Part shown: one piece after another, positions 1 through 64,000 of the stretch | Position numbering within the stretch: position 1 is the stretch's first letter | Layout of the letters: each line of letters opens with the position of its first letter | Assembly (NCBI RefSeq): GCF_057098645.1 | Contig: NZ_CM169472.1 | DNA length: 64,000 bases | Direction: 5' to 3' (one strand) | The notes under the pieces: model-generated | Seen by the model: only the letters and a program-made list of their open reading frames with translations | Database searches by the model: none | What the model was told of the DNA's origin: nothing | Made by a program: the position numbers and the translations under genes

Positions 1-539
1 TTGGCGTCTCAGGACAGACCGGGCTGTTTACGGAAGAGATCATCCGTGAGATGCATAAACACTGTCCGCGTCCGATCGTGATGCCGCTGTCTAACCCGAC
101 GTCACGCGTGGAAGCCACACCGCAGGACATTATCGCCTGGACCGAAGGTAACGCGCTGGTCGCCACGGGCAGCCCGTTTAATCCAGTGGTATGGAAAGAT
201 AAAATCTACCCTATCGCCCAGTGTAACAACGCCTTTATTTTCCCAGGCATCGGCCTGGGTGTTATTGCTTCCGGCGCGTCACGTATCACCGATGAGATGC
301 TGATGTCGGCAAGTGAAACGCTGGCGCAGTATTCACCATTAGTGCTGAACGGCGAAGGTATGGTACTGCCGGAACTGAAAGATATTCAGAAAGTCTCCCG
401 CGCAATTGCGTTTGCGGTTGGCAAAATGGCGCAGCAGCAAGGCGTGGCGGTGAAAACCTCTGCCGAAGCCCTGCAACAGGCCATTGACGATAATTTCTGG
501 CAAGCCGAATACCGCGACTACCGCCGTACCTCCATCTAA
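1..539 (+). CDS. maeA: NAD-dependent malic enzyme, C-terminal portion (5' end lies outside window)
   Basis: Open frame from position 3 to stop at 539; C-terminal malic enzyme sequence recalled; synteny with adhP. Confidence 0.9.
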
Positions 540-545
540 GCCTGC

Positions 546-588
546 GCCCGGTAGTGAAGGCTACCGGGCAATTTCCCTCTCCCTTTTT
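546..588 (+). terminator. Hairpin (GCCCGGTAG/CTACCGGGC) followed by T-rich tract after maeA
   Basis: 9-bp inverted repeat 546-569 then T-rich run. Confidence 0.5.
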
Positions 589-672
589 CAGATCTCATCC
601 ATACTGGGTAGTGGCGAATAAATCTCATTTGCCTCACCTGCTATGCAGAACATCATCCGAAAAGGAGGAACT

Positions 673-1680
673 ATGAAGGCTGCAGTTGTTACGAAGGATC
701 ATCATGTTGACGTTACGGATAAAACACTGCGCTCACTGAAACATGGCGAAGCCCTGCTGAAAATGGAGTGTTGTGGTGTATGTCATACCGATCTTCATGT
801 TAAGAATGGCGATTTTGGTGACAAAACCGGCGTAATTCTGGGCCATGAAGGCATCGGTGTGGTGGCAGAAGTGGGTCCAGGTGCCTCATTAAAACTAGGC
901 GATCGTGCCAGCGTGGCGTGGTTCTACGAAGGATGCGGTCATTGCGAATACTGTAACAGTGGTAACGAAACGCTCTGCCGTTCAGTTAAAAATGCCGGAT
1001 ACAGCGTTGATGGCGGGATGGCGGAAGAGTGCATCGTGGTCGCCGATTACGCGGTAAAAGTGCCAGATGGTCTGGACTCGGCGGCGGCCAGCAGCATTAC
1101 CTGTGCGGGGGTCACCACCTACAAAGCCGTTAAACTGTCAAAAATTCGTCCCGGTCAGTGGATTGCTATCTACGGTCTTGGCGGTCTGGGTAACCTCGCC
1201 CTGCAATACGCGAAGAATGTCTTTAACGCGAAAGTGATCGCCATTGATGTCAATGATGAGCAGTTAAAACTGGCAACCGAAATGGGCGCTGATTTAGCGA
1301 TTAACTCACGCACCGAAGACGCCGCCAAAATTGTACAGGAGAAAACTGGTGGCGCTCACGCTGCGGTGGTAACAGCAGTAGCTAAAGCTGCGTTTAACTC
1401 GGCAGTTGATGCTGTCCGTGCAGGTGGGCGTGTTGTGGCAGTCGGTCTGCCGCCGGAGTCTATGAGCCTGGATATCCCACGTCTTGTGCTGGATGGTATT
1501 GAAGTGGTCGGTTCGCTGGTCGGCACGCGCCAGGATTTAACTGAAGCCTTCCAGTTTGCCGCCGAAGGTAAAGTGGTGCCGAAAGTCGCCCTGCGTCCGT
1601 TAGCGGACATCAACACCATCTTTACCGAGATGGAAGAAGGCAAAATCCGTGGCCGTATGGTGATTGATTTCCGCCGCTAA
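673..1680 (+). CDS. adhP: Zn-dependent alcohol dehydrogenase
   Basis: ATG at 673 preceded by AAAGGAGG; GHEGxG and Zn-binding Cys motifs; ORF-track start at 643 is an upstream alternative start. Confidence 0.9.
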
Positions 1681-1825
1681 GAGGCCTTTGCTGCGACTGC
1701 CATGTTCGGGTTGCAGCATCGCACACTCTCCAACATGAAATGGCTAAATGGATTATTGTTGCGTAGGAAGGAACAATAATGATAGTGTTCCCAGAGAAGG
1801 AACGCTACTGAGAGTAAAGACACTA

Positions 1826-2110
1826 ATGAAAATGGCCAATCATCCCCGCCCGGGGGACATTATTCAGGAATCACTGGACGAACTTAATGTCAGCCTGCGC
1901 GGGTTTGCCAGAGCAATGGAAATTGCTCCCTCAACGGCAAGCCGATTGCTGACCGGAAAAGCAGCTTTGACGCCAGAAATGGCAATTAAACTTTCCGTGG
2001 TGATCGGCAGTTCGCCGCAAATGTGGCTGAATCTGCAAAACGCCTGGAGTCTGGCAGAGGCTGAAAAAACGGTGGATGTGTCGCGATTACGTCGTCTGGT
2101 TGCGCAATAA
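1826..2110 (+). CDS. yddM: XRE-family HTH protein, HigA/VapI-like (94 aa)
   Basis: Internal ATG at 1826 gives a 94-aa product; HTH-like region; synteny. Confidence 0.75.
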
Positions 2111-2140
2111 AAAATGGCGCCTTTTACAGCGCCATTTGAA
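2111..2140. terminator. Hairpin AAATGGCGC-N8-GCGCCATTT, copy 1 (bidirectional terminator type)
   Basis: Perfect inverted repeat flanked by A/T runs directly after yddM stop. Confidence 0.5.
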
Positions 2141-2159
2141 ACTGATGACAAACGCAACA

Positions 2160-2275
2160 TTGCCTGATGCGCTACGCTTATCAGGCCTACACGTTCACTG
2201 CAATCTATTGGATTTGAACGGTTTGTAGGCCGGATAAGGCGTTCACGCCGCATCCGGCATGAACAAAGCCTACGT
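2160..2275. repeat. REP/BIME-type palindromic repeats
   Basis: Two GCCTGATGCG.../GCCGGATAAGGCG...CGCATCCGGC units typical of E. coli REP elements. Confidence 0.6.
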
Positions 2276-2287
2276 TGTCTACAATAT

Positions 2288-2317
2288 GAAAATGGCGCCT
2301 TTTACAGCGCCATTTTC
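2288..2317. terminator. Hairpin AAAATGGCGC-N8-GCGCCATTTT, copy 2 (terminator for fdnI on minus strand)
   Basis: Same hairpin as 2111-2140, 20 bp downstream of fdnI stop. Confidence 0.55.
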
Positions 2318-2337
2318 AGCTTAAAGTTCAAAAGAGA

Positions 2338-2991
2338 TTATATCCCTTCTTCACTCTCTTTTTTCGCTTCTGCCTTCTCGATTTCACGATACCAGCGCGG
2401 ATGGTGTTTCTTCGCCCAGCGACGGCTCACCTTCCCTTCGATCATCCCTTTAATCGATCCTTTCACCCAGAATGCCATATACATATGGATCAGGATGGCG
2501 TGGATCAGGATGATACCCGCAGCCGCGTGGATCAGCAGGCTGTAGCGAACAACCTGCATCGGGAAGTACTGCGCAAAGTACGGACGCCAGATAATCACCC
2601 CGGTCACCAGCAGCACGAAAATCATGCTCATGATCGACCAGAACATCATCTTTTGCCCGGCGTTGTACTTACCGACATCCGCCACTTTATGCTCATTGCC
2701 TTTTAATACTTCGACAATGTTTAACAGCCACGGAATATCTTTCTTATCCGGGATGTTGTGATGCACAAAACGCACAAACATAAACATCAGTGCGACGAAA
2801 ATCGCAATGCCGAAGAATGGGTGCAAAATGCGTCCCATCTGCGGCGTACCGAAGGTTTGCGTCAGCCATTGCAGCGTCGGGAAGAAGAACGAAATCCCGG
2901 ACAGCGCCACCAGGAAGAAGCAAATCACCACGGTCCAGTGACAGGCGCGATCAATAAATTTGGTGCGCACAATCATTTTCGACTTACTCAT
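2338..2991 (-). CDS. fdnI: Formate dehydrogenase-N gamma (cytochrome b556) subunit
   Basis: 217-aa membrane protein from internal ATG (2991); overlaps fdnH stop; operon context. Confidence 0.9.
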
Positions 2992-3868
2992 GATGATCCT
3001 CCTCGTCATCGTCCACTTCCTTATTCGGGCCAATACCGATGTAGTGGAAAATCAACCCGGCAAAAGTGGCAATAAAGCCAGCCGCTGCCAGCGGTTTCAA
3101 CGCGCCTTTCCACAGGCTTACCGAGGTGTCGATCTTCGGATCTTTCGGCAGACTGTGATACAGCTCCGGCTGATCGGCGTGATGCAGCACGTACATAACG
3201 TGCGTACCACCGACCCCTTCCGGGTTGTAGACGCCAGCATGTTCGTAACCACGCGCTTTCAGTTTCGCCACGCGCTGTTCCGCCAGCTCCAGCATCTCCT
3301 TCTTGGTTCCGAAGTGGATAGCCCCGGTCGGACAGGTTTTCACACAAGCCGGTTCCTGGCCGACGCTGACGCGATCGACGCAGAGCGTGCATTTATATAC
3401 CCGGTTATCCTCTTTGTTGAGGCGCGGAATATTAAACGGACACCCGGCAATGCAGTAACCACAGCCGATGCAGTTTTCCGACTGGAAATCGACAATCCCG
3501 TTAGCGTACTGAATGATTGCACCGGCAGACGGGCACGCCTTCAGGCAGCCCGGATCTTCACAGTGCATACAGCCATCTTTACGGATCAGCCACTCCAGCT
3601 TGCCGTTCTGTTCGGTTTCGCTAAAGCGCATCACCGTCCAGGACTTGGCGCTCAGATCGGCGGGGTTATCGTAAACCCCGACGCAGTGCCCCACTTCATC
3701 ACGGATGTCGTTCCACTCCGAACACGCCACCTGACAGGCTTTACAGCCGATACAGGTGGAAACGTCGATAAGTTTTGCGACTTCTGCTTTGTAATCACGC
3801 ACCTGAGAAGGCGGCGTGATGGAGTTAGTTGCGGACCTTTTGATAATGTCCTGCGTTTCCATAGCCAT
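2984..3868 (-). CDS. fdnH: Formate dehydrogenase-N beta (4Fe-4S) subunit
   Basis: 294 aa, multiple CxxCxxCxxxCP ferredoxin motifs. Confidence 0.9.
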
Positions 3869-3880
3869 CTGTTCGCCCCC

Positions 3881-6800
3881 TTACGCCTTCTCGATGTTGA
3901 CTAAGAACGCTTTATATTCCGGCGTTTGCGAGTTTGCATCACCGACATTCGGCGTCAGAGTGTTAGCGATATAACCTTTACGCGCGACACCCTCAAAGCC
4001 CCAGTGGATTGGAATACCCACCGTTTCAACCTGCTGACCATTTACATTCAGCGGTTTCAGACGACGCGTTACCACAGCCACCGCGCGGATAAAGCCACGC
4101 TTGCTTGAGACAGTGACACGATCGCCATTATTAATGCCTTTCGCCGCCGCCAGCGTTTCGCTGATTTCCACAAACTGTTCCGGCTGAGCAATTGCGTTGA
4201 GCAATGCGTGCTTGGTCCAGGTGTGGAAGTGCTCGGTCAGACGATAGGTCGTACCCACATACGGGAACTGCTCTTTTTTACCCATCCGCAGTGCGTCTTG
4301 TTCATACAGACGAACAACCGGGTTAGACACCACGTTCGGATGCAGCGGGTTAGTGCCCAGTGGCGTTTCAATCGGCTCGTAGTGTTCCGGGAACGGACCT
4401 TCCGCCATTTTGTTGATGGCAAACAGGCGTCCCATCCCTTCCGGCTGCATGATAAACGGCCCGGTTGGCGTACCCGGTGCGGCATTGCCGAAGTCAGGAA
4501 TATCGTTACCCGTCCACTTGCTGCCGTTCCACTGGATCAGCATCCGTTTCGGATCCCACGGTTTACCGTTGATATCCGCCGAAGCACGGTTGTACAGCAC
4601 GCGACGGTTGAGCGGCCACGCCCAAGCCCATCCCAGCGTATTCCCCAGACCGGACGGGTCGGAGTTATCGAGGTTAGCCATCTGGTTGCCCTGCTCTGTC
4701 CAGCTACCGGTGTAGATCCAGCAAGAAGATGCGGTTGTACCGTCATCACGCAGATGCGCAAAGCTACTCAGCAACTGACCTTTCTTCGCAATCAGCACGC
4801 CATTAGCATCATAGAGATCTTCCAGCGCATAGCCGTTGTTCTCTTTAGCTACTTCGTCAGATTGCGGTTCGTGCGGCTGCTTGTAGTTCCAGCTCATCTT
4901 CATCAGCGGTTCTACGCCTTTACCACCTTCGGCCTGGTACAGCTCGCGCAGGTGATGGTAGATACCCGCCAGAATTTCACCGTCGTTACGCGCTTCGCCC
5001 GGCGCATCCTGACCTTTCCAGTGCCACTGCAGCCAGCGACCGGAGTTAGCAATAGAACCATCTTCTTCAGCAAAGCAGGTCGAAGGCAGACGGAATACTT
5101 CAGTCTGAATAGACGCCGGATCGACATCGTTCGACTCGCCGTGGTTCTGCCAGAAGGTTGAGGTTTCAGTCACCAGCGGATCGATAACCACCATGTACTT
5201 CAGCTTGCTCAGGCAGCTCACCACTTTGTTTTTGTCCGGGAAGGACGCAACCGGGTTAAAGCCCTGGCAGAAATAACCGGTGACTTTGCCTTCATCCATC
5301 ATGTTGAAATACTTGATGACGTCGTAGGTCTGGTCCCACTTCGGCAGCCAGTCATAGCCCCAGTTGTTCTCTTTCTGCGCGGCATCGCCATAGAAAGATT
5401 TCATCAGGCTAACGAAGAACTTCGGATAGTTGCTCCAGTAGTTCACCTGACCAGCCAGCGTCGCTTTCGGCGTGTTCGCTTCCAGATACGACTGCAAATC
5501 AACCTGTTTTTCTGACGGCAGCGTCAGATAACCTGGCAGGCTGGTAGAGAGCAGACCTAAGTCAGTCAGACCCTGAATGTTGGAGTGACCACGCAATGCA
5601 TTCACGCCGCCACCGGCCATACCCATGTTACCGAGCAGCAACTGGATCATCGCCATAATACGGATGTTCTGCGCACCCACGGTGTGCTGCGTCCAGCCCA
5701 GCGCGTACAGGAAGGTGGTTGTGCGATCCGGTGCGCTGGTGGAGGCCAGCACTTCACACACTTTCAGGAAGTCGGCTTTTGGCGTACCACAGATGTTTTC
5801 AACAACGTCCGGCGTGTAGCGGGAAACGTGCGCTTTCAGCAGGTTCCACACACAGCGCGGATGAGTCAGTGTTTCATCGCGTTTCGCATAGCCGTTTTCA
5901 TCGAACTGATAGTTCCAGGACGATTTATCGTATTGCCGTTTTTCAGCGTCGTAGCCGCTGAACAGACCGTCTTCGAAAGCAAAATCATCACGCACCAGCA
6001 GGCTGGCGTTGGTGTAATGCTTAACGTATTCGGCGTTGATTTTGTCGTTTTCGATCAGGTAGCGCAAAACGCCAGACAGGAACGTAATGTCCGTACCGGA
6101 ACGAATAGGTGCGTAAATATCCGCCACAGAAGCGGTACGCGTAAAACGGGGATCGACAACGATCAAGGTTGCATCGTTGTTGTTTTTCGCTTCCATCGCC
6201 CAGCGGAAACCGACGGGATGCGCTTCAGCAGCGTTACCGCCCATTACCATTACGACGTTAGCGTTTTTGATATCCACCCAGTGGTTGGTCATCGCACCGC
6301 GACCAAATGTTGGAGCAAGACTTGCTACCGTTGGTCCGTGTCAGACGCGCGCCTGGTTGTCTACCGCCAGCATCCCGAGGGAGCGGGCAAATTTCTGGGT
6401 CAGCATCCCGGTTTCGTTGCTGGCACCGGAAGCACACAGCATACCGGTAGAAAGCCAACGGTTTACCGTTACGCCCTGCTCGTTCTTTTCAATAAAGTTA
6501 GCGTCACGGTCAGCTTTCATCAGCTTCGCAATACGGGAGAATGCTTCTTCCCAGCTAATGCGCTGCCATTTGTCAGAACCTAGCGCACGATATTCCGGGT
6601 AGCGCAGACGGTTTTCGCTGTTGACGTAATCCAGCAAACCGGCCCCTTTCGGGCACAGCGCACCACGGCTTACCGGATGATCCGGGTCACCTTCAATGTG
6701 ATAAATCGCTTCTCTGGCGTTTTTCGCGCCATCACCCAGGCTATACATCAATAGCCCGCAACCTACGGAACAGTATGTGCAGGTGTTACGGATCTCTTTA

Positions 6801-6928
6801 GCGCGTAATAATTTGTAGTTTCGCGCCTGAGCCAGTGCTTGCTTCGGGGCAAAGCCCAATGCCGCTACTGTTGTTCCAGCCATACCGCCCGCGCAGATTT
6901 TAAAAAATTGTCTGCGACTGACGTCCAT
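3881..6928 (-). CDS. fdnG: Formate dehydrogenase-N alpha subunit, selenocysteine-containing (in-frame UGA at 6341-6343), Tat signal
   Basis: Two ORF-track pieces (6341-6928 and 3881-6292) in the same frame separated only by TGA; N-terminal SRRQFFK twin-arginine motif; total 1015 codons. Confidence 0.9.
6290..6343 (-). other. UGA-Sec codon plus downstream SECIS stem-loop in fdnG mRNA
   Basis: mRNA reads GUC UGA CAC GGA CCA ACG GUA GCA AGU CUU GCU CCA ACA UUU GGU CG, which can fold as a stem-loop immediately 3' of UGA. Confidence 0.7.
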
Positions 6929-7047
6929 TGCTTTCCTCTTTTTTCAGGGGTATTACTGCGCGAGGAAACTAACAGTAAAATTCTGAATCTTTTTGCGCGA
7001 AATCAAAAAGAACACGTGTTTGCCACAAAATAATCCGCCTGCGCAAA

Positions 7048-7061
7048 TTGACCTACCTCAA
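7048..7061. promoter_or_regulatory. FNR-like box TTGAC-N4-CTCAA in fdnG/yddG divergent control region
   Basis: Matches TTGAT-N4-ATCAA at 8 of 10 positions; fdnG is a known FNR/NarL target; exact promoter geometry not verified. Confidence 0.35.
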
Positions 7062-7159
7062 TAGCGGTAGAAAAACGCACCACTGCCTGACAGGCCAGTT
7101 AAAAAAATGCTATAAAATTCAGCTTAATTTTTAACGGCAAAAGAGACAAAACAGCGAGC

Positions 7160-8041
7160 ATGACACGACAAAAAGCAACGCTCATAGGGCTGATAGCGAT
7201 CATCCTGTGGAGCACGATGGTAGGATTGATTCGCGGTGTCAGTGAGGGGCTCGGCCCGGTCGGCGGCGCAGCTGCTATCTATTCATTAAGCGGGCTGCTG
7301 TTAATCTTCACGGTTGGATTTCCGCGTATTCGGCAAATCCCGAAAGGCTATTTGCTCGCCGGGAGTCTGTTATTCGTCAGCTATGAAATCTGTCTGGCGC
7401 TTTCCTTAGGGTATGCGGCGACCCGTCATCAGGCGATTGAAGTGGGTATGGTGAACTATCTATGGCCCAGCCTGACAATTCTCTTTGCCATTCTGTTTAA
7501 TGGTCAGAAAACCAACTGGTTGATTGTACCAGGATTATTATTAGCCCTCGTCGGCGTCTGCTGGGTGTTAGGCGGTGACAATGGGTTACATTATGATGAA
7601 ATCATCAATAATATCACCACCAGTCCATTGAGTTATTTCCTGGCGTTTATTGGTGCGTTTATCTGGGCCGCTTATTGCACAGTAACGAATAAATACGCCC
7701 GCGGATTTAACGGAATTACCGTTTTTGTCCTGCTAACGGGAGCAAGTCTGTGGGTTTACTATTTTCTCACGCCACAACCAGAAATGGTATTTAGCACGCC
7801 CGTCATAATTAAACTCATCTCTGCGGCATTTACCTTAGGATTTGCTTATGCTGCATGGAATGTCGGTATATTGCATGGCAACGTCACCATTATGGCGGTA
7901 GGTTCGTATTTTACGCCCGTACTTTCCTCAGCGCTTGCAGCCGTGCTGCTCAGCGCCCCACTGTCGTTCTCATTCTGGCAAGGCGCGCTAATGGTCTGCG
8001 GCGGTTCCCTGCTCTGCTGGCTGGCGACACGTCGTGGTTAA
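7160..8041 (+). CDS. yddG: DMT-family aromatic amino acid exporter
   Basis: 293-aa polytopic membrane protein; synteny. Confidence 0.9.
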   Translation: MTRQKATLIGLIAIILWSTMVGLIRGVSEGLGPVGGAAAIYSLSGLLLIFTVGFPRIRQIPKGYLLAGSLLFVSYEICLALSLGYAATRHQAIEVGMVNYLWPSLTILFAILFNGQKTNWLIVPGLLLALVGVCWVLGGDNGLHYDEIINNITTSPLSYFLAFIGAFIWAAYCTVTNKYARGFNGITVFVLLTGASLWVYYFLTPQPEMVFSTPVIIKLISAAFTLGFAYAAWNVGILHGNVTIMAVGSYFTPVLSSALAAVLLSAPLSFSFWQGALMVCGGSLLCWLATRRG

Positions 8042-8045
8042 AATA

Positions 8046-8070
8046 ACTGCCGGGTCTACGGCCCGGCAGT
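8046..8070 (+). terminator. Hairpin ACTGCCGGG-N7-CCCGGCAGT after yddG (no clear U-tract)
   Basis: 9-bp inverted repeat 5 bp after yddG stop. Confidence 0.35.
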
Positions 8071-8300
8071 TAATCAGATAAATTCCGACAATATTAAAAG
8101 AATAAATTTCAAATACCAGCAATTCACCTTATATCTCATTTCGACTTCGATCACATATCGATAAATAATATTATTTCATCTATTTTTCTCATTGTTTTTA
8201 ATCACCATTCTATTTTAAAAACAGCATGTCATTTATAAATGACGCCGTTTAAAATTCGTTTAGGAAATACGTTTAACGATAATTAAAAGGATTCTGTTAA

Positions 8301-9398
8301 ATGAAATTAAAAATAGCGGTGGTTGTAACTGGTTTGTTAGCTGCGAACGTAGCACACGCTGCCGAAGTCTATAACAAGGATGGTAATAAACTCGACCTTT
8401 ATGGCAAGGTTACCGCTCTACGTTATTTTACTGATGATAAGCGTGACGATGGTGATAAAACTTATGCCCGTCTCGGCTTTAAAGGAGAAACGCAAATCAA
8501 TGATCAAATGATTGGTTTTGGTCACTGGGAATATGATTTTAAAGGCTATAACGATGAAGCCAACGGCTCGCGCGGCAACAAGACCCGTCTGGCCTATGCT
8601 GGTTTAAAAATTAGTGAATTTGGCTCTCTGGACTATGGTCGTAACTACGGTGTCGGCTATGACATTGGTTCATGGACCGATATGTTGCCAGAATTTGGTG
8701 GCGATACCTGGAGTCAGAAAGATGTCTTCATGACATACCGTACCACCGGTGTAGCAACCTATCGCAACTACGATTTCTTTGGCTTAATTGAAGGGCTGAA
8801 CTTTGCCGCGCAATATCAAGGCAAAAATGAACGTACTGACAACAGTCATCTTTATGGTGCTGACTACACGCGTGCCAACGGTGACGGTTTCGGTATCTCC
8901 TCAACTTATGTTTATGATGGCTTTGGTATCGGTGCGGTATATACCAAATCCGATCGGACAAATGCGCAGGAAAGAGCCGCTGCTAATCCTCTCAATGCCT
9001 CCGGTAAGAATGCAGAACTGTGGGCCACAGGTATAAAGTATGATGCCAACAACATCTACTTTGCAGCTAATTACGCTGAAACATTAAACATGACCACCTA
9101 TGGGGATGGTTATATCTCGAACAAAGCACAAAGTTTTGAAGTGGTGGCGCAATATCAATTCGACTTCGGCTTGCGCCCATCACTCGCTTACCTGAAATCG
9201 AAAGGCAGAGATCTGGGCCGCTACGGCGACCAGGACATGATTGAGTATATCGACGTTGGTGCGACGTATTTCTTCAACCAAAATATGTCGACCTATGTTG
9301 ATTATAAAATCAACCTGATTGATGAAAGCGACTTTACCCGTGCCGTAGATATTCGCACCGATAACATCGTCGCAACGGGCATTACCTATCAGTTCTAA
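8301..9398 (+). CDS. yddL: General outer-membrane porin (OmpC/OmpF/PhoE family), intact 365 aa
   Basis: Signal peptide ending AHA|AEVY; beta-barrel porin sequence with C-terminal Phe; low-GC flanks; the K-12 ortholog is a pseudogene as far as I recall. Confidence 0.8.
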
Positions 9399-9411
9399 CA
9401 TCCTCTCCTGA

Positions 9412-9437
9412 CCAGCCCTTCTCTGGGCTGGTTTTTG
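9412..9437 (+). terminator. Rho-independent terminator (CCAGCCC-N6-GGGCTGG + TTTTT)
   Basis: GC stem followed by T5, 14 bp after porin stop. Confidence 0.8.
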
Positions 9438-9567
9438 ATTTAAGTGCTGCTGTATGACTCCTTAAGTAAAAATGAGCAATTTTTGATATTTCTGATCATT
9501 CACCTCAATTAATATTATTCCATACCCTCCGGGGACATCTTACTATAATATTTATTGATGAGTGATT

Positions 9568-10827
9568 ATGACCAATATTAATACAGCTTGTGTAAAAAAT
9601 AATGCCAGTTATCAATTTAATAACGCATTACCTAACAAAGAAACCATCTCCAGCAATTTTTGTGAACGACTAGAACAATGGGGTAATAAGTCGCTTAATA
9701 ATGGTGAAGAAAGAGCAATTGCCGTGGAGCGAATTAAAGAAGCTTACAATTCGAACATGGCATCTCTTGATTTGTCATATCTTGATTTGAGTGAGTTGCC
9801 GCCTATCCCTTCGACAGTTAATACGTTAAATCTGGAAAACAATTGTCTAACTTGCCTTGACTTTGCTGACAATGCTAGTCTCGTCAATATCAACCTCAGC
9901 TTTAATAAAATTAAAACGATAACCTTTCCAAATGAATCAAAACTGGAAAATATTTATATTGATCATAACGATCTGGAAAGTTTAGATTTTAAAAACCAAA
10001 ATTCATTGATTAATCTGGAAGCACAAAATAACAACCTGACAAAAATTAATATTTCTGAAAGTTATAAACTGAAATTTCTTAATCTTGATTATAACAAACT
10101 ATCATCACTGGATCTCTCCCGGCAAGAGTCTCTGATTGAGTTAAGTGCCCATCACAATATGATCACTGACCTTATATTACACAATCATCCCAGGATGAAA
10201 ACAATCACTTTAAACGACAACCATATTGCACATTTAAACACCAAAACCACTACAAAACTTGAATATTTAAACTTAAGCAATAACAATTTATTGCCAACCA
10301 ATGACATTGATCAACTAATATCATCAAAACATCTTTGGCATGTATTAGTTAACGGCATCGACAATGATTCACTTGCACAAATGCAGTACTGGACTGCAGT
10401 AAGAAATATAATTGATGACACTAATGAAGTGACCATTGATTTATCTTATAATCTGGCAATCACAAATATCGATACCAGTGATGAACATCTTGTAGAAGTA
10501 AGCGATAATTCAGAAGGTAATTATATAAAAGACAATGACTCAATGTCTATTCGTTATAGATCAAAATATTATTCCAGAGATTCCGCCTTAATAGAAGAAG
10601 AAACAATATTTTCTGACGCAGAACTAAAAGCTATTCTGCCTATGCGTCGCATGTACGGGGTTGGTGACTATAAGTCAAATTCCTCTTCTCTATCCTCACT
10701 CTCGGGGCTCAAGGACCCAACGGGCACACCCGTCTGTTATTATATTCATAATGAGAGTAAACCTTCCTTAGGTTATGGTCCAACATGCAATAATTGGTTA
10801 AGCCAATCCTTTACAACAGAGTTATAA
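9568..10827 (+). CDS. yddK: Leucine-rich repeat protein with IpaH/SspH-like N-terminal LRR region, no NEL domain
   Basis: ~22-residue LxxLxLxxNxL repeats; N-terminal W..GEER..AV.RIKE...LDLS.L.LSELP resembles IpaH-family LRR N-termini; AT-rich. Confidence 0.75.
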   Translation: MTNINTACVKNNASYQFNNALPNKETISSNFCERLEQWGNKSLNNGEERAIAVERIKEAYNSNMASLDLSYLDLSELPPIPSTVNTLNLENNCLTCLDFADNASLVNINLSFNKIKTITFPNESKLENIYIDHNDLESLDFKNQNSLINLEAQNNNLTKINISESYKLKFLNLDYNKLSSLDLSRQESLIELSAHHNMITDLILHNHPRMKTITLNDNHIAHLNTKTTTKLEYLNLSNNNLLPTNDIDQLISSKHLWHVLVNGIDNDSLAQMQYWTAVRNIIDDTNEVTIDLSYNLAITNIDTSDEHLVEVSDNSEGNYIKDNDSMSIRYRSKYYSRDSALIEEETIFSDAELKAILPMRRMYGVGDYKSNSSSLSSLSGLKDPTGTPVCYYIHNESKPSLGYGPTCNNWLSQSFTTEL

Positions 10828-10836
10828 AACACATCC

Positions 10837-10860
10837 TGATTTATCAAGGGTGATAAATCA
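10837..10860. other. Perfect palindrome TGATTTATCA-N4-TGATAAATCA between the two LRR genes
   Basis: 10-bp perfect inverted repeat 10 bp after LRR1 stop and 30 bp before LRR2 start. Confidence 0.5.
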
Positions 10861-10889
10861 GAAAAACATTGTATTACTACGGAGCAGTT

Positions 10890-21660: not shown

Positions 21661-22503
21661 TTTTCCCGCCTCCGGGTGCGTATCAAACGCCGCCATCACC
21701 AGCGCTAACTCATCCACGGTAAAGCCATGTTTCGCATCATCCACGCCCAGACCAAACTGTTCTTGCATCACGGCATATAACGACGCCACATCCGGTAGAT
21801 TTCGCTGCTCCACCGCGTGCCCATTTTCATAATGGGTAAAATGAAAATTGGTCAGTGTCAGCTTGCCGCCGTCCGGTAAATGGCGGCACATCAGCAAATG
21901 ATGGCGAAAATGCGACTGCGGCCAGTGCGCCGACCAGAAATTGCCCATCACATAATCGCTTTGTTGCTGCTCGCAGAGATCAAAACGGTACATCGACTGC
22001 CAGTGCTGATGATGATTAAACTGCAACACCCAATTATCACCCTCCTGCAACAACCGATACTCTCCGTGTGGCGTGGTCTGCACGAGATCGGGAACTAAAC
22101 GAATCGGCGCGGTTAGCGTCTGCCCACCGAAACCGACATCAGCAATCCATTTTTCCTCTTCCAGTTCCACCAACAGCAAACGATGGGTGCGCGGCGGTAA
22201 TGCTGGCGGATTTGATAACACTACGCGCCCTAACAAGCTGCGAACGTTAAACCCCAGCTCGCGTAACACCCGCTCAAACACGCCATTCTGCTCAAAACAG
22301 TAACCGCCACGACGGGCTATCACCAGTTTCTCTTCCAGCGATTGATCATCAAGCTGCATTTCCCTCGGCAGCAAAACGTCGAGGTTTTCAAACGGAATGG
22401 TGCAATTGTGTTTCAGGTGCAATGCACGAAGCGTATCAATATTGACCGCAGCAGTTCCCGACCAGTTAATACGGGCAAAATAGTGATTCAGAATGGGCGT
22501 CAT
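21658..22503 (-). CDS. nhoA: Arylamine N-acetyltransferase
   Basis: 281 aa; NAT-family sequence. Confidence 0.9.
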   Translation of the reverse strand: MTPILNHYFARINWSGTAAVNIDTLRALHLKHNCTIPFENLDVLLPREMQLDDQSLEEKLVIARRGGYCFEQNGVFERVLRELGFNVRSLLGRVVLSNPPALPPRTHRLLLVELEEEKWIADVGFGGQTLTAPIRLVPDLVQTTPHGEYRLLQEGDNWVLQFNHHQHWQSMYRFDLCEQQQSDYVMGNFWSAHWPQSHFRHHLLMCRHLPDGGKLTLTNFHFTHYENGHAVEQRNLPDVASLYAVMQEQFGLGVDDAKHGFTVDELALVMAAFDTHPEAGK

Positions 22504-22675
22504 CAGGCGTTTCCCTTAGTGGTTTTCTCAACTTATAACCTGGAATAGACGCCGCACCGGCTATTTTGTGCGATCGCGGACATGCATCACGTTCGCAAAT
22601 CGCCAATCCCGTTAATTTCGTTACTTATTGCGTTACGGACTACGCTTAAAAAAACCTTCTTCGCGAGGCGATACC

Positions 22676-23245
22676 ATGAGCCGATTCATCCCCATAGAAT
22701 TACACCATGCCAGCCGTCTGTTAAATCATGGCCCAACGGTCTTGATCACCAGTTTCGATGAGCAATCCCAGCGGCGTAACATTATGGCTGCAGCCTGGTC
22801 AATGCCGGTGGAGTTTGAACCGCCACGCGTCGCGATTGTGGTAGATAAATCGACATGGACCAGGGAGTTGATTGAACGTAACGGTAAGTTTGGCATCGTT
22901 ATCCCGGGCGTTGCAGCAACTAACTGGACGTGGGCGGTGGGAAGTGTGTCGGGGCGTGATGAAGATAAATTTAATTGCTATGGCATTCCGGTTGTGAGAG
23001 GCCCGGTATTTGGTTTGCCTCTGGTCGAGGAAAAATGTCTGGCGTGGATGGAGTGCCGCCTGCTACCTGCGACTTCTGCGCAACAAAAATACGATACGCT
23101 GTTTGGCGAGGTGGTATCAGCAGCGGCAGACGCACGGGTATTTGTCGAAGGCCGCTGGCAGTTTGATGATGATAAGCTCAATACGTTGCATCATTTAGGT
23201 GCTGGCACGTTTGTTACCAGCGGCAAGCGTGTTACGGCAGGTTAA
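22676..23245 (+). CDS. yddH: Flavin reductase-like protein
   Basis: ATG 22676 after GAGG; ORF-track start 22628 is an upstream alternative start. Confidence 0.8.
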   Translation: MSRFIPIELHHASRLLNHGPTVLITSFDEQSQRRNIMAAAWSMPVEFEPPRVAIVVDKSTWTRELIERNGKFGIVIPGVAATNWTWAVGSVSGRDEDKFNCYGIPVVRGPVFGLPLVEEKCLAWMECRLLPATSAQQKYDTLFGEVVSAAADARVFVEGRWQFDDDKLNTLHHLGAGTFVTSGKRVTAG

Positions 23246-23248
23246 GCA

Positions 23249-23476
23249 TTACATGCTGTAACCGGGTTTCTTTATCAAAGCCTCCATTTGGGGCGCGATT
23301 TCGGCATCCCAGATAGCTTGCCAAGATTCTGGTTGAATCTGCTGTAGAGCAATGCTTATCGAACTGTCTTTACTGTTCATATGGCGAATAATAACGTCGG
23401 TAATATCTGCAGCAAGTGCTGCTTTTTGTTGTTCGTCCAGTTCACGCGGAAAACATTTAATGTCTATGTGCGGCAT
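23249..23476 (-). CDS. pptA: Tautomerase (4-oxalocrotonate tautomerase family)
   Basis: 75 aa starting MPHIDIK (Pro1 catalytic after Met removal). Confidence 0.8.
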
Positions 23477-23574
23477 GATTACGCTCCTTTTGAAAGATGT
23501 CAGTAAAATTAACACACATTGTGAATGTCGTGTGTCCGGTAATGCGTTTTTACGACAATAATGCCAGGGCAAGA

Positions 23575-24102
23575 TTACGAAAGCCTTCTCCCCGCAAGGA
23601 CTGACGCCAGGTAGTTTCTGTCCATGGCTGCTTTTCGCATCTTACGTCTTAACCCAGCCTTGAATACCTTATCATTCGTCAAAATATTAATAGCAATGTG
23701 CCGTATCCCTGAAAATAATTCTGCTGCATTTCCTCTTCTTATTTTGCAGTCGTCTTCATTCATTACCACGTCCAGACGCCAGTGCAGCTTATTCTCCACG
23801 TGCCAGTGGTTTCGGATTGCTGTGGCGAACTTCTCTGCGGTTAAATCAGCAGAACTGATATAATATCTGACCGTCATTTCTGGCTCTTTCTTTTGTTCTG
23901 CTATTATGGACCGAAAGGAGACTGCCACGCATAATTTCTTCAGCCCTTTCCATTCAAACGTGAAATCAATAAGTTCATCAGGAACATCGCAAACAATATG
24001 AAGACGGATTTCTTCTCTGCCGTGACTAAAATGCGAATTATTTAGTACAAAAAAAGCGGCGCACCTTGTTCTTTCCCAGATTCCTAATATGGCAACTTTA
24101 AG
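23575..24102 (-). pseudogene. ISAs1-family (H-repeat-associated) transposase, 3' fragment only
   Basis: Open frame of 175 codons with no start codon; C-terminal region with [22 protein letters not shown] typical of H-repeat ORFs; N-terminal half replaced by AT-rich DNA. Confidence 0.7.
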
Positions 24103-24266
24103 TTATCGCCGTCTATACTTATAGAAATTTCATCAGGGGTGACATAAATAGAATTTTTTTCATCCTCAATTGCCCATAACTGATTAATAAAAAAGTGTTT
24201 TTTATCATCTAATAACAAATCATCACATGTAGTAAAATTATTAATATCAAAAAAAATCATCAGCAC
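24084..24266 (-). CDS. Hypothetical small acidic protein (58-60 aa)
   Basis: ORF only; overlaps the end of the upstream ORF; no clear RBS. Confidence 0.3.
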
Positions 24267-24678
24267 AATTAATTTTTAAATTTAAAAAATAAAGAAAAAT
24301 ATTATTGATTGATTTGAGTGTAAACCACTTGTCATTAACAAATTTATAGCTAGATGATTTTATAAAATAATAATTATCTCCTGGTATAAAGGCATACATA
24401 TCATTTAAGGTTATACTCAACAAAAAACTACGACCTGGTTTAATAGTATTCCAGCGTTCAGGATTCGTATTAATTTCAAAAGGACATGAACCACCTAAGT
24501 AGTCCAACGTGATATTCCCAGAGTTGATCCTGAATGGTTTTTTGCATATCGCATCATATTCATCTCCTTTTCCATCTTTTACTTTCATAGGTAGATAATA
24601 TTTAGAAAAAAAATACGTGGTAGAGCTATTGTTAGTAAAGGTTATGTTAGCAAAAATCCTGTTATTTTTTTTACTCAT
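24247..24678 (-). CDS. Hypothetical protein; frame is open upstream to 24822 without a start (possible disrupted gene)
   Basis: 143-aa ORF from ATG 24678; same frame open for a further 48 codons upstream; an overlapping 38-codon ORF with ATG lies in another frame. Confidence 0.4.
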   Translation of the reverse strand: MSKKNNRIFANITFTNNSSTTYFFSKYYLPMKVKDGKGDEYDAICKKPFRINSGNITLDYLGGSCPFEINTNPERWNTIKPGRSFLLSITLNDMYAFIPGDNYYFIKSSSYKFVNDKWFTLKSINNIFLYFLNLKINCADDFF

Positions 24679-24956
24679 AGCTAATTGAGCATTGACATCC
24701 GCTATATAATTTATATGATTACATTTTTTCTTACACTCATCATAATTTTCGATAGGATAAATTAATGGTCTTCCTTTGATATCTCTCTCAAGCCCAAACC
24801 CGTATTTTTTATTAAAACCATTTCATCCGCAGTCGATTGAAAGGAATAGAAAAATATAATATTTACGATTGTCATTATTATGATTTTTTTATAGCTTGCA
24901 GCATTAATATATTTCTCGACTTATTAGTTAATGGAGAAGTGTTTTTTCTAATTCCG

Positions 24957-25184
24957 CTATTTTTTCTTAACTGAATTGCTTAATATTTCATCATTAATCG
25001 AGTCTATCTCACTTTCAATTAATCTTATTTCAAAATATCTTTCTATGTTATATGCATTCTCAAATATTTGATCTTTTTGTTTAGAGATCAGTTTAGTTGC
25101 AATACGGATATGTTCGTCATATGAAACTTCATCCTCTTTGCACGTTGAATATTTATCAGTAGTTGTATAATCCTGTGACCACAT
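24957..25184 (-). CDS. Hypothetical acidic protein (75 aa)
   Basis: ATG preceded by AAAAGGTGGT; net acidic; AT-rich. Confidence 0.5.
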   Translation of the reverse strand: MWSQDYTTTDKYSTCKEDEVSYDEHIRIATKLISKQKDQIFENAYNIERYFEIRLIESEIDSINDEILSNSVKKK

Positions 25185-25266
25185 ACCACCTTTTTATTAT
25201 CCCCATAATACCACTGAATATGAGACATTTCATGACATAAAGTAGTAACATGAGAATCCTTTCCCG

Positions 25267-25716
25267 TTACTGGATTTTTTTGCCATCTCTATACTCAAAT
25301 TTTGCGCCTATGTTAATTATATAGGACATATCCTTACTTGGGCTGACGAATGCTGCAAATTCATTACAACCTGTATAATTTATAAAACTGCTCATTGTTA
25401 AATCATTAGCTATAATCATTAATCTTCTCACGCCATCCATCATAAGAAATCTAGCATTCATGCGCCTACCTGTATTATATCCATATTTTCTTATATTAAC
25501 TTCCTTATTTCCTTTAACACCAAAGATCTTACTGAAATAATATTCCTCCTGTGCTCCCCATCTCAAAAGATCATCTGCTCTTTTTATCAAAACCAACTTT
25601 TGTGCCTTACGAGCCTTATCAATCATTATTTTAAAATGATCAGTTATTTTTTGCTCTTTCACACATTCTTCTGGCTCTGGCTTTGGTTGTCCAGAAGTTT
25701 GATTATTATCGTCCAT
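25267..25716 (-). CDS. Hypothetical basic protein (149 aa from internal ATG)
   Basis: ATG 25716 preceded by GGAAGGA; net basic; no family recognised. Confidence 0.5.
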   Translation of the reverse strand: MDDNNQTSGQPKPEPEECVKEQKITDHFKIMIDKARKAQKLVLIKRADDLLRWGAQEEYYFSKIFGVKGNKEVNIRKYGYNTGRRMNARFLMMDGVRRLMIIANDLTMSSFINYTGCNEFAAFVSPSKDMSYIINIGAKFEYRDGKKIQ

Positions 25717-25903
25717 AGTGTCCTTCCATTGAGAGAAAATCATCATTCGCAAATAGCAACTAAAAAGCAGCATTACTTGACCTTTCCCTGCATAACAATA
25801 TTTATAAAATAATACGTTTTATGATCTCACCTTGGGCTCCCAACAAGATAATTTCAGTTTTAAAGACTTTCACGAAAAAAATATAGAAATACCTCACCAC
25901 CCT

Positions 25904-26194
25904 TCACTTACCAATTAATCTCACAGGAAATCCAACTTCCTTACCACAAATACAATCCCAAGTAACACCTCCCAAAATTTTTGATACTTTAGGCTGCAAT
26001 GGCATTATTGACATTATAAATTTATCAAGTTCTTCGCTATATTTAATTCCCTTTATATTTCTTATTATTGATATTCTAGCAGTAAAGATAGCCGTCTCTC
26101 CATCTACACTAAAAGTGTAATTACAATTTTTTGTAATCTCATCAAATTCAACCGATAACAAATCAATATTATGGTTTGTAAACACTATGCCCAT
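25904..26194 (-). CDS. Hypothetical protein (96 aa), candidate immunity partner of the upstream papain-like domain
   Basis: ATG 26194 overlaps the stop of the upstream ORF by 26 nt. Confidence 0.45.
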   Translation of the reverse strand: MGIVFTNHNIDLLSVEFDEITKNCNYTFSVDGETAIFTARISIIRNIKGIKYSEELDKFIMSIMPLQPKVSKILGGVTWDCICGKEVGFPVRLIGK

Positions 26195-26672
26195 TCCATA
26201 CCTCCTTAAATTCCTGTTCAGTCATCAGATATCGACTCCCTTGATATGGATCATATATTATCACATTCCCAGCATCATCAACACCCTTAACAAGTACCCA
26301 ATGCCCTACTTTACTTCCAGAATCCCATATCATTGCTCCCCATGAACCAGTATTACTGAGGGCATATAAACTAGATTCGCTCACTGCATTCCCTTCCCAG
26401 CCGACATCAAATTTATTAAGCTTGTTTGCCAGCGACGTCATAGATGTTAATTCTGTTCCAATTACATTTTGCGTGACAAAAATATACCTATCCCTAAGCA
26501 ACATTTCCCCACAGGCCGCTCCACAGCCTGTTAAAGTCAATTGCTTTATTACATTTGAATCTAAAACCTCATCAAATACTGTCCAATTGCCACCAGCACC
26601 ACCTTCTAAAACTACCGGCTCTACAAATACTTTCCCAGAGATATTTTCTTCTGGTATTTTTGCGGGTATCCA
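26169..26672 (-). pseudogene. Orphan papain-like (C39-like) cysteine peptidase-fold domain without an ATG/GTG start
   Basis: Frame open 26672-26169; only TTG at 26540; motifs TGCGAACGEML (Cys) and GHWVLVKGVDD...IIYDP (His, Asp) in papain-fold order. Confidence 0.5.
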
Positions 26673-28144
26673 TTACTGGTGGCGTCTTCAAACCGCAGCT
26701 CGTTAAATCCGCTTCCTTTATAGGTTTTTGACCGGATGGTCATCTGCGTCTTCGTTCCCGGCAGGTCGCCCGGCGAACGGTTGTCCTCATGGTAGGTCCG
26801 CCCCATGATTATCGGCTGGTCCGGGTCGCCGTTCAGAAAATCAACAATCACCTCCTGGCCCACCCGCGGTATCGCCAGGTTACCGAACCCCGGCCCCGCC
26901 CACGCCTGCGACACCCGCACCCAGCATGAACTCGCCTCCGTCATCCCGTGATAACGGTCCCAGTGGAACTTCACCCGTACCCGGCCATGCTCGTCGCAGA
27001 AAATCTCTTCTCCCGCAGGCCCGGTGACAATGGCGCTCTGTGGCCCGTCCACCTTCGGTTTGTTTTGCAGCCGTGGACGCCACGTCCGGTCCGCCGGTAT
27101 CACCTCTAACTGATTTCCCAGCGTGGTTCCCTTTCCCTGGCTGCCGTGCAGCGCCTGCGGCTGGCTTCCTGACAGTATGCTCTGTACCACCTGCCATTCA
27201 CGGTTCAGCATCTTCTGCGGATGCCTCGTCAGCGTAAACCGCGTTCCCGGCCACAGCCTCGGCGAATTACTCTGCCCTGTGGCCTTTTCCGCATCACTGC
27301 GCAGGCTGTCCATCTGGTACAGCGTGAAATCCTTGCCGTGCTGCTCGTCCTTGAACCTTCCCGGATAATCAAATATCTCATACTGCGCCAGCTGTCCGTT
27401 CAGGTTCTCACCCTGCTGCTCATACATCCCCGGCCAGTCCGGCACCTTAAACGTGTAATCCTGGCTCTGTACCGACGACGGGCGGACATACGCCTCATAA
27501 CGGAACATACTGACACACTCTGTCTCCGCTCCTGCCGATGTGTCCGGGTTAAACGGAAACTCCCCCGCCTGTGACAGCCCCGCCACATCGTCGCACAGCG
27601 TCAGCTTCTGCTCCGGACTGTCCGCCGCAAACCGCTCAAAGAAGAAAATCCCCTCCTCCGCCCACAGCCGCGCCAGAAACGCCAGGTCGCTCTCACCGTA
27701 CTGGACACAGAACTCCCGCGCCGGATGGTCTTCATAAAACAGCGGAGTCCACTCCGTGACGCCGTTCTCGTTCAGTAACGTGGCCGATACCGTCCGGATA
27801 TCCTGCTGCTGGAAGATACGGAAGTTCTGCCGCAGCCCGCACCGCCATAACGGCGGCTCAATACGCAGGTGATAACGCATCTGCCAGCCATTGTTCTCCT
27901 GCATGCCAAAGCCCGCCACCACGCCGGTAACATAACGCAGCGGGATGACGCCCTGCCAGATGGTCAGCGTCGCCTTCTTCTCCAGCAGCATCCCCGCCGT
28001 CTGCATAAAAGAGTCGCTGGCAACATCCACACTCATCACAAACGGATATGACTGGTTCTGGATTAACCTGAAATTCGCCACTGCAAAGGTGTCCGGCTCC
28101 TGGCCGTCAATCTCCAGCGTAAAGCGCAGACCTTTTAAGGACAT
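26621..28144 (-). CDS. VgrG (T6SS spike) N-terminal gp27/gp5-like portion, truncated at ~490 residues
   Basis: Conserved VgrG blocks incl. SSCWVRVSQAWAGPGFGNLAIPRVGQEVIVDFLNGDPDQPIIMGRTY; C-terminal 20 residues unrelated; GC-rich then abrupt AT-rich junction near 26670. Confidence 0.85.
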   Translation of the reverse strand: MSLKGLRFTLEIDGQEPDTFAVANFRLIQNQSYPFVMSVDVASDSFMQTAGMLLEKKATLTIWQGVIPLRYVTGVVAGFGMQENNGWQMRYHLRIEPPLWRCGLRQNFRIFQQQDIRTVSATLLNENGVTEWTPLFYEDHPAREFCVQYGESDLAFLARLWAEEGIFFFERFAADSPEQKLTLCDDVAGLSQAGEFPFNPDTSAGAETECVSMFRYEAYVRPSSVQSQDYTFKVPDWPGMYEQQGENLNGQLAQYEIFDYPGRFKDEQHGKDFTLYQMDSLRSDAEKATGQSNSPRLWPGTRFTLTRHPQKMLNREWQVVQSILSGSQPQALHGSQGKGTTLGNQLEVIPADRTWRPRLQNKPKVDGPQSAIVTGPAGEEIFCDEHGRVRVKFHWDRYHGMTEASSCWVRVSQAWAGPGFGNLAIPRVGQEVIVDFLNGDPDQPIIMGRTYHEDNRSPGDLPGTKTQMTIRSKTYKGSGFNELRFEDATSNGYPQKYQKKISLGKYL

Positions 28145-28162
28145 AAATACCTCTCAGACATA

Positions 28163-28447
28163 TCAGCCTACATTTACCGTACCGCCACCAATGACCACAC
28201 CACCACAGTCGATGGCATCACCGGTTCTGGCGGCGGGCAGGCCGTCAATAAAGACGGTTGACGAGCCTCTGGCGATTTTACGGGGATGAGGGGGATGCTT
28301 CGGTTTAGCATGCGGCGTCAGCGGATCTCCCTGGCGGGCTGCGGGGAGACCATCGATAAAAACGGTGGATGACCCGGCGGTGATGACGGTCTCGTAATAA
28401 CCGTCGTGCTGGGTGCCTTTGTCGGTGAGTTTGGCTGCTAAAGGCAT
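28163..28447 (-). CDS. PAAR-domain protein (94 aa)
   Basis: Two STVFIDGLPAAR(Q/T)GD PAAR motifs; AGGAGG RBS; 18 bp upstream of vgrG. Confidence 0.8.
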   Translation of the reverse strand: MPLAAKLTDKGTQHDGYYETVITAGSSTVFIDGLPAARQGDPLTPHAKPKHPPHPRKIARGSSTVFIDGLPAARTGDAIDCGGVVIGGGTVNVG

Positions 28448-28986
28448 AATTCCTCCTGTTCAGAATTTCTACAGCAGCAGGTTTCAAAAATCCGGAGAAA
28501 TATTCAACGAAATATTAATCACTTCACCGGATATTCTGATACGTACCTTCACTGGTCTATTTAAGTAATACAAATTGTTGGCGTGAATTAAGTTCCATTT
28601 TGTTCTCCTTAATTATGTAAGGAGTATTTGATCATGTATAAGCAATAAAAACAGCTTCAGGAAATAAGGAATATCGCAATTTTTAAACATAAAATGCGAA
28701 TCGTTCAATACAAAAAAGCAGCGTTGCGTAATCTTTCCCTGATTAAATACGCTACCGCCCTACCCTGATGACATGATCTGCACTGCACTATCATATCGAC
28801 ATGTTTCTCTACATGCGAAAAGATGTTTTATTTTCGGATTGTATTAAATTGATATTTCATATAAAAAACGAAATTACATCAATCATATAAATAGTTGTAC
28901 CAACTTTAATTACTATTCATAGCAAACAAATGAATATCCAGTTAACTACGCCAGTGATTCATTAACATTAACCTCCGGCATTATTG

Positions 28987-29604
28987 TTAAATAATGACAT
29001 TCCTTTTTAATACTTCTTGTAATTTCGGTAACTGACATACAGCATCAGCAATCGCACTGATATTCGTGGCATTATCCTGAAACCATTCATGCCCAGGCCC
29101 CCATGTGCGCATAGTGCAAAGATAACAGTCCACCAGCGTTAGTTGCTCACCAAACGCATAAGGTTCAGCGGTCAATTGTGAATTCAGCCAGATATAAAGC
29201 GATTTACGATATTCAATAACATTCTTCTTTAACTGTTCGGGTGCGTCAGGAGCCCAACGCTCAGGGTAATCGGCGAAAGTGAATGTTGGATAGACATTAG
29301 CAACCAGCCAGACCAATAGCCGTTGAAACTGCTGACGTTCGGCGCGCCCAACCGGTGGCGCAAGGTCCGGGCGACGATCGAGAACCATCAATGCAATCGC
29401 CGCTGTCTCCGTCATAATCTCGTCATTTTCCAGCGCCAGTGTCGGAATCTGACACAACGGGTTCAGGGTTTTCAATAACTCGCGTGAAGTTCCCTCGTGG
29501 TCAAAACCACTGACATCAACGAACTGATAAGGAATATCAGCCAGTGTTAGCATCAGCTCACTGATTGTAGAGCCCCATCCGGGTACGCCATACACCTTAA
29601 TCAT
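28987..29604 (-). CDS. yncG: Glutathione S-transferase-like protein
   Basis: 205 aa; GST fold sequence; synteny. Confidence 0.85.
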   Translation of the reverse strand: MIKVYGVPGWGSTISELMLTLADIPYQFVDVSGFDHEGTSRELLKTLNPLCQIPTLALENDEIMTETAAIALMVLDRRPDLAPPVGRAERQQFQRLLVWLVANVYPTFTFADYPERWAPDAPEQLKKNVIEYRKSLYIWLNSQLTAEPYAFGEQLTLVDCYLCTMRTWGPGHEWFQDNATNISAIADAVCQLPKLQEVLKRNVII

Positions 29605-29870
29605 ATGCCCCTCACAATCTTTTAAAGATTAAGTGTAGGACAGTACACAGGTTAACCAGCAAAAGGATTTGTCATTTTTTCGTCAGTTGTATTAATCCCC
29701 TTCAGGATTGTAAGGGGATGTTTTGCATCGTTTATCGATAACGGGTAGGATGCTGCGCCGATAGTTTTATACCCATAAAGAATAATGGTGATAACTATCA
29801 TCGCCAGGATGAATAAACATTGTTCATGGCAACTTATATGACTTTTTCATTAAAGCAATCAGGGAGAGCA

Positions 29871-31370
29871 ATGAGTAAACACGACACCGACACTTCAGAT
29901 CAACACGCCGCGAAACGCCGCTGGCTTAATGCCCACGAAGAGGGGTATCACAAAGCGATGGGCAATCGTCAGGTACAGATGATCGCCATTGGCGGCGCGA
30001 TTGGCACCGGCTTGTTTTTAGGTGCAGGAGCCCGACTGCAAATGGCGGGTCCAGCACTGGCACTGGTTTATTTAATTTGTGGCTTGTTTTCGTTTTTTAT
30101 TCTGCGTGCATTGGGTGAGCTGGTGCTACACCGCCCTTCCAGTGGCAGTTTTGTCTCTTATGCCCGTGAGTTTTTGGGTGAGAAAGCCGCTTATGTTGCT
30201 GGCTGGATGTACTTCATCAACTGGGCGATGACGGGGATTGTTGATATTACCGCCGTCGCTCTGTATATGCATTACTGGGGTGCGTTTGGCGGCGTGCCGC
30301 AGTGGGTCTTTGCGCTCGCTGCACTTACCATCGTTGGCACCATGAATATGATCGGTGTGAAATGGTTTGCGGAGATGGAGTTCTGGTTTGCGCTTATTAA
30401 AGTGCTCGCCATTGTGACCTTTTTGGTCGTGGGTACGGTGTTCCTCGGTAGTGGTCAGCCGCTGGATGGCAACACCACTGGCTTTCATTTAATCACCGAT
30501 AATGGCGGCTTCTTCCCCCACGGTTTGCTGCCTGCGCTGGTGTTGATTCAGGGCGTAGTGTTTGCTTTTGCCTCCATTGAAATGGTGGGTACAGCTGCCG
30601 GAGAATGTAAAGATCCGCAGACCATGGTGCCTAAAGCGATTAACAGTGTGATTTGGCGTATTGGCCTGTTTTACGTCGGCTCCGTGGTGTTGCTGGTTAT
30701 GTTATTGCCGTGGAGCGCGTATCAGGCGGGGCAAAGTCCGTTCGTGACGTTTTTCTCTAAACTGGGTGTGCCATATATCGGCAGCATTATGAACATTGTG
30801 GTGCTGACCGCTGCCCTCTCCAGCCTGAATTCAGGTCTGTACTGCACCGGACGTATTCTGCGCTCAATGGCGATGGGCGGTTCCGCACCGAGTTTTATGG
30901 CGAAAATGAGTCGTCAGCATGTGCCGTATGCCGGGATTCTGGCGACATTGGTTGTGTATGTCGTCGGCGTATTCCTCAACTATCTGGTGCCGTCGCGCGT
31001 ATTTGAGATTGTGTTGAACTTCGCGTCGCTGGGAATCATCGCTTCATGGGCGTTTATCATCGTGTGCCAGATGCGCCTGCGTAAAGCGATTAAAGAAGGC
31101 AAAGCAGCGGATGTCAGTTTTAAACTGCCTGGCGCGCCCTTCACTTCCTGGCTGACATTACTGTTTTTACTGAGTGTCCTTGTGCTGATGGCGTTCGATT
31201 ACCCGAACGGGACTTATACTATCGCGGCGCTGCCGATTATCGGTATTCTGCTGGTTATAGGCTGGTTTGGTGTGCGCAAACGCGTTGCTGAAATTCACAG
31301 CACTGCGCCAGTCGTCGAGGAAGATGAAGAAAAACAGGAAATTGTGTTTAAGCCTGAAACGGCGAGCTAA
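29871..31370 (+). CDS. ansP: L-asparagine permease (APC family)
   Basis: 499 aa from ATG 29871 (RBS GGGAG). Confidence 0.9.
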   Translation: MSKHDTDTSDQHAAKRRWLNAHEEGYHKAMGNRQVQMIAIGGAIGTGLFLGAGARLQMAGPALALVYLICGLFSFFILRALGELVLHRPSSGSFVSYAREFLGEKAAYVAGWMYFINWAMTGIVDITAVALYMHYWGAFGGVPQWVFALAALTIVGTMNMIGVKWFAEMEFWFALIKVLAIVTFLVVGTVFLGSGQPLDGNTTGFHLITDNGGFFPHGLLPALVLIQGVVFAFASIEMVGTAAGECKDPQTMVPKAINSVIWRIGLFYVGSVVLLVMLLPWSAYQAGQSPFVTFFSKLGVPYIGSIMNIVVLTAALSSLNSGLYCTGRILRSMAMGGSAPSFMAKMSRQHVPYAGILATLVVYVVGVFLNYLVPSRVFEIVLNFASLGIIASWAFIIVCQMRLRKAIKEGKAADVSFKLPGAPFTSWLTLLFLLSVLVLMAFDYPNGTYTIAALPIIGILLVIGWFGVRKRVAEIHSTAPVVEEDEEKQEIVFKPETAS

Positions 31371-31374
31371 TTGC

Positions 31375-31405
31375 AAAATTGCCCGGCTACGTGCCGGGCA
31401 AATTT
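31375..31405. terminator. Bidirectional rho-independent terminator (GCCCGGC-N5-GCCGGGC flanked by A/T runs)
   Basis: Between convergent ansP and yncE. Confidence 0.6.
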
Positions 31406-31482
31406 AGATTACTGACGAAGGTGCCGCATGCGGCGTGATAAAAATCAGGCAAGTCTCTCCGTTTTCACCCTCGCCATATCTA

Positions 31483-32544
31483 TTACAGCGCAATACGAAT
31501 CACATCGTCCGGCTGGGTAGCTTCCTGCTGTTTAGTGGATTTTTGTTTCACACTGACATACAGCGTTTTGCCATCGGCAGACAGCGCCAGGCTGTTCGGA
31601 TGAGTCGGCGTATCGAACGTTTTCACCACTTTATAGCTTTTCGCGTCAATCACACTGACTTTACCTGCCTGACGATGCGTTACGTAGGCTTCATTACGCG
31701 CTGGGTTAAACAGCACAGCCAGTGATTCCGGTGCCGCAACCTTCGCCAGAATATTGCCATTACGGGTATCGACCACTAACACTTCTGCGGCTTTAGAATC
31801 GGTGATAAATGCACGCTGCCTGGCGGTATCAAGGCTAATGTTGATAAAGAAGTGCTCTTTGCCGTCATCCAGCAGCTTTTTACGGCTGAGGATTTTATTG
31901 TCGGCGGTGTCGATGGTAATCAATTCGCCGTCAGCGTTAGTGGTGTAAAGACGTTTGCCTTTGCTATCCAGCGCCAGACCAGTACTCATTTTACCGGTGT
32001 TCTGGATGGCGGTTTTCAGTTTGATATTCTCGCCATCAACGACCCAAATCACGCTCTCTTTACCAATACCACTGATGTAAACGGTGTTCGTGGCATCATC
32101 AGCTACCAGCTCACGCGGTTGCAGCGGGCGCACCTCTTCCGTGCGCTTACGATCATCCAGCACCAGACGTCCTTTCACCTCGCCAGTTTTGGCATCTATC
32201 GCCGTGACCGCGCTGTTTACGGTGTTACCAAACCACAACGTCTGAGTCGTGTTATTGATGGTGGCACCAAACGGCTTGAGATCGTTATGGATCGCCTGCG
32301 TCACTTCCAGAGTGACCGGATCAAGACGATAAACCACGCCACCTTTATCCAGTTTGCGGCTTTGCGAAGTGGCGAGCCACAGCGCGTTTTCTTGCTGGCT
32401 ATAAGCCATTTCGTAGGCACCTTTACCTACCGCTTTACGCAGCATTTCTTCTGCGGCCTGCGTACTGAATGATGAAGCAACAAGCAATGAACCTAACAGT
32501 AATGAACCACGCAGGCGCAATGAAAACAGATGACGTAAATGCAT
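31483..32544 (-). CDS. yncE: Secreted beta-propeller protein
   Basis: 353 aa with signal peptide; synteny. Confidence 0.9.
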   Translation of the reverse strand: MHLRHLFSLRLRGSLLLGSLLVASSFSTQAAEEMLRKAVGKGAYEMAYSQQENALWLATSQSRKLDKGGVVYRLDPVTLEVTQAIHNDLKPFGATINNTTQTLWFGNTVNSAVTAIDAKTGEVKGRLVLDDRKRTEEVRPLQPRELVADDATNTVYISGIGKESVIWVVDGENIKLKTAIQNTGKMSTGLALDSKGKRLYTTNADGELITIDTADNKILSRKKLLDDGKEHFFINISLDTARQRAFITDSKAAEVLVVDTRNGNILAKVAAPESLAVLFNPARNEAYVTHRQAGKVSVIDAKSYKVVKTFDTPTHPNSLALSADGKTLYVSVKQKSTKQQEATQPDDVIRIAL

Positions 32545-32596
32545 GACGACTCCCTTTGATGAACCGATATTTTTGCTGCTTCACAATGCTTCGCTA

Positions 32597-32649
32597 AGCG
32601 TAATCATCGTTACGCTCTTGTTATAAATGGGAATGGTAATCATTATTTT
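32597..32649. promoter_or_regulatory. Fur-box-like sequences in yncE/yncD divergent promoter
   Basis: GAATGGTAATCATTATTTT resembles GATAATGATAATCATTATC; also GCGTAA-N6-TTACGC palindrome. Confidence 0.45.
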
Positions 32650-32785
32650 CTCAAATGTGGAGCATTTCTTGCCGTTACGACTACAATTTTCTCAATTACT
32701 TAACGTATTGTGCCGTTTCATTTTCCATAAATTTACAATTTCATTACCATGACGGCGTTTTCCCATTCTTAACCTGGCTTTTTTC

Positions 32786-34888
32786 ATGAAGATTTTTTCC
32801 GTCCGACAGACCGTTTTGCCCGCACTGCTTGTCCTTTCCCCCGTTGTTTTTGCCGCTGATGAACAGACCATGATTGTCAGTGCCGCGCCGCAGGTGGTTT
32901 CAGAACTGGATACCCCTGCAGCAGTAAGCGTGGTGGATGGCGAGGAGATGCGCCTGGCAACACCGCGCATTAACTTGTCCGAATCACTGACCGGCGTGCC
33001 TGGTTTGCAGGTACAAAACCGGCAGAACTATGCGCAAGATTTACAGCTGTCGATTCGCGGATTTGGCTCCCGTTCCACTTACGGAATTCGCGGTATTCGC
33101 CTGTATGTGGACGGTATTCCCGCCACCATGCCCGACGGGCAAGGGCAAACATCCAACATCGATTTAAGCAGTGTGCAAAATGTGGAAGTGCTGCGTGGCC
33201 CCTTCTCTGCCCTGTATGGCAACGCGTCTGGCGGTGTAATGAATGTCACCACCCAGACCGGACAACAGCCACCAACCATTGAAGCCAGTAGTTACTACGG
33301 CAGTTTTGACAGCTGGCGCTATGGGCTGAAAGCAACGGGTGCAACGGGAGACGGCACACAGCCCGGCGATGTTGATTACACCGTCTCAACCACGCGTTTT
33401 ACGACCCACGGCTATCGTGACCATAGTGGCGCACAGAAAAATTTAGCCAATGCCAAACTGGGCGTACGCATTGATGAAGCCAGCAAATTAAGCCTGATTT
33501 TCAATAGTGTGGATATCAAAGCAGATGACCCAGGTGGGCTAACCAAAGCAGAATGGAAGGCGAATCCACAACAAGCGCCTCGTGCAGAACAGTACGACAC
33601 GCGAAAAACCATCAAGCAAACTCAGGCTGGGTTGCGCTATGAACGTAGCCTGAGTTCGCGGGATGATATGAGTGTGATGATGTATGCCGGAGAGCGAGAA
33701 ACGACCCAGTACCAGTCAATACCCATGGCACCACAACTTAACCCGTCACATGCGGGCGGCGTGATTACCCTGCAACGCCATTACCAGGGAATAGACAGCC
33801 GCTGGACACACCGTGGTGAACTGGGCGTTCCGGTCACGTTCACTACCGGCCTGAACTACGAAAACATGAGTGAAAACCGCAAGGGCTACAATAACTTCCG
33901 CCTGAATAGCGGCATGCCGGAGTACGGGCAAAAAGGTGAGTTGCGTCGCGACGAACGCAATCTGATGTGGAACATCGATCCCTATTTACAGACGCAGTGG
34001 CAGCTGAGCGAAAAACTGTCGCTGGATGCTGGCGTGCGCTACAGCTCCGTGTGGTTTGATTCCAACGACCATTACATTACTCCGGGTAACGGCGATGACA
34101 GCGGTGATGCCAGTTATCACAAATGGCTACCAGCCGGATCGTTAAAATATGCAATGACCGATGCCTGGAATATCTATCTGGCAGCCGGGCGTGGTTTTGA
34201 AACGCCGACGATTAATGAGCTGTCTTATCGCGCTGATGGGCAAAGCGGTATGAACTTTGGTTTAAAACCATCCACCAACGATACAATTGAGATCGGCAGT
34301 AAAACGCGTATTGGTGATGGGCTGCTTAGTCTCGCATTGTTCCAGACCGACACCGATGATGAAATTGTTGTCGATAGCAGTAGCGGTGGGCGTACGACTT
34401 ACAAAAATGCTGGAAAGACCCGTCGTCAAGGCGCTGAACTGGCATGGGATCAACGTTTCGCGGGAGATTTTCGCGTAAACGCGTCCTGGACCTGGCTTGA
34501 TGCGACCTATCGCAGCAATGTTTGCAATGAACAGGATTGTAACGGTAATCGGATGCCAGGGATCGCCCGTAATATGGGCTTTGCGTCGATAGGTTATGTA
34601 CCGGAAGATGGTTGGTATGCAGGCACGGAAGCGCGTTATATGGGCGATATTATGGCAGATGATGAAAATACGGCAAAAGCGCCGTCTTATACTCTCGTCG
34701 GCTTATTCACCGGGTATAAATACAATTACCACAATTTAACTGTGGATTTATTTGGTCGTGTTGATAATTTATTCGATAAAGAATACGTTGGTTCTGTCAT
34801 TGTCAATGAGTCAAACGGGCGATATTACGAACCTGCGCCCGGACGAAATTATGGTGTCGGCGTGAATATCGCATGGCGATTTGAGTAA
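32786..34888 (+). CDS. yncD: TonB-dependent outer membrane receptor
   Basis: 700 aa; signal peptide, TonB box, C-terminal aromatic residue. Confidence 0.9.
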   Translation: MKIFSVRQTVLPALLVLSPVVFAADEQTMIVSAAPQVVSELDTPAAVSVVDGEEMRLATPRINLSESLTGVPGLQVQNRQNYAQDLQLSIRGFGSRSTYGIRGIRLYVDGIPATMPDGQGQTSNIDLSSVQNVEVLRGPFSALYGNASGGVMNVTTQTGQQPPTIEASSYYGSFDSWRYGLKATGATGDGTQPGDVDYTVSTTRFTTHGYRDHSGAQKNLANAKLGVRIDEASKLSLIFNSVDIKADDPGGLTKAEWKANPQQAPRAEQYDTRKTIKQTQAGLRYERSLSSRDDMSVMMYAGERETTQYQSIPMAPQLNPSHAGGVITLQRHYQGIDSRWTHRGELGVPVTFTTGLNYENMSENRKGYNNFRLNSGMPEYGQKGELRRDERNLMWNIDPYLQTQWQLSEKLSLDAGVRYSSVWFDSNDHYITPGNGDDSGDASYHKWLPAGSLKYAMTDAWNIYLAAGRGFETPTINELSYRADGQSGMNFGLKPSTNDTIEIGSKTRIGDGLLSLALFQTDTDDEIVVDSSSGGRTTYKNAGKTRRQGAELAWDQRFAGDFRVNASWTWLDATYRSNVCNEQDCNGNRMPGIARNMGFASIGYVPEDGWYAGTEARYMGDIMADDENTAKAPSYTLVGLFTGYKYNYHNLTVDLFGRVDNLFDKEYVGSVIVNESNGRYYEPAPGRNYGVGVNIAWRFE

Positions 34889-34896
34889 TTACCTTG

Positions 34897-34925
34897 ATGC
34901 CCGGTATTTGCCGGGCATTTAATTT
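34897..34925. terminator. Bidirectional terminator hairpin ATGCCCGG-N6-CCGGGCAT + T/A tract
   Basis: Between convergent yncD and mcbR. Confidence 0.6.
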
Positions 34926-35589
34926 AACGATTGTATTGCTGGTATAAAATAGCAATATTTTGTTGCATAATTTCAGCAAGACAATGTTTGCATCCCTCTT
35001 TGTCTTTTGCTTTTAACGCGGCGAGTAATAGACGATAGTTTTCTATACGCTCCCGTAATTCCGCTGGATTAATCGCTTCATAGAGATAATGTAAACCAGG
35101 TCCCATCCTGACCCACAGTTGCTCAATCATCTCACACAGGATGGGCATATTTGAGCGATGATAAATCGCTAAGCGAAATAGCCTGTTTACATTAATGATT
35201 TGTTCCATGTCGCCCTTTTCTTGCGCCTGCTGTAATTTCTCGAGCAATTCCTGGAGTTCCGCCAGGTCTTGCGGGGTGAGGTTTTCAACAGCCAGAGCAA
35301 CTGCCATTAATTCCAGTTCGTAGCGGATCCGATTGATTTCGTCTAATTGACGTTTCCCCACTTCCGGAACTGTAAATGCTTGCGCTGGTGCGACAGAAAG
35401 CGCATTCACCGAAACCAGACGTAATAATGCTTCACGCACAGGTGTAATACTCATACCTAATTGCTCCGCTAGATTTTTAGTAATCAGGCGTGCGCCAGGT
35501 TTTAATGCGCCAATACTAAGCTGATGTTTCAGGTCGTTCTCAACCTGCAGAGTCAAACTGACATGTTTCATTTTTCCCGTTCCAGGCAT
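34924..35589 (-). CDS. mcbR: GntR/FadR-family transcriptional regulator
   Basis: 221 aa from ATG 35589; HTH N-terminus. Confidence 0.85.
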   Translation of the reverse strand: MPGTGKMKHVSLTLQVENDLKHQLSIGALKPGARLITKNLAEQLGMSITPVREALLRLVSVNALSVAPAQAFTVPEVGKRQLDEINRIRYELELMAVALAVENLTPQDLAELQELLEKLQQAQEKGDMEQIINVNRLFRLAIYHRSNMPILCEMIEQLWVRMGPGLHYLYEAINPAELRERIENYRLLLAALKAKDKEGCKHCLAEIMQQNIAILYQQYNR

Positions 35590-35786
35590 TTTAATTCCTT
35601 CGCGTGTTTTCTGTCCAACCCTGCCTGCATGGCAGAAGGAGTTCACCTGGTGTATTAAAGTGAATAATCATAAACCACTCACCTTTGTTGTTATTAGCAG
35701 CAGAACAATGACGTGGTTAGTTAATTAAAGCTGAAAATAAGCTTTTTGCCTGGATTTTTATGGCGGCTTACGCCGCCGTTGAAACT

Positions 35787-36824
35787 TTAATCATCACCCG
35801 CCACGCGGATCACCACTTTGCCGAAGTTTTTACCCTTCAGCAGGCCGATAAACGTCTGTGGCGCATTCTCTAAACCGTCAGTAATTTCTTCGCGGTAGTG
35901 GATTTTATCCTCTTTCACCCATTGCCCCATCTCCTTCTGAAACTCATGGATGCGGTGACCATAATCCTGAGCGATAATAAACCCTTGCAAGCGAATACGT
36001 TTTTTCAGCACCGTTGCCATCAACAGGGGTAAACGATCCGGACCGGGTGGTAGCTCTGTAGCGTTATAGCTGCTCACTAAGCCACAAACGGGAATGCGCG
36101 CAGATGTATTAAGTAATGGTAGCACTGCATCAAATACCTTACCGCCCACGTTTTCATAATAGATATCAATACCTTTTGGGCACGCTTTCGCCAGTTGTTC
36201 GGCAAAATCGTCCGCGTGGTGATCAAGGCAAACATCGAAGCCTAACACCTCGGTAGCATGGCGGCATTTTTCCGCGCCACCGGCTACCCCCACCACTCTG
36301 CAACCTTTAAGTTTGCCGATTTGCCCCACCGTCGCCCCCACTGGTCCTGTCGCCGCAGCTACCACCAACGTTTCGCCCTCTTTAGGCTGACCGATATCCA
36401 GCAGCCCCATATAAGCGGTAAAGCCTGGCATCCCCAGCACACCCAGCGACCACGATGGATTTTGCGGATGATCGCCAAGTTTCACCAGATCATCACCACT
36501 GGATATGTCATAGTCCTGCCATCCACTGTAGCCCAGCACCCAGTCGCCAGGCTGATAATCAGGATGATTCGACTTCACGACACGGCTCACCGTACCGCCG
36601 ACCATCACGCCGCCAATATCAACCGGCGGTGAATAAGATGGCTCATCGCTCATACGTCCACGCATATACGGGTCCAGGGACAAATAAACTGTGCGCAGTA
36701 ACACCTGTCCTTCACCCGGTGTGGCGACATCATCTTCTTCAAGACGGAAATTCTCCGGAACCGGTGCGCCATGTGGACGCGAGGCCAGAACCCAACGTCG
36801 ATTACGCTGCTTTTGTTGCCCCAT
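35787..36824 (-). CDS. curA: NADPH-dependent curcumin/enone reductase (MDR family)
   Basis: 345 aa from ATG 36824. Confidence 0.85.
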   Translation of the reverse strand: MGQQKQRNRRWVLASRPHGAPVPENFRLEEDDVATPGEGQVLLRTVYLSLDPYMRGRMSDEPSYSPPVDIGGVMVGGTVSRVVKSNHPDYQPGDWVLGYSGWQDYDISSGDDLVKLGDHPQNPSWSLGVLGMPGFTAYMGLLDIGQPKEGETLVVAAATGPVGATVGQIGKLKGCRVVGVAGGAEKCRHATEVLGFDVCLDHHADDFAEQLAKACPKGIDIYYENVGGKVFDAVLPLLNTSARIPVCGLVSSYNATELPPGPDRLPLLMATVLKKRIRLQGFIIAQDYGHRIHEFQKEMGQWVKEDKIHYREEITDGLENAPQTFIGLLKGKNFGKVVIRVAGDD

Positions 36825-37004
36825 AATGCTCTCCTGTGCTTTTGGCATGAATCCATCAATAGTAGCAGGCTCACGGGATTGGTTTTGTTTGCAGCCGTCA
36901 CATCCCCTCTGCAACACGCAATAATTTCATCGAGGAATCCGTTGCTTCGGGCTGTTTTCGATAGTATTGATAACATCATCATCATTATTTTATTGAGGCC
37001 AGAC

Positions 37005-37523
37005 ATGTCCATCCGTTTTGCCCGCAAAGCCGACTGTGCTGCCATTGCGGAAATTTATAACCACGCCGTGTTGTATACGGCGGCTATCTGGAATGACCAA
37101 ACGGTGGATGCAGATAACCGCATTGCCTGGTTTGAAGCGCGGACCATAGCAGGTTATCCGGTGCTGGTAAGTGAAGAAGATGGCGTAGTGACGGGATATG
37201 CCTCGTTTGGCGACTGGCGTAGTTTCGATGGTTTTCGCCATACCGTGGAACATTCGGTTTATGTCCATCCCGATCATCAGGGCAAAGGTCTGGGGCGTAA
37301 ATTGTTAAGCCGATTGATTGATGAAGCGCGGGATTGCGGGAAGCATGTCATGGTCGCCGGGATCGAATCGCAAAATCAGGCCTCGCTGCATCTGCACCAG
37401 TCGCTGGGATTTGTCGTCACCGCACAAATGCCGCAGGTGGGCACTAAATTTGGGCGCTGGCTGGATCTGACATTTATGCAGTTGCAACTCGACGAACGCA
37501 CTGAACCGGACGCGATTGGATGA
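37005..37523 (+). CDS. mnaT: GNAT N-acyltransferase
   Basis: 172 aa from ATG 37005. Confidence 0.85.
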   Translation: MSIRFARKADCAAIAEIYNHAVLYTAAIWNDQTVDADNRIAWFEARTIAGYPVLVSEEDGVVTGYASFGDWRSFDGFRHTVEHSVYVHPDHQGKGLGRKLLSRLIDEARDCGKHVMVAGIESQNQASLHLHQSLGFVVTAQMPQVGTKFGRWLDLTFMQLQLDERTEPDAIG

Positions 37524-37969
37524 ATCAGTCGCTCACCCTTGCCTTTTTGATTGCCGCCGGAATTGGTCTGGTAGTCCAGAACACGCTGATGGTGCGCATC
37601 ACCCAGACCTCCTCTACCATTCTCATCGCCATGTTGCTGAACTCACTGGTGGGGATTGTGCTCTTTGTTTCTATTTTATGGTTTAAACAAGGTATGGCGG
37701 GGTTTGGCGAACTGGTGTCCAGCGTGCGCTGGTGGACACTTATACCTGGCTTGCTGGGATCGTTTTTTGTCTTCGCCAGTATCAGCGGATATCAGAATGT
37801 GGGAGCGGCGACAACTATTGCAGTACTGGTCGCCAGCCAGCTGATTGGCGGTCTGGTTCTGGATATCTTCCGCAGTCATGGCGTACCACTACGGGCGTTG
37901 TTCGGCCCAATTTGTGGCGCAATTTTACTTGTGGTTGGCGCCTGGTTGGTAGCCAGACGCTCATTTTAA
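37520..37969 (+). CDS. ydcZ: DMT-like small membrane protein
   Basis: 149 aa; ATGA overlap with mnaT. Confidence 0.85.
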   Translation: MNQSLTLAFLIAAGIGLVVQNTLMVRITQTSSTILIAMLLNSLVGIVLFVSILWFKQGMAGFGELVSSVRWWTLIPGLLGSFFVFASISGYQNVGAATTIAVLVASQLIGGLVLDIFRSHGVPLRALFGPICGAILLVVGAWLVARRSF

Positions 37970-38203
37970 TCACAGGATGGTGCCGCCTTTGGTTAACTGT
38001 TCATGGCGCGCTTCCATATCTTCTTTATGCTTGCGACCGTGATGAGCAATAGCGGTGCGCAAACGCTGCTGCTGGGTGTAGCGATCTTCCCGACTTAACT
38101 CCGCGTCATCGCTCAGGGCGATTAATAATTCGTTCATATGGGCAATGACGCTCTCTTCAATCGCGGCATCCACGCGCGCGATGACTTCATCCAGATGCGA
38201 CAT
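37970..38203 (-). CDS. ydcY: Small protein of unknown function
   Basis: 77 aa; synteny. Confidence 0.8.
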   Translation of the reverse strand: MSHLDEVIARVDAAIEESVIAHMNELLIALSDDAELSREDRYTQQQRLRTAIAHHGRKHKEDMEARHEQLTKGGTIL

Positions 38204-38288
38204 ACTTTCTCCTTAGCCACTTGTGAAATTTATCGATTCATCCAAATGATATAAGTCTGCGTGGTGCCGTCAAGCCAGTGAGTAAGAT

Positions 38289-38462
38289 TTAAAACAGTGA
38301 AAACAACAGCGCCACCGGGAAACTCATCGGCCATGTTGCCCCCACCAGAAAGGCGCTTAAGAAACGGATGCGTTTCTTATCGTGAGAAAGAAACCAGGTG
38401 ATAAGAAATGCGATTGCTGCCATAACCGCATAAAAAACAAGCATGTGTTGATAGAGAGACAT
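38289..38462 (-). CDS. ortT: Small membrane toxin OrtT (GhoT-like), 57 aa
   Basis: Internal ATG at 38462; two hydrophobic helices. Confidence 0.75.
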   Translation of the reverse strand: MSLYQHMLVFYAVMAAIAFLITWFLSHDKKRIRFLSAFLVGATWPMSFPVALLFSLF

Positions 38463-38656
38463 GTACGGGCGTCCAGCCAGATGAATAAAACGCGCGCAAA
38501 TATGCGTCATTTTTTGACGTGCATCAAGTTTTTTAACCGGTTTGAGAAAAAAACATCAAACAGCAACTTGCCCTTATCCATCTTCAGAATGAGTATTATT
38601 GCGGATTTTCTTAACCCGTACTATACACATAGGGGCAATGATAAAAGGTGGCAAAA

Positions 38657-38752
38657 ATGAATGTTTCCAGTAGAACTGTAGTACTGATAAATGTCTTTGC
38701 TGCTGTTGGTTTGTTTACTCTTATCTCTATGAGATTTGGCTGGTTTATTTGA
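38657..38752 (+). CDS. yncL: Small hydrophobic protein, 31 aa
   Basis: ATG preceded by AAGGTGG at optimal spacing; single TM helix; recalled as a known E. coli small protein at this locus. Confidence 0.5.
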   Translation: MNVSSRTVVLINVFAAVGLFTLISMRFGWFI

Positions 38753-38774
38753 TGTAGTGATTTTGCACGCAGCA

Positions 38775-38809
38775 CGTACTGTCAGAGAAATCAGTGCTCT
38801 GACAGTACG
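38775..38809. terminator. Strong hairpin, 13-bp perfect stem CGTACTGTCAGAG-N9-CTCTGACAGTACG, downstream of patD
   Basis: Perfect inverted repeat 40 bp after patD stop. Confidence 0.5.
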
Positions 38810-38848
38810 CAAGATCATCTCATACTCTTACGATCTGCAATATTATCC

Positions 38849-40273
38849 TTAATGTTTAACCATGACGTGGCGGACGACGGTGTAATCCTCCAGCCCATAA
38901 AGTGACATATCCTTGCCGTAACCAGAAAGTTTCTGCCCACCGTGCGGCATTTCACTTACCAGCATGAAATGGGTATTGACCCAGGTACAACCATATTGCA
39001 GCCGTGCGCTGATGCGATGCGCCCTGCCCACATCTTTCGTCCATACCGAAGATGCAAGTCCGTACTGGCTGTCATTCGCCCAGTTTACCACCTGTTCTTC
39101 GTTGTCGAAGAGCGTAACACTCACTACTGGACCAAATACCTCTTTTTGCACGATGGCATCGTCCTGTAATGCGCCAGCCAGCAGCGTCGGCGCATAGTAA
39201 TAGCCATTACCCTTGCGCTTTTCACCGCCAGTGATCACTTTGATGTGCCCTGTCGCTTTCGCCTCTTCTACTGCCTTGCTGACGCGTTCGAGATGCGCCA
39301 GCGAGCTTAAAGGTCCAAGCTCCGTAGACTCGTCATCCGGCGCACCAGATTTTAACGTTGCCACTGCAGCACCGAGTTTTTCCACCAGCGTATCGTAAAT
39401 GCCTTTTTGCGCGTAGATCCGACAAGCCGCAGTACAATCCTGTCCGGCATTGTAATAGCCAAATGTACGTACACCTTCGACCACTGCTTCAATATCCGCA
39501 TCATCAAAAACAATCACTGGCGCTTTGCCACCAAGTTCCATATGAGTACGCTTAATGGACGGCGCAGTATGGCTGATGATGTGTTCCCCAGTGGCGATAG
39601 AGCCCGTCAGCGACACCATCCGCACTTTGGGATGACCGGTCAGCGGATCGCCCACCGTTTTGCCTCTGCCAAACAGCACATTAATCACGCCTGCCGGGAA
39701 GATATCTTTCGCCAGCTCTGCCAACTTCAACGCGGTCAGCGGGGTAATTTCTGATGGTTTAAGCACTACGCAGTTCCCTGCCGCCAGCGCCGGAGCCAGT
39801 TTCCACGCTGCCATCATCAGCGGATAATTCCACGGTGCGATAGAAGCCACGCCCCCCAACGGATCGCGACGGATCATCGAAGTATGACCTTCAAGATATT
39901 CACCTGCCGCCAGACCATTCAGACAGCGCGCCGCACCCGCGAAAAAGCGAAAAACATCGACAATCGCCGGGATTTCATCATTGAACGCACTATGCAGCGG
40001 TTTGCCACAATTACGGGACTCCAGTTCGGCAAAAACCTGACCATTTTCTTCGATAACATCAGCCAGTTTCAGCAGACATTCCGCACGCACTTTCGGCGTG
40101 GTTTGCCCCCATTCGGCAAATGCTGCATCTGCCGCGCGCACAGCAGCATCGACCTGCTCTGCGGATGCCTCGGCAATCTCCAGTAAAACGTCCCCCGTTG
40201 CCGGATTATAGACAGGCTGTTTTTCCCCTTCGCCACTAACCAGTTCTCCGTTAATCAGTAAATTATGTTGCAT
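38849..40273 (-). CDS. patD: Gamma-aminobutyraldehyde dehydrogenase
   Basis: 474 aa; aldehyde dehydrogenase catalytic Cys/Glu motifs. Confidence 0.9.
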
Positions 40274-40294
40274 AGCATTTTCCTGTATCAGTGG

Positions 40295-41089
40295 TTATTG
40301 ACCATTGTCGCCTTCGCGGGTTAGCCACCAGGCCCCCAGGATCGGCAAGGTTGTTACCAACATAACCAGCAGTGCCACCACGTTGGTTACCGATACATCA
40401 CGCGGTCGCCCAAGCTGATTGAGCAACCACAACGGTAACGTTCGTTCATGACCTGCCGTAAAGGTCGTAACGATGATTTCATCGAACGACAAGGCAAACG
40501 CCAGCATTCCTCCTGCCAGTAACGCCGAACTGAGATTCGGCAACACTACGTAGCGGAAGGTTTGCCAGCCATTGGCCCCAAGATCCATTGACGCCTCAAC
40601 CAGACTCCATGAGGTGCGGCGAAAACGGGCGATGACATTGTTAAACACCACAACTACACAAAAAGTCGCATGACCGACCACGATGGTGAAAAATCCCGGC
40701 TCCAGATTGATGGTTTTAAAGGCGGTTAATAACGCCAGACCAGTGACAATGCCCGGCAGCGCAATGGGCAGCAGCAGTAACAGCGAAATGGCGTTTTTGC
40801 CGAAAAAGTCTCGTCGCCACAGCGCGGCAGCTGCCAGCGTCCCTAACACCAGCGCCATTAATGTCGCCAGCGCCGCCACTTTAAGTGACAGTGTCACGGC
40901 ATCAAGAATATCACTACGCTGTGCTGCCACGCTAAACCAGCGCAGCGTCAGGCCCTGCGGTGGAAAACTAAACGCCGCATCTTCAGTGTTAAACGCATAG
41001 GCGGCGATTATCAGGATGGGAAAATGTAGGAAAACAACGCCGCCCCAGGCCGCCAGTTTGAGGAAAAACGGTGCGCGTTCAGAGTGCAT
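40295..41089 (-). CDS. ydcV: ABC transporter permease
   Basis: 264 aa; operon with ydcSTU. Confidence 0.9.
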
Positions 41090-42020
41090 CGAACGCTCCC
41101 AGACGTTTCACGAACGCCAGGTACAGTGCGATAAGAACAATCGGCACCAGGGTGAATGCCGCCGCCATCGGCATATTGCCAATCGCCCCCTGCTGGGAAT
41201 AAACCATATTGCCGATAAAATATCCTGGCGGGCCAACCAGCTGCGGGACGATAAAATCGCCCAGTGTGAGTGAGAAGGTAAAGATAGAGCCAGCGGCAAT
41301 ACCCGGGATCGCCAGCGGCAACACCACATAGCGAAAGGTTTGTCGTGGACGTGCGCCGAGATCAGCCGACGCCTGCAACAATGACGGCGGCAAACGCTCA
41401 AGCGCCGCCTGCACGGGCAGGATCATGAACGGCAGCCAGATATAGAGAAACACCAGAAAGCGCCCCAGCCCGGAAGTTGACAGCGTATTGCCGCCCACCG
41501 CAGGTAATGTAAGGAACGCAGTCAGCAGTGGTTCCAGCCCAAGATGTTGTAAAAACCACTGAGCCACGCCATCTTTTGCCAGTAATAACGTCCAGGCATA
41601 GGCTTTAACAATGTAGCTCGCCCACATCGGCAACATTACCGCGATATAAAAAAACGCTTTCATTTTTCCGCTGGTATAGCGCGCCATATGCCATGCCATT
41701 GGAAAAGCCAGAATGGCGCTGGCGATAGTGACTGCCACTGCCATAGTCAGCGTGCGGAGAATGATGTCGTAATTCGCCGGATTAAACAGCGCACGGATAT
41801 TCTCCAGCGTCAGTTCCGGCGTTACCGACATAGTGAAATCGTCAAAAGTATAAAATCCCTGCCATAACAGTGTCAGCAGCGAGCCGAAATAGACAATGCC
41901 AAACCACATTAGCGGGCCAAGCAGCAGTAAAAACAGCCCCAGCCCCGGATTACGCCAGAAGAAACCGGACACCTTACCCAGACCTGGACGTGAAGGTGAT
42001 TGCAATACGTTCATCGCCAT
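41079..42020 (-). CDS. ydcU: ABC transporter permease
   Basis: 313 aa. Confidence 0.9.
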
Positions 42021-43034
42021 TCACCTCTCCTCAACCAGAGGCACCATCACATCACGCGACCAGGAAACCATCACCTGTTGTCCGGGCGTGAGCGTGGCAG
42101 GCAGTTCTTCACCTGTCATATTGGCCTGACTCACCAGCAGTTTTTCACCGCCGCTCAGTGTCAGTTCAAAACGGGTCGCTGCGCCCTGATATTGCACCGC
42201 CTGGATCGTGCCATTAGCCTGCATTTCGCCGGAGGTATTGAGACGGATATGTTCCGGCCGCAGGGCGAAGCTTCCCGTCATGCCACAAAGTTTCTCTGCC
42301 ATCAGTCCATCAAAAACATTCGATGTACCAACGAACCCGGCAACAAACGGCGTGCGCGGGCGCATATAGAGATCGCGCGGGGAATCGACCTGCTCAATGC
42401 GTCCATTATTGAAAACCGCCACACGATCGGACATCGATAACGCTTCGCCCTGATCGTGGGTAACGAAGATAAAAGTGATACCGAGAGACTGTTGCAGCTT
42501 TTTCAGTTCCAGCTGCATCTGCTCACGCAATTTGAGATCCAGTGCGCCGAGCGGTTCATCCAACAGCAATACGCGCGGTTCATTCACCAATGCTCTGGCG
42601 ATAGCAACCCGCTGGCGCTGACCACCAGAAAGTTGTGACGGTTTGCGTTGCTGAACAAAACCCAGCGCCACTTTCTCCAGCGCCTCTTGCGCCATTGCGT
42701 GCCGCTGCTTTTTATTCACGCCTTTGACCATCAGCCCATAGGCGACATTGTCAAGAATCGACATATGCGGAAATAGCGCGTAGTCCTGAAAGACAGTATT
42801 CACGTCCCGCTCCCACGGTGGCAGATTGCTGGCGGGTTTACCAAAGATAGAGATAGCCCCGCCAGAAAGCTGTTCGAAGCCAGCAATCAGGCGCAGGCAG
42901 GTGGTTTTGCCGGAGCCGGACGGCCCCAGCATAGAGAAGAACTCACCATCTTTTATCGCAATACTGACGCCATCTACTGCGCGCACGTCACCGTACAACC
43001 GCGAGACGTTGTCAAACTCCACTGCGTACGTCAT
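42021..43034 (-). CDS. ydcT: ABC transporter ATP-binding protein
   Basis: Walker A GPSGSGKT, signature LSGGQRQR. Confidence 0.9.
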   Translation of the reverse strand: MTYAVEFDNVSRLYGDVRAVDGVSIAIKDGEFFSMLGPSGSGKTTCLRLIAGFEQLSGGAISIFGKPASNLPPWERDVNTVFQDYALFPHMSILDNVAYGLMVKGVNKKQRHAMAQEALEKVALGFVQQRKPSQLSGGQRQRVAIARALVNEPRVLLLDEPLGALDLKLREQMQLELKKLQQSLGITFIFVTHDQGEALSMSDRVAVFNNGRIEQVDSPRDLYMRPRTPFVAGFVGTSNVFDGLMAEKLCGMTGSFALRPEHIRLNTSGEMQANGTIQAVQYQGAATRFELTLSGGEKLLVSQANMTGEELPATLTPGQQVMVSWSRDVMVPLVEER

Positions 43035-43051
43035 AAAGCACCCCAGCGAAG

Positions 43052-44197
43052 TTAGCGACCGCCCATAATGGCAATGTAATCCTGCGTCCAGCGACTGTAG
43101 GGAACAAACTTGCCCCCTTCTGCTATAGGCGTTTTCCAGAAGGCTATTTTATCGAAATAGTTAAAACCGTTGGTTTCACAACCTTTTTCGCCTAATAACG
43201 GACTGGCTTTACACCCTTGCGGCACTACCGGTAACGAGCCAAACCAGGCCGCCACATCGCCCTGCACTTTTGGCGTTAATGACCAGTTCATCCATTTGTA
43301 GGCGCAAACCGGATGTTTCGCTTCGCTATGTAGCATGGTGGTGTCAGCCCAACCGGTAACGCCCTCCTTCGGGAAAACGGTAGCGACAGGCTGGCCTTCG
43401 GCTTTCAAGGCGTTGGCCTGATAGGGCCATGCACTGGAAGCAACCACACCCTCGTTTTTGAAATCGCTCATTTGCACGGTAGTGTCATGCCAGTAGCGAT
43501 GGATCAAACTATGTTGAGCGCGCAGCACTTTCAGCACCGCCTGGTACTGTTCTTCGGTGAGTTGATACGGATCGCTGATGCCCAACTGCGGCTGAGTGGC
43601 TTTAACGAACAACGCAGCGTCCGCAATGTAGATAGGGCCATCATAAGCCTGAACGCGGCCTTTATTGCTCTTGCCGTCCGGCAGATTTTGCTCAACAAAA
43701 ACCACTTGCCAGCTATCCGGCGGCGTCGGGAAGGTTTTAGTGTTGTACATCAGCAGGTTCGGACCCCATTGATATGGCGTGCCATAGACTTTGCCGCCCA
43801 CGTTAAACCAGTCGCCTTTAACCACGCGCGGATCGAGCGTTTTCCAGTTGGGAATCAATGCGGTATTAATCGGCTGCACGCGTTTACCCATAATCAAACG
43901 CAGCGAGGCATCGCCGGATGCCGTAACCAGATCGTAACCCCCTTTGGTCATCAGACTGACCATTTCATCGGAAGTCGCGGCGGTTTTAACATTCACCGCG
44001 CAGCCTGTCTCTTTTTCGAATTGCGTTACCCAGTCGTATTGTTTATCAGTTTGTCCGCGTTCGATATATCCCGGCCAGGCGATAATATCCAGTCTCCCTT
44101 CCGGTTTATCTAAATTGGTAGGTGGTTCGGCGGCGTGAGCGGTCATTATTGTCATGCTGAGCGCACACAGGCTGCTGCGGGCAAATGTCTTGCACAT
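43052..44197 (-). CDS. ydcS: Periplasmic substrate-binding protein (polyamine-type)
   Basis: 381 aa with signal peptide. Confidence 0.9.
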   Translation of the reverse strand: MCKTFARSSLCALSMTIMTAHAAEPPTNLDKPEGRLDIIAWPGYIERGQTDKQYDWVTQFEKETGCAVNVKTAATSDEMVSLMTKGGYDLVTASGDASLRLIMGKRVQPINTALIPNWKTLDPRVVKGDWFNVGGKVYGTPYQWGPNLLMYNTKTFPTPPDSWQVVFVEQNLPDGKSNKGRVQAYDGPIYIADAALFVKATQPQLGISDPYQLTEEQYQAVLKVLRAQHSLIHRYWHDTTVQMSDFKNEGVVASSAWPYQANALKAEGQPVATVFPKEGVTGWADTTMLHSEAKHPVCAYKWMNWSLTPKVQGDVAAWFGSLPVVPQGCKASPLLGEKGCETNGFNYFDKIAFWKTPIAEGGKFVPYSRWTQDYIAIMGGR

Positions 44198-44442
44198 AAG
44201 GTTCTTACTCCTGTCGTAATTAATTGTTCAGCCGCCGTGCCGTAAAAATATCTCCTTGTTTAACCATAGACGGCGGCTTGCAGGCACACCTTCGCCCCTG
44301 AGAAAATTTAATCAGGTTGTGAGCTACCGCGCATTATGCCGTCTGTAAGGTTATCTTCTGGAGTATAGACAAGGAGTTAGGAAATATGACTGCTATTCGA
44401 AATTCATATTACCCAACCTAAGAGGAATTAAATTAAACGCTA

Positions 44443-45849
44443 TTACAGCCGTTCTTGAATAAGTTTGCCTAATTGTTTTACCGCCTGTTCTTCACGTTCT
44501 CCCCACTGCCACGCGGTATTAAAACGAAAAAAACGTGACCAGTTTTCACCGGTAGAAAACATTTTACCCGGCGCAATACTGATATGATGCGTCAGTGCCG
44601 CCAGGCTCAATTCGCCGGCATCTAACGGCTCGGGGAGCTCCAGCCAGAGAAAATAACCGCTGTCATTATGATGAATTTTCACTTCCGCAGGCAGATAACG
44701 CAGCAGTGCCTGCCAGGCACGTTGTTTACGTTCCGCAAGCTGGCGACGCAGGCGACGAAGATGGGCGTCGTATCGGCGCGTGGAAAGGTAATCCACCAGC
44801 GCAAGCTGCATCGGTGAGCTGGTGGAAAGCGTACTCATCAACTGCAATCGTTGAATTTTACGTGCATGTTTTCCGGCGGCGACCCAACCAATACGAAAAC
44901 CAGGCACCAGACATTTCGAAAACGAAGAGCAATGCAAAACGCCATCGTGGCGATCCCACGCTTTCGCAGGCAGCGGTTTTTCCCGTCCAAAATAAAGTTC
45001 GCTGTAAACGTCATCTTCAATCAGCGTTACGTTGTACTGATTGAGCAACGCCACCAGTTGTGCTTTTTTTTGCGGCGTTAAGGTAAATCCGAGTGGATTC
45101 TGGCTATTAGTCATCAGCCAGCACGCTTTCACCGGATACTCCTGCAACGCCAGTTCCAGCGCCTGAAGATCTATCCCTTCTTTAACATCCGTCGCTACCG
45201 ATAACGCTTTCAGCCGTAGCCGTTCCAGCGCCTGCAACGCGCCATAGAAACAAGGATTCTCTACTATCACCCAATCGCCCGGTTCAGTTACCGCTTGCAA
45301 ACTGAGGTTTAATGCTTCTAACGCCCCGGCAGTGATGACAATTTCATCAGGAGAAATGGTGATGCCCTGTAAGGCATAGCGACGGGCAATAGCCTGACGC
45401 AGTTCTGCGTTTCCTGGCGGCAAGTTTTCAATCACGCTCATCGCCGTGGCGGTTTTGCTTACCTGCGCCAGCGAGCGGTTTAGTTGTTGGAGGGGGAAAA
45501 GTCGCGGGTCGGGAAAGGCCGAGGCAAACGGAACGACCGACGGATCGCGACTGGCCTGCAACATATCAAAAATATAAGTGTTGATATCGACTGCTTCATC
45601 TCGAGTGACTGGAATGACTGGCGCTTTCGGCATTTTTATTGCCTGTGGCGCAACGTAATAACCCGACTGCGGTCGTGCGATAATATATCCCTGACTTTCG
45701 AGCAACTGATAGGCATGGCTGACAGTCATAAAGCTCATGCCAGAAAGCGCCACCTGGTCACGCAACGAAGGCAAACGATCGCCGGGTTGCCAGATACCCG
45801 TCACAATCTGCTCGCGTAATTGTTCTGCAAGCTGCTGGTATTTTTTCAT
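44443..45849 (-). CDS. ydcR: MocR-type regulator (GntR HTH + aminotransferase domain)
   Basis: 468 aa. Confidence 0.9.
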   Translation of the reverse strand: MKKYQQLAEQLREQIVTGIWQPGDRLPSLRDQVALSGMSFMTVSHAYQLLESQGYIIARPQSGYYVAPQAIKMPKAPVIPVTRDEAVDINTYIFDMLQASRDPSVVPFASAFPDPRLFPLQQLNRSLAQVSKTATAMSVIENLPPGNAELRQAIARRYALQGITISPDEIVITAGALEALNLSLQAVTEPGDWVIVENPCFYGALQALERLRLKALSVATDVKEGIDLQALELALQEYPVKACWLMTNSQNPLGFTLTPQKKAQLVALLNQYNVTLIEDDVYSELYFGREKPLPAKAWDRHDGVLHCSSFSKCLVPGFRIGWVAAGKHARKIQRLQLMSTLSTSSPMQLALVDYLSTRRYDAHLRRLRRQLAERKQRAWQALLRYLPAEVKIHHNDSGYFLWLELPEPLDAGELSLAALTHHISIAPGKMFSTGENWSRFFRFNTAWQWGEREEQAVKQLGKLIQERL

Positions 45850-45927
45850 TATCGAATCGTAATTATGTGCAGATGATTCGGCAATCTATATCAGTTGTTA
45901 AAAATGACAACTTTTCATTAACTGTTA

Positions 45928-46344
<417 letters not shown>

Positions 46345-46389
46345 AATTTCGACTGTCTCTCGCATGTCATTAACCTTTTTAATTGGCGA

Positions 46390-46566
46390 TTAACTCAAAC
46401 CGAGTTGTTTCAGGATTGCTTTACGCAATGGTTCTTTAATCTCATCGCAGGGGTGACGCGGCATGACACTGCGCCTCCCATGAAACCTGAGTTTCAAATG
46501 GTTGCTGCCATTCGCTACATCGACGCCCTGAGATTCGAGCCAACGTCTGAACTCGCTTTGTTTCAC
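46390..46566 (-). CDS. hicA: HicA mRNA interferase toxin (58 aa, GTG start)
   Basis: Translates to VKQSEFRRWLESQGVDVANGSNHLKLRFHG...; below the ORF-track size cutoff. Confidence 0.85.
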   Translation of the reverse strand: MKQSEFRRWLESQGVDVANGSNHLKLRFHGRRSVMPRHPCDEIKEPLRKAILKQLGLS

Positions 46567-46787
46567 ATCGCCTCCCTGCCGCTGAGTATATCAACAAAGT
46601 AAACATTAGTGTTTACCTCCGTGTGTAATTTGCTCGAAAATAGCACTAAATCGCCGCAACGGCAGAATGCAATGCAAAATCAGGAAGGAAGATTCCAGAA
46701 TTTCTTTGCGCTAATTTGCAAAACTGAATAATAACCTCAAGAAACGATCGGCATCATAGCGGCAAAAGGTAAGAAAAAGGTGGCAGG

Positions 46788-47018
46788 ATGTTTACGAAGG
46801 CGTTATCGGTTGTCTTATTAACGTGTGCGCTGTTCTCAGGACAACTCATGGCAGGGCACAAAGGACATGAATTTGTGTGGGTAAAGAATGTGGATCATCA
46901 GCTGCGTCATGAAGCGGACAGCGATGAATTGCGTGCTGTGGCGGAAGAGTCGGCGGAAGGTTTGCGCGAGCATTTTTACTGGCAAAAATCGCGCAAACCA
47001 GAAGCGGGACAACGTTGA
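46788..47018 (+). CDS. yncJ: Small secreted protein
   Basis: 76 aa with signal peptide. Confidence 0.75.
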   Translation: MFTKALSVVLLTCALFSGQLMAGHKGHEFVWVKNVDHQLRHEADSDELRAVAEESAEGLREHFYWQKSRKPEAGQR

Positions 47019-47109
47019 GTCGTTTGATGCCGGATGCGGCGTAACGCCTTACCCGGCAGGCAATATCATGCAGATTCAATAAGTTGTGAGTAACCAGAAA
47101 ACTGGCGTT

Positions 47110-49071
47110 TTACCCTTTTCGCTTCGGCAATGTTTTCAGCAGCTCATCCGGACTTACGGATGCCACTACGCTTCCCGGTAACGGCATTTTCAGTATGTGA
47201 TTTTTGATTTTGCCAATGACGTGCATCTCGCATGGGCGGCAATCAAACTTTAGCGTTAATACTTCATCGCCGTTAACCAGTTGCATTGGCGTAGCCTTCC
47301 AGCTTTTGATATTGCCTTTCGCCTGTTTCGGGCACAGATTAAAGGCAAAGCGCAGACAATGCTTGGTGATCATCACCGGGACTTCGCCCTTCTCTTCATG
47401 TGCCTCATACGCCGCGTCAATCAGCTGCACACCATAGCGATGATAAAATTCACGCGCTTTCTGGTTGTAAACGTTCGCGAGGAAACTCAGATGTGTTTGC
47501 GGATAAACCGGCGCAGGATCAGCAACCGGTTTACGGCTGCCGCGCTGGTAACTGGCAAGACGCGCAGCATCCAGCATGTCGGCAGCTTCACGGCGGAACT
47601 GGTTTAACAGACTGTTTGGTACAAACAGCGCCCCCGGCAAATTAATTTGCACATCGCGGGCGTAATAGATGGTTTGCCCCAGTTTTGCCAGACCATCCTT
47701 CAGATTGTTCATTGCTTTTTCGGCGTTATTGGCTTCGTCGAACTGCCCATCCAGCGTATGCGTTATGCTGACCCCCTCTTCACTGGTGAGAGTCAGAATC
47801 AATTGCTCCTGCCAACCGCCCAGTTCAATGTCTACCGCCACCCGACGTTCGCTGGAGGTTTTTGTCAGTGCCTGCTGCCAGTTATGATCAAGATTACGGT
47901 TTAGTGGGTGATGCGGGCGAATTTTGTGCAAATCTGCTGGCATTTCATTGGGCCAGACGCGGTACTGATTTTCTCCGGTTTTCTCGACCGTATTGGCACG
48001 AAAACCGACGACTTCACGTTTAATCATCACGTTCAGGCCATCACCATTTGCCAGTGGCTCGGTGACGGCAACATCGAGATGATCTTTCGCCACTTTCACT
48101 ACTTCGCCTACCGGCAGGCCGATAAATTTCGGCGAATCGAACGCGCCAATATCGCCTTTACGGGCATTCACAAAATAATCTGTGCTACCACGGTGGAAAG
48201 TCTTTTCCGTCGATGGAACAAAGAAATGTTCAGTACGACCTGATGAAGCGCGCGCCAGATCGCCACGTTCTTCAATAATGGCATCAAGCATCTGGCGATA
48301 ATGGGCGGTGATATTCTTCACGTAGCTCATATCTTTGTAACGCCCCTCAATCTTGAAGGAGCGTACACCAGCATCAATCAGCGCGCCGAGGTTGGCAGTC
48401 TGATCGTTATCTTTCATCGACAGCAGATGTTTTTCATAGGAAACCACCCGCCCCTGATCGTCTTTCAATGTGTATGGCAAACGGCACGCCTGCGAGCAAT
48501 CGCCACGGTTGGCACTACGCCCTGTTTGCGCATGAGAAATGTAGCACTGACCCGAATAGGCCACGCACAGTGCCCCATGAATAAAGAATTCAATGGTCGC
48601 GTCCGTAGCCTGGTGAATCGCGCGGATCTGATCAAGATTCAGCTCTCGCGCCAGCACAATCTGCGTGAAGCCAACATCAGAGAGGAACTTCGCTTTTTCT
48701 ACTGTACGAATGTCGCACTGCGTACTGGCGTGCAGTTCAATCGGCGGAATATCAAGTTCCAGAATCCCCATATCCTGAACAATCAGCGCATCGACACCGG
48801 TCTGGTAGAGGTCAGTAATCAGCCGTTGCGCGGGTTCCAGCTCATCATCATGCAAAATGGTGTTAAGCGTGACGAAAATTTTTGCACCATAACGATGGGC
48901 AAACGGCACCAGCTCGGCAATATCTTTCAGGCTATTACTGGCATTATGACGGGCACCAAAACCTGGGCCGCCGATATAAACAGCATCGGCACCGTGCAAA
49001 ATAGCTTCGCGGGCAATGGCGGCATCGCGTGCCGGGCTTAACAGTTCAAGTCGATGAGAAGATACGGTCAC
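47110..49071 (-). CDS. rlhA: Peptidase U32-family protein (23S rRNA hydroxylation factor)
   Basis: 653 aa; synteny (formerly ydcP). Confidence 0.9.
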   Translation of the reverse strand: MTVSSHRLELLSPARDAAIAREAILHGADAVYIGGPGFGARHNASNSLKDIAELVPFAHRYGAKIFVTLNTILHDDELEPAQRLITDLYQTGVDALIVQDMGILELDIPPIELHASTQCDIRTVEKAKFLSDVGFTQIVLARELNLDQIRAIHQATDATIEFFIHGALCVAYSGQCYISHAQTGRSANRGDCSQACRLPYTLKDDQGRVVSYEKHLLSMKDNDQTANLGALIDAGVRSFKIEGRYKDMSYVKNITAHYRQMLDAIIEERGDLARASSGRTEHFFVPSTEKTFHRGSTDYFVNARKGDIGAFDSPKFIGLPVGEVVKVAKDHLDVAVTEPLANGDGLNVMIKREVVGFRANTVEKTGENQYRVWPNEMPADLHKIRPHHPLNRNLDHNWQQALTKTSSERRVAVDIELGGWQEQLILTLTSEEGVSITHTLDGQFDEANNAEKAMNNLKDGLAKLGQTIYYARDVQINLPGALFVPNSLLNQFRREAADMLDAARLASYQRGSRKPVADPAPVYPQTHLSFLANVYNQKAREFYHRYGVQLIDAAYEAHEEKGEVPVMITKHCLRFAFNLCPKQAKGNIKSWKATPMQLVNGDEVLTLKFDCRPCEMHVIGKIKNHILKMPLPGSVVASVSPDELLKTLPKRKG

Positions 49072-49143
49072 ATTCTTATCCAGTAGCTAAAAAATGGCGG
49101 CTATTTTAGCCACAAGCGCGACGTTGCGAAATAGTTTTCCCGC

Positions 49144-49680
49144 TTAACTGCGCGGGTAATGGATGAGGGAATGAAAATGTACGATTTGCTCCCCACCATT
49201 ACGATAGATATGCGTGACGTCTGCAGCAAATCGAGCGCCTTCCCCACAATTAAGGCTCTGCCATTCTCCATCAACGCACAGATCAAGTTGTCCATCAATG
49301 ACGACGACATGTTCGATTACCCCCTTCTCATGGGGCGTCGATTCGCTTATTGCACCGGGTGCCATCTGAATCGAGAAGTGTTCAAAGCAGAGTTGTGGAT
49401 CATAAGGAAACAGCGAAGTGATCACCATTGCCTGCTGTTGTGGATCATAAACTGAAGGCGTAGCGGACTGTGGCGGAGAAATAAATGTCGAAAATGGCAC
49501 GTTCAACCCAGTGGCAATTTTCCATAATGTCGCGACCGTCGGGCTGGACTCATTACGCTCAATCTGTCCTAACATTGCTTTAGAAACGCCCGTCGCTTCT
49601 GCCAGTCGCGAAAGACTCCAGCCGCGCTGCTGACGTAGTTGTTTAAGTGTGGTGGATAAAAAGCGAGCAAGATTTTCCAT
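49144..49680 (-). CDS. sutR: XRE-HTH/cupin transcriptional regulator
   Basis: 178 aa; HTH + cupin. Confidence 0.85.
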   Translation of the reverse strand: MENLARFLSTTLKQLRQQRGWSLSRLAEATGVSKAMLGQIERNESSPTVATLWKIATGLNVPFSTFISPPQSATPSVYDPQQQAMVITSLFPYDPQLCFEHFSIQMAPGAISESTPHEKGVIEHVVVIDGQLDLCVDGEWQSLNCGEGARFAADVTHIYRNGGEQIVHFHSLIHYPRS

Positions 49681-49771
49681 GCGACTCCTCCGGCAAAACG
49701 GAAGTTTATCACTTGTGCGTTATAACGGACAAATGCTACGGTGCCTGTACGCTATAACGCACGAGGTGACT

Positions 49772-50944
49772 ATGCGTCTGTTTTCTGTTCCTCCACCCAC
49801 GCTACTGGCGGGGTTTCTGGCGGTATTAATTGGCTACGCCAGTTCAGCGGCAATAATCTGGCAAGCAGCGATTGTCGCCGGAGCCACCACTGCACAAATC
49901 TCTGGCTGGATGACGGCGCTGGGGCTGGCAATGGGCGTCAGTACGCTGACTCTGACATTATGGTATCGCGTACCTGTTCTCACCGCATGGTCAACGCCTG
50001 GCGCAGCTTTGTTGGTCACCGGATTGCAGGGACTAACACTTAACGAAGCCATCGGCGTTTTTATTGTCACTAACGCGTTAATAGTCCTCTGCGGCATAAC
50101 GGGACTCTTTGCTCGTCTGATGCGCATTATTCCGCACTCGCTTGCGGCGGCAATGCTTGCCGGGATTTTATTACGCTTTGGTTTACAGGCGTTTGCCAGT
50201 CTGGACGGTCAATTTACGTTGTGTGGAAGTATGTTGCTGGTATGGCTGGCAACCAAGGCCGTTGCGCCGCGCTATGCGGTAATTGCCGCGATGATTATTG
50301 GGCTCGTGATCGTTATCGCGCAAGGTGACGTTGTCACAACTGATGTTGTCTTTAAACCCGTTCTCCCCTCTTATATTACCCCTGATTTTTCGTTTGCTCA
50401 CAGCCTGAGCGTTGCACTCCCCCTTTTTCTGGTGACGATGGCATCGCAAAACGCACCGGGTATCGCAGCAATGAAAGCAGCCGGATATTCAGCTCCTGTT
50501 TCGCCATTAATTGTATTTACTGGATTGCTGGCACTGGTTTTTTCCCCTTTCGGCGTTTATTCCGTCGGTATTGCGGCAATCACCGCGGCTATTTGCCAAA
50601 GCCCGGAAGCGCATCCGGATAAAGATCAACGTTGGCTGGCAGCTGCCGTTGCAGGCATTTTCTATTTGCTCGCAGGTCTGTTTGGTAGTGCCATTACCGG
50701 GATGATGGCTGCCCTGCCCGTAAGTTGGATCCAGATGCTGGCAGGTCTGGCGCTGTTAAGTACCATTGGCGGCAGTTTGTATCAGGCGCTGCATAATGAG
50801 CGTGAGCGCGACGCGGCGGTGGTGGCATTTCTGGTAACGGCAAGTGGATTGACGCTGGTCGGGATTGGTTCTGCGTTTTGGGGATTAATTGCCGGAGGTG
50901 TTTGTTACGTGGTGTTGAATTTAATCGCTGACAGAAACCGATAA
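49772..50944 (+). CDS. ydcO: BenE-family membrane transporter
   Basis: ATG 49772 after GAGGTG; polytopic membrane protein. Confidence 0.85.
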   Translation: MRLFSVPPPTLLAGFLAVLIGYASSAAIIWQAAIVAGATTAQISGWMTALGLAMGVSTLTLTLWYRVPVLTAWSTPGAALLVTGLQGLTLNEAIGVFIVTNALIVLCGITGLFARLMRIIPHSLAAAMLAGILLRFGLQAFASLDGQFTLCGSMLLVWLATKAVAPRYAVIAAMIIGLVIVIAQGDVVTTDVVFKPVLPSYITPDFSFAHSLSVALPLFLVTMASQNAPGIAAMKAAGYSAPVSPLIVFTGLLALVFSPFGVYSVGIAAITAAICQSPEAHPDKDQRWLAAAVAGIFYLLAGLFGSAITGMMAALPVSWIQMLAGLALLSTIGGSLYQALHNERERDAAVVAFLVTASGLTLVGIGSAFWGLIAGGVCYVVLNLIADRNR

Positions 50945-50945
50945 T

Positions 50946-50970
50946 AAAAAGCGCCATCTAACGATGGCGC
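50946..50970. terminator. Bidirectional terminator hairpin GCGCCATC-N4-GATGGCGC
   Basis: Occupies the whole 34-bp gap between convergent ydcO and ydcL. Confidence 0.55.
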
Positions 50971-50978
50971 GTCTGGAA

Positions 50979-51647
50979 CTACTTTTTGTTAACGTCAAAC
51001 ATGGTGGCATCGGTCGCCATGTCATCAATAACTTGTTTAATATTTTCGAAAGCCATTGGCGTACTTTCGTTATTCAGGTCTTTACCTTCGCCCTGACGAA
51101 CGACTTTGATAACCGGTTTATTAGTCGCTGCATCAATCAGCTCACCTTCAAAATACAAGCGAGTATCCATGGTTCGGTGGCCTGTAGCCATTTGCGTCCC
51201 CGCAACCACTAATGCAACAGGAACCACTTCATAGAATTGCAGCCCTTCTTTGCTGGTATCTACACCGGTAATGGCCCCACGGAAAATCAGACTACGCGGC
51301 CCCGCGGTGGTAACCAGTGGTTTACGCTGCGCTATCGCTTCTTTCATTTCGGTGTTGGTATAGTTCAAAATTTTATCCAGAACTTTCTGCCCTACCTGGG
51401 TCGAAGGTTTTGGCACCGGATAATAAGTGATTGGGTTCCAGACGATGCTGTCATATTTGCTTTGATCAAAACTCGGGTCTACCCAACGTAAAACCGGTTT
51501 ACCTGTAGCCGAGGTTGTTTCTTTTAAATCAGAGTAATTGTTTAAAAAACCAGAATATTTATCTGGCTGGGTGATTTTAGAGGCACAACCAGACAGAGCC
51601 AACAAGCCGCATAAAGCTGCAACTTTCGCAAATGATGTGGTACGCAT
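50979..51647 (-). CDS. ydcL: Lipoprotein
   Basis: Lipobox LSGC near N-terminus. Confidence 0.85.
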   Translation of the reverse strand: MRTTSFAKVAALCGLLALSGCASKITQPDKYSGFLNNYSDLKETTSATGKPVLRWVDPSFDQSKYDSIVWNPITYYPVPKPSTQVGQKVLDKILNYTNTEMKEAIAQRKPLVTTAGPRSLIFRGAITGVDTSKEGLQFYEVVPVALVVAGTQMATGHRTMDTRLYFEGELIDAATNKPVIKVVRQGEGKDLNNESTPMAFENIKQVIDDMATDATMFDVNKK

Positions 51648-51950
51648 GAATAGTTTCCTGAGATGATTATATTACTTTTTAAGTTATAGCAAAAAGCGCC
51701 GCTTCGTGTTGTGGCAAAAAAAGTGTTGGTGAAAATAAATTTTTTTAGCCCCTTTTCAGACGACATAGTCAATGCCGCAAAAGGGGCTAAGTCAATCATC
51801 AGTAGTTAAATTTCAGTAAGTTAAGCTGCTAAAAAACTTCGACTACTGTGATTAATTTCACATCCCTTCGATAAAAAATATGCTTACCGAAAAGAAGGAC
51901 AGTAAACCATCTCAGCGTGGGGAATTTTCACCCGCTTTGTTCTTACCGGG

Positions 51951-64000: not shown

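Follow-up and report, generated by a model that had tools for sequence, protein, structure and literature searches.

The closest described relative of the locus considered here is the HigB-like toxin and HigA antitoxin pair of E. coli CFT073 and NRG857c (antitoxin structures PDB 2ICP/2ICT; 'TA20 parE-2/higA-2' in PMC7232551), which lies at the same adhP-fdnI locus. According to Bustamante and Vidal, K-12 and HS have the antitoxin alone at this locus and not its toxin, parE-2, which is TA20 in NRG857c and also occurs in CFT073 (PMC7232551). The plasmid-borne and complete HigB-HigA module of P. vulgaris Rts1 (4MCX, 6CHV, 6CF1, 9CHL) has a toxin-first gene order, and its HigA is an obligate dimer that recognizes two palindromic operators, O1 and O2, over the -35 and -10 elements; HigA alone represses robustly, and HigB does not act as a co-repressor (PMC12266136). 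P. aeruginosa HigA and P. putida GraA (6JPI, 6F8S) share the HigA fold, with 2ICP superposing on the P. aeruginosa protein at an r.m.s.d. of 1.2 A, and have an operator composed of a central palindrome and flanking half-sites to which two dimers are bound; the targets of P. aeruginosa HigA also extend beyond the operon that encodes it, which sets a precedent for a role as a regulator (PMC6987408). Finally, E. coli YbaQ (2EBY) is an XRE-HTH relative of HigA that is solitary in K-12. At the ybaQ locus K-12 and HS have the antitoxin alone, and the AIEC strain NRG857c has an adjoining PF05015 toxin (PMC7232551), and a K-12 ChIP-exo report lists YbaQ as a confirmed DNA binder (PMC6237786).

The window analyzed here, the whole 64-kb stretch of DNA, originates from E. 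coli, with positions 1600-2400 being 100% identical to the O145 strain RM9872. Along the window, maeA (+) and adhP (+, stop at 1680) are followed by yddM (+) and by the convergent genes fdnI, fdnH, and fdnG. The features of the yddM neighborhood are as follows.

1690-1717, plus strand: hairpin 3' of adhP (GCTGCGAC...GTTGCAGC), read from the sequence.
1757-1775, no strand assigned: operator palindrome P1, TGTTGC-N7-GGAACA, a putative site for one YddM dimer over the -35 region, proposed from conserved half-sites.
1776-1785, plus strand: the 10-nt linker between P1 and P2, ATAATGATAG, a putative promoter element.
1786-1803, no strand assigned: operator palindrome P2, TGTTCC-N7-GGAAC, a putative site for a further YddM dimer, around the transcription start, proposed from conserved half-sites.
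1804-1825, plus strand: the 22-nt leader from the operator to the yddM ATG, delimited by allele comparison.
1826-2110, plus strand: yddM (higA), an intact 94-aa HigA-family XRE-HTH antitoxin (ORF, TIGR02607, Pfam HTH_3, match to PDB 2ICP/2ICT, PGAP).
2111-2137, no strand assigned: terminator-like hairpin directly 3' of the yddM stop, the first copy of a 27-nt repeat, read from the sequence.
2138-2315, no strand assigned: REP pair (BIME) and the second 27-nt terminator hairpin (2289-2315), from the direct repeat and sub-threshold REP-derived Rfam matches.

The initial annotation had described a 94-aa gene in these coordinates, a 145-bp gap after adhP, and a terminator/REP cluster downstream, and all of this was correct on recheck: the ATG lies at 1826, the TAA ends at 2110, and the gap (1681-1825) measures exactly 145 bp. 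A 120-aa version of yddM from the in-frame ATG at 1748 was rejected, as it crosses the operator and brings no extra domain, and both PGAP and the crystallized 94-aa protein start elsewhere. The 227-bp stretch between yddM and fdnI (2111-2337) holds the REP pair/BIME between the two identical 27-nt hairpins, such that 2111-2137 and 2138-2315 together form one 178-bp tandem unit (direct repeat D1, spacing 178 nt). The copy number of this unit varies by strain, with none in Ecol_867, 504838, and H240, one in the window and in LP-26, and two in one K-12-like strain, and in every case the array closes with one extra terminator copy. Searches for known RNA families in 1500-2500 returned sub-threshold REP-derived Rfam matches only. 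Further along the window, the program-made ORF list breaks fdnG at 6341-6343 (-), in the context ...NQARV*HGPTVASL..., at an in-frame TGA, which is the known selenocysteine codon of formate dehydrogenase-N and not the mark of a pseudogene.

Compared to CFT073/NRG857c, the window's locus has an antitoxin identical at 92 of 94 residues (98%) and the same operator half-sites, but has neither the toxin gene (279 nt) nor the ribosome-binding site of that gene, has a strongly diverged upstream non-coding region, and carries the YddM substitutions E26G and T93A. These two changes (codon 26 at 1901-1903 and codon 93 at 2102-2104) also distinguish the window allele from the common E. coli protein, the commonest form of which is identical to the crystallized "antitoxin HigA" of CFT073. 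Residue 26 is invariant across all of the Escherichia and Citrobacter homologs examined, and the window allele departs from this. AdhP in the window (adhP 673-1680) likewise lacks one residue and differs by five substitutions (Y16D, VT>A, P>L, H>R, and H336R) from its counterpart in a K-12-like strain, and the protein changes in yddM and adhP of the window are unusually many for the neighborhood.

The assignment of YddM to the HigA family is clear. The NCBIfam equivalog profile TIGR02607 (antidote_HigA), the cut-off of which is 47.7 bits, scores the protein at 91.4 bits (E 2.4e-26) and aligns to it over all but the last of its 81 positions (1-80). The protein also has the single Cro/C1-type HTH domain (Pfam HTH_3, residues 14-65) expected of this family, the members of which measure about 95-105 aa. 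Beyond the CFT073 structure, it is homologous to P. vulgaris HigA (4MCX), P. putida GraA (6F8S), P. aeruginosa HigA, Coxiella VapI, and E. coli YbaQ, with 3TRB among the homologous PDB entries, and the RefSeq/PGAP label reads "yddM: HigA family addiction module antitoxin". The HigA/VapI-like call of the initial annotation, which a profile search showing no kinship to HigA-type antitoxins would have overturned, is thus borne out. By profile, fold, and identity, YddM is a true HigA-family antitoxin, with the TIGR02607 signature, a single HTH domain of solved HigA fold, and a palindromic operator at the level of sequence pattern. The one family trait missing in the window is a toxin-first gene of HigB/RelE fold directly upstream; 1354 E. 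coli genomes have such a gene at this locus, as do other genera at the orthologous loci.

No such gene was found in the window. With the cognate HigB of toxin-bearing E. coli as the query, tblastn gave no match anywhere in the 64 kb (the lowest E was 0.39), and 1500-2400 yielded nothing beyond trivial matches, 4-12 residues in length. The neighboring small ORFs (antisense 1864-2253, 2076-2228, and 1677-1823) had no Pfam match. The initial claim that no HigB/RelE-like ORF lies nearby therefore stands for both strands, and neither tblastn nor an alignment of the leader to the ends of higB recognized a degenerate toxin remnant in the flanks. The window does not hold a complete type II HigB-HigA module, with both genes in one operon; 22 nt separate the operator from yddM. 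What it holds is the arrangement of an orphan antitoxin, where the antitoxin is intact, the toxin is absent nearby, and orthologs elsewhere are paired.

The paired state is found in other strains of the same species. The adhP-yddM interval of E. coli LP-26-E1-261 and MS8345 holds a 92-aa ORF whose 3' end shares 1 nt with the yddM ATG; its product is a PF05015 HigB-like toxin, which matches the P. vulgaris HigB endoribonuclease with an E-value of 8e-32. Of 5426 complete E. coli genomes, 1354 (~25%) have this higB and 5412 have yddM, and in 545 of the 1354 carriers the toxin gene is frameshifted by an identical 1-nt deletion at codon 33, such that the toxin ends after 35 residues. Carriers of the frameshift include Ecol_867 (where higB is a pseudogene) and EC958-type strains, all with the antitoxin intact.

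A cross-species survey of the toxin-antitoxin pair, using one genome per species, identified full-length higB directly upstream of a yddM homolog in E. albertii, other Escherichia, at least 11 Citrobacter genomes, Buttiauxella, Chimaeribacter, Erwinia, and one Enterobacteriaceae genome, with more distant pairs in assorted MAGs, so that a HigB-like toxin beside yddM, which the initial annotation had suggested looking for, occurs in both allelic and homologous loci. In E. albertii, Citrobacter, Buttiauxella, Chimaeribacter, and Erwinia, the toxin gene again encodes 92 aa and shares 1 nt with the start of yddM. fdnI adjoins the pair on the right throughout Escherichia and Citrobacter, and in one Enterobacteriaceae genome. 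Every outgroup species examined has either higB at the corresponding place or a higB with visible degradation. Separate decay of the toxin beside an intact antitoxin was seen in Citrobacter sp. FP75 (internal deletion), C. portucalensis and Xenorhabdus lircayensis (frameshifts), and X. khoisanae and Chimaeribacter californicus (5' truncations). As the pair is found in E. albertii, Citrobacter, and the other outgroups, it is therefore ancestral at the locus and the solitary state is derived. By this polarity, yddM is an orphan by descent, and the lineage of the window appears to have lost higB. The orphan state itself is already known from the PGAP label, the solved structure, and the survey of Bustamante and Vidal (PMC7232551); the present analysis makes the modest additions of outgroup polarity, a conserved operator before the orphan, a census of three allele classes, and the inversion of a palindrome.

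The operator offers a second line of comparison among these loci. The full element, TGTTGC-N7-GGAACA-N10-TGTTCC-N7-GGAAC(A), spans 1757-1803 of the window and is found as a single copy in each of 28 loci from six genera, and an alignment of 25 loci from six genera showed that the P1 half-sites and their spacing are kept while the N7 spacer has diverged; in C. amalonaticus the central spacer is 1 nt shorter. Between the window and the toxin allele of E. coli the 47 nt of the operator differ at 10 positions, each of which lies in a spacer, such that the 23 half-site positions are unchanged (P = 3.8e-4). Within the 64-kb window the pattern GTTSC-N7-GSAAC was observed 3 times against an expected 0.33, two of the matches being P1 and P2. 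The third, at 45222-45238 (GTTCCAGCGCCTGCAAC), is probably a chance match.

In the toxin-bearing outgroup loci this operator precedes higB, not higA. The distance from the last half-site to the start codon is 12-20 nt for higB in toxin-bearing loci versus 22 nt for yddM in the window. Judged by this arrangement, yddM now sits in the place of higB behind the same control region. The linker together with T1786 holds a -10-like hexamer, GATAGT (1781-1786), and the linker consensus 'tgata.t' is kept across genera, with Chimaeribacter and Erwinia having an extended -10 form (TGCTATACT or TGCTATGAT). A sigma-70 scan of 1600-2400 found no consensus promoter, and the yddM leader has only a weak and distant Shine-Dalgarno-like GAGAG. 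The sigma-70 holoenzyme is reported to bind the adhP-yddM area in vitro (PMC3946193), and this site, combined with the conservation of the linker, suggests that GATAGT is a promoter element of yddM.

The 22-nt leader takes the place of the higB ribosome-binding site and the 279-nt higB of toxin-bearing alleles. When aligned globally and locally to either end of higB, the leader scored no better than shuffled sequences (P 0.24-0.34), and its sole match to the 3' end of higB is in the last bases, CACT(A/G) before the ATG, where the His-stop of the toxin overlaps the yddM start. Junction models based on microhomology at ATGAA or CAC were set aside, since the leader has no significant similarity to the ends of higB.

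Homology between toxin-bearing and toxin-less alleles ends directly after the hairpin at 1690-1717, which is common to all alleles and constitutes the left edge of the differing segment. Beyond this edge, the sequence upstream of the operator block (1718-1825 of the window against 1119-1266 of the toxin-bearing locus L001) is barely alignable. Divergence between the two allele types amounts to 21% in the operator block, compared to 1.4% in yddM and ~3.7% in adhP (96.3% identity), and by these values a simple recent deletion does not account for the upstream divergence. The toxin-less alleles themselves vary in the P2 spacer (CAGAGAA, CAGTGAA, TGGTGAA, and TGATGAA). In about 1061 of 5426 E. coli genomes (~20%), including O111 RM9322 and H240, P1 is the exact reverse complement of the P1 in the window (TGTTCCTTCCTACGCAACA against TGTTGCGTAGGAAGGAACA), an inversion of a 19-bp quasi-palindrome (1757-1775; 1249-1267 in L044, and L046) that exchanges which half-site is imperfect. 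Either template switching at the quasi-palindrome or recombination with a diverged donor could be behind the upstream divergence and the P1 inversion. A plasmid origin of the toxin-less upstream segment was rejected, as the only matches in plasmid collections were E. coli chromosomal DNA or mislabelled chromosomes.

The allele census comprised 1354 toxin-bearing genomes (545 of them frameshifted), about 2990 toxin-less genomes of the window type, and about 1060 toxin-less genomes with P1 inverted, and these three classes together make up essentially all of the 5412 yddM-positive genomes. Two sequences deserve separate mention. In E. coli O157:H7 TR01 (L005, 1402-1546) the 145-bp adhP-yddM spacer is a mosaic: its left part is of the toxin-type allele, its middle contains half of the toxin-less operator, and its right part reproduces the final 46 nt of higB (100% identity). 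This could be a real recombinant or an artefact of assembly or polishing. A 214-bp low-coverage contig labelled Clostridium sp. CMCC3677 (L033) matches the E. coli toxin-less operator and the beginning of yddM with 97% identity, and is almost certainly E. coli contamination of the Clostridium assembly.

Despite the varied surroundings, yddM itself is retained. The gene is present in 5412 of 5426 genomes (99.7%), ~75% of which are without the toxin, and is full-length at ≥95% identity in 5408 of 5426. Toxin-less K-12-like strains encode the same YddM as toxin-bearing E. coli and E. albertii do, the genes differing by 5-13 synonymous changes and 0 nonsynonymous ones, and pN/pS relative to Citrobacter is ~0.1. 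These substitution ratios indicate that yddM is under strong purifying selection, and the zero nonsynonymous changes combined with near-universal retention argue against a decaying relic.

Four other explanations of the locus were weighed against the loss of the toxin from an ancestral module. A history in which the toxin-less state is ancestral, yddM has always stood alone, and higB was inserted later in some lineages would agree with the toxin-less alleles being the majority in E. coli and with the strong divergence of their upstream region from the toxin allele, but this is a very improbable history, which the outgroup loci contradict, given the higB or degraded higB at the same position in all outgroup species examined, the placement of the outgroup operator before higB and not higA, the CACT(G/A)ATG kept by the toxin-less alleles, in which the higB His-stop overlaps the yddM start, and the independent decay of the toxin in five other species in addition to the frameshift allele within E. 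coli. The least credible explanation is a partner from a different toxin family concealed beside yddM, for example the antisense 129-aa ORF at 1864-2253 or the small ORFs in 2076-2228. The program's ORF list does contain ORFs of such sizes, but the candidates are without Pfam matches, the antisense ORF crosses the REP/terminator repeat that is absent from many strains, and strains with a 50-bp yddM-fdnI gap have no space for such a gene; this strain-to-strain absence of the sequence effectively refutes a hidden partner.

The two remaining explanations concern why the gene is still present. That yddM is a functionless remainder not yet lost after the deletion of the toxin is improbable. The missing toxin, the absence of a strong promoter and Shine-Dalgarno, and the two amino-acid changes of the window allele, one at an otherwise invariant residue, would fit such a relic, but the conservation of the full-length gene in 5408 genomes, the lack of nonsynonymous change among the K-12-like, toxin-bearing, and E. 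albertii alleles, and the half-sites kept amid scrambled spacers all speak against it, as do DNA binding by ChIP-exo (PMC6237786) and the hypersusceptibility of the Keio yddM mutant to epetraborole, a phenotype from a mutant that was not complemented (PMC12457515). It is also possible, if unlikely, that YddM is kept as an antitoxin in trans, neutralizing HigB-type toxins that arrive on plasmids, phages, or by recombination with toxin-bearing E. coli, and in this manner guarding the cell against post-segregational killing. In toxin-less K-12-like strains the protein matches the partner of HigB at every residue (100% identity), toxin-contact positions included, it is retained in a population of which ~75% has no toxin, and HigBA-type pairs do occur on enterobacterial plasmids. 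Conversely, the plasmid HigA homologs are only ~35-43% identical to YddM, which makes cross-neutralization doubtful, and they were dismissed as close relatives of YddM on the same grounds (43% identity at most). Anti-addiction of this kind would be compatible with toxin loss from an ancestral module as an added function.

The reading that best accommodates the locus, and which we consider very likely, is that yddM is the antitoxin of a chromosomal HigB-HigA module from which the toxin was deleted, while the operator was kept and the self-repressing protein was retained. In this proposed history, the ancestral adhP-fdnI locus would have consisted of a promoter with a four-half-site operator followed by higB (92 aa), the product of which would be a RelE-fold homolog of ribosome-dependent mRNases, and then higA, with a 1-nt overlap between the genes. 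In the lineage of the window, the whole of higB and its ribosome-binding site would have been deleted, leaving 22 nt between the operator and the yddM start. Dimers of YddM on P1 and P2, straddling the weak -10, would be expected by homology to repress transcription of yddM itself, and with the toxin gone, YddM would remain as an HTH DNA-binding protein that holds its own level low and may bind a few further sites on the chromosome. The initial annotation had left the choice between an orphan antitoxin and a stand-alone regulator, a view that is supported, and the two are not exclusive of one another: by origin YddM is an orphan antitoxin, and it has probably been retained as a DNA-binding protein that stands alone and regulates itself.

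The proposal of autorepression through P1 and P2 draws on P. vulgaris HigA, which represses alone and shares five of its six listed DNA-contact residues with YddM (S23, T37, S39, R40, and K45 are identical, and T34 is Ala in YddM). The two proteins are dimeric XRE-HTH regulators of the same type (phmmer E 2.5e-18, residues 7-87), both promoters are overlaid by two palindromes, and the toxin-first order of the P. vulgaris module is that of the ancestral yddM locus. The operator sequences of the two systems differ, and the spacing does as well, with the O1/O2 contact bases 6 bp apart and the operators 22 bp apart in P. vulgaris, compared to N7 palindromes 29 bp apart at yddM; P. vulgaris HigBA also failed to bind the control DNA that the study names 'E. 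coli hig' (PMC12266136). P. aeruginosa HigA and GraA are further removed, with distant sequences (E 1e-8 to 1e-11), a TTAAC/GTTAA half-site, and toxins that have been retained, and YbaQ, a protein of 113 aa at another locus, has distant similarity only (E 6e-8).

Retention of YddM as a self-repressing DNA-binding protein appears most likely by these comparisons, and several independent reports touch on it. The K-12 ChIP-exo study places YddM among six confirmed transcription factors with a derived binding motif (PMC6237786), and a 2025 CRISPRi/a single-cell preprint describes new regulatory connections for yddM. Along with the RNA polymerase binding and the epetraborole phenotype, these reports are consistent with the proposed autorepression by YddM and are not conclusive. 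Domestication of YddM after the loss of the toxin, whether to regulate transcription in the host or to confer immunity to HigB toxins that enter the cell, may be entertained as a tentative and somewhat unlikely extension.

The practical consequence is for annotation, beyond which the significance is slight: yddM should be annotated as the surviving half of a HigBA module and not as an unexplained lone regulator, and there is no toxin to seek beside it in genomes of the phylogroup A/B1/E type. The locus is also a clean natural case of a common pattern, in which toxins decay repeatedly while the antitoxin and operator persist, with the routes of toxin loss seen here including full deletion, a 1-nt frameshift (545 genomes), and independent truncations in Citrobacter, Xenorhabdus, and Chimaeribacter. 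If domestication were true, it would explain a frozen protein and four half-sites amid scrambled non-coding DNA, including the P1 inversion, and the yddM locus is a convenient system for asking why an orphan antitoxin is kept.

Follow-up and report, generated by a model that had tools for sequence, protein, structure and literature searches.

Two copies of a terminator-like hairpin bracket a BIME-1 element between yddM and fdnI of Escherichia coli: a possible footprint of insertion

No repeats are more abundant in E. coli than REP and BIME sequences. In the 64,000-nucleotide stretch of DNA analyzed here (the window), a REP cluster lies between yddM and fdnI with a copy of the same hairpin on either side, and an initial annotation, made from the sequence alone, proposed that REP insertion had duplicated what was once a single terminator. 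Is the paired hairpin a trace of such an event, and does the arrangement extend to other sites at which such elements reside? Dissemination of REP/BIME sequences "remains to be elucidated" (PMC8266576).

We found an exact 27-nt direct repeat, AAAATGGCGCCTTTTACAGCGCCATTT, at positions 2111 to 2137 and 2289 to 2315 (start-to-start spacing, 178), confirming that two copies of one hairpin surround the REP cluster. The start of the first copy at 2111 was given correctly in the initial annotation; its second copy, placed at 2291 to 2318, really occupies 2289 to 2315, and the string it quoted as 28 bp has 27 nt. Allowing up to three mismatches, AAAATGGCGCCTTTTACAGCGCCATTT has just two matches in the 64-kb window, and none of 100 dinucleotide-preserving shuffles gave any. 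The gene context suggested earlier also stands, because the window sequence is 100% identical to that of E. coli O145 RM9872, in which the flanking genes are annotated as yddM and fdnI, and because translation agrees. The features of the locus, in order, are as follows.

1826-2110, plus strand: yddM, HigA-family antitoxin gene (annotation of identical or near-identical E. coli records)
2111-2137, no strand assigned: left (yddM-proximal) hairpin copy, hereafter L, AAAATGGCGC / loop / GCGCCATTT
2138-2160, plus strand: BIME-1 outer A end motif, GAAACTGATGACAAACGCAACAT, shared with the elements downstream of aspC, at entD-fepA, and at yhaC-rnpB
2161-2191, plus strand: Y-type REP (palindromic unit), from pattern match, inverted repeat, and BIME-1 alignment
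2192-2223, plus strand: BIME-1 L linker, CGTTCACTGCAATCTATTGGATTTGAACGGTT, from alignment to other BIME-1 elements, with a weak Rfam ES036 match at 2183-2224
2224-2259, plus strand: Z1-type REP, inverted relative to the Y REP, from inverted repeat and alignment, with a sub-threshold Rfam naRNA4 match at 2228-2264
2260-2288, plus strand: BIME-1 outer B end motif, TGAACAAAGCCTACGTTGTCTACAATATG(A), matching the consensus ..GCGCACTTTGTCAACAATCTGA of other BIME-1 elements
2289-2315, no strand assigned (extended palindrome, 2287-2318): right (fdnI-proximal) hairpin copy, hereafter R, from inverted repeat and RNA fold
2338-2991, minus strand: fdnI, formate dehydrogenase-N gamma subunit (translation, annotation)

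The yddM stop codon (TAA, 2108 to 2110) directly adjoins L, and 22 nt separate the R hairpin from the fdnI stop codon. R sits inside a longer perfect palindrome of 12+12 nt (2287 to 2298 and 2307 to 2318). Both copies are rich in G+C, carry A and T tracts, and form hairpins whose predicted RNA folding energies range from −13.6 to −20.8 kcal/mol (z-scores, −4.8 to −6.1). As for yddM itself, it is an orphan HigA-type antitoxin gene in the window, where the region upstream (1681 to 1825) lacks a toxin gene; an upstream 92-amino-acid RelE/ParE-family toxin gene is intact in EC13 and Escherichia sp. MOD1-EC7003 (L006:19-297; L012:3991-4269) and frameshifted in AVS0575.

The 151 bp between the copies (2138 to 2288) comprise an A end motif, a Y REP, an L linker, a Z1 REP, and a B end motif, so that the REPs earlier described in some 150 bp between the hairpins are indeed there. 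Judged from its sequence, this segment is one complete BIME-1. Its Y and Z1 REPs align column for column with those of the BIME-1 elements at entD-fepA, yhaC-rnpB, and metE-ysgA. The 32-nt linker, CTGCAATCTATTGGATTTG, is homologous to the consensus CTGCAATATATTGAATTTG, which carries an IHF site; compared with CTGCAATATATTGAATTTG, the window linker has two substitutions inside the predicted core of that site. The segments outside the REPs, which we take to be the A and B outer motifs of BIME-1, recur beside Y-L-Z1 pairs downstream of aspC and at entD-fepA, yhaC-rnpB, and metE-ysgA; they are imperfect inverted repeats of each other and show zero (A) and three (B) mismatches to the motifs common to other loci. 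The A motif occurs at a median of four places per E. coli genome, and the B-motif variant seen here was found at the yddM-fdnI locus only, in one to four copies per genome in 2,503 genomes. There is no gap on either side: the left repeat runs right up to the A motif, and the B motif gives way directly to the right repeat.

REP-derived matches in Rfam (naRNA4, ES036) were all sub-threshold, and none was returned for the hairpins; a promoter scan found no promoter; and the annotation of NC_000913.3 lists no REP features in the yddM-fdnI spacer. We considered and rejected the possibility that the REP-adjacent 23- and 29-bp segments are locus-unique flanks, since both represent versions of the conserved end motifs of BIME-1. 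Descent of the right flank from a decayed yddM 3′ end was also rejected as not significant (83 of 1,000 shuffles equaled the similarity). Elsewhere in the window, positions 21570 to 21644 hold another REP pair (Y-like, short linker, Z-like), located between convergent ORFs at 20669 to 21562 (plus strand) and 21658 to 22503 (minus strand); it has neither A/B motifs nor a flanking hairpin repeat.

Locus sizes at yddM-fdnI fall into discrete classes among the 5,426 complete E. coli genomes that we surveyed. In the empty allele, found in 2,271 of the 5,426 (42%), the yddM stop codon TAA, a single hairpin (AAAAAAATGGCGCTTCTTAAAGCGCCATTTTCAG), and fdnI follow one another; the initial annotation had named REP-less genomes with two hairpins as the finding that would speak against insertion, and these REP-less genomes, which include E. 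coli O104:H4 and AVS0575, have one. Filled alleles carry one to four units of 178 bp (2,503 genomes with the standard right end motif): K-12 has two units and three hairpins, XJ23PTE1 has three units, and the internal junction of multi-unit arrays was matched in about 929 records. The flanks of filled EC13 and empty AVS0575 are near-identical, differing at 1 of 279 and 3 of 500 positions.

Within filled alleles, L and R are usually not identical: L is GCACCTTATAAAGCGC or GCACTTTATAAAGCGC, the former being the L type in most E. coli and in E. albertii, and R is GCGCCTTTTACAGCGC. The left junction of the window, in which L equals R, was seen in just ~356 records, mostly O157:H7 and O145. EC13 shows a change in the direction opposite to that of the window: its R has acquired the 5′ flank of L. 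In the single-hairpin E allele, GCGCTTCTTAAAGCGC, 3 to 4 nt distinguish the hairpin from L and from R alike, and the hairpin is identical across different flank haplotypes and in Escherichia sp. MOD1-EC7003. Rather than being ancestral sites that were retained, these E. coli alleles may have arisen by secondary loss, the hairpin loop variants holding too few informative sites to polarize empty and filled alleles. Empty-allele hairpins at yddM-fdnI (L002) and at another BIME-1 site, rsmS-mscK (L217:250-290 versus L104), show several loop and stem differences from both filled-allele copies; the alleles therefore look old rather than the product of recent excision.

Several individual strains show further changes at these sites. 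The fdnI-proximal hairpin is lost through a 34-bp deletion (..CAATATGAAAGTTCAAAAG..) in BL21 (L010:1015-1045; also L005:745-775), so that the first hairpin facing fdnI transcripts sits beyond the REP pair, and OkiPb01708 (L004:680-700) has an 18-bp deletion within the Z1 REP, between short TTCA repeats. In the K-12 units (L001:690-720), compared with positions 2219 to 2235 of the window, the 5′ arm of Z1 is changed from GGTTTGTAGGCCGG to GGTTTTCATGCCGG, which lengthens the palindrome with downstream CCGGCATGAA as though the arm had been corrected against its partner. At two loci, IS200C is inserted at the foot of the single hairpin, in the A tract directly 5′ of it: at yddM-fdnI in TUM1223 (L003:580-1330), where about 3 of 60 sampled records carry the insertion, and at rsmS-mscK in EC571 (L218:250-1000). 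The junctions at the two loci are near-identical (..TAAA|TAAATATCC...GTGCAC|AAAAA..). Since IS200C is a Y1 element, these hairpins are also targets of a single-strand transposon.

The outgroup loci come from one scan of species-representative genomes with FdnI, among whose results neither E. fergusonii nor E. marmotae nor the type genome of E. coli appeared. E. albertii has the order L, BIME-1, R, with an L of the E. coli type and copies identical at 22 of 26 positions, and the same order occurs in SCPM-O-B-8794, a divergent genome labeled E. coli (adhP 92.9% identical) whose copies agree at 22 of 25 positions. Comparison with genomes lacking the REP cluster, proposed at the outset as a check, again turned up single hairpins. 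In Citrobacter sp. strains NCU1 and Awk 4, yddM is followed by a spacer of ~90 bp without an intact REP pair and then by one hairpin, ATGGCGCCTTTT(T)CAGCGCCAT, which is almost that of E. coli R and has a similar 5′ flank (..GATGAAAAAAATGG); in Salmonella arizonae, the order is adhP, one hairpin, and fdnI. In Escherichia sp. MOD1-EC7003, yddM is separated from a single E-type hairpin by a NUDIX-like gene. R aligns with the single hairpins of Citrobacter, MOD1-EC7003, and the empty alleles of E. coli. When aligned to the 178-bp unit, the Citrobacter spacer shows a weak resemblance to the 3′ half of Z1 and no more; as this spacer is missing in Escherichia, an extra deletion step must be assumed.

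These comparisons indicate that one hairpin is the ancestral state; R is orthologous to that fdnI terminator hairpin, and L is the derived copy. They likewise indicate that the duplication and BIME-1 are older than the split between E. coli and E. albertii, and the exact identity of the copies in the window therefore reflects secondary homogenization.

Other sequences near these outgroup loci were considered. The NUDIX-like ORF of MOD1-EC7003 encodes 162 amino acids (L012:3214-3702) and has no sequence similarity to the BIME-1 unit; the idea that the 178-bp unit is a remnant of this gene was rejected, the similarity not exceeding that of shuffles. The 11-mer TGATGACAAAC in Klebsiella michiganensis (L056) was dismissed; it falls within a CcdB-like coding remnant, and the match is probably due to chance. 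Enterobacter sp. R1(2018) (L083:3375-3640) has a CRISPR-like array immediately downstream of fdnI, with a 29-nt repeat (ATTTCTAAGCTGCCTGTACGGCAGTGAAC) at a spacing of 60/87.

At the same fdnI position, Citrobacter amalonaticus AUH carries an exact duplication (22 to 23 bp) of its own fdnI hairpin, which differs in sequence from that of E. coli (GGCGCTACCGGAGTAGCGCCTG), around a 140-bp insert; sister species have one hairpin at the orthologous site. This duplication at the orthologous hairpin is an independent event. The insert (L017:3196-3345) has BIME-1-type A/B end motifs, a central IHF-consensus-like AATCAATTGATTG, and internal palindromes that are not REPs; it may be a Citrobacter relative of BIME-1, and a second copy of it was not found among the loci examined.

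For BIME-1 at other sites, we scanned metagenome contigs for the consensus L-linker 17-mer and obtained 73 REP-flanked matches representing 23 distinct sites, 21 of them usable. At each, the 75 nt preceding the Y REP were aligned with the 95 nt following the Z1 REP, and scores were compared with those of 420 mismatched left/right pairs (95th percentile, 17; 99th percentile, 20). Locus-specific repeats were found at 6 of the 21 other BIME-1 sites (scores, 21 to 51; P ≤ 0.01), and two more sites were marginal. In all cases but one, the left repeat ends 21 to 25 nt before Y and the right repeat starts 28 to 31 nt after Z1; these offsets place the repeats at the outer ends of the A and B motifs. 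Each site has a terminator-like palindrome of its own as the repeat, and the two copies are in direct orientation because their loops read the same way. At ~13 of the 21 sampled sites, no recognizable flanking repeat was found; decay, truncation, or another route of arrival may account for these sites. Among other BIME-1 sites, the A-motif side of the element downstream of aspC directly adjoins the aspC terminator hairpin, and IS621 (IS110 family) lies inside the Y REP of the same element (L093:560-1028). One metagenome contig (L126:1200-1560) carries two tandem Y-L-Z1 units with different outer sequences (GCAGCGCAGCCCGATGTAGCGATAG).

For three of these sites, we could compare filled and empty alleles. 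At metE-ysgA, E. coli has a single CGGGTGGTAATACCACCCG when empty, and a related contig has hairpin, BIME-1, and hairpin with repeats of 19 to 20 bp; fbaA-mscS has a single copy when empty and a 37-bp repeat when filled; and rsmS-mscK has a single hairpin when empty and 19- to 21-bp repeats when filled. A clean empty allele was not found for fruA-psuK, the psuK side being missing in most genomes. Thus, an empty site with exactly one copy of the repeat is seen at yddM-fdnI, metE-ysgA, fbaA-mscS, and rsmS-mscK and in the sister species of C. amalonaticus. The signature resembling a target-site duplication that the initial annotation had recommended looking for is therefore present, as the copies touch both outer edges of a complete BIME-1 and the topology recurs elsewhere; its suggestion that REP insertion duplicated a single terminator gains support here and holds beyond yddM-fdnI too.

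Could the paired hairpins have another origin? Convergent genes often own a terminator each, and both copies fold stably, as would be expected if yddM and fdnI had two independent terminators that are alike by chance or through selection for terminator features. Against this stand the loop sequence that the copies have in common in the same orientation, their identity at 22 to 27 of 26 to 27 positions across lineages, and the one hairpin in outgroups with the same gene pair; we consider this account already contradicted and give it almost no credence. A recent insertion in the lineage of the window strain would account for identity at 27 of 27 positions in the window, but the copies have diverged in E. 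albertii, in the second divergent Escherichia lineage, and in most filled E. coli alleles, and the window BIME-1 is orthologous to the elements in all of these. This account, too, is already contradicted and in our judgment highly improbable.

The other two alternatives concern the order and manner of events. If the terminator had first been tandemly duplicated by slippage, BIME-1 could have landed later between the hairpins, favoring hairpin-adjacent sites. Most sampled BIME-1 elements do adjoin a hairpin on at least one side even without a repeat, so hairpin-adjacent targeting exists on its own, and IS200C also lands beside these hairpins. However, no element-free double hairpin was seen at the four filled/empty loci or at the C. 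amalonaticus site, and at independent sites the repeats touch the element ends with no spacer left over, so that the element would always have had to fill exactly the gap between preexisting copies; we regard this order of events as quite improbable. Replicative template switching, in which a strand stalled at the hairpin copies BIME-1 from elsewhere, returns upstream, and recopies the hairpin, leaving the duplication as a by-product of repair at the fork, would accommodate duplications that vary in length (19, 20, 22, 26, and 37 bp) and always include the hairpin, though asymmetrically at fbaA-mscS, a pattern more in keeping with variable return points than with a fixed staggered cut. It would also fit with the absence of repeats after Y1 enzyme activity (PMC3333891). 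Yet the same precise A/B motif ends are found at independent sites, pointing to defined element termini, and microhomology between element ends and targets is not evident, making template switching an unlikely source of the duplication.

We consider it likely, instead, that the BIME-1 between yddM and fdnI is flanked by a duplicated fdnI terminator hairpin, that the duplication arose with the insertion, and that the copies were later homogenized. The topology observed is repeat-element-repeat, with a single repeat in empty sites, from which we infer that insertion created the repeat. An Escherichia ancestor would have had yddM, one bidirectional hairpin, and fdnI. BIME-1 would then have inserted at the hairpin, with the whole hairpin being duplicated in the manner of a target-site duplication of hairpin length. 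Unequal recombination, slippage, and gene conversion would then act on the resulting direct repeats of 26 to 27 bp, which would explain precise loss and tandem gain (zero to four units of 178 bp) as well as conversion between copies. In an O157/O145-type lineage, the diverged left copy would have been overwritten by the right copy, leaving the two identical, as they are in the window.

Across loci, repeat lengths (19 to 20, 20, 22 to 23, 26 to 27, and 37 bp) vary with the size of the target hairpin and show no fixed stagger, which argues for recognition of hairpin structure. On the mechanism, we can only speculate: we prefer a scheme in which the target hairpin is recognized on both strands and the symmetric element is joined at the 3′ foot on each, while an alternative scheme would have a cruciform extruded and then cleaved at the base; after joining or cutting, repair would leave hairpin-element-hairpin. 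As a tentative generalization, about which we remain somewhat doubtful, BIME-1 elements might insert specifically at intrinsic-terminator hairpins in a structure-directed way, duplicating the whole hairpin, and this duplication might drive precise loss and amplification. We know of no enzyme that explains a duplication of 19 to 37 bp and of variable length. Y1 transposition of the IS200/IS605 type, which serves as a model for how RAYTs move REPs, is described as leaving no flanking direct repeats (PMC2817692, PMC3333891).

What do the two copies mean for transcription? On the minus strand, L forms a 10-bp stem followed by TTTTTTATT, a terminator-like match with a fold of −16.5 kcal/mol, and R forms a 12- to 13-bp stem (−20.8 kcal/mol) with its U run partly within the stem; the hairpin of the empty allele is bordered by an A7 tract on one side and a T4 tract on the other. 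The minus-strand order on leaving fdnGHI is R (−20.8 kcal/mol), the REP pair, and L (−16.5 kcal/mol) followed by UUUUUUAUU, with a U6-7 tail. R plus L amounts to two predicted tandem terminators for fdnGHI transcripts. The common L variant has an A·C mismatch on the plus strand and a G·U pair in minus-strand RNA (−13.2 kcal/mol, U7 tail); because minus-strand pairing is kept, L looks maintained for the fdn direction, and it looks like a predicted backup terminator for that direction rather than for yddM. Depending on the strain, the 3′ end of the fdnGHI operon has one or several predicted tandem terminators.

The yddM-fdnI locus is itself an ordinary, old, and highly polymorphic BIME-1 site; it is the hairpin-length duplication that generalizes. 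With 42% of genomes empty, the spacer is a length-polymorphic marker in E. coli. The duplicated hairpin around BIME-1 may be a footprint of element insertion and, if so, a target duplication of 19 to 37 bp, matching hairpin length, would be the first recognizable footprint of REP/BIME transposition. Such a signature would make REP/BIME spread testable, with terminator hairpins as the target and hairpin-element-hairpin as the product. It would also explain precise loss of a whole BIME-1 and how a supposedly single-copy BIME-1 can act as a tandem repeat of zero to four copies, and it is at odds with the rule that Y1 transposases, which are thought responsible, leave no duplication.

BIME-1 elements (RIB/RIP) were reportedly described by Gilson et al. 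1991, Bachellier et al. 1994, Boccard & Prentki 1993, and Oppenheim et al. 1993, and Bachellier et al. 1997 (Genetics 145:551) is said to have recorded whole-element presence and absence among natural isolates, with "excision of a whole BIME-1." A hairpin-length repeat flanking BIME-1 is not described in the searchable literature, which does not reach the primary papers of the 1990s; as far as we have checked, three aspects appear to be undescribed, namely that the repeat is a duplicated terminator hairpin, that it recurs across loci and genera, and that BIME-1 varies between zero and four copies via hairpins.

Like the BIME-1 of E. coli summarized in PMC3333891, the yddM-fdnI element has inverted Y and Z1 REPs, a long L linker, and conserved outer motifs and is extragenic, 3′ of convergent genes; unlike the consensus, its L linker departs from the IHF-site sequence at two positions. 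BIME-1 elements are stated to "occur as single copies" (PMC3333891), whereas the yddM-fdnI element plus one hairpin forms a 178-bp tandem unit present zero to four times: one copy in the window, two in K-12, three in XJ23PTE1, and at most four. Since the tandem unit includes the hairpin, this is not amplification in the style of BIME-2. The tandem REPIN clusters of Pseudomonas fluorescens SBW25 (Bertels and Rainey 2011, PMC3116915, Fig. S7) are similar in that the repeat unit is a REP doublet plus flanking sequence in nearly identical tandem copies; they differ in REP family and host, and PMC3116915 includes neither a duplicated terminator hairpin nor an empty-site comparison.

IS200/IS605 elements and RAYT (TnpA-REP) are comparable in that hairpin-recognizing Y1/HUH enzymes are thought to move REP/BIME and in that IS200C is found at the foot of the same hairpins; those systems are described as leaving no direct repeats (PMC2817692, PMC3333891), whereas repeats of 19 to 37 bp flank BIME-1. 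Direct repeats at both element ends, as in a transposon-type target-site duplication, are present in the window, E. albertii, SCPM-O-B-8794, and C. amalonaticus, and their length, 19 to 37 bp across loci, is not the fixed one typical of a single transposase. Bacterial MITEs combine terminal inverted repeats with a short target-site duplication (PMC3184786). BIME-1 resembles them in being small and noncoding, with imperfect terminal inverted repeats (A/B), direct repeats of the target, and filled and empty alleles; in contrast to the short, family-fixed duplications of MITEs, the length of the BIME-1 repeat, 19 to 37 bp, tracks the target hairpin.

Follow-up and report, generated by a model that had tools for sequence, protein, structure and literature searches.

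The UGA codon that interrupts fdnG of E. coli in frame is, on the sequence analysed here, almost certainly a selenocysteine (Sec) recoding site, with a SECIS hairpin located just downstream. The sequence is a 64-kb stretch of DNA, referred to below as the window. The finding itself is not new. Both the UGA and the SECIS element of fdnG have been known since 1991, when Berg et al. reported this UGA as Sec (J Biol Chem 266:22380), as the citing passage of a review has it (PMC13188914). Support for the element comes from comparison of sequences, including a short helix that is paired in every sequence compared, and whose pairing is kept by compensatory changes at synonymous codon positions.

Reading frame and gene identity

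The trinucleotide TCA at positions 6341-6343 of the plus strand corresponds to TGA on the minus strand. The list of open reading frames gives two minus-strand ORFs around it, one of 195 aa (6341..6928, stop included) and one of 803 aa (3881..6292). When positions 3881-6928 are translated in a single frame, the resulting 1016 codons contain an internal stop only at codon 196, besides the terminal stop. Thus, the two ORFs are one frame broken by a lone UGA, just as the first-pass annotation of this DNA had described them. That annotation gave no strand; it is the minus strand that carries both gene and signal.

The joined protein matches the NCBIfam equivalog TIGR01553 with 1610.7 bits (cut-off, 814.2) over profile positions 1-1009 of 1009, and it contains the Pfam domains Molybdop_Fe4S4, Molybdopterin, and Molydop_binding. 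Its N-terminal region includes SRRQFFK, which we take to be a twin-arginine (Tat) motif. Chain A of PDB 1kqf ("formate dehydrogenase, nitrate-inducible, major subunit") is matched over residues 1-1015 with ~99% identity, and the UGA codon falls on X, a non-standard residue, at position 196 of this chain. The differences from the 1kqf sequence are at the strain level only. Eight amino acid substitutions are visible in the alignment shown (e.g., P116L, N296D, and R753L), and none of them is in the peptide encoded by the SECIS element.

The surrounding region, window positions 3000-8200, has 99.9% identity to E. coli O145 genomes, and 5,425 of the 5,426 complete E. coli genomes contain a match to it. 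In the RefSeq annotation of the best-matching genome, fdnI, fdnH, and fdnG are accompanied by the divergent yddG upstream, and yddM, adhP, and maeA lie beyond. fdnG of strain K-12 is the same gene, with an identical codon number and with the fdnGHI operon likewise adjacent to yddG (Berg et al., 1991; PDB 1kqf). Since the product is ~99% identical to 1kqf_A against 76.7% amino acid identity to K-12 FdoG, and since the fdnGHI operon is located beside yddG, the gene is fdnG and not fdoG. Judged by its sequence, it is E. coli fdnG, which encodes the catalytic subunit of formate dehydrogenase-N (FDH-N), the nitrate-inducible enzyme that faces the periplasm. Between fdnG and yddG, the only candidates for an FNR box have two mismatches (6993-7006 and 7048-7061); as about 40 matches of this kind are expected by chance in the window, they carry no information. 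The coordinates of all features are collected in Table 1.

Table 1. Features of the fdnG region, in window coordinates.
Feature	Position	Strand	Basis
fdnG CDS, alpha (catalytic) subunit of formate dehydrogenase-N, 1015 codons + stop, predicted Sec at codon 196	3881..6928	-	translation, RefSeq CDS, TIGR01553, Pfam, 1kqf_A
UGA codon 196, almost certainly recoded as selenocysteine	6341..6343	-	sole internal stop; aligned to X196 of 1kqf_A
Presumed Tat (twin-arginine) signal peptide region of FdnG, MDVSRRQFFK...ALA	6830..6928	-	translation
Full SECIS element, Rfam SECIS_3 (RF01989), model positions 1-59 of 59	6288..6346	-	covariance-model match, 59 nt
Apical SECIS hairpin, GG-U(bulge)-AGCAA / loop GUC / UUGCU-CC, 7 pairs; probable SelB-binding part	6312..6329	-	MFE + centroid structures
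Lower SECIS helix enclosing the apical hairpin, starts 3 nt after UGA	6298..6338	-	predicted structure
fdnH, iron-sulfur beta subunit, next in operon	2984..3868	-	294-aa ORF; RefSeq fdnH at corresponding position
fdnI, cytochrome b gamma subunit, last operon gene	2338..2991	-	ORF 2338..3033; RefSeq start = window 2991

The SECIS element downstream of the UGA

A search at the gathering threshold found a single SECIS match in the 64-kb window, to the Rfam family SECIS_3. Its score is 84.3 bits, for a gathering score of 63, with E = 2.5e-20 in the local search and 1.4e-18 when the entire window is searched. Part of this score is built in, because formate dehydrogenase (FDH) genes of E. coli and other enterobacteria are probably among the Rfam seed sequences. 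SECIS_2, the fdhF-type model, was also tried, and a score of 28.8 bits (gathering score, 70) excludes the element from that family. As the SECIS_3 score is partly by construction and partly due to coding conservation, independent evidence was sought.

The minus strand 3' of the UGA (6340 to 6298) is predicted to fold into a two-part stem-loop. Numbered from the U of UGA as position 1, the apical hairpin consists of G15 and G16, a bulged U17 (6327), A18-A22, a loop of G23, U24, and C25 (6321-6319), U26-U30, and C31 and C32. In the lower helix, positions 6-13 pair with 38-46 (window 6338-6331 with 6306-6298). The stem-loop anticipated by the first-pass annotation does form, with -12.7 kcal/mol for 46 nt and -14.6 kcal/mol for the 54 nt that it had delimited, but its stability does not go beyond chance. 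Compared with 200 shuffles, the z-scores are -0.63 for the 54 nt (50 of 200 shuffles fold at least as well) and -1.37 for the 46 nt (21 of 200), neither of which is significant, and stability is therefore left out of the evidence. The fdhF hairpin reaches a z-score of -1.33 in the same test.

A consensus model for bacterial SECIS (bSECIS) elements has been set out in a 2026 review (PMC13188914). It asks for an in-frame UGA with the element immediately downstream, which is the arrangement at codon 196. The apical loop, GUC, has 3 nt (3-9 nt in the model), and the upper stem has 7 bp, 5 + 2 with one bulged U between them (4-16 bp). According to the model, one of the first two loop nucleotides is a G, mostly with G or U after it, and the loop here begins with G23-U24 (6321 and 6320). 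The distance from the UGA to the loop is 19 nt, positions 4-22 (16-37 nt). The minimum free energy for the 46 nt lies below the ceiling of -7.5 kcal/mol and, as stated, is no better than that of shuffles.

Related elements in fdoG and fdhF, and the Cys-containing paralogues

Alignment with the SECIS elements of fdoG and fdhF, the check that the first-pass annotation had put forward, speaks for the recoding signal. K-12 fdoG, which encodes the formate dehydrogenase-O paralogue, belongs to a different operon (fdoGHI-fdhE) at a different chromosomal location, and likewise has a UGA at codon 196. Around the site, 66 of 67 nt are identical to fdnG of the window and the predicted structure is the same, whereas elsewhere the two genes share 74.6% of nucleotides and the amino acid identity given above. 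The longest identical run between them in the 3-kb gene is 71 nt long (6346..6276; the runner-up is 36 nt), starts 3 nt before the UGA, and contains the SECIS element. Among the degenerate codons of the stretch 197-216, 19 of 19 are identical in fdnG and fdoG, against 57.4% gene-wide (p ~2.6e-5 under a simple independence model).

On the 3' side of the SECIS stem, the two genes stay identical for ~22 nt more, up to position 6276. This extra identity is most likely explained by amino acid constraint or by gene conversion between fdnG and fdoG. A nucleotide constraint beyond the hairpin, that is, an additional, undescribed enterobacterial determinant such as a spacer contacting the ribosome or SelB, or a pausing signal, seems improbable.

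The gene fdhF, for the cytoplasmic formate dehydrogenase-H (715 aa, with Sec at codon 140), has an experimentally dissected, SECIS_2-like element. It shares with fdnG the start UGACACGG and the core UGACACGG...CGGU.GCA.GUCU, and the encoded peptides are alike (U-H-G-P-[TS]-V-A). The bulged U and the loop G-U-C are located at the same distance from the UGA in both genes, although the 3' half and the lower helix of the fdhF element are unlike those of fdnG. U17, G23, and U24 are reportedly the SelB contacts that were mapped in fdhF.

Two paralogues with Cys in place of Sec, L052 from Klebsiella sp. BIGb0407 and L084 from an Enterobacter MAG, provide a comparison for the model score. They have the same surrounding peptide, C-H-G-P-T-V-A-A-L-A-P-T-F-G-R-G, but TGT or TGC replaces TGA, the loop-encoding Ser is changed to Ala, and the G-U loop is lost. 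On SECIS_3, these two paralogues reach 41.8 and 48.6 bits and so fall short of the gathering score, while 84.3 bits are obtained for the Sec paralogues of the same genomes. About 42-49 bits are thus reached through coding conservation alone. As the Sec forms are ~36-42 bits above the Cys forms, ~40 bits of the SECIS_3 score are specific to the recoding signal.

Conservation and covariation among species

Homologous sites were scanned for in one genome per species, with a pattern of TGA, TGC, or TGT followed by codons for the peptide HGPTVA.LAPT with free third positions. Among the matches listed, there are 121 homologous loci from ~100 species of alpha-, beta-, gamma-, and deltaproteobacteria and Nitrospirae, and long open frames flank the sites on both sides. 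The recoded codon is TGA in 119 of these 121 loci, TGT in one, and TGC in one; the ratio of 119:2 is a biased estimate of Sec to Cys, because the pattern fixed the peptide and covers only the matches listed. The TGA-bearing sites among them, together with the window, form a set of 79 distinct sequences for the analysis of covariation.

All seven pairs of the apical helix are paired in 100% of cells across the 79 sequences, and compensatory double changes are found at two of them. Columns 24 and 36 of the alignment are G-C in 60 sequences, A-U in 16, and G-U in 3; columns 27 and 33 are A-U in 57, C-G in 17, and G-C in 5. The four covarying columns are synonymous third positions, all of them N in the scan pattern. 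In terms of codons, Val GUA/GUG varies together with Ala GCU/GCC, and Ala GCA/GCC/GCG with Leu CUU/CUG/CUC. Changes on both sides of a pair occur in 38 cells, compared with 7.9 ± 2.3 in shuffles, and none of 500 shuffles reaches this number. When the partner is slid by 1-3 columns as a control, pairing is 25-49%, against 93% in the unshifted register. The loop G-U (columns 29 and 30) is invariant in 80 sequences; both columns are N in the pattern, yet this invariance is uninformative alone, because the Ser (AGU) or Gly (GGU) codon fixes them.

The lower helix is paired in 86-88% of cells across species, and its register differs between an enterobacterial GGACC/GGUC form and a GGCCC/GGCC form. 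No compensatory double changes were found in it among the 79 sequences, only one-sided changes and the shift of register. Two registers were tried as universal ones and rejected. With that of Rfam, mismatches of the A12·G44 type remain in the enterobacterial form, with 24-38 unpaired cells at some pairs; that of ViennaRNA suits the window but breaks down in the GGCCC forms, where one pair has 60 unpaired cells. Since neither register is universal, the structural claim rests on the apical helix.

The first-pass annotation had read the site as the known Sec insertion signature of formate dehydrogenase-N, and had named two observations that would speak against this, namely Cys codons in the homologues and a lack of conserved SECIS structure. 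The reading is supported by TIGR01553, X196 of 1kqf_A, SECIS_3, and covariation. As for the two observations, the homologues among the matches listed carry TGA at nearly all sites, with the Cys forms below the SECIS_3 threshold, and the apical helix is conserved throughout.

Read-through by a standard tRNA, premature termination, and sequencing error

One alternative is that the UGA is read by a standard tRNA, a near-cognate tRNA for Trp or Cys, and not by SelB with Sec, so that the conserved nucleotides would reflect either the demands of the protein sequence or a gene conversion involving fdnG and fdoG. The 71-nt identity could in principle stem from such conversion, and the scores of the Cys paralogues indicate how far coding conservation alone can go. 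However, third-position covariation across distant phyla is explicable neither by conversion within a genome nor by amino acid constraint, and the distance in bits between Sec and Cys forms, as well as the placement of the bulged U and the loop G-U relative to the UGA as in fdhF, also argues against this alternative. The sel machinery is, in addition, core to the species: selA-selB is present in 5,425 and selC, for tRNA-Sec, in 5,424 of the 5,426 complete E. coli genomes. No tRNA genes were found in the window, and selA, selB, and selC lie outside it, so that their presence in the source genome is deduced from the species. Published 75Se and genetic evidence likewise favors Sec (Berg et al., 1991, as cited in PMC13188914). 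Taken together, decoding by a standard tRNA is very unlikely, and Sec insertion is the preferred reading.

The second alternative, that the TGA is a true premature stop, is extremely unlikely. It would make the locus either a pseudogene or a pair of separate 195- and 803-aa proteins, with the hairpin being incidental. Public gene calls that list the halves as separate proteins agree with it, and so does a hairpin stability no higher than in shuffled controls. Nevertheless, the TGA stands at the same place in the great majority of the loci listed and also in fdoG and fdhF, the region is found at a coverage of at least 80% in 5,407 E. coli genomes, and the crystal structure 1kqf is one 1015-residue chain that runs across both halves. 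Moreover, covariation at synonymous sites maintains the helix, which is unexpected for a decaying pseudogene. Finally, the chance that the TGA arose from faulty sequencing or assembly of the window is negligible, as thousands of independent complete genomes, as well as genomes of other genera, have the same sequence.

Proposed mechanism of decoding

The steps of bacterial Sec decoding have been summarised, and the three E. coli FDH elements are the best-characterised bacterial SECIS elements (PMC13188914). For the E. coli FDH elements, specific binding by SelB and SelB-dependent decoding of the UGA are known from published work (PMC13188914, PMC7590224), and the WH3/4 domains of SelB bind the fdhF SECIS (PMC7590224). 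For fdnG, the following course would be expected; with regard to SelB binding, competition with release factor 2 (RF2), and the role of Sec196 as a Mo ligand, it draws on established knowledge. The UGA at codon 196 (6343..6341, minus strand) would be decoded as Sec and not as a stop. The apical hairpin, with its bulged U at +17 and the loop G-U at +23/+24, would be bound by the C-terminal winged-helix domains of SelB carrying GTP and Sec-tRNA(Sec), the latter being presumably the selC product charged via SerRS, SelA, and SelD. An oncoming ribosome would melt the lower helix, with the UGA placed in the A site, and the tethered SelB would hand over Sec-tRNA(Sec) in competition with RF2. The hairpin may then refold for the following ribosome, while translation would proceed to the 1015-aa FdnG. 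In the finished enzyme, Sec196 would be the selenium ligand of Mo in the bis-MGD cofactor of FDH-N (1kqf). If selenium or SelB is lacking, translation would be expected to end at codon 196.

Annotation of the site and its meaning

The first-pass annotation had also remarked that automated annotation would miscall the gene as a pseudogene. This is not generally true, because the NCBI pipeline annotates the site correctly; in the best-matching genome, RefSeq gives one intact CDS of 3048 nt, which bears a protein accession and is not flagged as a pseudogene. What holds is that other public gene calls split the gene. The exact 195-aa N-terminal fragment appears as a stand-alone protein on 44 contigs, and in GenBank entries EFA4760822.1 and GCS04400.1 it is named "sulfate ABC transporter substrate-binding protein". 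C-terminal halves of 803 aa have been deposited under the name "formate dehydrogenase-N subunit alpha".

For biology, the site brings nothing new, as Sec196 of fdnG and its SECIS element were among the cases on which the concept of bacterial selenocysteine recoding was founded. In practice, it serves as a warning that fdnG is split by naive ORF calling. It also provides a clean positive control for scans: statistics of folding energy miss the signal, whereas covariance models and covariation at synonymous sites show it plainly.

Split entries of FdnG in public databases

The Sec codon of fdnG is not recognised in a number of public gene calls, and so the protein is deposited in pieces. The exact sequence of the N-terminal piece is found as a stand-alone protein entry on 44 contigs, and C-terminal halves of 803 aa are entered separately under the name FdnG. 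In two GenBank entries (EFA4760822.1 and GCS04400.1) the N-terminal piece is labelled "sulfate ABC transporter substrate-binding protein". These split or misnamed entries are an annotation error that follows from the missed Sec codon.

Coordinates of features in the window and at related loci (L003, E. coli fdhF; L052 and L053, Klebsiella sp. BIGb0407; L084, Enterobacter MAG)
Feature	Location	Strand	Remarks
N-terminal FdnG fragment	window 6344-6928	-	195 aa, stops at Sec UGA
fdnG SECIS, folded segment	window 6298-6343	-	
fdhF SECIS, folded segment	L003:6905-6950	-	
Identity beyond SECIS hairpin	window 6276-6297	-	part of 71-nt run, 6346..6276, vs K-12 fdoG
Cys FdnG-like paralogue, Klebsiella	L052:3789-3855	-	TGT or TGC in Sec place
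Cys FdnG-like paralogue, Enterobacter	L084:4244-4310	+	TGT or TGC in Sec place
tRNA-Sec gene, Klebsiella	L053:529-619	-	Rfam tRNA-Sec, 80 bits
FNR-box-like TTGCGCGAAATCAA	window 6993-7006	+	2 mismatches
FNR-box-like TTGACCTACCTCAA	window 7048-7061	+	2 mismatches
Porin gene adjoining yddG	window 8301-9398	+	"porin OmpC" in closest genome's annotation
sok antitoxin RNA	window 61880-62031	+	Rfam RF01794, 97.5 bits vs 59
RydC small RNA	window 62591-62654	+	Rfam RF00505, 89.3 bits vs 48

Neighbouring and other features

An anaerobic promoter is expected between fdnG and yddG. The two FNR-box-like sequences there make a weak case as candidate FNR sites, because chance alone would give about 40 such two-mismatch matches in the window. 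The porin gene encodes 365 aa in the window and 366 aa in strain RM9872, and therefore a small indel separates the two outside window 3000-8200. The sok match implies a putative hok/sok-type toxin-antitoxin locus. In Klebsiella sp. BIGb0407, the tRNA-Sec gene and the Sec codon of an FDH alpha gene are about 6.3 kb apart. In K-12, selC (3.84 Mb) and fdoG (4.08 Mb) are distant from each other.

Conservation and stability of the SECIS element

Two enterobacterial genomes among the matches listed carry, beside Sec forms, an extra FdnG-like paralogue with Cys at the Sec position. Both paralogues score below the SECIS_3 gathering score (41.8 bits in Klebsiella and 48.6 bits in Enterobacter). In the latter, the two sides of the apical helix can still pair but the G-U loop is gone, which may be a relic of Sec-to-Cys conversion.

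Between fdnG and K-12 fdoG, identical nucleotides continue for about 22 nt past the 3′ end of the hairpin. This could be due to amino-acid constraint on G-A-M-T-N-H-W, to gene conversion, or to an extended constraint.

The fdhF SECIS has been validated experimentally. Against dinucleotide shuffles, the z-scores of the folding energies, for the fdnG and the fdhF element alike, are only about -1.3 to -1.4. Screens by stability would overlook true bacterial SECIS elements.

What the first reader, a model, noticed from the sequence alone, without database searches (positions are those of the whole stretch)
8100..9437. Intact porin gene in a low-GC segment where K-12 has a pseudogene
A complete 365-aa OmpC/OmpF-family porin with signal peptide and C-terminal Phe, its own AT-rich upstream region and a canonical terminator. 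From memory the K-12 counterpart (yddL) is a fragment, so this strain may express an extra porin, which matters for phage receptor and antibiotic permeability phenotypes.
Basis: partly seen in the sequence, partly recalled or inferred. Interest (0 to 1): 0.35.

Follow-up and report, generated by a model that had tools for sequence, protein, structure and literature searches.

The report
Intact E. coli OmpD-type porin gene
This E. coli strain carries a complete gene for an extra outer-membrane pore protein, the counterpart of Salmonella OmpD, which K-12 has lost by deletion; about one in five sequenced E. coli keep it and it is already described in the literature, so the finding is correct but ordinary.

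Summary
Window 8301-9398 (+) is an intact 365-aa general porin with a 20-aa signal peptide, a C-terminal Phe, a 29%-GC upstream region and a strong terminator.

K-12 yddL (96 aa) is the first 93 codons of this gene. A 1,547-bp deletion at a CGGCAA microhomology cut off the rest.

The gene lies between yddG and narU, where Salmonella and Citrobacter koseri carry ompD. It is 73-77% identical to those porins, 62% to OmpC and 68% to prophage NmpC. It never groups with NmpC/Lc in bootstrap trees. It is therefore the E. coli ortholog of OmpD, not OmpC as RefSeq names it, and not a prophage porin.

Intact alleles show dN/dS of 0.02-0.06, like the neighbouring yddG. About 19-20% of 5,426 complete E. 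coli genomes keep the gene. About 55% have the K-12 lesion and about 20% a total deletion.

The gene is already published: EDL933 Z2239 in O-island 62, and EAEC 042 Ec042-1601, called "apparently functional ompD". Two peptides were reported from an O157 proteome.

Expression in this strain is untested. Verdict: already known, low interest.

The parts
7160..8041 (+). yddG (aromatic amino acid exporter). Conserved upstream neighbour that anchors the synteny with Salmonella and Citrobacter ompD.
   Evidence: NCBIfam NF008676 YddG, 471.7 bits. An EamA-family gene lies directly upstream of ompD in Salmonella (L003) and C. koseri (L004/L005).
8042..8300 (+). AT-rich (29.3% GC) upstream regulatory region of the porin gene. 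The ~170 bp nearest the ATG are homologous to the region upstream of Salmonella and C. koseri ompD.
   Evidence: GC content. The alignment shows conserved blocks: TCGATCACA, AAATAAT, TTAAAAA.AG, CGTTTA, AGGAAA.ACG and AATTA.AAGGATT.
8226..8255 (+). Promoter-like site ATGTCA-18-TAAAAT. This is a consensus match only; the transcription start is not mapped.
   Evidence: 9 of 12 matches. The TAAAAT aligns with TAACAA in Salmonella. Inference only.
8287..8291 (+). Shine-Dalgarno AAGGA, 9 nt upstream of the ATG.
   Evidence: Read from the sequence. It is conserved in Salmonella and C. koseri.
8301..8360 (+). Signal peptide, 20 aa: [20 protein letters not shown], cleaved before AEVYNK. It is one Val codon shorter than the common E. 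coli allele.
   Evidence: the common allele reads MKLKIVAVVV.... The 3-bp gap at 8315 relative to RM9872 is. All solved mature porins start at the aligned AE.
8314..8324 (+). Sequence complementary to the RybB sRNA 5' seed (UAGCGGUGGUU), at the position homologous to the best predicted RybB pairing site in Salmonella ompD.
   Evidence: duplexfold gives -14.6 kcal/mol, against -18.3 for Salmonella ompD. Only 2.2% of random 45-nt tiles of the window reach -14.6. Inference; not tested.
8361..9398 (+). Mature porin (345 aa) plus stop codon. It has the L3 motif PEFGGD, the constriction residues K16/R42/R82/R132/D113/E117 (OmpF numbering) and a C-terminal YQF.
8579..10125 (.). Segment absent from K-12: a 1,547-bp deletion between CGGCAA copies at 8573-8578 and 10120-10125. 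It removes porin codons 94-365, the terminator and the 5' part of the first LRR gene.
9410..9438 (+). Intrinsic terminator (GACCAGCCC-TTCTCT-GGGCTGGTT plus a T run).
9562..10827 (+). First leucine-rich-repeat gene (EspR2-like, intact 421-aa ORF). Downstream neighbour, 34% GC.
   Evidence: EspR2' naming for Sakai ECs2074/2075 comes from PMC5931665.
10869..12146 (+). Second leucine-rich-repeat gene (EspR1, a type III secretion effector), 34% GC. narU follows from about 12470.
   Evidence: RefSeq names the O157:H7 ortholog espR1.

Best explanation
The ORF is an intact gene for a classical trimeric, 16-stranded general-diffusion porin. It is the Escherichia coli ortholog of Salmonella OmpD. It is ancestral to the yddG-narU interval of enterobacteria and has been inherited vertically in E. 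coli. Most E. coli lineages, K-12 included, have lost it through several independent deletions. Shown here: gene integrity, family membership, orthology by position and by tree, the K-12 deletion junction, and purifying selection on intact alleles. Inferred: the protein is exported by Sec via its 20-aa signal peptide, inserted by the Bam machinery (terminal Phe) and forms a non-specific pore with the usual L3 constriction. It is transcribed on its own, from an AT-rich promoter region homologous to that of Salmonella ompD, and ends at its own terminator. It probably keeps RybB (sigma-E) control but has lost the MicC site. It would add to permeability and offer an extra surface target for phages, colicins and antibodies.
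For: Family. Pfam Porin_1 matches at full length, 2e-133, and solved OmpK36/OmpC align at about 1e-126. All constriction residues and PEFGGD are conserved. Orthology. Salmonella and C. koseri have fdnIHG(-), yddG(+), porin(+), then narU/narZ in the same order and orientation. Identity is 77% to C. koseri, 73% to Salmonella OmpD, 68% to NmpC, 62% to OmpC and OmpN, and 60% to OmpF. In 300 NJ bootstraps the OmpD/NmpC clade gets 100%, the grouping with chromosomal Citrobacter/Enterobacter OmpD gets 67%, and the grouping with prophage NmpC/Lc gets 0. The ~170 bp upstream are homologous to the ompD upstream region. Vertical descent and function. Among intact E. coli alleles dN/dS is 0.02-0.06 with dS up to 0.18. 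yddG in the same strains gives dS up to 0.28 and dN/dS 0.005-0.05. K-12 remnant. Distribution. 1,111 of 5,426 complete genomes cover at least 80% of the finding's 1,338-bp interval (upstream region, CDS and terminator), and every full-length row examined is annotated as an intact CDS. Own terminator. Literature. Ec042-1601 is called an 'apparently functional ompD' (PMC2808357). Z2239 gave 2 peptide hits in an O157 DMEM proteome (PMC3420319).
Against: No expression data exist for this strain. The published proteomic support is only 2 peptides and could come from peptides shared with other porins. The 29%-GC upstream region is the kind of DNA that H-NS silences, so the gene could be quiescent like OmpN or OmpS1/S2 (my own knowledge; not tested). 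The E. coli branch is long: 19 positions invariant in the other 14 OmpD/NmpC-clade sequences are changed in the window protein. This particular allele also has private changes. It has lost one Val in the signal peptide, and it carries K327Q at a Lys that is invariant in 114 of 114 homologs carrying the motif. The MicC pairing site known for Salmonella ompD is degraded, -6.8 against -15.8 kcal/mol, so regulation is not simply OmpD-like. Support for the exact sister group is moderate (67%).
Confidence: 0.88

Rival explanations
1. The gene is intact but quiescent: it is silenced (for example by H-NS) under ordinary conditions, like OmpN in E. coli or OmpS1/OmpS2 in Salmonella Typhi. The strain would then not actually display an extra porin in most situations.
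For: The upstream region is 29.3% GC and the flanking LRR genes are 34% GC. The promoter-like sites are only 9/12 matches. Only 2 peptide hits were reported in the O157 proteome, against 36 for intimin. I found no paper reporting it as a visible outer-membrane band.
Against: dN/dS of 0.02-0.06 across lineages that differ at 17-18% of synonymous sites shows the product is used somewhere. Peptides were reported at all. The upstream region is homologous to that of Salmonella ompD, which from my own knowledge is an abundant porin. This rival concerns the level of expression and is compatible with the gene's identity as stated.
Confidence: 0.35
2. The porin is part of a recently acquired low-GC genomic island (O-island 62). 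On this view it was brought in together with the LRR effector genes, possibly from a phage that carried an NmpC/Lc-type porin.
For: Okeke et al. regard the whole island as recently acquired on GC grounds (PMC3079680). The porin CDS is 44.8% GC, against 50% for Salmonella and C. koseri ompD. Phage-borne porins of the same clade exist (P0072, P0083).
Against: A porin sits in the same position and orientation in Salmonella and C. koseri, and ompD is adjacent to yddG in E. hormaechei (PMC11874173). The upstream DNA is homologous too. Allelic divergence tracks that of the core neighbour yddG. The gene never groups with NmpC/Lc in 300 bootstraps. No phage or mobility genes flank it. The LRR genes, which replace GFA-smvA-smvR, may well be acquired; the porin is not.
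Confidence: 0.07
3. In this particular strain the gene is starting to decay: it is nominally intact but functionally impaired by private mutations.
For: Four of the 14 differences from the closest genome over 24 kb fall in the 1.3-kb porin region, where about 0.8 are expected. They are two upstream SNPs, loss of a Val in the signal peptide, and K327Q at a Lys invariant in 114 of 114 homologs.
Against: The reading frame is complete. The signal peptide keeps its n-, h- and c-regions and the AHA|AE cleavage site. Residue 327 lies in a conserved FNKNM motif that, from my recollection of the OmpF fold, is a periplasmic turn rather than part of the pore. The numbers are small and the region was chosen after the fact.
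Confidence: 0.06

Closest known systems
Salmonella enterica OmpD (STM1572; listed here as P0036, 'porin OmpD')
   Same: It has the same chromosomal slot and orientation, directly downstream of yddG and upstream of narU/narZ. Protein identity is 73% and both fall in the same clade at 100% bootstrap. The upstream region and Shine-Dalgarno are homologous. A RybB-seed complement sits at the same place in the signal-peptide codons.
   Different: The E. coli branch is long. The CDS is 44.8% GC against 50.4%. The 12-bp MicC site is broken by two synonymous changes. The downstream neighbours are LRR effector genes instead of GFA-smvA-smvR. Only about 1 in 5 E. coli genomes keep the gene.
E. coli Z2239 (EDL933, O-island 62) and Ec042-1601 (EAEC 042 'ompD')
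   Same: This is the same gene. The O157:H7 allele differs from the window CDS at 16 nucleotide positions plus one 3-bp indel, giving 4 amino-acid differences counting the gap, and it has identical flanks. It has been described as lying between yddG and narU, with K-12 yddL matching its 5' end (PMC3079680), and as an apparently functional ompD (PMC2808357).
   Different: The window allele is 365 aa rather than 366 (it lacks one Val in the signal peptide) and carries K327Q. PMC2808357 equated the K-12 counterpart with the nmpC pseudogene. By position the K-12 remnant is yddL.
NmpC (DLP12 prophage) and Lc (phage PA-2) porins
   Same: They belong to the same OmpD/NmpC/Lc clade of general porins and are 68% identical.
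   Different: They are prophage-borne and lie next to lysis genes. They have a different signal peptide (MKKLTVAISAVAASVLMAMSAQA). They form their own group at 100% bootstrap, and the window protein never joins it.
OmpC (the name RefSeq/PGAP gives this gene)
   Same: It is a general porin of the same Pfam family. The window protein scores 487.9 bits on the NCBIfam 'porin OmpC' subfamily model, just over the cut-off of 484.
   Different: It is only 61.6% identical to K-12 OmpC. True ompC lies next to micF/rcsD, not between yddG and narU. The OmpC label is a naming artefact of a broad subfamily model.
Quiescent porins (E. coli OmpN, S. Typhi OmpS1/OmpS2)
   Same: These are extra general porins with AT-rich upstream DNA and are rarely seen in standard outer-membrane profiles (this comparison rests on my own knowledge). 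The window protein is 61.9% identical to OmpN.
   Different: They occupy different loci (ompN lies next to micC) and fall in a different clade. Whether the window gene is silenced is untested.

Membership tests
Enterobacterial general porins (Pfam PF00267 Porin_1; OmpC/OmpF/PhoE type) | Full-length match to the family profile | tested here: met
   Residues 26-365 match profile positions 1-337 of 337, E 2e-133, 445 bits against a cut-off of 23.7.
Enterobacterial general porins (Pfam PF00267 Porin_1; OmpC/OmpF/PhoE type) | Cleavable Sec signal peptide, with the mature protein starting AE(V/I)YNKDGNK | tested here: met
   [20 protein letters not shown]|[10 protein letters not shown]. Mature chains of solved porins align from residue 21. 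The judgement is from sequence and alignment; no signal-peptide predictor was available.
Enterobacterial general porins (Pfam PF00267 Porin_1; OmpC/OmpF/PhoE type) | L3 constriction loop (PEFGGD) and the basic/acidic eyelet residues K16, R42, R82, R132, D113, E117 | tested here: met
   All six residues and the motif are conserved in the alignment with K-12 OmpF and OmpC.
Enterobacterial general porins (Pfam PF00267 Porin_1; OmpC/OmpF/PhoE type) | C-terminal aromatic residue (Phe) for outer-membrane assembly | tested here: met
   The protein ends ...ATGITYQF.
Enterobacterial general porins (Pfam PF00267 Porin_1; OmpC/OmpF/PhoE type) | Trimeric 16-stranded beta-barrel with channel activity | not testable with these tools
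   Inferred from an end-to-end alignment, nearly gap-free, with solved OmpK36 and OmpC. No structure prediction or experiment was run.
OmpD orthologous group (Salmonella OmpD and chromosomal counterparts) | Chromosomal position directly downstream of yddG, on the fdnGHI ... narU/narZ backbone, same orientation | tested here: met
   Window, Salmonella L003 and C. koseri L004/L005. E. hormaechei yddG-ompD adjacency is reported in PMC11874173.
OmpD orthologous group (Salmonella OmpD and chromosomal counterparts) | Closer to OmpD proteins than to any other porin paralog, and groups with them in a tree | tested here: met
   Identity is 73-77% to OmpD proteins, against 59-62% for OmpC/F/N/PhoE and 68% for NmpC. 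Bootstraps: 100% for the OmpD/NmpC clade, 67% with chromosomal Citrobacter/Enterobacter OmpD, 0/300 with NmpC/Lc. The method was NJ only on 19 sequences.
OmpD orthologous group (Salmonella OmpD and chromosomal counterparts) | Homologous 5' regulatory region | tested here: met
   Conserved blocks over about 170 bp upstream of the ATG.
OmpD orthologous group (Salmonella OmpD and chromosomal counterparts) | MicC sRNA pairing site in codons 23-26. The site itself is known from the Salmonella literature, recalled from memory. | tested here: not met
   Salmonella and C. koseri form a 12-bp duplex (-15.8 and -15.7 kcal/mol). The window and O157 alleles give -6.8 and AST85 gives -10.0. This is a regulatory feature of the Salmonella gene, not a criterion for orthology.
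OmpD orthologous group (Salmonella OmpD and chromosomal counterparts) | RybB sRNA seed pairing in the signal-peptide codons | tested here: inconclusive
   A 9-bp duplex with two G-U pairs gives -14.6 kcal/mol, against -18.3 in Salmonella. It lies at the homologous position, and 2.2% of random tiles do as well.
OmpC proper (RefSeq label 'porin OmpC') | The ompC locus (next to micF and rcsD) and high identity to OmpC | tested here: not met
   K-12 ompC lies between ftp and micF/rcsD, whereas the window gene lies between yddG and narU. Identity is 61.6%. The NCBIfam subfamily score exceeds its cut-off by only 4 bits.
Prophage porins NmpC/Lc | Prophage context and membership of the NmpC/Lc subclade | tested here: not met
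   No phage genes flank the gene. K-12 nmpC sits in DLP12 beside lysis genes. The window protein joined the NmpC/Lc group in 0 of 300 bootstraps.

The most novel reading that the evidence does not exclude
The E. coli OmpD ortholog is a functional, expressed, lineage-restricted porin under a trade-off. It has been kept under strong purifying selection in EHEC O157/O145 and some other lineages, beside the EspR effector genes. Elsewhere it has been destroyed at least three or four separate times, perhaps because it is a phage, colicin or antibody target. Its post-transcriptional control has been rewired relative to Salmonella (MicC site lost, RybB kept). On this reading its presence or absence measurably changes antibiotic permeability, phage host range or persistence in cattle.
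Probability: 0.3. Interest if true: 0.35.

Novelty: already known. Interest (0 to 1): 0.15.

Why it matters
Porin repertoire affects antibiotic entry, phage and colicin receptors, and antibody targets. Salmonella OmpD is cited as a key target of a protective antibody response (PMC2808357). An OmpD-type porin present in EHEC O145/O157 but absent from K-12 and from about 80% of sequenced E. coli is a real strain difference, and it deserves the correct name.

The practical yield is modest and lies in annotation:
- RefSeq calls this gene 'porin OmpC'.
- The literature has conflated it with prophage nmpC.
- K-12 yddL has recently been discussed as a possible small four-strand outer-membrane protein (PMC9976479). 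It is actually a deletion remnant of ompD.

None of this opens a new question.

Tried and rejected
- **Rfam scan of 7900-9700, both strands.** It gave only a chance miRNA hit at E = 0.3, so there is no known RNA element here.
- **Minus-strand and alternative-frame ORFs inside the gene (73-77 aa).** I treated them as chance ORFs; they have no family support.
- **A CRP half-site near the conserved TCGATCACA block.** It gives only about 8/10 matches by eye in both E. coli and Salmonella, which is too weak to claim.
- **The transcription start.** Promoter scans give 9/12 matches only, and 9 sites were found against 4.9 expected, so the start is left unmapped.
- **First bootstrap attempt.** It timed out. 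I repeated it with a fast Kimura-distance NJ.
- **H-NS exclusion as the reason TraDIS flagged K-12 yddL as essential.** The paper does not mention H-NS, so I dropped the idea.
- **Literature searches for ECs2076 and Z2239.** Most hits were unrelated strings.
- **Whether the first LRR gene is intact only in this strain.** It is not; RM9872 has the same 421-aa ORF.
- **Structure prediction.** I judged it unnecessary, since the protein aligns end to end with solved porins at E about 1e-126.

Full report
**1. Observation**

The ORF list shows a single long ORF at 8301..9398 on the + strand. It encodes 365 aa, from [28 protein letters not shown]... to ...ATGITYQF.

- It matches Pfam Porin_1 over the whole model (E 2e-133).
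- It aligns end to end with solved OmpK36, OmpC, OmpK37, PhoE and OmpF chains. The best E-value is 9e-127, and every mature chain begins at query residue 21.
- The six eyelet residues K16, R42, R82, R132, D113 and E117 (OmpF numbering), the PEFGGD motif and the terminal Phe are all present.
- The 259-bp region between yddG and the porin is 29.3% GC. The CDS is 44.8% GC, and the two genes downstream are 34%. yddG and narU are about 50%, and the whole window is 48.9%.
- A 9-bp G+C-rich hairpin at 9410-9433 followed by TTTTT folds at -18.2 kcal/mol (z = -4.4; 0 of 200 shuffles fold as well).

**2. The K-12 comparison**

MG1655 has yddG, yddL (291 bp, 96 aa), yddK, the yddJ pseudogene and narU in the same interval. 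BLAST of the window against that locus gives three collinear blocks, which means K-12 has two deletions.

- The first deletion removes 1,547 bp between two CGGCAA copies (window 8573-8578 and 10120-10125). YddL is thus porin codons 1-93 followed by KNL and a stop.
- The second removes 653 bp at a 12-bp repeat, CATTGATTTATC, shared by the two leucine-rich-repeat genes, and it fuses them in frame. K-12 yddK is that chimera.

RefSeq already flags K-12-type yddL in other strains as 'porin; incomplete; missing C-terminus'.

**3. What the gene is**

- *Closest relatives.* A search of the large protein collection returns, outside E. coli, a C. koseri porin at 77% identity. Citrobacter, Enterobacter and Lelliottia porins follow at 71-74% and Salmonella 'porin OmpD' at 71-72%. 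Prophage NmpC/Lc types come in at about 66%.
- *Synteny.* The contigs that encode Salmonella OmpD and the C. koseri protein show the order fdnI-fdnH-fdnG (-), an EamA transporter of 293 aa (yddG, +), the porin (+), a GFA-domain gene, smvA (-), a TetR gene, narU and narZ. The window has the same backbone. The difference is that two LRR genes occupy the place of GFA-smvA-smvR.
- *Upstream DNA.* The ~170 bp upstream of the start codon, including the Shine-Dalgarno, align with the Salmonella and C. koseri sequences.
- *Identity and trees.* In a MAFFT alignment with the K-12 paralogs, identities are 61.6% (OmpC), 61.9% (OmpN), 59.9% (OmpF), 58.9% (PhoE) and 68.1% (NmpC reconstructed across its IS5). 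In 300 NJ bootstraps the OmpD/NmpC/Lc clade is recovered every time. The window protein joins the chromosomal Citrobacter/Enterobacter group in 67% of replicates and never joins the NmpC/Lc group.

The gene is therefore the E. coli ortholog of ompD. The RefSeq name 'porin OmpC' reflects a subfamily model that is cleared by only 4 bits, not identity with ompC. True ompC lies beside micF.

**4. Ancestral or acquired?**

Okeke et al. proposed that the whole 'O-island 62' was recently acquired and that K-12 was disrupted by insertion of yddK (PMC3079680). For the porin this does not fit.

- Its position, orientation and upstream DNA are shared with other genera.
- Among six E. coli alleles, synonymous divergence reaches 0.17-0.18 with dN/dS of 0.02-0.06. 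The core neighbour yddG in the same strains gives dS up to 0.28 and dN/dS of 0.005-0.05.

The gene has been evolving inside E. coli, under constraint, for about as long as its neighbour. The E. coli branch is nevertheless long and AT-shifted. GC3 is 0.45 against 0.57 in Salmonella, and 19 positions invariant in the other 14 OmpD/NmpC-clade sequences are changed, mostly V>I, L>I/M/F and A>S. The 34%-GC LRR genes may well be an insertion that replaced GFA-smvA-smvR.

**5. Distribution**

- Of 5,426 complete E. coli genomes, 4,277 match the finding's 1,338-bp interval (window 8100-9437). Of these, 1,111 cover at least 80% of it, and most of the rest cover only query 2-479/482, the K-12-type stump.
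- A 6.7-kb query from yddG to narU, sampled at 60 evenly spaced ranks, gives 11 full loci, 33 of K-12 type and 12 with yddG abutting narU. The remaining four were other lesions: two partial-deletion loci, one IS1-associated locus and one match to yddG only.
- One genome has IS1 in place of the whole segment.
- The protein collection also holds a porin-LRR fusion (P0005), an N-terminally truncated form (P0013) and a disrupted E. albertii copy (P0012).

Loss has therefore happened several times. The carriers I saw include O157:H7, O145:H28, O169:H41, an ETEC and human isolates. The literature adds O55:H7, phylogroup D strains and some Shigella.

**6. Mechanism and regulation (inference)**

The product should be exported by Sec, assembled by Bam and form a non-specific trimeric channel. 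The hairpin-plus-T-run after the stop codon argues for a monocistronic unit.

I used K-12 RybB and MicC sequences, with Salmonella ompD as a positive control.

- *RybB.* The RybB 5' seed pairs at +14..+24 of the window mRNA at -14.6 kcal/mol, against -18.3 at the homologous Salmonella site. Only 2.2% of random tiles of the window do as well.
- *MicC.* The 12-bp MicC duplex is -15.8 in Salmonella and -15.7 in C. koseri. It falls to -6.8 in the window because of two synonymous changes, GAG>GAA and GTA>GTC.

I therefore expect sigma-E/RybB repression to persist and MicC control to be lost. Neither was tested. The promoter-like site at 8226-8255 is only a consensus match.

**7. Is it expressed?**

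There is no evidence for this strain. [quoted passage not shown] Together with the purifying selection, this makes some expression likely. The AT-rich upstream DNA leaves open that expression is low or conditional.

**8. This allele**

The window is 99.9% identical to O145:H28 genomes over 24 kb. There are 14 differences from RM9872, and four lie in the porin region:

- 8225 C/T (upstream);
- 8264 G/A (upstream);
- a 3-bp deletion at 8315 that removes one Val from the signal peptide;
- 9279, which changes Lys327 to Gln in the FNKNM motif, where 114 of 114 homologs carrying the motif have Lys.

The frame is intact, and I regard these changes as probably tolerated.

**9. Novelty**

The gene, its location, the relation of yddL to its 5' end and the label 'apparently functional ompD' are all already in print (PMC3079680; PMC2808357). 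It is annotated in more than a thousand RefSeq genomes.

This analysis adds corrections rather than discoveries:
- yddL, not nmpC, is the K-12 remnant of ompD.
- yddK is a deletion chimera, not an insertion.
- The porin is ancestral rather than part of an acquired island.
- The RefSeq name OmpC is misleading.

The finding is correct, ordinary and already known.

Noticed in passing
window 9562-10827 and 10869-12146; K-12 locus L002: The two 34%-GC leucine-rich-repeat genes downstream are the EspR2-like and EspR1 type III effector genes. K-12 yddK is an in-frame chimera of the two, made by a 653-bp deletion at a shared 12-bp repeat (CATTGATTTATC). This contradicts the published idea that yddK was inserted into the island (PMC3079680).
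   Followed up: partly
window 8225, 8264, 8315, 9279: Four of the 14 differences from the nearest genome (O145 RM9872) over 24 kb fall in the 1.3-kb porin region, where about 0.8 are expected. One is K327Q, at a Lys invariant in 114/114 homologs carrying the motif. Another is loss of a Val from the signal peptide. This may be chance or local selection.
   Followed up: partly
window 8301-9398; RefSeq records: RefSeq/PGAP names this gene 'ompC: porin OmpC' in more than a thousand genomes. It scores 487.9 bits against a cut-off of 484 on a broad subfamily model, yet it is only 62% identical to OmpC and sits at the ompD locus. This is a systematic misnomer.
   Followed up: yes
K-12 yddL (L002 5739-6029): A 2023 paper (PMC9976479) discusses YddL as a possible four-strand outer-membrane protein in osmotic response. 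A TraDIS study lists yddL as 'essential only by TraDIS' (PMC5821084). The sequence shows it is 93 codons of ompD plus 3 out-of-frame codons, so both readings look doubtful.
   Followed up: partly
P0005, P0013, P0012; L018: Other decay forms of the same locus exist. They include a porin-EspR2 fusion ORF (376 aa), a 5'-truncated porin (269 aa, seen on 168 contigs), an E. albertii copy with a scrambled N-terminus, and an IS1 that replaces the whole yddL-yddJ segment in strain GSH8M-2.
   Followed up: no
P0001: A single metagenome protein combines an OmpC/OmpK36-like N-terminal third with a C-terminal two-thirds nearly identical to this porin. It is either a recombinant porin or an assembly chimera.
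   Followed up: no
window 6341-6928 (-): The fdnG reading frame appears as a 195-aa ORF that stops at an in-frame TGA. This is the expected selenocysteine codon of formate dehydrogenase-N, not a pseudogene, and RefSeq annotates the full 1,015-aa product in RM9872.
   Followed up: no

Follow-up and report, generated by a model that had tools for sequence, protein, structure and literature searches.

The genes for two leucine-rich-repeat (LRR) proteins of Escherichia coli are separated by a short spacer that contains a perfect palindrome, which raises the question of whether this repeat controls either gene. An earlier note on this DNA proposed an intercistronic hairpin (an attenuator or RNase target) or else a binding site for a dimeric regulator that uncouples the expression of the two paralogues. 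We give about even chances to a plainer reading, namely that this is a single-copy, lineage-specific quasi-palindrome that forms a passive AU-rich intercistronic hairpin in the espR2–espR1 transcript and has at most a small effect on 3' decay or processing.

The espR2–espR1 locus and its palindrome

The window analysed here (the whole 64-kb stretch of DNA) is 100% identical to E. coli O145 RM9872 and has the local gene order fdnG, yddG, a gene for an OmpC/OmpN-like porin, LRR1, LRR2, narU and narZ. The locus is O-island 62 of EHEC (PMC3079680), with a G+C content of 30–36% versus ∼ 50% in its flanks. LRR1 and LRR2 correspond to EspR2 and EspR1, distant paralogues with 30% identity over the LRR region, both of which match Pfam LRR models; EspR1 (ECs2073 / Z2242) is an effector of the type III secretion system (T3SS) (PMC2749873). 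In O157, espR2 is a split pseudogene, EspR2' (ECs2075 plus ECs2074) (PMC5931665). In the window it is an intact open reading frame (ORF), of which RefSeq annotates just a 288-nt 'hypothetical protein' pseudogene piece (10159–10446). According to a protein search, the EspR1 family is confined to Escherichia. When contigs from outside E. coli were searched with EspR1, only two matched, with E. coli espR1 at 91–96% identity in the assemblies of a 'Bacillota bacterium' metagenome-assembled genome (L009) and of Terrisporobacter mayombei DSM 6539 (L010); both are probably E. coli contamination. The features of the junction are as follows.

9562–10827, plus strand: LRR1 = EspR2, an intact ORF of 421 amino acids (from the ORF, sequence comparison, the table in PMC5931665, and PMC3079680)
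10836–10846, plus strand: left arm of the palindrome, CTGATTTATCA, read from the sequence and the same in five of seven alleles (A10839>G in O157, T10842>A in allele F)
10847–10850, plus strand: 4-nt spacer or loop AGGG, read from the sequence (AGGA in the two most divergent alleles)
10851–10861, plus strand: right arm, TGATAAATCAG; the alleles have G or A at 10852, with A leading to a C·A mismatch on the plus strand, and G, T or A at 10861
10834–10863, minus strand: extended stem of 13 pairs that include one G·U, with the tail UGUGUUUUAU after it; terminator-like by a lenient pattern scan only
10862–10881, plus strand: A-rich hypervariable spacer from the hairpin to the espR1 ribosome-binding site (9 of 20 sites vary among six alleles)
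10882–10885, plus strand: espR1 Shine-Dalgarno sequence GGAG, left unpaired by the hairpin in the predicted fold
10890–12146, plus strand: LRR2 = EspR1 (ECs2073 / Z2242), T3SS leucine-rich-repeat effector (orthology; PMC2749873)

Other features of the neighbourhood include a strong terminator-like hairpin with a U-tract (9410–9433) after the porin gene. This hairpin, together with a G+C-rich repeat after the yddG stop codon, suggests that espR2 probably begins its own transcription unit; a candidate TATAAT for espR2 lies at 9544–9549. A second inverted repeat (12200–12236; 16-nt arms that are 88% complementary, a 5-nt loop and no U-tract on the coding strand) sits 53 nt past the espR1 stop codon, before narU. 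On the minus strand, fdnG (3881–6928) appears as two ORFs (6341–6928 and 3881–6292) and is unrelated to the palindrome; presumably, an in-frame selenocysteine UGA codon accounts for the split.

The palindrome that the earlier note placed between the LRR genes is indeed there, with perfect 10-bp arms, TGATTTATCA (10837–10846) and TGATAAATCA (10851–10860), around AGGG (10847–10850), and it is longer than described, since the pair C10836/G10861 adds one base per side to give arms of 11 bp. It lies, as stated, after the LRR1 stop codon (TAA, 10825–10827) and before the LRR2 start codon (ATG, 10890) in a 62-nt spacer within the AT-rich O-island. The distances of 10 and 30 bp given for it are each one too many: the gap from the stop codon to the arm is 9 nt for the 10-bp arm (8 nt for the 11-bp arm) and that from the arm to ATG is 29 nt (28 nt).

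This palindrome is real and unlikely to arise by chance. The window holds three perfect inverted repeats with arms of 11 bp or more and loops of 3–8 nt, compared with 0.15 expected from dinucleotide shuffles; the other two (8044–8072, just after the yddG stop codon, and 2287–2318) are both G+C-rich. When the 3-kb AT-rich island was shuffled by itself, 1.1% of the shuffles held such a repeat (p ∼ 0.01). The 24-mer with up to three mismatches occurs once in the window, versus 0.01 expected.

As RNA, a 30-nt segment is predicted to form a hairpin on either strand, at −12.6 kcal/mol for the plus strand (z = −4.5) and −13.3 kcal/mol for the minus strand (z = −5.7). The stem is AU-rich, with G-C at 3 of its 11 pairs. 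The espR1 Shine-Dalgarno sequence, 21 nt downstream, is in no stable helix in the predicted hairpin fold, which argues against the hairpin being a translational occluder. An Rfam scan of 8000–13000 at E ≤ 10 placed no family on the hairpin, and there are no plausible small ORFs spanning it.

Copy number and variation among E. coli genomes

The distribution of the motif was determined by a blastn search of 5426 complete E. coli genomes with a 43-nt probe across the hairpin. The probe matched 1016 of them, at exactly one place each and always on the chromosome, and none of the 5426 contained a second copy. About a fifth of the complete E. coli genomes carry the two effectors. At up to three mismatches the 24-mer has no match in the window beyond its own site and none in the Sakai Sp3 region (nleB2-1, nleC, nleH1-1, nleD). 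The earlier note had suggested a search for the palindrome elsewhere as a sign of a regulon; its absence from all of these places speaks against a regulon signature or shared operator. The single copy per carrier genome also led us to reject repeated palindromic elements (REP/BIME, ERIC or MITE ends). In viral contigs, a search for the palindrome with a spacer of 2–8 nt gave 10 matches, all in AT-rich contexts unrelated to the espR2–espR1 locus; three of these contigs are mutually homologous, the total is about that expected by chance, and a phage operator family was rejected accordingly.

In complete genomes and 20 metagenomic contigs, the spacer occurs as seven alleles, listed here with their carriers.

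Allele A, this window: the reference, perfect over 11 bp
Allele B, L006 and others: perfect, with a different downstream spacer
Allele C, the most frequent one in the metagenomic contigs: with TAATAAATCA as arm 2, the pair 10845/10852 becomes C·A in the plus strand, U·G in the minus strand
Allele D, O157:H7: with TGGTTTATCA as arm 1, the pair at 10839 becomes G·U in the plus strand, C·A in the minus strand
Allele E, L007: loop AGGA and a TAAT arm
Allele F, L019: like E, with an added A·A mismatch and two mismatches in all
Allele G, L045 (strain CP52E): C10835>T, perfect over 13 bp, TTCTGATTTATCA-AGGG-TGATAAATCAGAA

An arm mismatch is thus present in four of the seven alleles. Of the 1016 carriers, ∼ 270 match the probe at 99% identity or more, 364 at 95–99%, 360 at 90–95% and 22 at 80–90%; these bands were matched in that order to alleles A and B, D (plus G), C and E, an assignment inferred from sampled matches only. 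The alleles read from the top band, which holds ∼ 27% of the carriers, are perfect, and ∼ 73% of the carriers fall outside it. Two-fold symmetry is therefore not a conserved property of this site: the palindrome is imperfect in most carriers, and there are no compensatory changes (those affecting both sides of a pair) among the alleles on either strand. Given the lack of compensatory changes and of an Rfam match at E ≤ 10, we rejected a conserved structured RNA element.

In six representative alleles, 5 of the 26 hairpin positions (19%) vary; the corresponding figures are 21% for espR2, 12% for espR1 and 45% for the A-rich spacer downstream. In alleles C, E and F the hairpin predicted for the plus strand is weak or absent, and that of the minus strand is weakened in alleles D (O157) and F. 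Every transition leaves a wobble pair on one strand while disrupting the pairing on the other, and the ∼ five events favour neither strand. Because TAAT is common to the divergent alleles E and F and to allele C, the imperfect repeat is probably the older and the perfect form derived, in a spacer whose alleles also show signs of recombination. Allele B, for instance, looks like a recombinant between alleles A and C. The A-rich spacer (10862–10881) varies at 9 of 20 sites and by an indel among alleles that are otherwise 87–98% identical. In CP52E, the C>T change at 10835 creates a pair, which fits quasi-palindrome correction and weak selection alike.

Transcription across the junction and the possible role of the hairpin

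The proposal of an intercistronic hairpin or attenuator holds up in its first half: the repeat is flanked by LRR genes on the same strand and is predicted to fold if transcribed. The second half fails, as the plus strand has no U-tract. The tail after the stem reads GAAAAACAUUGU / GAAAAACAUU, and a terminator pattern scan of the plus strand found nothing at the hairpin. Without a U-tract, and with only 3 G-C among 11 pairs and a predicted −12.6 kcal/mol, an intrinsic terminator or attenuator on the plus strand was rejected. The resemblance to an intrinsic terminator is confined to the placement of a stem-loop just 3' of a stop codon and to the minus-strand version, which passes a lenient scan; the few G-C pairs, the missing U-tract on the coding strand and the lack of anything obvious to terminate on the minus strand all set it apart.

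Expression data that bear on whether the two genes are uncoupled turned up for the O157:H7 strain PA20 alone. The log2 fold-changes in six comparisons were 0.54, 0.90, 1.44, 0.99, 0 and 0.99 for ECs2073 (espR1) and 0.18, 1.17, 1.35, 1.06, 0.04 and 1.1 for ECs2074, the 3' part of espR2' (PMC5931665). The two genes move together in all six comparisons and ECs2075 behaves otherwise (PMC5931665), which is weak evidence that transcription crosses the espR2–espR1 junction and, equally weakly, counts against uncoupled expression of the paralogues. Uniform transcript coverage across the junction, named in the earlier note, along with a lack of recurrence, as the outcome that would speak against its proposal, is suggested to the same limited degree, by the PA20 fold-changes only. 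The literature on espR1 regulation that we searched contained nothing on a promoter, a transcription start, transcript ends or processing.

If the palindrome is instead an operator, it would be bound by a dimeric DNA-binding protein over a weak espR1-specific promoter, for example AACACA (10828–10833), an 18-nt spacer and GATAAA (10852–10857), with a start at ∼ 10864 and a 26-nt leader. The window allele has perfect two-fold symmetry over 26 bp, which is improbable by chance, and a location between −54 and −29 relative to the ATG would be suitable. Moreover, EspR1 of O157 is listed among effector genes with expression changes despite the split pseudogene espR2 upstream (PMC5931665), so espR1 may have its own promoter. 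Nevertheless, a scan of the plus strand from 10700 to 10889 found no sigma-70-like site of at least 9/12 (the best match by hand was 7/12), and neither scanning nor inspection by hand revealed a convincing sigma-70 promoter on either strand of the spacer. The motif does not recur in the 5426 E. coli genomes, its symmetry is broken in ∼ 73% of carriers, and it is not known to fit any operator consensus. Sites for lambda cI/Cro, FNR, Fur and IHF were dismissed by eye against consensus sequences, on misfits of spacing or sequence, and are to be taken as leads only. Nor is the palindrome related to the block common to the Sakai nleB2-1 and nleH1-1 upstream regions. The latter comparison concerns the 13-bp 'nle regulatory inverted repeat' (NRIR) in front of nleH1, nleB2 and further effector genes outside the LEE, which PMC7142665, citing Garcia-Angulo et al. 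(2012), describes as common to a subset of effector genes. Like NRIR, the palindrome is an inverted repeat that precedes a T3SS effector gene outside the LEE in attaching-and-effacing E. coli; unlike NRIR, it has no second copy in O157 genomes. In the 2012 work, the NRIR sequence is reported to be conserved. Membership in this family was rejected because the palindrome has no second copy in O157 genomes and resembles neither of the Sakai regions upstream of nleB2-1 and nleH1-1, which stand in for the published NRIR sequence. On this balance, we regard an operator as unlikely.

An intrinsic terminator on the minus strand, which would stop antisense transcription from the AT-rich espR1 before it reaches espR2, is quite unlikely. 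It would account for the longer stem on that strand (13 pairs, −13.3 kcal/mol, z = −5.7) and for the U-rich tail, UGUGUUUUAU or, in allele E, UAUUUUUUAU; pairing is also kept in 94.9% of allele-by-pair cells there versus 89.4% on the plus strand. This preference amounts, however, to two substitution events versus one, only three pairs are G-C, allele E fails the lenient pattern scan that the window allele passes, and the stem is weaker in O157 and allele F. Moreover, the minus strand upstream (10861–12600) has no promoter-like site of at least 9/12, and there is no minus-strand gene within 1.8 kb. CsrA-type translational repression has been reported for nleA, with a CsrA/CesT circuit for NleA, and a similar RNA-binding protein could use the G-rich loop together with the GGA of the espR1 Shine-Dalgarno sequence (ACGGAG) to repress translation. 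GGA motifs that lie in hairpin loops or at a Shine-Dalgarno sequence are targets of CsrA (PMC9132389); in the loop region, CAAGGAU occurs in alleles E and F, and a second GGA is found at the Shine-Dalgarno sequence (ACGGAGC, 10880–10886), 34 nt downstream. In contrast to CsrA-binding hairpins, the loop is AGGG, with no GGA, in the window and most alleles, and the two divergent alleles that do have AGGA, E and F, have at best a weak hairpin, the plus-strand hairpin not being their predicted fold. The literature searched yielded no CsrA data for espR1, and we consider this mode of control very unlikely. A broader version, in which the palindrome is a dedicated post-transcriptional control element of EspR1 that is recognized by an RNA-binding protein (CsrA/CesT-type) or an RNase and times EspR1 apart from EspR2 while the differences among alleles, in the loop (AGGA or AGGG) and in the stem (perfect or mismatched), tune dosage between lineages, seems to us highly improbable. 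Very doubtful, too, is the suggestion that the arms are an inverted pair of high-affinity nucleation sites for H-NS (or Ler) that help to silence the island. The arms fit the high-affinity H-NS motif tCGATAAATT (PMC2094087) at 7/10 and 8/10, central T-A step included, and the island has just 30–36% G+C; yet fits of at least 7/10 come at 17.7 per kb in the island, which has seven sites of at least 8/10, so that the palindrome is not distinctive.

The passive intercistronic hairpin would work as follows. The palindrome would be transcribed from the plus strand together with espR2 and espR1, and the transcript would fold into an AU-rich stem of 11 bp with a 4-nt loop (∼ −12.6 kcal/mol). Its effect would be passive, at most that of a modest barrier to 3'-to-5' exonucleases or of a processing boundary beside the AU-rich spacer, and either would slightly favour the upstream cistron. 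Hairpins of the REP type, such as that of malE-malF, are intercistronic stem-loops that shield polycistronic mRNAs from 3' exonucleases. The espR2–espR1 hairpin resembles them in lacking a U-tract and in lying just past the upstream stop codon on the same strand as both genes. REP elements, however, are G+C-rich, far more stable and present in hundreds of copies, whereas this hairpin is AU-rich (∼ −12.6 kcal/mol), single-copy and not conserved.

The repeat probably became perfect through single transitions in an older, imperfect form, by drift or by a template-switch 'correction'. Quasi-palindromes are hotspots of template-switch mutation, and here, too, single substitutions perfect the arms (G at 10852, and T at 10835 in CP52E); unlike at such hotspots, the changes in other alleles cut complementarity, and the direction of change is inferred from a rough comparison of alleles only. 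There is no visible sign that selection maintains the hairpin, whose stem is about as variable as the coding DNA on either side (19% versus 12–21%). Three observations count against the passive reading: the perfect 11-bp repeat is locally improbable (p ∼ 0.01), variation in the hairpin is clearly below that in the spacer next to it (19% versus 45%), and two independent changes, G at 10852 and T at 10835 (CP52E), lengthen or perfect the repeat. These pairing gains could reflect weak selection for pairing. If the hairpin acts at all, it would slightly shift the balance of stability or translation between two little-studied effectors, EspR2 and EspR1. As a known and ordinary kind of feature it matters little, and the more useful outcome of the analysis is the context, that is, the identity of EspR2 and EspR1, the intact EspR2 of O145, unannotated in RefSeq, and the double-deletion chimera of K-12.

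Recombination between the LRR genes

Most E. coli lack the spacer altogether, having lost it by recombination between the two LRR genes. By comparison of the window with L003, L011 and L013, the K-12-type arrangement (yddL-yddK-yddJ) lacks the segments corresponding to window positions 8582–10113 and 10446–11086. Its junctions lie on microhomologies of 15 nt and 12 nt, the second of which, ATTGATTTATC, encodes IDLS in both LRR genes. The yddL-yddK-yddJ set of K-12 is a double-deletion chimera of the porin-espR2-espR1 island, and the deletions took the palindrome with them. An insertion of yddK was proposed instead in 2011 (PMC3079680). The 288-nt piece of espR2 that RefSeq annotates falls inside the segment that K-12-type genomes have kept (10114–10445).

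An independent deletion (9849–11465) in strain 5283 (L005) has produced an espR2/espR1 chimera with other breakpoints, and the matches in E. marmotae and other divergent genomes are likewise deletion chimeras without the spacer. The two LRR paralogues appear to have recombined repeatedly. The arm word TGATTTATCA occurs again at 11090 within espR1, in its IDLS codons. Likewise, TATCAATCTTGATA is found at 11147–11160 in espR1, where the SINLDN codons (11146–11161) form a near-copy of the inner palindrome, CTATCAATCTTGATAA. The return of the arm words inside espR1 indicates that LRR-coding DNA of such composition readily yields them.

Follow-up and report, generated by a model that had tools for sequence, protein, structure and literature searches.

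Results

Gene content of the island

The window, by which we mean the whole stretch of 64,000 nucleotides that was analysed, belongs to an E. coli O145:H28-type chromosome and carries, between yncG and pptA, an auxiliary type VI secretion (T6SS) island with the layout PAAR-VgrG-effector-immunity. Its features, listed from the head of the island to its boundary, are the following:

28163..28447 (-), PAAR gene, head of the island
26621..28144 (-), truncated VgrG of 507 aa (801 aa in E. coli 042), with the C-terminal third replaced by a cpe1-CT/cpi1 segment
26169..26540 (-), Cpe1 toxin-domain fragment with a papain-like C39 fold, without the PAAR N-terminus (Pfam PF03412, E = 5e-7)
25904..26194 (-), intact cpi1-like orphan immunity gene, 96 aa, 99.7-99.8% identical to loci annotated cpe1/cpi1 in one genome
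24928..25716 (-), what is left of the gene for the cognate M35 (aspzincin) effector, which has lost one nucleotide in each of three A tracts (25275-25281, 25191-25195 and 24960-24965)
24084..24904 (-), remnant of an ancestral 273-codon immunity gene, now in four frame segments, as aligned with its intact counterpart in E. coli 042 (L003:4400-5221)
23575..24036 (-), ISAs1-family transposase remnant forming the island boundary beside pptA, from the PGAP annotation of near-identical O145:H28 genomes

The stretch containing the immunity gene has a G+C content of 29%, and scans of the island for promoters and terminators gave results no better than shuffles. In O145:H28 relatives, PGAP reports a stand-alone CDS of 113 aa, a "hypothetical protein" (WP_229020649.1) without a pseudogene flag, and the annotation also lists a "peptidase M35" fragment that is not marked as a pseudogene.

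The effector ORF is intact in E. coli 042, where it encodes 263 aa. Residues H162, E163, H166 and D183 (HExxH plus a GTxD-type Asp) are invariant across eight effectors, and are also present in M35-PAR, the toxin of E. coli PAR considered below. The score against the Pfam model Aspzincin_M35 is 18.9 bits (E = 0.002), below the cut-off of 30; these are divergent sequences. The predicted structure of the effector shows the aspzincin fold. The lesion in VgrG is a replacement of ~0.9 kb, and homology to cpe1 loci spans 25780 to ~26670 (for cpe1/cpi1, the reference for the cpi1-like gene, see PMC12136450).

Three lesions in the immunity gene

Alignment of the locus with the 042 gene resolves it into the following segments and tracts:

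24878..24904 (-), true start (ATG 24904) and first 8 codons (MLQAIKKS, then a stop), ending prematurely
24884..24890 (-), site A, A7 instead of the A8 of 042 and most strains, a 1-nt deletion that cuts off the true start
24762..24875 (-), 37-aa ORF from ATG 24875, by translation ancestral residues 11 to ~33 followed by out-of-frame codons
24805..24810 (-), site B, A6 instead of the A7 of intact genes, splitting the signal peptide from the protein body
24247..24822 (-), 191-codon open frame corresponding to ancestral residues ~29-219, which holds the beta-sandwich core
24665..24672 (-), A8 tract, by alignment of ancestral length in the window, A7 in other O145:H28 genomes and in UM146
24249..24256 (-), site C, T8 instead of the T7 of 042, a 1-nt insertion by which a TGA arises and the final 54 codons are lost
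24084..24248 (-), displaced C-terminal 54 codons and stop, with the conserved C-terminal family motif, inside a 60-aa GTG ORF (24084..24266)

The two overlapping frames from which the preliminary description started are both present. The ATG frame of 38 codons consists of 37 aa and a stop, and the second frame, open from 24822, runs for 191 codons plus stop to 24247 and contains a 143-aa ATG ORF (24247..24678, minus strand). They overlap at 24762-24822, around the A6 tract of site B and its motif AATAAAAAAT. By a hand calculation from the G+C content of 29%, at which ~8% of random codons are stops, a random open frame of 191 codons has a probability of ~1e-7, and intact orthologs read through the junction; the frame is therefore more than chance.

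The comparison with orthologs supported the proposal that a 1-nt indel in the A run breaks a single gene. The E. coli 042 ortholog (WP_001544554.1) has A7 at site B and one ORF of 273 aa across the junction, which is also spanned by homologs of 250-315 aa with 22-39% identity. It had further been suggested that one indel would give a protein of ~210 aa; a single repair does merge the two frames, into 209 aa, but the ancestral gene encodes 273 aa and three repairs are needed to recover it. What had gone unnoticed is the true start at ATG 24904, the 60-aa ORF as the C-terminus, and the fact that the gene upstream has suffered the same kind of damage. ATG 24875 is the internal Met11, 29 nt downstream of the real start, and the equivalent of ATG 24904 in 042 opens MLQAIKKIIIMTIVN..., a signal-peptide-like N-terminus. 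The 37-aa ORF thus contains the remainder of the signal peptide and the beginning of the mature protein, while the longest ATG ORF of the remnant (143 aa) has neither signal peptide nor C-terminus. As the signal peptide is split from the body, no polypeptide can carry both.

Relative to 042 the three lesions, A8 to A7, A7 to A6 and T7 to T8 at sites A, B and C, have the signs -1, -1 and +1, and all lie within A/T homopolymers. With these indels repaired, the window sequence encodes 273 aa with zero stops, of which 269 (98.5%) are identical to 042, the differences amounting to 6 synonymous and 4 non-synonymous changes. This agrees with the earlier view of a recently inactivated gene.

Tract alleles and alternative explanations

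At site B, 604 of the 637 E. coli records carrying the segment (~95%) are 95-99% identical to the window, and all the listed rows of this group but one show 98.7% over 76 nt, i.e. one extra base. Exact matches to the A6 allele number 32 among the 637 records, and both of those that appear among the matches listed are O145. For site A, 26 of 625 records, spread over various lineages, match the window allele exactly, and within O145 this deletion is limited to the window lineage. At site C, T8 is found in 139 of 533 records, and may alone leave function intact, because strains whose effector gene is intact, such as 118UI, have it too. At four or more sites the length of the tract varies among E. 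coli strains, so the gene is indeed slippage-prone, as had been proposed, in the mutational sense. A comparison with RM12761 across all 64 kb of the window gave 26 SNPs, a 3-nt indel and three indels of a single base, and the latter three all fall inside the island.

Such a pattern could in principle come from sequencing or assembly, the gene being intact in the organism and the differences being homopolymer miscalls. In favour of this, all the lesions are in A/T runs of 5-8 bases, three runs of this kind are all that sets the window apart from its nearest relatives, and assemblies that are not related show the same length alleles again, as would be expected of platform errors. Two window-specific alleles (24884-90 and 25191-95), which within O145 are common only to RM12275-C1, may be miscalls of this kind. 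As an account of the whole locus, however, an artefact is very improbable: the two lesions of most weight (A6 at site B, T8 at site C) recur unchanged in at least 25 O145 assemblies from various laboratories, years and countries (USA, Belgium, Japan, Korea, Canada), of the 13 homopolymers of at least 7 bases that lie beyond the island none distinguishes the window from RM12761, and the effector and VgrG genes are independently broken, the latter by a ~0.9-kb replacement that is beyond any miscall.

We give an equally small chance to a switchable or recoded gene, in which contingency tracts, or slippage of the ribosome or RNA polymerase, would still provide functional immunity protein in some cells or at a low level. 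The incoming frame at site B reads A_AAA_AAT, a -1 slippery-type heptamer at which a -1 shift restores the ancestral frame, a +1 slip on the T run of site C (UUU_UGA) would also restore it, and the polymorphism of the tracts across E. coli at four or more sites could be read in the same way. Against this, at least two shifts of opposite sign are required per molecule, and three from the true ATG; the shift lacks conservation, site B being in frame in ~95% of genomes; and the predicted folding of the 79 nt that follow site B does not exceed that of shuffles (MFE -11.4 kcal/mol, z = -0.07). The tracts are only 6-8 nt long, shorter than those known for substantial transcriptional slippage in E. 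coli, and with the effector and VgrG partners dead there is no module left to regulate. Less probable still are two or three separate small genes (37 aa, 143 aa and 60 aa), for which the unflagged 113-aa CDS of PGAP could be cited. This possibility is refuted by the intact orthologs, since these and the distant homologs are single proteins of 250-315 aa across all junctions; in addition, the 143-aa ORF lacks the signal peptide of the family, and the fragments are collinear with one predicted fold. The split frames are an ordinary recent pseudogene, originally of 273 codons, within a decaying T6SS island.

A protein family associated with M35 effectors

A word-indexed protein search with the intact 273 aa returned near-identical E. 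coli sequences only, and scans of the same sequence against Pfam and NCBIfam gave nothing above threshold, with weak matches to DUF4352 and DUF6157 only. An exhaustive HMMER search of the whole library produced 88 matches, the full-length ones (250-315 aa) being those with 22-39% identity to the query. They define a family of ~250-315 aa, with signal-peptide-like N-termini and conserved cysteines, for which there is no Pfam or NCBIfam model. Cys121, Cys141 and Cys214 are nearly invariant among full-length members. By a heuristic applied to 51 members, 46 have a hydrophobic, signal-peptide-like N-terminus with small residues at the end of the segment, the mature part mostly contains four Cys, and two have a lipobox. 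These features point to targeting of the family to the periplasm, as judged by this heuristic. For comparison, an M35-like peptidase of another E. coli is toxic only if sent to the periplasm (PMC7904677).

The genomic context is also consistent. Family members are found directly downstream of a VgrG-overlapping HExxH...GTxD gene at loci L010, L014, L015, L016, L018 and L019, and at the PAR locus L025, and the downstream, co-oriented position beside a VgrG/PAAR-linked toxin gene is likewise seen in the window, 042, 118UI, EcN and PAR. EcN and its relatives have a second, orphan immunity copy without the 042-type M35, located behind a different M35-immunity pair.

In the E. coli PAR system, E. 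coli cells are killed by M35-PAR and rescued when AKO63_2956, the next gene downstream, is co-expressed (Commun Biol 2023, PMC10673891). AKO63_2956 is a member of the present family (hhalign 100%, E = 1.6e-60), and the 042-type effector family matches M35-PAR in the same manner (hhalign 100%, E = 9e-53). The forward primer for 2955 given in that paper matches the PAR locus exactly; the 44-nt overlap primer gave no BLAST match and probably joins non-contiguous DNA. By analogy with the PAR pair, the 042-type immunity protein would neutralise its M35 toxin. A hypothetical family is now tied to AKO63_2956 and to M35 T6SS effectors across Enterobacterales, and its role is probably immunity.

Predicted structures of the pair

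The model of the immunity protein (pLDDT 86.6) has a beta-sandwich core, which among the parts of the M35 zymogen AsaP1 is most like the half that is not the protease but the propeptide, and is similar in fold to the M35 propeptide/BsuPI-like protease-inhibitor beta-sandwich. In that same AsaP1 chain, it is the protease half that the effector model matches. Among the matches listed for the immunity model there is none to the protease-only structures 1g12 and 1eb6. Searched against the sequences of the entire PDB, the family profile had no match at E <= 10, so common ancestry with the propeptides is unproven.

The likeness of the two models to the two halves of AsaP1 suggests propeptide-like inhibition. 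The intact protein would be exported via a Sec signal peptide and stabilised by disulfides, and its beta-sandwich core would then bind the active-site face of the effector, just as the N-terminal propeptide blocks the protease domain of the M35 zymogen. We tentatively propose, at slightly less than even odds, that the family is the free-standing exported counterpart of the M35 zymogen propeptide, and that the pair derives from a split self-inhibited protease and works by active-site occlusion. If true, effector and immunity protein recapitulate the two halves of an AsaP1-like pro-enzyme. A limited search of the literature found no description of this split-protease/propeptide reading.

Discussion

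Taken as a whole, the locus 24084..24904 (minus strand) is most likely a recently inactivated gene for a periplasmic immunity protein, the partner of a VgrG-delivered M35 (aspzincin) metallopeptidase toxin; we estimate the probability of this reading at roughly 85%. As regards the order of events, we infer that truncation of VgrG came before the decay of the genes. Insertion of the cpe1-CT/cpi1 module would have truncated VgrG, after which the M35 toxin could no longer be delivered, and toxin and antidote would both have become unneeded for self-protection. Replication slippage in tract-rich DNA of 29% G+C would then have destroyed both the effector and the immunity genes. The strain would accordingly be predicted to be unprotected against 042-type M35 attack by other E. 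coli, and STEC O145:H28 is predicted to have lost both the weapon and the shield, while keeping an intact orphan cpi1.

What was found is a further case of a gene lost to frameshifts in a horizontally acquired island that is decaying. Its main practical use is a correction of the annotation, with two pseudogenes in place of the 113-aa "hypothetical protein" and the "peptidase M35" fragment. In addition, an unannotated "hypothetical" family receives a probable role and a name, and the predicted fold offers a concrete and testable mechanism of propeptide-like inhibition. The lineage-variable A/T tracts are a convenient natural marker and, where genomes serve to deduce susceptibility to M35 attack, a reason for caution with homopolymer calls.

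Comparison with known systems

The AsaP1 propeptide (PDB 2X3A/B/C) and the B. subtilis intracellular proteinase inhibitor (PDB 3ISY) have no detectable sequence similarity to the immunity protein, which differs from both in that it is exported as a polypeptide of its own and has additional helices and a hairpin at the C-terminus.

The closest functional precedent is M35-PAR/AKO63_2956, which shares with the 042-type locus both protein families and the order VgrG, effector, immunity. Between the two systems, the immunity proteins share only ~23% identity and the effectors 33%. The PAR pair is in the main T6SS cluster at metV, whereas the pair of the window is in an auxiliary island at yncG-pptA and its immunity gene, unlike that of PAR, is a pseudogene.

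VgrG2b/PA0261 of P. aeruginosa is alike in having a VgrG-linked periplasmic zinc metallopeptidase with an adjoining downstream immunity gene. VgrG2b is a zinc metallopeptidase toxin active in the periplasm, and PA0261, encoded immediately downstream, neutralises it by binding, needs its signal peptide and DsbA, and has conserved cysteines (Wood et al. 2019, PMC6899460). Since PA0261 needs its signal peptide, separation of the signal peptide from the body should also kill the gene of the window. The VgrG2b toxin is fused to VgrG, whereas the effector of the window and 042 is a separate gene; PA0261 is described as a small ORF whose enterobacterial homologs are lipoproteins, whereas the immunity protein here has ~270-310 aa and a lipobox is present in only 2 of 51 family members.

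Finally, the island resembles decaying Rhs/VgrG islands of E. coli, in which AT-rich cargo is displaced by newer modules and intact orphan immunity genes are found with dead toxin fragments. The rhsE-ydcD-ISAs1 region of K-12 occupies the same chromosomal site, with the same flanking ISAs1 (H-repeat) remnant. The present island differs from those islands in that its carrier is VgrG/PAAR and not Rhs, and in that inactivation occurred by homopolymer frameshifts and not by truncation.

Reading frames and ancestral gene

The window belongs to an O145:H28-type E. coli, with 99.9-100% identity over 24 kb to RM12761, RM13516, 12E115 and others. The island genes, the frames read from the sequence and the tract differences from E. 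coli 042, a strain with an intact island, are as follows.

Features of the island region, in gene order
minus: yncG, first in the order
28447..28163, minus: PAAR
28144..26621, minus: truncated VgrG
26540..26169, minus: C39-like toxin fragment (Cpe1 fragment)
26194..25904, minus: 96-aa gene (cpi1)
between the 96-aa gene and the ISAs1 remnant, minus: pieces labelled 'peptidase M35' or 'hypothetical'
24928-25716, minus: M35 effector gene remnant, broken by a 1-nt deletion in each of three A tracts (25275-81, 25191-95, 24960-65)
24884-24890: site A, A8 to A7 relative to 042, in the 273-aa gene
ATG 24875, stop at 24762, minus: 37-aa ORF
24822 to 24247, minus: second frame, stop-free, 191 codons
24805-24810: site B, A7 to A6 relative to 042, in the 273-aa gene
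24678..24247, minus: 143-aa ATG ORF within the 191-codon frame
24249-24256: site C, T7 to T8 relative to 042, in the 273-aa gene
23575-24036, minus: ISAs1-family (H-repeat) transposase remnant, N-terminally truncated, bounding the island beside pptA
minus: pptA, last in the order

The two overlapping frames around A-runs, reported in the preliminary description, were confirmed on the minus strand in their coordinates and open-frame length. They share 24762-24822, around the A6 tract of site B in the motif AATAAAAAAT. The probability of a 191-codon open frame arising by chance, calculated from the regional composition (29% G+C, compared with about 51% in the flanks), is ~1e-7, and therefore the frames do not represent a chance pattern.

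The 042 island is undamaged and comprises PAAR, a VgrG of 801 aa, a 'peptidase M35' of 263 aa, its start overlapping the stop of VgrG, the 'hypothetical protein' WP_001544554.1 with 273 aa, and the ISAs1 remnant; the same remnant borders the island in 042, EcN (Nissle) and UM146. In the alignment, all length differences between the window and 042 are single bases in A/T homopolymers. The true start of the 273-aa gene is ATG 24904 (MLQAIKKIIIMTIVN...), from which the window frame ends after 8 codons, while ATG 24875 is the internal Met11 of the ancestral gene, and a 60-aa ORF (24266..24084), within the span given in the preliminary description, represents its displaced C-terminal 54 codons. Repair of the three bases gives a 273-aa product with zero stop codons and 269/273 residues identical to 042 (6 synonymous and 4 non-synonymous differences), which indicates that the decay is recent, as had been proposed. 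It had also been suggested that one indel would merge the frames of a single gene: the single gene exists in 042 and the junction carries the A7 to A6 change, but three indels are needed and the product has 273 aa. The earlier observation and its interpretation are correct as far as they go, but not complete.

Nine of the 22 homopolymers of at least 7 bases in the window fall inside the island. Comparison with RM12761 along the full 64 kb showed 26 SNPs, one 3-nt indel and three single-base indels, and each of these last three falls inside the island. The 3-nt indel, in frame at 8315, and three nearby SNPs (window about 7960-8315) appear by coordinate mapping to lie in ompC, which fits the variability of this surface porin. 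RefSeq annotates the M35 pieces of O145:H28 relatives as separate 'hypothetical protein' or 'peptidase M35' CDSs, with no pseudogene label.

Tract alleles and alternative explanations

The population counts come from short diagnostic queries run on 5,426 complete E. coli genomes. At site B, 32 of 637 records match the A6 of the window exactly, the two matches listed being O145; the other 604 records lie in the 95-99% band and, among the matches listed, have exactly one base more. The site B lesion is clade-specific and reproducible across independent assemblies. At site A, 26 of 625 records have the A7 allele; they come from unrelated lineages (including BEN2908, baboon isolates and wood-wren isolates), and most O145 strains have A8; this recurrence reflects either homoplasy or a recurrent consensus error. 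With the A7 allele, the gene loses its annotated start and the signal peptide its charged n-region, and PGAP calls the gene from Met11. The T8 of site C occurs in 139 of 533 E. coli records, some with an intact M35 effector and VgrG. Among these is 118UI, which has the 042 M35 protein without a difference and a downstream CDS shortened to 219 aa (L012 1886-2545). Either immunity does not depend on the conserved C-terminal 54 residues, or many assemblies miscall the tract. In EcN and UM146, the A6 tract 24198-24203 is shortened by a deletion, which leads to an alternative C-terminus. UM146 also shares with the other O145 strains an A8 to A7 change at 24665-72, where the window retains A8. Real slippage and consensus error are both possible origins of some of these other alleles.

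Miscalled bases could explain window-specific alleles, but many independent assemblies carry identical tract lengths at sites B and C, which makes miscalling an unlikely origin of those two frameshifts. Programmed frameshifting or phase variation could make use of the A_AAA_AAT heptamer at site B and of UUU_UGA at site C, where rare slips could restore the frame. However, restoration needs two or three shifts of opposite sign, the slippery arrangement is not conserved among orthologs, the RNA downstream of site B is no more stably folded than shuffled sequence (z = -0.07), and the partner genes (effector and VgrG) are dead, so this explanation is rejected. Separate small genes are refuted by the orthologs. 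The split frames are those of an ordinary pseudogene of recent origin, which carries three homopolymer frameshifts.

A probable immunity-protein family

Pfam and NCBIfam contain no family for the 273-aa protein. An exhaustive HMMER search retrieved 88 relatives, the full-length ones having 250-315 aa and 22-39% identity to the query. In their alignment Cys121, Cys141 and Cys214 are nearly invariant, the C-terminal motif IRTNQV..IDGD..S.Y is conserved, and 46 of 51 members have a hydrophobic, signal-peptide-like N-terminal segment, with a lipobox in only 2. At all loci with enough context, the family gene lies directly 3' of a gene that abuts or overlaps the end of the VgrG gene and encodes a ~240-290-aa protein with an invariant HExxH and a GTxD-type Asp.

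One such pair has been studied experimentally. The start of an E. coli PAR gene of the 042-type effector family (hhalign E = 9e-53) matches exactly the published AKO63_2955 forward primer, and the next gene encodes a 308-aa protein that ends in LYSSMQ, as the published reverse primer predicts, and belongs to the family of the window gene (hhalign 100%, E = 1.6e-60). M35-PAR kills E. coli, and co-expression of the downstream gene rescues the cells (PMC10673891). Given this family membership and the experimental rescue, the window gene is most probably the remnant of an M35-effector immunity gene, from a T6SS immunity family in which one member has already been tested by experiment. A related M35-like peptidase is toxic only if periplasmic (PMC7904677). 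The site B frameshift parts the export signal from the body of the protein, which should abolish protection.

The main T6SS cluster of PAR, at metV (L025 30770-39429), has two consecutive VgrG-M35-immunity modules, the first with a shorter family member (203 aa). RefSeq marks the second VgrG as 'frameshifted; internal stop', and this probably led the published study to count two genes there, VgrG and DUF2345.

Family genes also occur as arrays and extra copies. In EcN, a 227-aa family member (hhalign 100%) comes after the strain's own M35 gene, and the 042-type gene then follows as an orphan copy. This arrangement, of a different M35 effector with its own immunity gene before an orphan 042-type copy, is that of B2 strains (L007, EcN, 4216-6797; L008, UM146, 5399-6183); the orphan has an alternative C-terminus through a 1-nt deletion in another A tract, and in UM146 it is also split in two by the A8 to A7 change, as in O145. 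A metagenomic locus has one effector followed by two or three tandem family members. In an Enterobacterales contig (L017 974-4843), an M35-like effector gene precedes at least two tandem members (307 and 281 aa) and a 303-aa gene, which would constitute an immunity-gene array. In some public predicted proteins (P0002, P0005, P0006, P0009), the immunity sequence is fused to other segments. An ORF of 445 aa links an EcN-type M35 N-terminus (HEFSH) to the immunity protein, and 'VgrG, partial' entries continue into immunity residues about 90-186. Such fusions may have arisen by recombination, or by misassembly, within effector-immunity arrays.

Proposed island history

In O145, VgrG homology ends at about 26671, from where the C-terminal third is replaced by a 0.9 kb segment (window 25780-26670, minus) that is 99.7-99.8% identical to E. 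coli loci annotated cpe1/cpi1 in one genome. It carries the toxin-domain end of cpe1, without the PAAR N-terminus, and an intact cpi1. Cpe1 is a cysteine-protease T6SS toxin that cleaves GyrB/ParE, and Cpi1 is its immunity protein (PMC12136450). The 96-aa cpi1 is an orphan immunity gene kept intact while the older M35 pair decays. Replacement of the VgrG C-terminus would have left the M35 effector no longer loadable, and its antidote would not have been needed for self-protection. Relaxed selection from then on fits the six homopolymer frameshifts found in the M35-immunity pair.

Proposed mechanism and comparison with known systems

The model of the intact immunity protein (pLDDT 86.6) has a signal helix, a beta-sandwich (~residues 70-190), two helices and a C-terminal hairpin. 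The effector model matches AsaP1, an M35 zymogen of known structure, over 171 residues, as well as protease-only structures. Among the matches listed for the all-beta immunity model, which include the same AsaP1 chain, there is no protease-only structure, and it must therefore align to the non-protease half, the propeptide. The predicted beta-sandwich core most resembles this half, which is reportedly a beta-sandwich blocking the active site. At the sequence level, a profile of the family gave no match in the PDB at E <= 10. The intact protein might inhibit the effector in a propeptide-like manner; the propeptides of M35 enzymes act as inhibitors (PMC11985622). As side results, the propeptide-like fold and the tract polymorphism deserve modest follow-up. 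The M35-immunity pair is analogous to the VgrG2b/PA0261 pair of Pseudomonas, in which the immunity protein needs a signal peptide and DsbA and acts by binding (PMC6899460).

Follow-up and report, generated by a model that had tools for sequence, protein, structure and literature searches.

The open frame at the left edge of a type VI secretion cargo island belongs to a 515-bp relic of the H-repeat element ISEc1, a member of the ISAs1 family. It lies in a 64,000-nucleotide stretch of DNA, referred to here as the window. Comparison with full-length copies indicates that the relic is an internal deletion that kept both termini, not a one-sided truncation. We consider it very probable that a full-length ISEc1 insertion lost 777 bp from its interior and was then inherited as an inactive relic at one chromosomal site. 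The relic cannot encode an active transposase. The feature itself is already known, as a defective ISEc1 copy that RefSeq flags as a pseudogene. Positions of the relic, its parts and its neighbors are given in Table 1.

Table 1. The ISEc1 relic, its parts and neighboring features, with positions in the window
Feature	Position	Strand	Evidence
pptA, first core gene past the right end of the element	23249..23476	-	RefSeq annotation of a 99.9%-identical O145 genome; K-12 synteny
Whole ISEc1/H-repeat remnant, 515 bp	23565..24079	-	Element 1-52 joined to 829-1291
Right terminal inverted repeat, intact, CAGGGCAAGATTACGAAAG read inward	23565..23583	.	19 nt identical to K-12 and JJ1886 right ends
3' part of transposase gene, codons 229-378 and stop	23575..24027	-	BLASTP, NF033564, PF01609
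Deletion junction CATTTTA/GTCACGG	24027..24028	.	Direct reading against K-12
Retained left end with decayed left inverted repeat	24028..24079	-	Comparison with K-12, JJ1886 and BEN2908
Flanking DNA outside the element, read through to TAA 24103-24105; holds 3' end of 273-aa pseudogene	24080..24105	-	
Pseudogene of 273-aa protein, three frames	24087..24854	-	tblastn, intact KK19-02 protein
M35 metallopeptidase pseudogene, candidate type VI secretion effector, three frames	24960..25716	-	tblastn, intact 263-aa KK19-02 protein
Intact 96-aa ORF after the C39 piece, possibly an immunity gene	25907..26194	-	
C-terminal 166 residues (C39-peptidase-like) of a 479-aa PAAR-like toxin, joined to vgrG	26172..26669	-	Intact in PapM-32-1
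vgrG, residues 1-491 of 801 kept	26672..28144	-	tblastn
Second, separate ISEc1 fragment, element 1-155	28588..28741	-	BLAST against K-12 and JJ1886

On the minus strand, the interval 23575-24105 is translated as a stop, 175 sense codons and a second stop. The upstream stop is the TAA at 24103-24105 and the terminal one is the TAA at 23575-23577. This bears out the preliminary description, which reported a frame of 175 codons without a start, closed upstream by the same stop. The earliest in-frame ATG, GTG or TTG is the GTG at 23926-23928, and the frame has no start upstream of it. A candidate ATG is also found at 23875-23877. The frame had been assigned to an ISAs1/H-repeat transposase gene cut to its 3' part, and the assignment holds. 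In BLASTP, it is 96% identical to K-12 YdcC (378 aa; E 4e-107), and it scores 128.7 bits against the ISAs1 transposase model NF033564, above the cut-off of 70 bits. The match covers only positions 201-314 of the 314 in the profile. The match to Pfam DDE_Tnp_1 (PF01609) is likewise limited to positions 139-200 of 200, and PF13808 was absent from the retained frame in a Pfam search. In full-length YdcC, PF13808 (DDE_Tnp_1_assoc) occupies residues 9-94 and PF01609 occupies residues 102-343.

The transposase-derived part of the frame is restricted to its last 150 codons (23578-24027), which correspond to YdcC residues 229-378. The preliminary description was right about an N-terminal loss but put it at about 200 codons, whereas 228 are missing. 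It was also right that the frame encodes a C-terminal transposase region, but overestimated its extent. DNA homology to the transposase gene ends at 24027, not at 24105. The 25 codons upstream of this point arise by chance, as the frame reads on through the element's untranslated left end (24028-24079) and then 24 nt of flank. The HVENK motif in the Glu region, starting at residue 304, is retained. The AIDGK and TTDAMG motifs, which start at residues 107 and 170 and probably carry the catalytic aspartates, fall in the deleted part. A complete transposase would contain DDE_Tnp_1_assoc, the full DDE domain and three catalytic acidic residues, a set that the relic does not encode.

The anatomy of the element was read against the K-12 ydcC element, which is 1,291 bp long as defined by reading of its ends. 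The K-12 element has the terminal repeats CAGGGAAAGATCA on the left and CAGGGCAAGATTACG on the right. An inverted-repeat search inside the K-12 element did not report these true terminal repeats, and they were located by reading the element ends together with a weak BLAST self-match. In blastn, K-12 element positions 829-1291 align with 24027-23565 of the window at 98.3% identity. Positions 26-52 align with 24053-24027, in the same orientation and directly adjoining. The left end of the full-length JJ1886 copy matches 24027-24091 with 83% identity over 66 bp (E 1.7e-10). The right repeat of the relic, CAGGGCAAGATTACG at 23565-23579, and the left repeats of full-length copies agree at 11 of 13 positions. 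Its left repeat, CTGGGAAAGAACA at 24067-24079, is followed by element positions 14-52. Inverted repeats are present at both ends of the relic, with the left one recognizable but decayed. The two repeats match each other at 9 of 13 positions in the relic, compared with 11 of 13 in full-length copies, and the terminal CA of the left repeat is changed to CT (to AT in strain BEN2908). Alignment to a full-length element and a search for inverted repeats had been proposed in the preliminary description; both were run, and both termini were found.

Between the two retained segments, element positions 53-829 are lost, a total of 777 bp. The only microhomology at the breakpoints is one shared A. The relic measures 515 bp, compared with about 1.3 kb and a single long ORF expected for an intact element. 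Its left flank (...CCATATTAGGAAT) and right flank (GCATTATTGTCG...) have no common direct repeat that would represent a target-site duplication, which is weak evidence. With no visible target-site duplication, the flanks hold no record of the original insertion event, a point against the history proposed below.

The retention of positions 1-52, including the left repeat, argues that the relic arose by internal deletion and not by replacement of its 5' side. The preliminary description had proposed that the N-terminal part was replaced by AT-rich ORFs and suggested nested deletion. According to this proposal, truncation proceeded from the 5' side of the element, and incoming AT-rich DNA from the island replaced or overwrote its left half. 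AT-rich DNA (32% GC) does start about 50 bp from the end of the transposase homology, and default BLAST shows strong homology ending at 24027. However, element positions 1-52 and the left repeat intervene between the breakpoint and the AT-rich DNA, and the AT-rich ORFs are located outside the left end. In addition, a strain whose element carries another internal deletion has the same left end beside the AT-rich genes. A truncation of this kind is highly unlikely. Nested deletion was not borne out for the element; the element and the neighboring island genes have decayed independently.

The AT-rich ORFs themselves, compared by tblastn with intact proteins from strains KK19-02 and PapM-32-1, are frameshifted type VI secretion cargo genes and not novel genes that displaced the transposase. 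Residues 18-43, 33-219 and 218-273 of the 273-aa neighbor are found in different frames. This protein may confer immunity to the M35 effector. Both genes are intact in KK19-02, and the M35 gene is intact also in PapM-32-1. The M35 orthologue of strain BCE049 is toxic once targeted to the periplasm (PMC7904677). The cargo genes flank the insertion in all related genomes examined, and in this lineage decay extends to the entire cargo island. The interval 25762-28144 on the minus strand is a mosaic of the arrangements in KK19-02 and PapM-32-1. Compared to O145 strain RM9872, the window has a single-base indel within the AT-rich pseudogene region 24080-24700 (1,501 versus 1,500 bases aligned).

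The gene order around the relic is narZ-narH-narW-narI, yddE, nhoA, yddH, pptA, the relic, the AT-rich ORFs, the C39-peptidase ORF, truncated vgrG, the PAAR gene, yncG and ansP. The region is 99.9% identical to E. coli O145:H28 strains such as RM9872. The relic is located exactly at the border between the island and the core and adjoins pptA, as expected from the preliminary description, which had placed a truncated mobile element at the island boundary. A recombination breakpoint coincides with the outer end of the right repeat, at 23565. In most of the sampled genomes with the relic, pptA is replaced by two hypothetical genes (561 and 636 bp) directly after the right repeat. ST131 strain JJ1886 lacks yncG and the entire island, and its full-length ydcC adjoins the last 60 bp or so (the 3' end) of pptA.

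We searched 5,426 complete E. coli genomes for the deletion junction. With a 48-bp probe centered on it, the identical junction was found in 219 genomes, at one place in each and always on the chromosome. None of these 219 genomes carries a copy on a plasmid. A 141-bp probe identified 220 genomes. All 14 junction loci that were inspected adjoin yddH/pptA or two hypothetical genes that replace pptA. Fifteen sequences were sampled, namely that of the window and those of 14 genomes whose sources were cattle, humans, a baboon, chickens and a kite. The same relic of 514-515 bp is present in each of them, in three main haplotypes that are up to 5% divergent.

The recurrence of the same junction in 219 genomes indicates an old, inherited deletion and not a sequencing error. 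A sequencing or assembly artefact hiding a full-length transposase gene would account for the missing start codon and for nothing else. It would have to involve 777 bp instead of a base or two, and to have produced the identical junction in genomes that were finished independently. We give this explanation no credence. A full-length frame, whose recovery after correction of an error had been raised in the preliminary description, is not recoverable in this way.

No undeleted element was found beside the left flank of the relic. A synthetic 'ancestor' junction was matched at no place with at least 80% coverage in the 5,426 genomes, and its best matches were full-length ydcC elements of ST131 with a different flank. 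The B2 strain BEN2908 has an identical left flank and left end, and retains element positions 1-66 and 621-783. With these breakpoints, the BEN2908 remnant derives from the same insertion by a deletion of its own. K-12 contains a full-length element whose right flank is identical to that of the relic. Between them, these genomes preserve the left junction, the right junction and the interior, from which one full-length ancestral insertion can be reconstructed.

In the history that we propose, a full-length 1,291-bp ISEc1 would have resided between the distal end of the vgrG/PAAR cargo island and pptA. One illegitimate-recombination event in one lineage would have removed element positions 53-829. 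With that segment went the promoter-proximal untranslated region and the start codon, all of the DDE_Tnp_1_assoc domain, and two thirds of the DDE domain from its N-terminal side. The 515-bp relic would have been inherited at one chromosomal site since then.

H-repeats have been recognized for decades as apparently immobile companions of Rhs/vgrG islands in E. coli. The closest known system is ISEc1/H-rptE (ydcC, b1460) of K-12, an ISAs1-family element at the same chromosomal site and with the same right junction to the pptA flank. The relic shares with it 98.3% DNA identity over positions 829-1291, a right repeat identical over 19 nt and a homologous left end. Unlike K-12 ydcC, it is missing positions 53-829, the start codon and DDE_Tnp_1_assoc, keeps only the last third of the DDE domain, and has a decayed left repeat. 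The left neighbors also differ, being the vgrG/M35 cargo island for the relic and yncI and rhsE in K-12. The same feature is annotated in RefSeq as a pseudogene, 'ISAs1 family transposase, incomplete, missing N-terminus', equivalent to 23575-24036 of the window (I3Y_RS09760 in O145 strain RM9872; G6Z93_RS11290 in PapM-32-1). The relic is 100% identical to the RM9872 copy over 515 bp, and their coordinates are equal. The RefSeq annotation describes a truncation at the protein level only, and is silent on the surviving termini and the internal deletion. A defective H-repeat remnant is also annotated in the B2 strain APEC BEN2908 (APEC2908_RS07705, 'missing N-terminus and C-terminus'). Its left flank and left end are as in the relic, whereas its right end and pptA are lost, which represents a separate path of decay. 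By its transposase sequence and its terminal repeats the relic belongs to the ISAs1 family. It has neither a complete transposase nor full length nor a target-site duplication, and should therefore be classed as an ISEc1 relic rather than a functional ISAs1 member.

Sequence variation among the relics bears on whether the truncated frame has a function. The 150 retained codons are free of stops and frameshifts in all 15 sampled sequences. Differences between haplotypes are mostly synonymous, with ratios of synonymous to nonsynonymous differences of 10:2 and 15:7. By itself, an open frame with a synonymous bias is unlike a long-dead pseudogene, and this counts against the history proposed above. 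One explanation is that the frame is under selection, and that an N-terminally truncated product started from the GTG or ATG inhibits or regulates ISEc1, by analogy with the Tn5 inhibitor protein. However, many of the variable sites (for example element positions 1128-1176 and 1248) are polymorphisms that separate the full-length K-12 and JJ1886 alleles. A site-by-site table of 23578-24027 showed that K-12-type and JJ1886-type alleles are spread mosaically among the relic haplotypes. This pattern points to exchange between defective and intact H-repeats, by recombination or gene conversion, and, as the variants are shared with full-length alleles, no selection is needed to account for the bias. 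The idea that the truncated frame is under selection, first suggested by the synonymous excess, was set aside on this ground. Some of the changes found only in relics are radical replacements (R to W, L to Q, and SG to RR), and decay of this insertion in B2 strains has left a different, shorter piece that lacks this region. No outstanding start context or promoter signal is found either. A promoter and terminator scan of 23400-24400 gave nothing over shuffled sequences, with 5 promoter-like matches compared to 3.3 +/- 2.2, and the frame is probably not expressed. A role as an inhibitor or regulator is highly improbable. We conclude that the relic is a pseudogene, with a small residual probability that it is a functional fragment.

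With both termini present in the correct inverted orientation, the relic could in principle be a non-autonomous, MITE-like derivative of ISEc1 that full-length copies mobilize in trans. Genomes hold a median of 3-5 H-repeat matches. A MITE would be expected as dispersed copies that have the same internal deletion and their own flanks. Instead, all 219 copies are chromosomal, with exactly one per genome, none on plasmids and a constant chromosomal context. The left repeat lacks its terminal CA, and a target-site duplication is missing. In addition, transposition of H-repeats has never been observed, although ISfinder lists them as insertion sequences (PMC3032704). Mobilization of the relic is extremely improbable. 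The relic most likely has no present role, apart from offering other H-repeat copies or alleles a homologous patch to recombine with.

The other end of the island is marked by the second ISEc1 fragment. Its left repeat is well preserved and is followed by the 5' untranslated region and 11 nt from the start of the ORF. The fragment is joined to DNA that lies 140 bp upstream of the PAAR gene. Together, the two H-repeat fragments bracket an island of about 5.2 kb. The junction of the second fragment and its flank are found in 686 of the 5,426 genomes, never in another context. A composite transposon delimited by the left repeat at 28741 and the right repeat at 23565 was considered and rejected as unsupported, since the outer junction is found in only one context across the 686 genomes and no target-site duplication is present. 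These genomes show no sign that the island moves as a unit. It is very unlikely that either an internally started 150-codon product (for example an H-repeat inhibitor or regulator) is kept by selection, or the H-repeat pieces at 23565-24079 and 28588-28741 serve as handles by which type VI secretion cargo cassettes are swapped.

The relic has little importance beyond its correct annotation, to which three refinements can be added. As both termini are kept, what was lost is an internal segment and not one side of the element. The right repeat gives the exact boundary between the island and the core beside pptA. Finally, the three states of one insertion, namely the full-length element, the deletion of 53-829 and the B2-type remnant, provide a marker for the history of a variable type VI secretion cargo locus.

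Follow-up and report, generated by a model that had tools for sequence, protein, structure and literature searches.

The window analysed here, a stretch of 64,000 nucleotides that is 99.9% identical to Escherichia coli O145 RM9872, carries on its minus strand an open frame that encodes the motifs of a papain-like cysteine protease and lies directly after a truncated vgrG. The questions raised by this locus are to which family the frame belongs, how it came to lie behind vgrG and whether an active toxin can still be made from it.

Identity of the frame and its active site

The frame begins just after a TAA and runs through 167 codons to a stop; it is real, as an earlier note on this DNA had claimed, and the three motifs listed in that note, TGCGAACGEML, GHWVLVKGVDD and IIYDP, are all present in the translation. 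Its DNA is about 99.6–99.7% identical to the 3' end of cpe1 from E. coli S88 (nt 939–1440), and frame residues 25–167 are identical at 142 of 143 positions to chain A of PDB entry 9L5U, the crystallised toxin domain of Cpe1 (E = 1.2e-95). Because of the DNA match and the match to 9L5U, the frame is, as judged from sequence comparison, a 3' fragment of the known gene cpe1 and not a chance open reading frame. The features of the frame are as follows.

26169..26672, minus strand: cpe1' frame (translation, DNA match to S88 cpe1, PDB entry 9L5U, Pfam PF03412)
26541..26543, minus strand: Gln356 codon, invariant among the aligned homologs, directly before the TTG at 26540
26523..26525, minus strand: catalytic Cys362 codon (invariant among the aligned homologs, published C362A variant, numbering offset)
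26301..26303, minus strand: catalytic His436 codon (alignment and sequence)
26250..26252, minus strand: catalytic Asp453 codon (alignment and sequence)

In E. coli ATCC 11775, Cpe1 is a papain-like cysteine protease that is delivered by the T6SS, and 9L5U is the complex of its toxin domain with the immunity protein Cpi1 (Song et al., 2025, PLoS Biol, PMC12136450). The substrates of Cpe1 are GyrB and ParE, which it cuts after the Gly-Gly in the sequence LHAGGKF; the C362A variant is inactive and no longer toxic (PMC12136450). Cpi1 neutralises the toxin and blocks a hydrophobic exosite, to which the substrate also binds, and not the active site. In structure the toxin domain is closest to the C39 domains of ComA and LahT, and homologs fused to VgrG are known in other species (PMC12136450).

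Bases 26670..26172 of the window correspond to cpe1 codons 314–479, the last 166 codons of the gene, and thus to a 24-residue linker followed by the papain-like toxin domain in full; the frame opens with a TGG codon (26672..26670) that straddles the junction with vgrG. Addition of 312 to the frame position gives Cpe1 numbering, and this offset reproduces C362 and all six published exosite residues (L387, M390, A408, M426, W428 and V434), each of which is present. The sole difference from the crystallised sequence is M427I, in which the residue adjoining the exosite residues is Ile and not Met, and which is specific to the O145 lineage. Compared with the Cpe1/Cpi1 module of ATCC 11775, the same gene as in S88, UTI89 and LF82, the window copy therefore agrees at 142/143 toxin residues and at 96/96 immunity residues, and the catalytic residues, the six exosite residues and the overlap of the toxin and immunity genes are all the same.

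The C39-like papain fold proposed in the earlier note is borne out by a Pfam match of the frame to Peptidase_C39 (PF03412; E = 4.5e-7) as well as by the identity to the crystallised domain. That note had made its proposal depend on the conservation of Cys, His and Asp; in an alignment of 27 homologs with 35–67% identity, taken from a protein database search that returned short proteins only (≤224 aa) and hence without full-length carriers, Gln356, Cys362, His436 and Asp453 are all invariant, as are the GAGGNW motif and a Glu. Gln356 is presumably the oxyanion-hole Gln of C39-type peptidases. The equivalent of Cys362 is Ala in the CdiA-CT crystal constructs. The GAGGNW motif, at 26583..26600 (minus strand), lies at the N-terminal edge of the toxin domain and is invariant in 27/27 homologs, whether PAAR- or CdiA-linked; it may serve as a marker of the toxin-domain boundary.

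The papain-like CdiA-CT toxins with CdiI (8SSK, 8SSM and 12AJ) contain a homologous toxin domain (E about 1e-49 to 1e-55), in which the GAGGNW...Q...C...H...D elements follow the same layout, and Cpi1 and the CdiI of 8SSM are related immunity proteins (E = 6e-9). However, these toxins are delivered by contact-dependent inhibition, whereas Cpe1 is delivered by the T6SS, and they are clearly diverged from the window toxin. The middle region of Cpe1 (residues ~202–313; 5663..6000 of the S88 locus extract) is also homologous to the N-terminal half of CdiA-CT (8SSK chain A, 40–150), so that the similarity between the T6SS and CDI versions extends beyond the protease domain. The C39 peptidases of ABC exporters such as ComA and LahT (PF03412) have the fold and the catalytic residues in common with Cpe1, and both cut after Gly-Gly (PMC12136450), but Cpe1 is a toxin against topoisomerases, whereas the exporter domains process leader peptides; no ABC transporter domains, transmembrane or ATPase, were found in the frame or its neighbours. 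The family, which the earlier note had felt unable to name exactly, is thus that of Cpe1, with an intact cpi1 adjoining. NCBIfam models recognise PAAR and VgrG alone at this locus, and none of them matches Cpe1tox, Cpi1, the M35 metallopeptidase encoded further downstream or the product of the gene after it.

The vgrG–cpe1 junction and its surroundings

In S88, the parent gene encodes a protein of 479 aa and lies in the order hcp-vgrG-DUF2169-cpe1-cpi1 between the T6SS-1 core genes and yafV. Full-length Cpe1 is a PAAR-like (DUF4150) protein of which the toxin sequence of the window forms the C-terminus, and this context occurs in about 298–304 other E. coli genomes. The frame had been read in the earlier note as the displaced C-terminal domain of a VgrG, Rhs or PAAR fusion, with a search for homologs as C-terminal extensions named as a check; such an extension exists, and the parent is a PAAR-like fusion and not one to VgrG or Rhs. 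Since full-length cpe1 exists elsewhere, the frame is a fragment and not a gene of its own, and it came to adjoin vgrG only secondarily, through a junction that is out of frame. The truncation of the preceding vgrG, also claimed in that note, is plain from the open reading frame 28144..26621, which RefSeq annotates as a pseudogene. The locus reads ansP-yncG-PAAR-vgrG'-cpe1'-cpi1-M35 fragments-ISAs1 remnant-pptA-yddH-nhoA, and the parts that bear on its origin are the following.

28163..28447, minus strand: intact PAAR gene of 94 aa that heads the module (NF033420, E = 9.8e-47; RefSeq)
26621..28144, minus strand: vgrG', open reading frame in which vgrG homology stops at 26671; RefSeq pseudogene without the C-terminus
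26670..26671, no strand assigned: junction 1, where vgrG nt 1474 meets cpe1 nt 939; both parents have an ATG at the break
25759..25761, no strand assigned: junction 2, from S88-type sequence to the last 56 nt of a second vgrG and then the M35 module, as in LF82
24084..25773, minus strand: decayed second orphan module, comprising an M35 metallopeptidase effector gene and the following gene, both broken by indels
29700..26671: mosaic segment matching LF82 yncG-PAAR-vgrG, to vgrG nt 1474, at 95% identity
26670..25759: mosaic segment matching S88 cpe1 nt 939–1440, cpi1 and 145 nt of S88-type sequence beyond it, at 99.7% identity
25761..24775: mosaic segment matching the last 56 nt of the second vgrG of LF82 and then its M35 gene, at 98.5% identity

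The vgrG' gene is cut in codon 491 of about 655, its TIGR03361 match covers positions 1–483 of 513, and past the junction its open reading frame continues through 15 out-of-frame cpe1-derived codons to a TAG at 26623..26621, the cpe1 frame being −1 relative to vgrG'. At the junction the GC content falls from about 60% in vgrG' to about 40%. Comparison with S88 had suggested a 9-nt non-templated filler, CAGTAATGG, at this position; this was rejected, as the vgrG of LF82, among other paralogs, continues ...ACCAGTAATG, and the join is therefore clean at 26671|26670. A natural cassette boundary at M313|I314 was likewise considered and rejected: since homology to CdiA-CT runs from about residue 202 through the break, the break does not fall at a module boundary. 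The ATG at 26673..26671 occupies the position of the cpe1 Met313 codon, one base out of the toxin frame, and a join shorter by one base would give an ATG-started toxin open reading frame (Met-Ile-Pro-Ala-Lys...).

Relative to the S88-type module, the 3' third of vgrG, the DUF2169 adaptor gene, the start codon of cpe1 and Cpe1 residues 1–313, that is, the PAAR-like carrier and the CdiA-CT-like middle region, are absent, and the copy lies at yncG-pptA, whereas the Cpe1 parent lies at aspV-yafV. The toxin domain is not in frame with a complete VgrG spike, as it would be in an evolved VgrG, nor with any other N-terminal delivery carrier (PAAR-like, Rhs or CdiA). With the carrier residues 1–313 absent and vgrG' in another frame, the frame is therefore a fragment of Cpe1 and not a functional member of the family.

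The cpe1tox-cpi1 module is present in 332 of 5426 complete E. coli genomes, in one copy each, and the cpe1 5' part is present in 304, a count that fits its absence from the genomes with the vgrG'|cpe1' junction. These number 31 of the 5426 and comprise O145:H28 and relatives together with a few others (33F4 and ECNB21-M121). Lineages that differ by 3% in vgrG' have exactly the same junction, which therefore arose once.

Further decay is evident downstream. The M35 gene, which in LF82 lies directly after an 801-aa vgrG, and the next gene (263 aa) are both intact in 33F4; relative to 33F4, the O145 module carries five single-base indels, at 25282, 25196, 24966, 24811 and 24256, and the island as a whole is therefore decaying, with PAAR and cpi1 the only intact T6SS-related genes left in it. 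Remnants of ISAs1-family transposase genes and their flanks, at 23575..24035 (minus strand) and 28588..28748, bracket the island, and the sequence flanking an ISAs1 remnant also follows cpi1 in S88; the array may have been assembled by IS-mediated rearrangement. Elsewhere in the window, the RM9872 annotation includes the small toxin–antitoxin genes higA-like yddM, ortT, hicAB and hokB, at approximately 1800..2100, 38000..38500, 45900..46600 and 62000, which are unrelated to cpe1'.

Translation of the remnant and alternative readings

Between the upstream TAA and Gln356 there is no ATG, GTG or TTG, and the first canonical start is the TTG at 26540, so that no start codon covers the whole catalytic domain. 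The earlier note had stated that the frame has no ATG or GTG and only this TTG; in fact four ATGs (26504, 26441, 26333 and 26225) and two GTGs (26384 and 26264) are in frame, all of them downstream of the Cys362 codon, and the statement is correct for the part upstream of Gln356. In the surrounding region, 10 promoter-like sites were counted, which is not above the shuffle expectation of 6.1 ± 2.6, a terminator scan gave nothing above shuffle expectation, and a search of 23000..29800 against Rfam gave no matches at gathering thresholds.

We consider it probable that 26672..26169 is what remains of an effector gene that is now silent, and that the adjoining cpi1 is an orphan immunity gene. An illegitimate join of cpe1 nt 939 to vgrG nt 1474, in the auxiliary T6SS island at yncG-pptA, would have left a remnant in which the toxin domain is complete and its active site intact, yet which is out of frame with vgrG'. 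Because the remnant is out of frame and no canonical start would include Gln356, most likely no active protease is made from it, nor is one loaded on a T6SS spike, and the remnant is presumably not expressed at all.

It is unlikely, although conceivable, that the remnant is kept as a silent reserve, to be re-armed by recombination with full-length cpe1 or another carrier, as for orphan rhs-CT and cdiA-CT. What speaks for such a reserve is that the toxin domain, the 24 linker residues and cpi1 are undisrupted in two lineages: in both the O145 and the 33F4 lineage the remnant is free of nonsense and frameshift changes. However, the recency of the event explains this retention equally well; the O145, 33F4 and S88 copies show only two differences in 504 nt, and because the divergence is only about 0.4%, the intactness of the remnant carries no weight either way. 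The genome counts (304 with the cpe1 5' part and 332 with the toxin module) also fit 31 genomes without the 5' region, and since the sequence upstream of the junction is vgrG and not a carrier, there is no upstream homology arm. PAAR-like carriers are alike over their first 125 residues only (1–125), with 54% identity. The T6SS-1 cluster is also absent from the O145 aspV-yafV site, which in RM9872 (241395..244383) holds no more than a hypothetical gene, an hcp remnant and a pseudogene fragment, whereas S88 has the T6SS-1 cluster and full-length cpe1 there.

A second alternative concerns a heptamer in the overlap of the two frames.

26630..26636, minus strand: G_GGA_AAG heptamer in the vgrG' zero frame, at which a −1 slip would enter the cpe1 frame

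Frameshifting here would give a 658-aa VgrG'–Cpe1tox chimera resembling an evolved VgrG, and we regard this as very improbable, together with its corollary that a newborn effector of this kind is made by a small fraction of ribosomes and is harmless at home through Cpi1. The heptamer is correctly phased, two codons before the vgrG' stop, and ribosomes that slipped would continue in the cpe1 frame from Val at frame position 15, before any part of the toxin domain; moreover, G_GG.A_AA.G is among the three most efficient −1 motifs of E. coli when stimulators are present (PMC4066793), and the homologs of Cpe1 fused to VgrG in other species (PMC12136450) offer a precedent for the product. In this case, however, the downstream RNA fold is not significant (z = −0.37) and there is no Shine–Dalgarno-like element upstream, and motifs without stimulators gave only 2–10 times the 0.055% background (PMC4066793). 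Four such in-phase heptamers occur within the 508 codons of vgrG', so the presence of one in the 17-codon overlap is unremarkable, and the heptamer is native cpe1 sequence (encoding Ser-Gly-Lys), phased only by the accident of the junction. The VgrG' portion would also be without the β-helical C-terminal part, and a VgrG that lacks this part should not carry a PAAR tip.

Scarcely more credible is a live stand-alone protease started from the TTG at 26540 (123 aa) or the ATG at 26504 (111 aa), to which we assign the same slight chance as to the frameshift. RefSeq does annotate 26504..26169 as a coding sequence for a 'cysteine peptidase family C39 domain-containing protein', and the TTG open reading frame is also called. 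However, the ATG product begins at residue 369, past Cys362, and the TTG product begins at residue 357, one codon after Gln356, and so loses the first 20 residues of the crystallised domain, with Gln356 and the invariant GAGGNW...E segment among the losses. Inspection of the upstream 20-mers revealed no Shine–Dalgarno sequence before either start.

The least probable reading by far, that of a periplasmic T6SS effector of the papain-fold peptidoglycan-amidase type, which the earlier note had entertained, has in its favour the generic Cys-His-Asp order only and can be set aside, as the 99% identical toxin cuts the cytoplasmic targets GyrB and ParE (PMC12136450) and the Pfam search of the frame gave matches to the C39 and C70 families, with NlpC/P60 and CHAP absent.

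The cpi1 gene and its probable role

The part of the locus that appears still to be functional is cpi1, the cognate immunity gene that lies immediately downstream of the toxin frame.

25904..26194, minus strand: cpi1, intact, 96 aa, with a 26-nt overlap with the end of the cpe1 frame
26200..26207, minus strand: strong Shine–Dalgarno sequence of cpi1, AAGGAGGT, read from the sequence, 5 nt before the ATG and within the last codons of the cpe1 fragment

The cpi1 product is 100% identical (96/96) to chain C of 9L5U, deposited as Cpi1, and has the same protein accession, WP_000513317.1, as the S88 protein. In the O145 RefSeq records this accession is named 'hypothetical protein', whereas in S88 it is named 'Cpi1'. 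An intact immunity gene and a truncated cognate effector are thus found in one genome, which is the arrangement of an orphan immunity gene. To judge from its sequence and setting, cpi1 would be protective against incoming Cpe1, and it is presumably expressed; Cpi1 would bind the exosite of the incoming toxin and shield this EHEC-type lineage from Cpe1-armed E. coli, which are mostly of the B2/ExPEC type.

That polymorphic toxin loci contain effector remnants next to orphan immunity genes is textbook knowledge. For the V. cholerae T6SS, as for rhs and CDI loci, displaced 3' ends of effector genes have been described together with orphan immunity genes (Kirchberger et al., 2017, PMC5361080), and the present locus resembles these cases in that an intact immunity gene follows the 3' end of a former effector and in that the array includes another decayed effector module (M35) and IS remnants. 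In the published pattern, however, displacement occurs through a new effector–immunity module at a shared homology boundary (PMC5361080), whereas here illegitimate recombination has joined the fragment upstream to the body of a vgrG, to which it is unrelated.

In conclusion, the family, structure, targets and immunity mechanism of Cpe1 were already published in 2025, and the locus adds nothing new in kind. For the O145:H28 RefSeq records, the analysis amounts to a correction of the annotation, in which the 111-aa C39 coding sequence is a fragment and the adjacent 'hypothetical protein' is Cpi1. For the organism, the proposed immunity of an EHEC-type lineage to a T6SS toxin found mainly in B2/ExPEC strains could affect the partners with which it coexists in the gut.

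Follow-up and report, generated by a model that had tools for sequence, protein, structure and literature searches.

In the chromosome of E. coli O145:H28, an intact open reading frame of 96 codons lies within the remains of an orphan vgrG gene and is identified with high confidence as cpi1, which encodes the immunity protein against the T6SS effector Cpe1 and is preserved here next to a truncated cpe1. The identity of Cpi1 and its biochemical mechanism are essentially settled and the gene is already known, so that the O145:H28 configuration is a fresh instance of a known phenomenon with a known gene. The window, that is, the whole stretch of 64,000 nucleotides analysed here, is a piece of this chromosome and is 99.945% identical across 64 kb to E. 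coli O145 strain RM9872. The features that bear on the argument are as follows.

28163..28447, minus strand: intact PAAR gene, 94 aa, which heads the island (Pfam PAAR_motif, E=8.8e-21; RefSeq)
26621..28144, minus strand: truncated resident vgrG (tssI) (Pfam Phage_GPD and Phage_base_V; RefSeq pseudogene; comparison with two intact loci)
26169..26670, minus strand: cpe1 remnant (cpe1'), I314-P479 and the stop codon, with M427I (alignment to E10 cpe1; 9L5U chain A; StbD-CT, 8SSK/8SSM)
26200..26207, minus strand: Shine-Dalgarno sequence AAGGAGGT of cpi1, inside the cpe1 coding frame (direct reading of the sequence)
25904..26194, minus strand: cpi1, intact immunity gene of 96 aa, WP_000513317.1 (open reading frame; 96/96 to PDB 9L5U chain C)
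25762..25903, minus strand: 3' part of the cassette, flanking DNA that came along from the cpe1-cpi1 locus and extends to the right illegitimate junction (BLAST against E10; junction sequences)
24928..25716, minus strand: pseudogene of an M35-family metallopeptidase, the original cargo of the island, which has lost single bases at three places by comparison with the intact allele (comparison with intact islands)
24084..24904, minus strand: pseudogene of a 274-aa signal-peptide protein, with two deletions and one insertion (comparison with intact islands)
23575..24036, minus strand: ISAs1-family transposase fragment that closes the island (Pfam DDE_Tnp_1; RefSeq)

The open reading frame, which starts with ATG and occupies 25904-26194 on the minus strand with the stop codon included, was evident from both the listing of open reading frames and the sequence itself, in accord with the preliminary description of this DNA. 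Its ATG (26194) begins 23 nt ahead of the TAA stop (26171-26169) of the papain-like frame located directly upstream on the same strand; the two frames thus share 26 nt when the stop codon is counted, which is the overlap that had been reported. The upstream frame was rightly called papain-like, given that it matches Pfam Peptidase_C39 (E=5.4e-7, 29.9 bits, with a cut-off of 22). Within this frame, 6 nt ahead of the cpi1 start, lies the strong, consensus Shine-Dalgarno sequence AAGGAGGT (26207-26200), and the minus-strand sequence around the start reads TTTAAGGAGGTATGGAATGGGCATAGTGTTTACAAACCATAA.

Scans of the 96-aa protein against Pfam and NCBIfam (release 20) matched zero models, which agrees with the earlier remark that it has no recognisable motifs; after these empty scans, the family was assigned from a search of the PDB sequences and from the RefSeq annotation. 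The protein is identical in 96 of 96 residues to chain C, 'Cpi1', of PDB 9L5U (E=3.6e-62), and all four interface residues, I47, M61, M64 and K72, are present; for the frame of the cpe1 remnant, 122 of 123 positions agree with chain A of 9L5U, M427I being the sole difference. The gene is also identical to the annotated cpi1 of E. coli strain E10. Its RefSeq product, WP_000513317.1, is a 'hypothetical protein' in most assemblies and a 'cysteine protease immunity protein Cpi1' in the recently annotated ones, where it adjoins a 'cysteine protease effector protein Cpe1'. The 96-aa reading frame (GC content 31%) is not a chance product: an ATG-started frame of at least 96 aa appeared in 53 of 2000 mononucleotide shuffles of the surrounding 909-bp cassette, and the identity to a crystallised protein is more decisive than this count. 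The window encodes the type sequence of the Cpi1 family. A homologue search recovered only 11 clusters, all of them close, E. coli-type sequences of 76-100% identity, and so offered no view across genera; the sole distant relative seen, the CdiI-type immunity protein StbI (8SSM chain C), came from the PDB search.

The biology of the pair has been worked out elsewhere. As shown by Song et al. (PLoS Biol 2025, PMC12136450), Cpi1 confers cognate immunity to the T6SS effector Cpe1, which combines a PAAR-like N-terminus with a papain-like (C39) cysteine protease as the C-terminal toxin domain, with C362 as the catalytic residue (PMC12136450); under its former name, Tsap, the effector had been described earlier in ExPEC RS218 (PMC10434152). 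Cpi1 rescues the toxicity of the toxin domain (Cpe1tox), co-purifies with it and shields recipients in T6SS competition (PMC12136450). The co-crystal of Cpe1 and Cpi1 at 1.87 A revealed an interface of 1,050 A2, with Cpi1 sitting outside the active site, on a hydrophobic concave exosite (L387, M390, A408, M426, W428, V434), and a quadruple mutant of Cpi1 in I47, M61, M64 and K72 lost both binding and immunity (PMC12136450). This exosite overlaps the docking site of GyrB and ParE, and for this reason Cpi1 out-competes both substrates: Cpe1 binds Cpi1 with a Kd of 8.58 nM vs 343 nM for the ParE ATPase, and ParE is displaced by Cpi1 in a concentration-dependent manner (PMC12136450). The rescue, pull-down, affinity and structural experiments were all done with a sequence identical to that of the Cpi1 considered here (PMC12136450), so that the co-expression rescue and the pull-down that the preliminary description had proposed as checks were already in print for the identical protein.

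The main proposal of that description, a cognate immunity protein of the papain-like domain, is thus supported, an inference drawn from the sequence only that proved correct and provides a useful calibration point. It needs one qualification, in that the toxin gene of the window is not a working one. The remnant cpe1' retains 166 of 479 codons, and the homology to the intact cpe1 of E10 begins at 26670 (codon 314). No intact cpe1 is present in the window and no second copy was found in the genome, that is, cpe1 is a single-copy gene. The locus in the window lacks the PAAR-like/DUF4150 and entry domains as well as the gene for the DUF2169 chaperone and, therefore, a deliverable Cpe1 cannot be made. 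Thus, the window does not contain an active T6SS effector-immunity pair, in which a full-length, deliverable effector is encoded beside the immunity gene; rather, since cpe1 is a delivery-less 3' remnant, it contains a dead toxin and an intact orphan immunity gene, with cpi1 complete and the only cpe1 truncated. The overlapping arrangement of the two frames is a legacy of the intact cpe1-cpi1 operon.

The toxin gene, truncated as it is, still encodes the linker, a putative GG|A auto-processing site and the complete C39 peptidase domain. The site maps to G336-G337|A338 in the alignment with StbD-CT, the crystallised C39 domain of which begins at the equivalent alanine, and the codons of the catalytic triad, C362 (26525-26523), H436 and D453, are all present in the DNA. 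According to a preprint from the Hayes laboratory, Cpe1 shares the auto-processing site and the cytoplasm-entry domain of StbD-CT (bioRxiv 10.64898/2026.05.07.723447). One might therefore imagine an addiction pair, in which cpe1' is translated from the TTG codon of L357 or from the ATG codon of M369 into an active or partly active protease, and the loss of Cpi1 is lethal. We consider such an arrangement very unlikely, even though the whole C39 core with its triad survives in the DNA with the single substitution M427I, and the C-terminal portion of Cpe1 alone is toxic in the cytoplasm (PMC10434152; PMC12136450). In the cpe1 frame, there is a TAA codon immediately upstream of the join, and the first in-frame start is the TTG at 26540 (L357), five codons ahead of C362. 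Initiation at this codon keeps C362 and loses residues 338-356, so that the fragment is deprived of A338-Q356, the 19 N-terminal residues of the processed peptidase domain, which are present in the crystallised constructs; initiation at M369 loses C362 itself. All in-frame starts, L357 and M369 alike, lie after Q356, which we take to be the oxyanion-hole residue on account of its analogy to Gln11 in ComA, where this glutamine precedes the catalytic Cys17 by six residues. By reading of the sequence, a Shine-Dalgarno sequence is not recognisable at either start. The RefSeq coding sequence of the remnant (26169-26504, minus strand; ATG at 26504) begins at M369, past the catalytic C362. Its product, WP_000926703.1, is annotated as a 'cysteine peptidase family C39 domain-containing protein' of 111 aa; because the start lies downstream of C362, this coding sequence specifies a fragment of the toxin rather than a peptidase.

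Comparison with the E10 locus defines the segment in which the two genes reside as a cassette of 909 bp (26670-25762) that consists of cpe1 codons 314-479, cpi1 and 142 bp of 3' flank. In BLAST alignments, the window is resident island from 30791 to 26671 (97% identical to an intact island locus), cassette from 26670 to 25762, and resident island again from 25761 onward. Positions 26670-25759 align with positions 5871-6783 of the E10 locus at 99.56% identity, about 4 differences in 913 aligned positions, and the match to E10 continues for ~142-146 bp past the cpi1 stop. Given this near-identity to the donor type, the cassette is young and, for the same reason, the divergence is too small for selection on cpi1 to be detectable. 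The cassette replaces 876 bp of the resident orphan vgrG, that is, the 3' third of this gene. The native vgrG sequence stops at 26671 and is followed by 16 wrong-frame cpe1 codons up to the TAG at 26623-26621, so that the C-terminal ~310 codons of the intact 801-aa alleles are missing. At the left junction, vgrG sequence ending in AGTAATG meets cpe1 sequence beginning with GATACCC, and cpe1 lies in the -1 frame relative to vgrG. Both junctions of the cassette are illegitimate joins, and cpe1' is out of frame with vgrG.

Two other histories of the locus were considered and rejected. A simple internal deletion within the vgrG-DUF2169-cpe1-cpi1 operon is at odds with the vgrG part, which the resident vgrG of the yncG site fits better (97%, to 26671) than the vgrG of the T6SS cluster (94%, to 26679); moreover, the cassette replaces part of vgrG, and the M35 cargo of the island itself continues downstream. 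An in-frame fusion of VgrG and Cpe1 that was subsequently broken by an indel is not compatible with the junction either, in which the parental sequences abut with no bases gained or missing, and it follows that the join was out of frame from the outset.

The same junction brings up a cryptic fusion as a further possibility. A -1 shift by ribosomes that translate the truncated vgrG, somewhere along the 16-codon stretch from the junction to the stop (for instance, on CAA-AAA-T at ~26661-26655), would join VgrG(1-491) to the linker of Cpe1, followed by its auto-processing site and protease; if such a fusion were produced, Cpi1 would be needed for self-protection. It is true that the cpe1 frame is exactly -1 with respect to that of vgrG and that a run of five A lies just 3' of the junction; furthermore, the retained part of cpe1 begins upstream of the processing site, and papain-like (PLCP) domains fused to VgrG are known in other species (PMC12136450). 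However, the A-run is native cpe1 sequence and not an evolved slippery heptamer of the X XXY YYZ form, the truncated VgrG has lost the last third of its sequence and would be unable to build a spike capped by PAAR, and the join resembles a simple out-of-frame illegitimate event. The probability of this fusion appears to us to be negligibly small.

The island that received the cassette occupies the site between ansP-yncG and pptA-yddH-nhoA. At this site, ~508 genomes carry a PAAR gene, an intact 801-aa vgrG, a gene for an M35-family metallopeptidase, a gene for a signal-peptide protein of 261-274 aa and an ISAs1 remnant. In the window, the PAAR gene and cpi1 are the only intact genes of the island. 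The GC content, ~0.60 in vgrG, falls to 0.31-0.41 across the cassette and to 0.28-0.36 over the M35 region, such low values being typical of variable cargo. The intact M35 allele carries the zinc motif HEMSH, and comparison of the region with the intact allele of KK05-19 shows 3+3 single-base frameshifts in the two pseudogenes, five of these being deletions of a single A. Behind a full-length VgrG, the M35 gene and the 274-aa gene are intact as a pair in ~508 complete E. coli genomes and look like an uncharacterised VgrG-linked effector with its partner; the gene for the 274-aa signal-peptide protein possibly is the partner or the immunity gene of the M35 protein. The window differs from RM9872 by a 1-bp indel within the M35 pseudogene, with the annotated coordinates one base off between 24957 and 25267, a difference that fits ongoing homopolymer decay or assembly noise.

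The ends of the island are also marked by related sequences. Upstream of the PAAR gene, a segment of ~155 bp (28588-28741, minus strand) shares 86% identity with the DNA downstream of cpi1 in E10 (6752-6906) and terminates in the start of an ISAs1 transposase open reading frame, ATGGAACTTAA. A shorter copy is found at the opposite end of the island, at 24027-24077 (minus strand), just before the ISAs1 fragment, so that directly oriented remnants of the ISAs1 left end flank the PAAR-vgrG island. In the donor-type locus, the cassette ends on its right side ~30 bp inside the same ISAs1-type element, and these remnants may have served as recombination substrates. Elsewhere in the window, a gene for a 418-aa leucine-rich-repeat domain protein (10890-12146, plus strand) and a partial hypothetical gene (~10159-10446, plus strand) sit between the RefSeq-annotated porin OmpC and narU as an accessory insertion in a core region, and the flanking core toxin and antitoxin genes yddM (HigA-like), ortT, hicAB and hokB (~1822-2106, 38290-38463, 45929-46567, ~62027-62176) are ordinary E. 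coli features unrelated to cpi1.

With the vgrG gene truncated and the M35 gene and its neighbour carrying six frameshifts between them, the intact 291-bp cpi1 could be a young relic. The cassette, on this account, came by an accidental illegitimate recombination that destroyed vgrG, and cpi1 is unexpressed or confers no benefit, remaining intact because it is recent and short. This account is a serious possibility that we nevertheless place on the improbable side. It is consistent with the decay of every gene of the island except for the PAAR gene, cpe1 included, with the youth of the cassette and with the narrow distribution described below, and also with the promoter predictions: in the region 25700-28700, there are 7 promoter-like sites compared to 3.6 +/- 1.9 in shuffled sequences, which is no enrichment over the background, and the one at 28640-28612 has nothing but its match to the consensus in its favour, so that these predictions say little about the expression of cpi1. 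Against it, cpi1 is preceded by its own consensus Shine-Dalgarno sequence and is read in the same direction as the intact PAAR gene, 3' of which it lies; in the same region, 4 terminator-like sites were detected, with 2.4 +/- 1.6 expected, and none that is convincing lies between the PAAR gene and cpi1. Judging from this layout, the PAAR gene is the probable source of read-through transcription towards cpi1, and the layout favours a working orphan gene. Two further points that run counter to the relic account, namely, an independent loss of the toxin and the abundance of strains armed with Cpe1, come from the survey of genomes.

We surveyed 5426 complete E. coli genomes with blastn, using a cpi1 query of 265 nt, and detected cpi1 in 332 of them. 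A query that joined the C-terminal region of cpe1 with cpi1 recovered the same 332 genomes, with one copy in each, all chromosomal and at least 98.5% identical, so that cpi1 and the toxin region of cpe1 occur together, side by side, in 332 of the 332 genomes that have either; the co-occurrence suggested as a check in the preliminary description is borne out. Full-length cpe1 (coverage of at least 80%) is present in ~301 of the 5426 genomes. The truncated arrangement of the window is confined to about 31-34 near-identical genomes of the O145:H28 type (99.9% identity), which match only positions 939-1440 of the cpe1 query (35% of the gene). With cpe1 as the query, 335 genomes were matched, compared to 332 for cpi1; three genomes contain part of cpe1 without the toxin tail and cpi1 and may combine the same PAAR-like carrier with another C-terminal toxin and immunity module, as in the swapping of polymorphic toxins. 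In E10, the operon consists of hcp, vgrG, the DUF2169 chaperone gene, cpe1 (479 aa) and cpi1, followed by ISAs1, and is located beside tssB. In two ExPEC-type strains, GN05476 (NZ_CP147578.1, locus 2309-4995) and AR_0017 (NZ_CP024886.1, locus 1451-4137), an IS3 element is inserted in cpe1 near the 5' end, and a second break separates the DUF4150 part of cpe1 from the C39 part, with cpi1 intact (WP_000513317.1). This is an independent loss of the toxin in which the immunity gene was kept and, as a second case of an intact cpi1 beside an inactivated cpe1, it favours a working orphan in O145:H28 as well. The cpe1-CT/cpi1 module is found also in E. coli A0 34/86 (NZ_CP120567.1), the source of which is given as 'probiotic product', under the annotation 'PAAR-like domain-containing protein', a name that points to a full-length effector. 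Records derived from Nissle aligned with only half of the query from the M35 region, and none were among the listed minority of the cpe1/cpi1 matches.

Taken together, these observations lead us to lean towards cpi1 being a protective orphan, a reading of the sequence to which we would give somewhat better than even chances. The 909-bp cassette of cpe1'(314-479) and cpi1 entered the resident orphan vgrG out of frame by illegitimate recombination, and cpi1, with its own ribosome-binding site and co-directional downstream of the intact PAAR gene, could be transcribed. If so, it would act as an orphan immunity gene that shields the STEC lineage from Cpe1-armed E. coli, mostly ExPEC and commensal strains, the target of protection being a foreign Cpe1 and not a toxin of the own genome. 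A more specific version, that O145:H28 STEC captured the toxin tail together with the immunity gene from a T6SS locus of the ExPEC/commensal type and that cpi1 has been kept under selection as an acquired defence, is offered tentatively, with chances that fall slightly short of even.

Were such an acquired defence real, O145:H28 would be immune to the GyrB- and ParE-cleaving Cpe1 of ~6% of the complete E. coli genomes, which include one or more strains obtained from probiotic products (A0 34/86). A Shiga-toxin-producing lineage carries, in this case, an immunity gene without the weapon, and an enteric pathogen would disarm the weapon of a competitor by means of an orphan immunity gene at the price of one spike gene of its own. 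Expression of cpi1 would alter competition in the gut with Cpe1-armed commensal, probiotic or ExPEC strains.

Among the known systems, the immediate counterpart is Cpi1 of E. coli ATCC 11775 (9L5U chain C; PMC12136450), with which the gene described here shares the entire 96/96 sequence, the product WP_000513317.1, the overlap with the 3' end of cpe1 and the Shine-Dalgarno sequence. Only the genomic context differs. In strains of the ATCC 11775 type, the hcp-vgrG-DUF2169-cpe1-cpi1 operon adjoins the T6SS core genes, and cpi1 comes after a gene that encodes the complete Cpe1 of 479 aa, whereas in the window it comes after the 166-codon cpe1 remnant, which lies out of frame inside another vgrG, an orphan located at the ansP-yncG/yddH-nhoA site. 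The word 'orphan' was not found in the Cpe1 paper (PMC12136450), where the O145:H28 configuration apparently is not described.

Orphan T6SS immunity genes as such are an established concept, in E. coli too (PMC6730261). Those of Vibrio cholerae (Kirchberger et al. 2017) and E. coli (PMC6730261) resemble the present case in that an intact gene persists without a working cognate effector and is highly similar to the gene of an effector-immunity pair in another strain. The classical orphans, however, form arrays downstream of an active pair after replacement of the effector, whereas in O145:H28 the 3' end of the toxin gene and cpi1 are placed in the body of vgrG, which is thereby destroyed, and the protection is putative.

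Outside E. coli, the closest relative of Cpi1 is StbI (CdiI) of Citrobacter rodentium DBS100 (8SSM chain C), a protein of 95 aa that is homologous over residues 15-94 (phmmer, E=6e-9) and strongly diverged, as expected for immunity proteins with cognate specificity. Its partner, the C39 toxin StbD-CT, shares homology with Cpe1tox (E values of about 1e-39 to 3e-55) and cleaves the same substrates, GyrB and ParE, and StbI, like Cpi1, docks on an exosite without covering the active site (bioRxiv 10.64898/2026.05.07.723447). Unlike Cpe1, StbD-CT is borne by a CdiA-like carrier of contact-dependent inhibition and not by the T6SS. The analogy drawn in the StbD preprint extends further, to the immunity proteins of the colicin DNases, Im7 and Im9, which, like Cpi1, are high-affinity exosite inhibitors bound adjacent to the active site, but are unrelated to Cpi1 in sequence and fold and inhibit nucleases rather than a protease.
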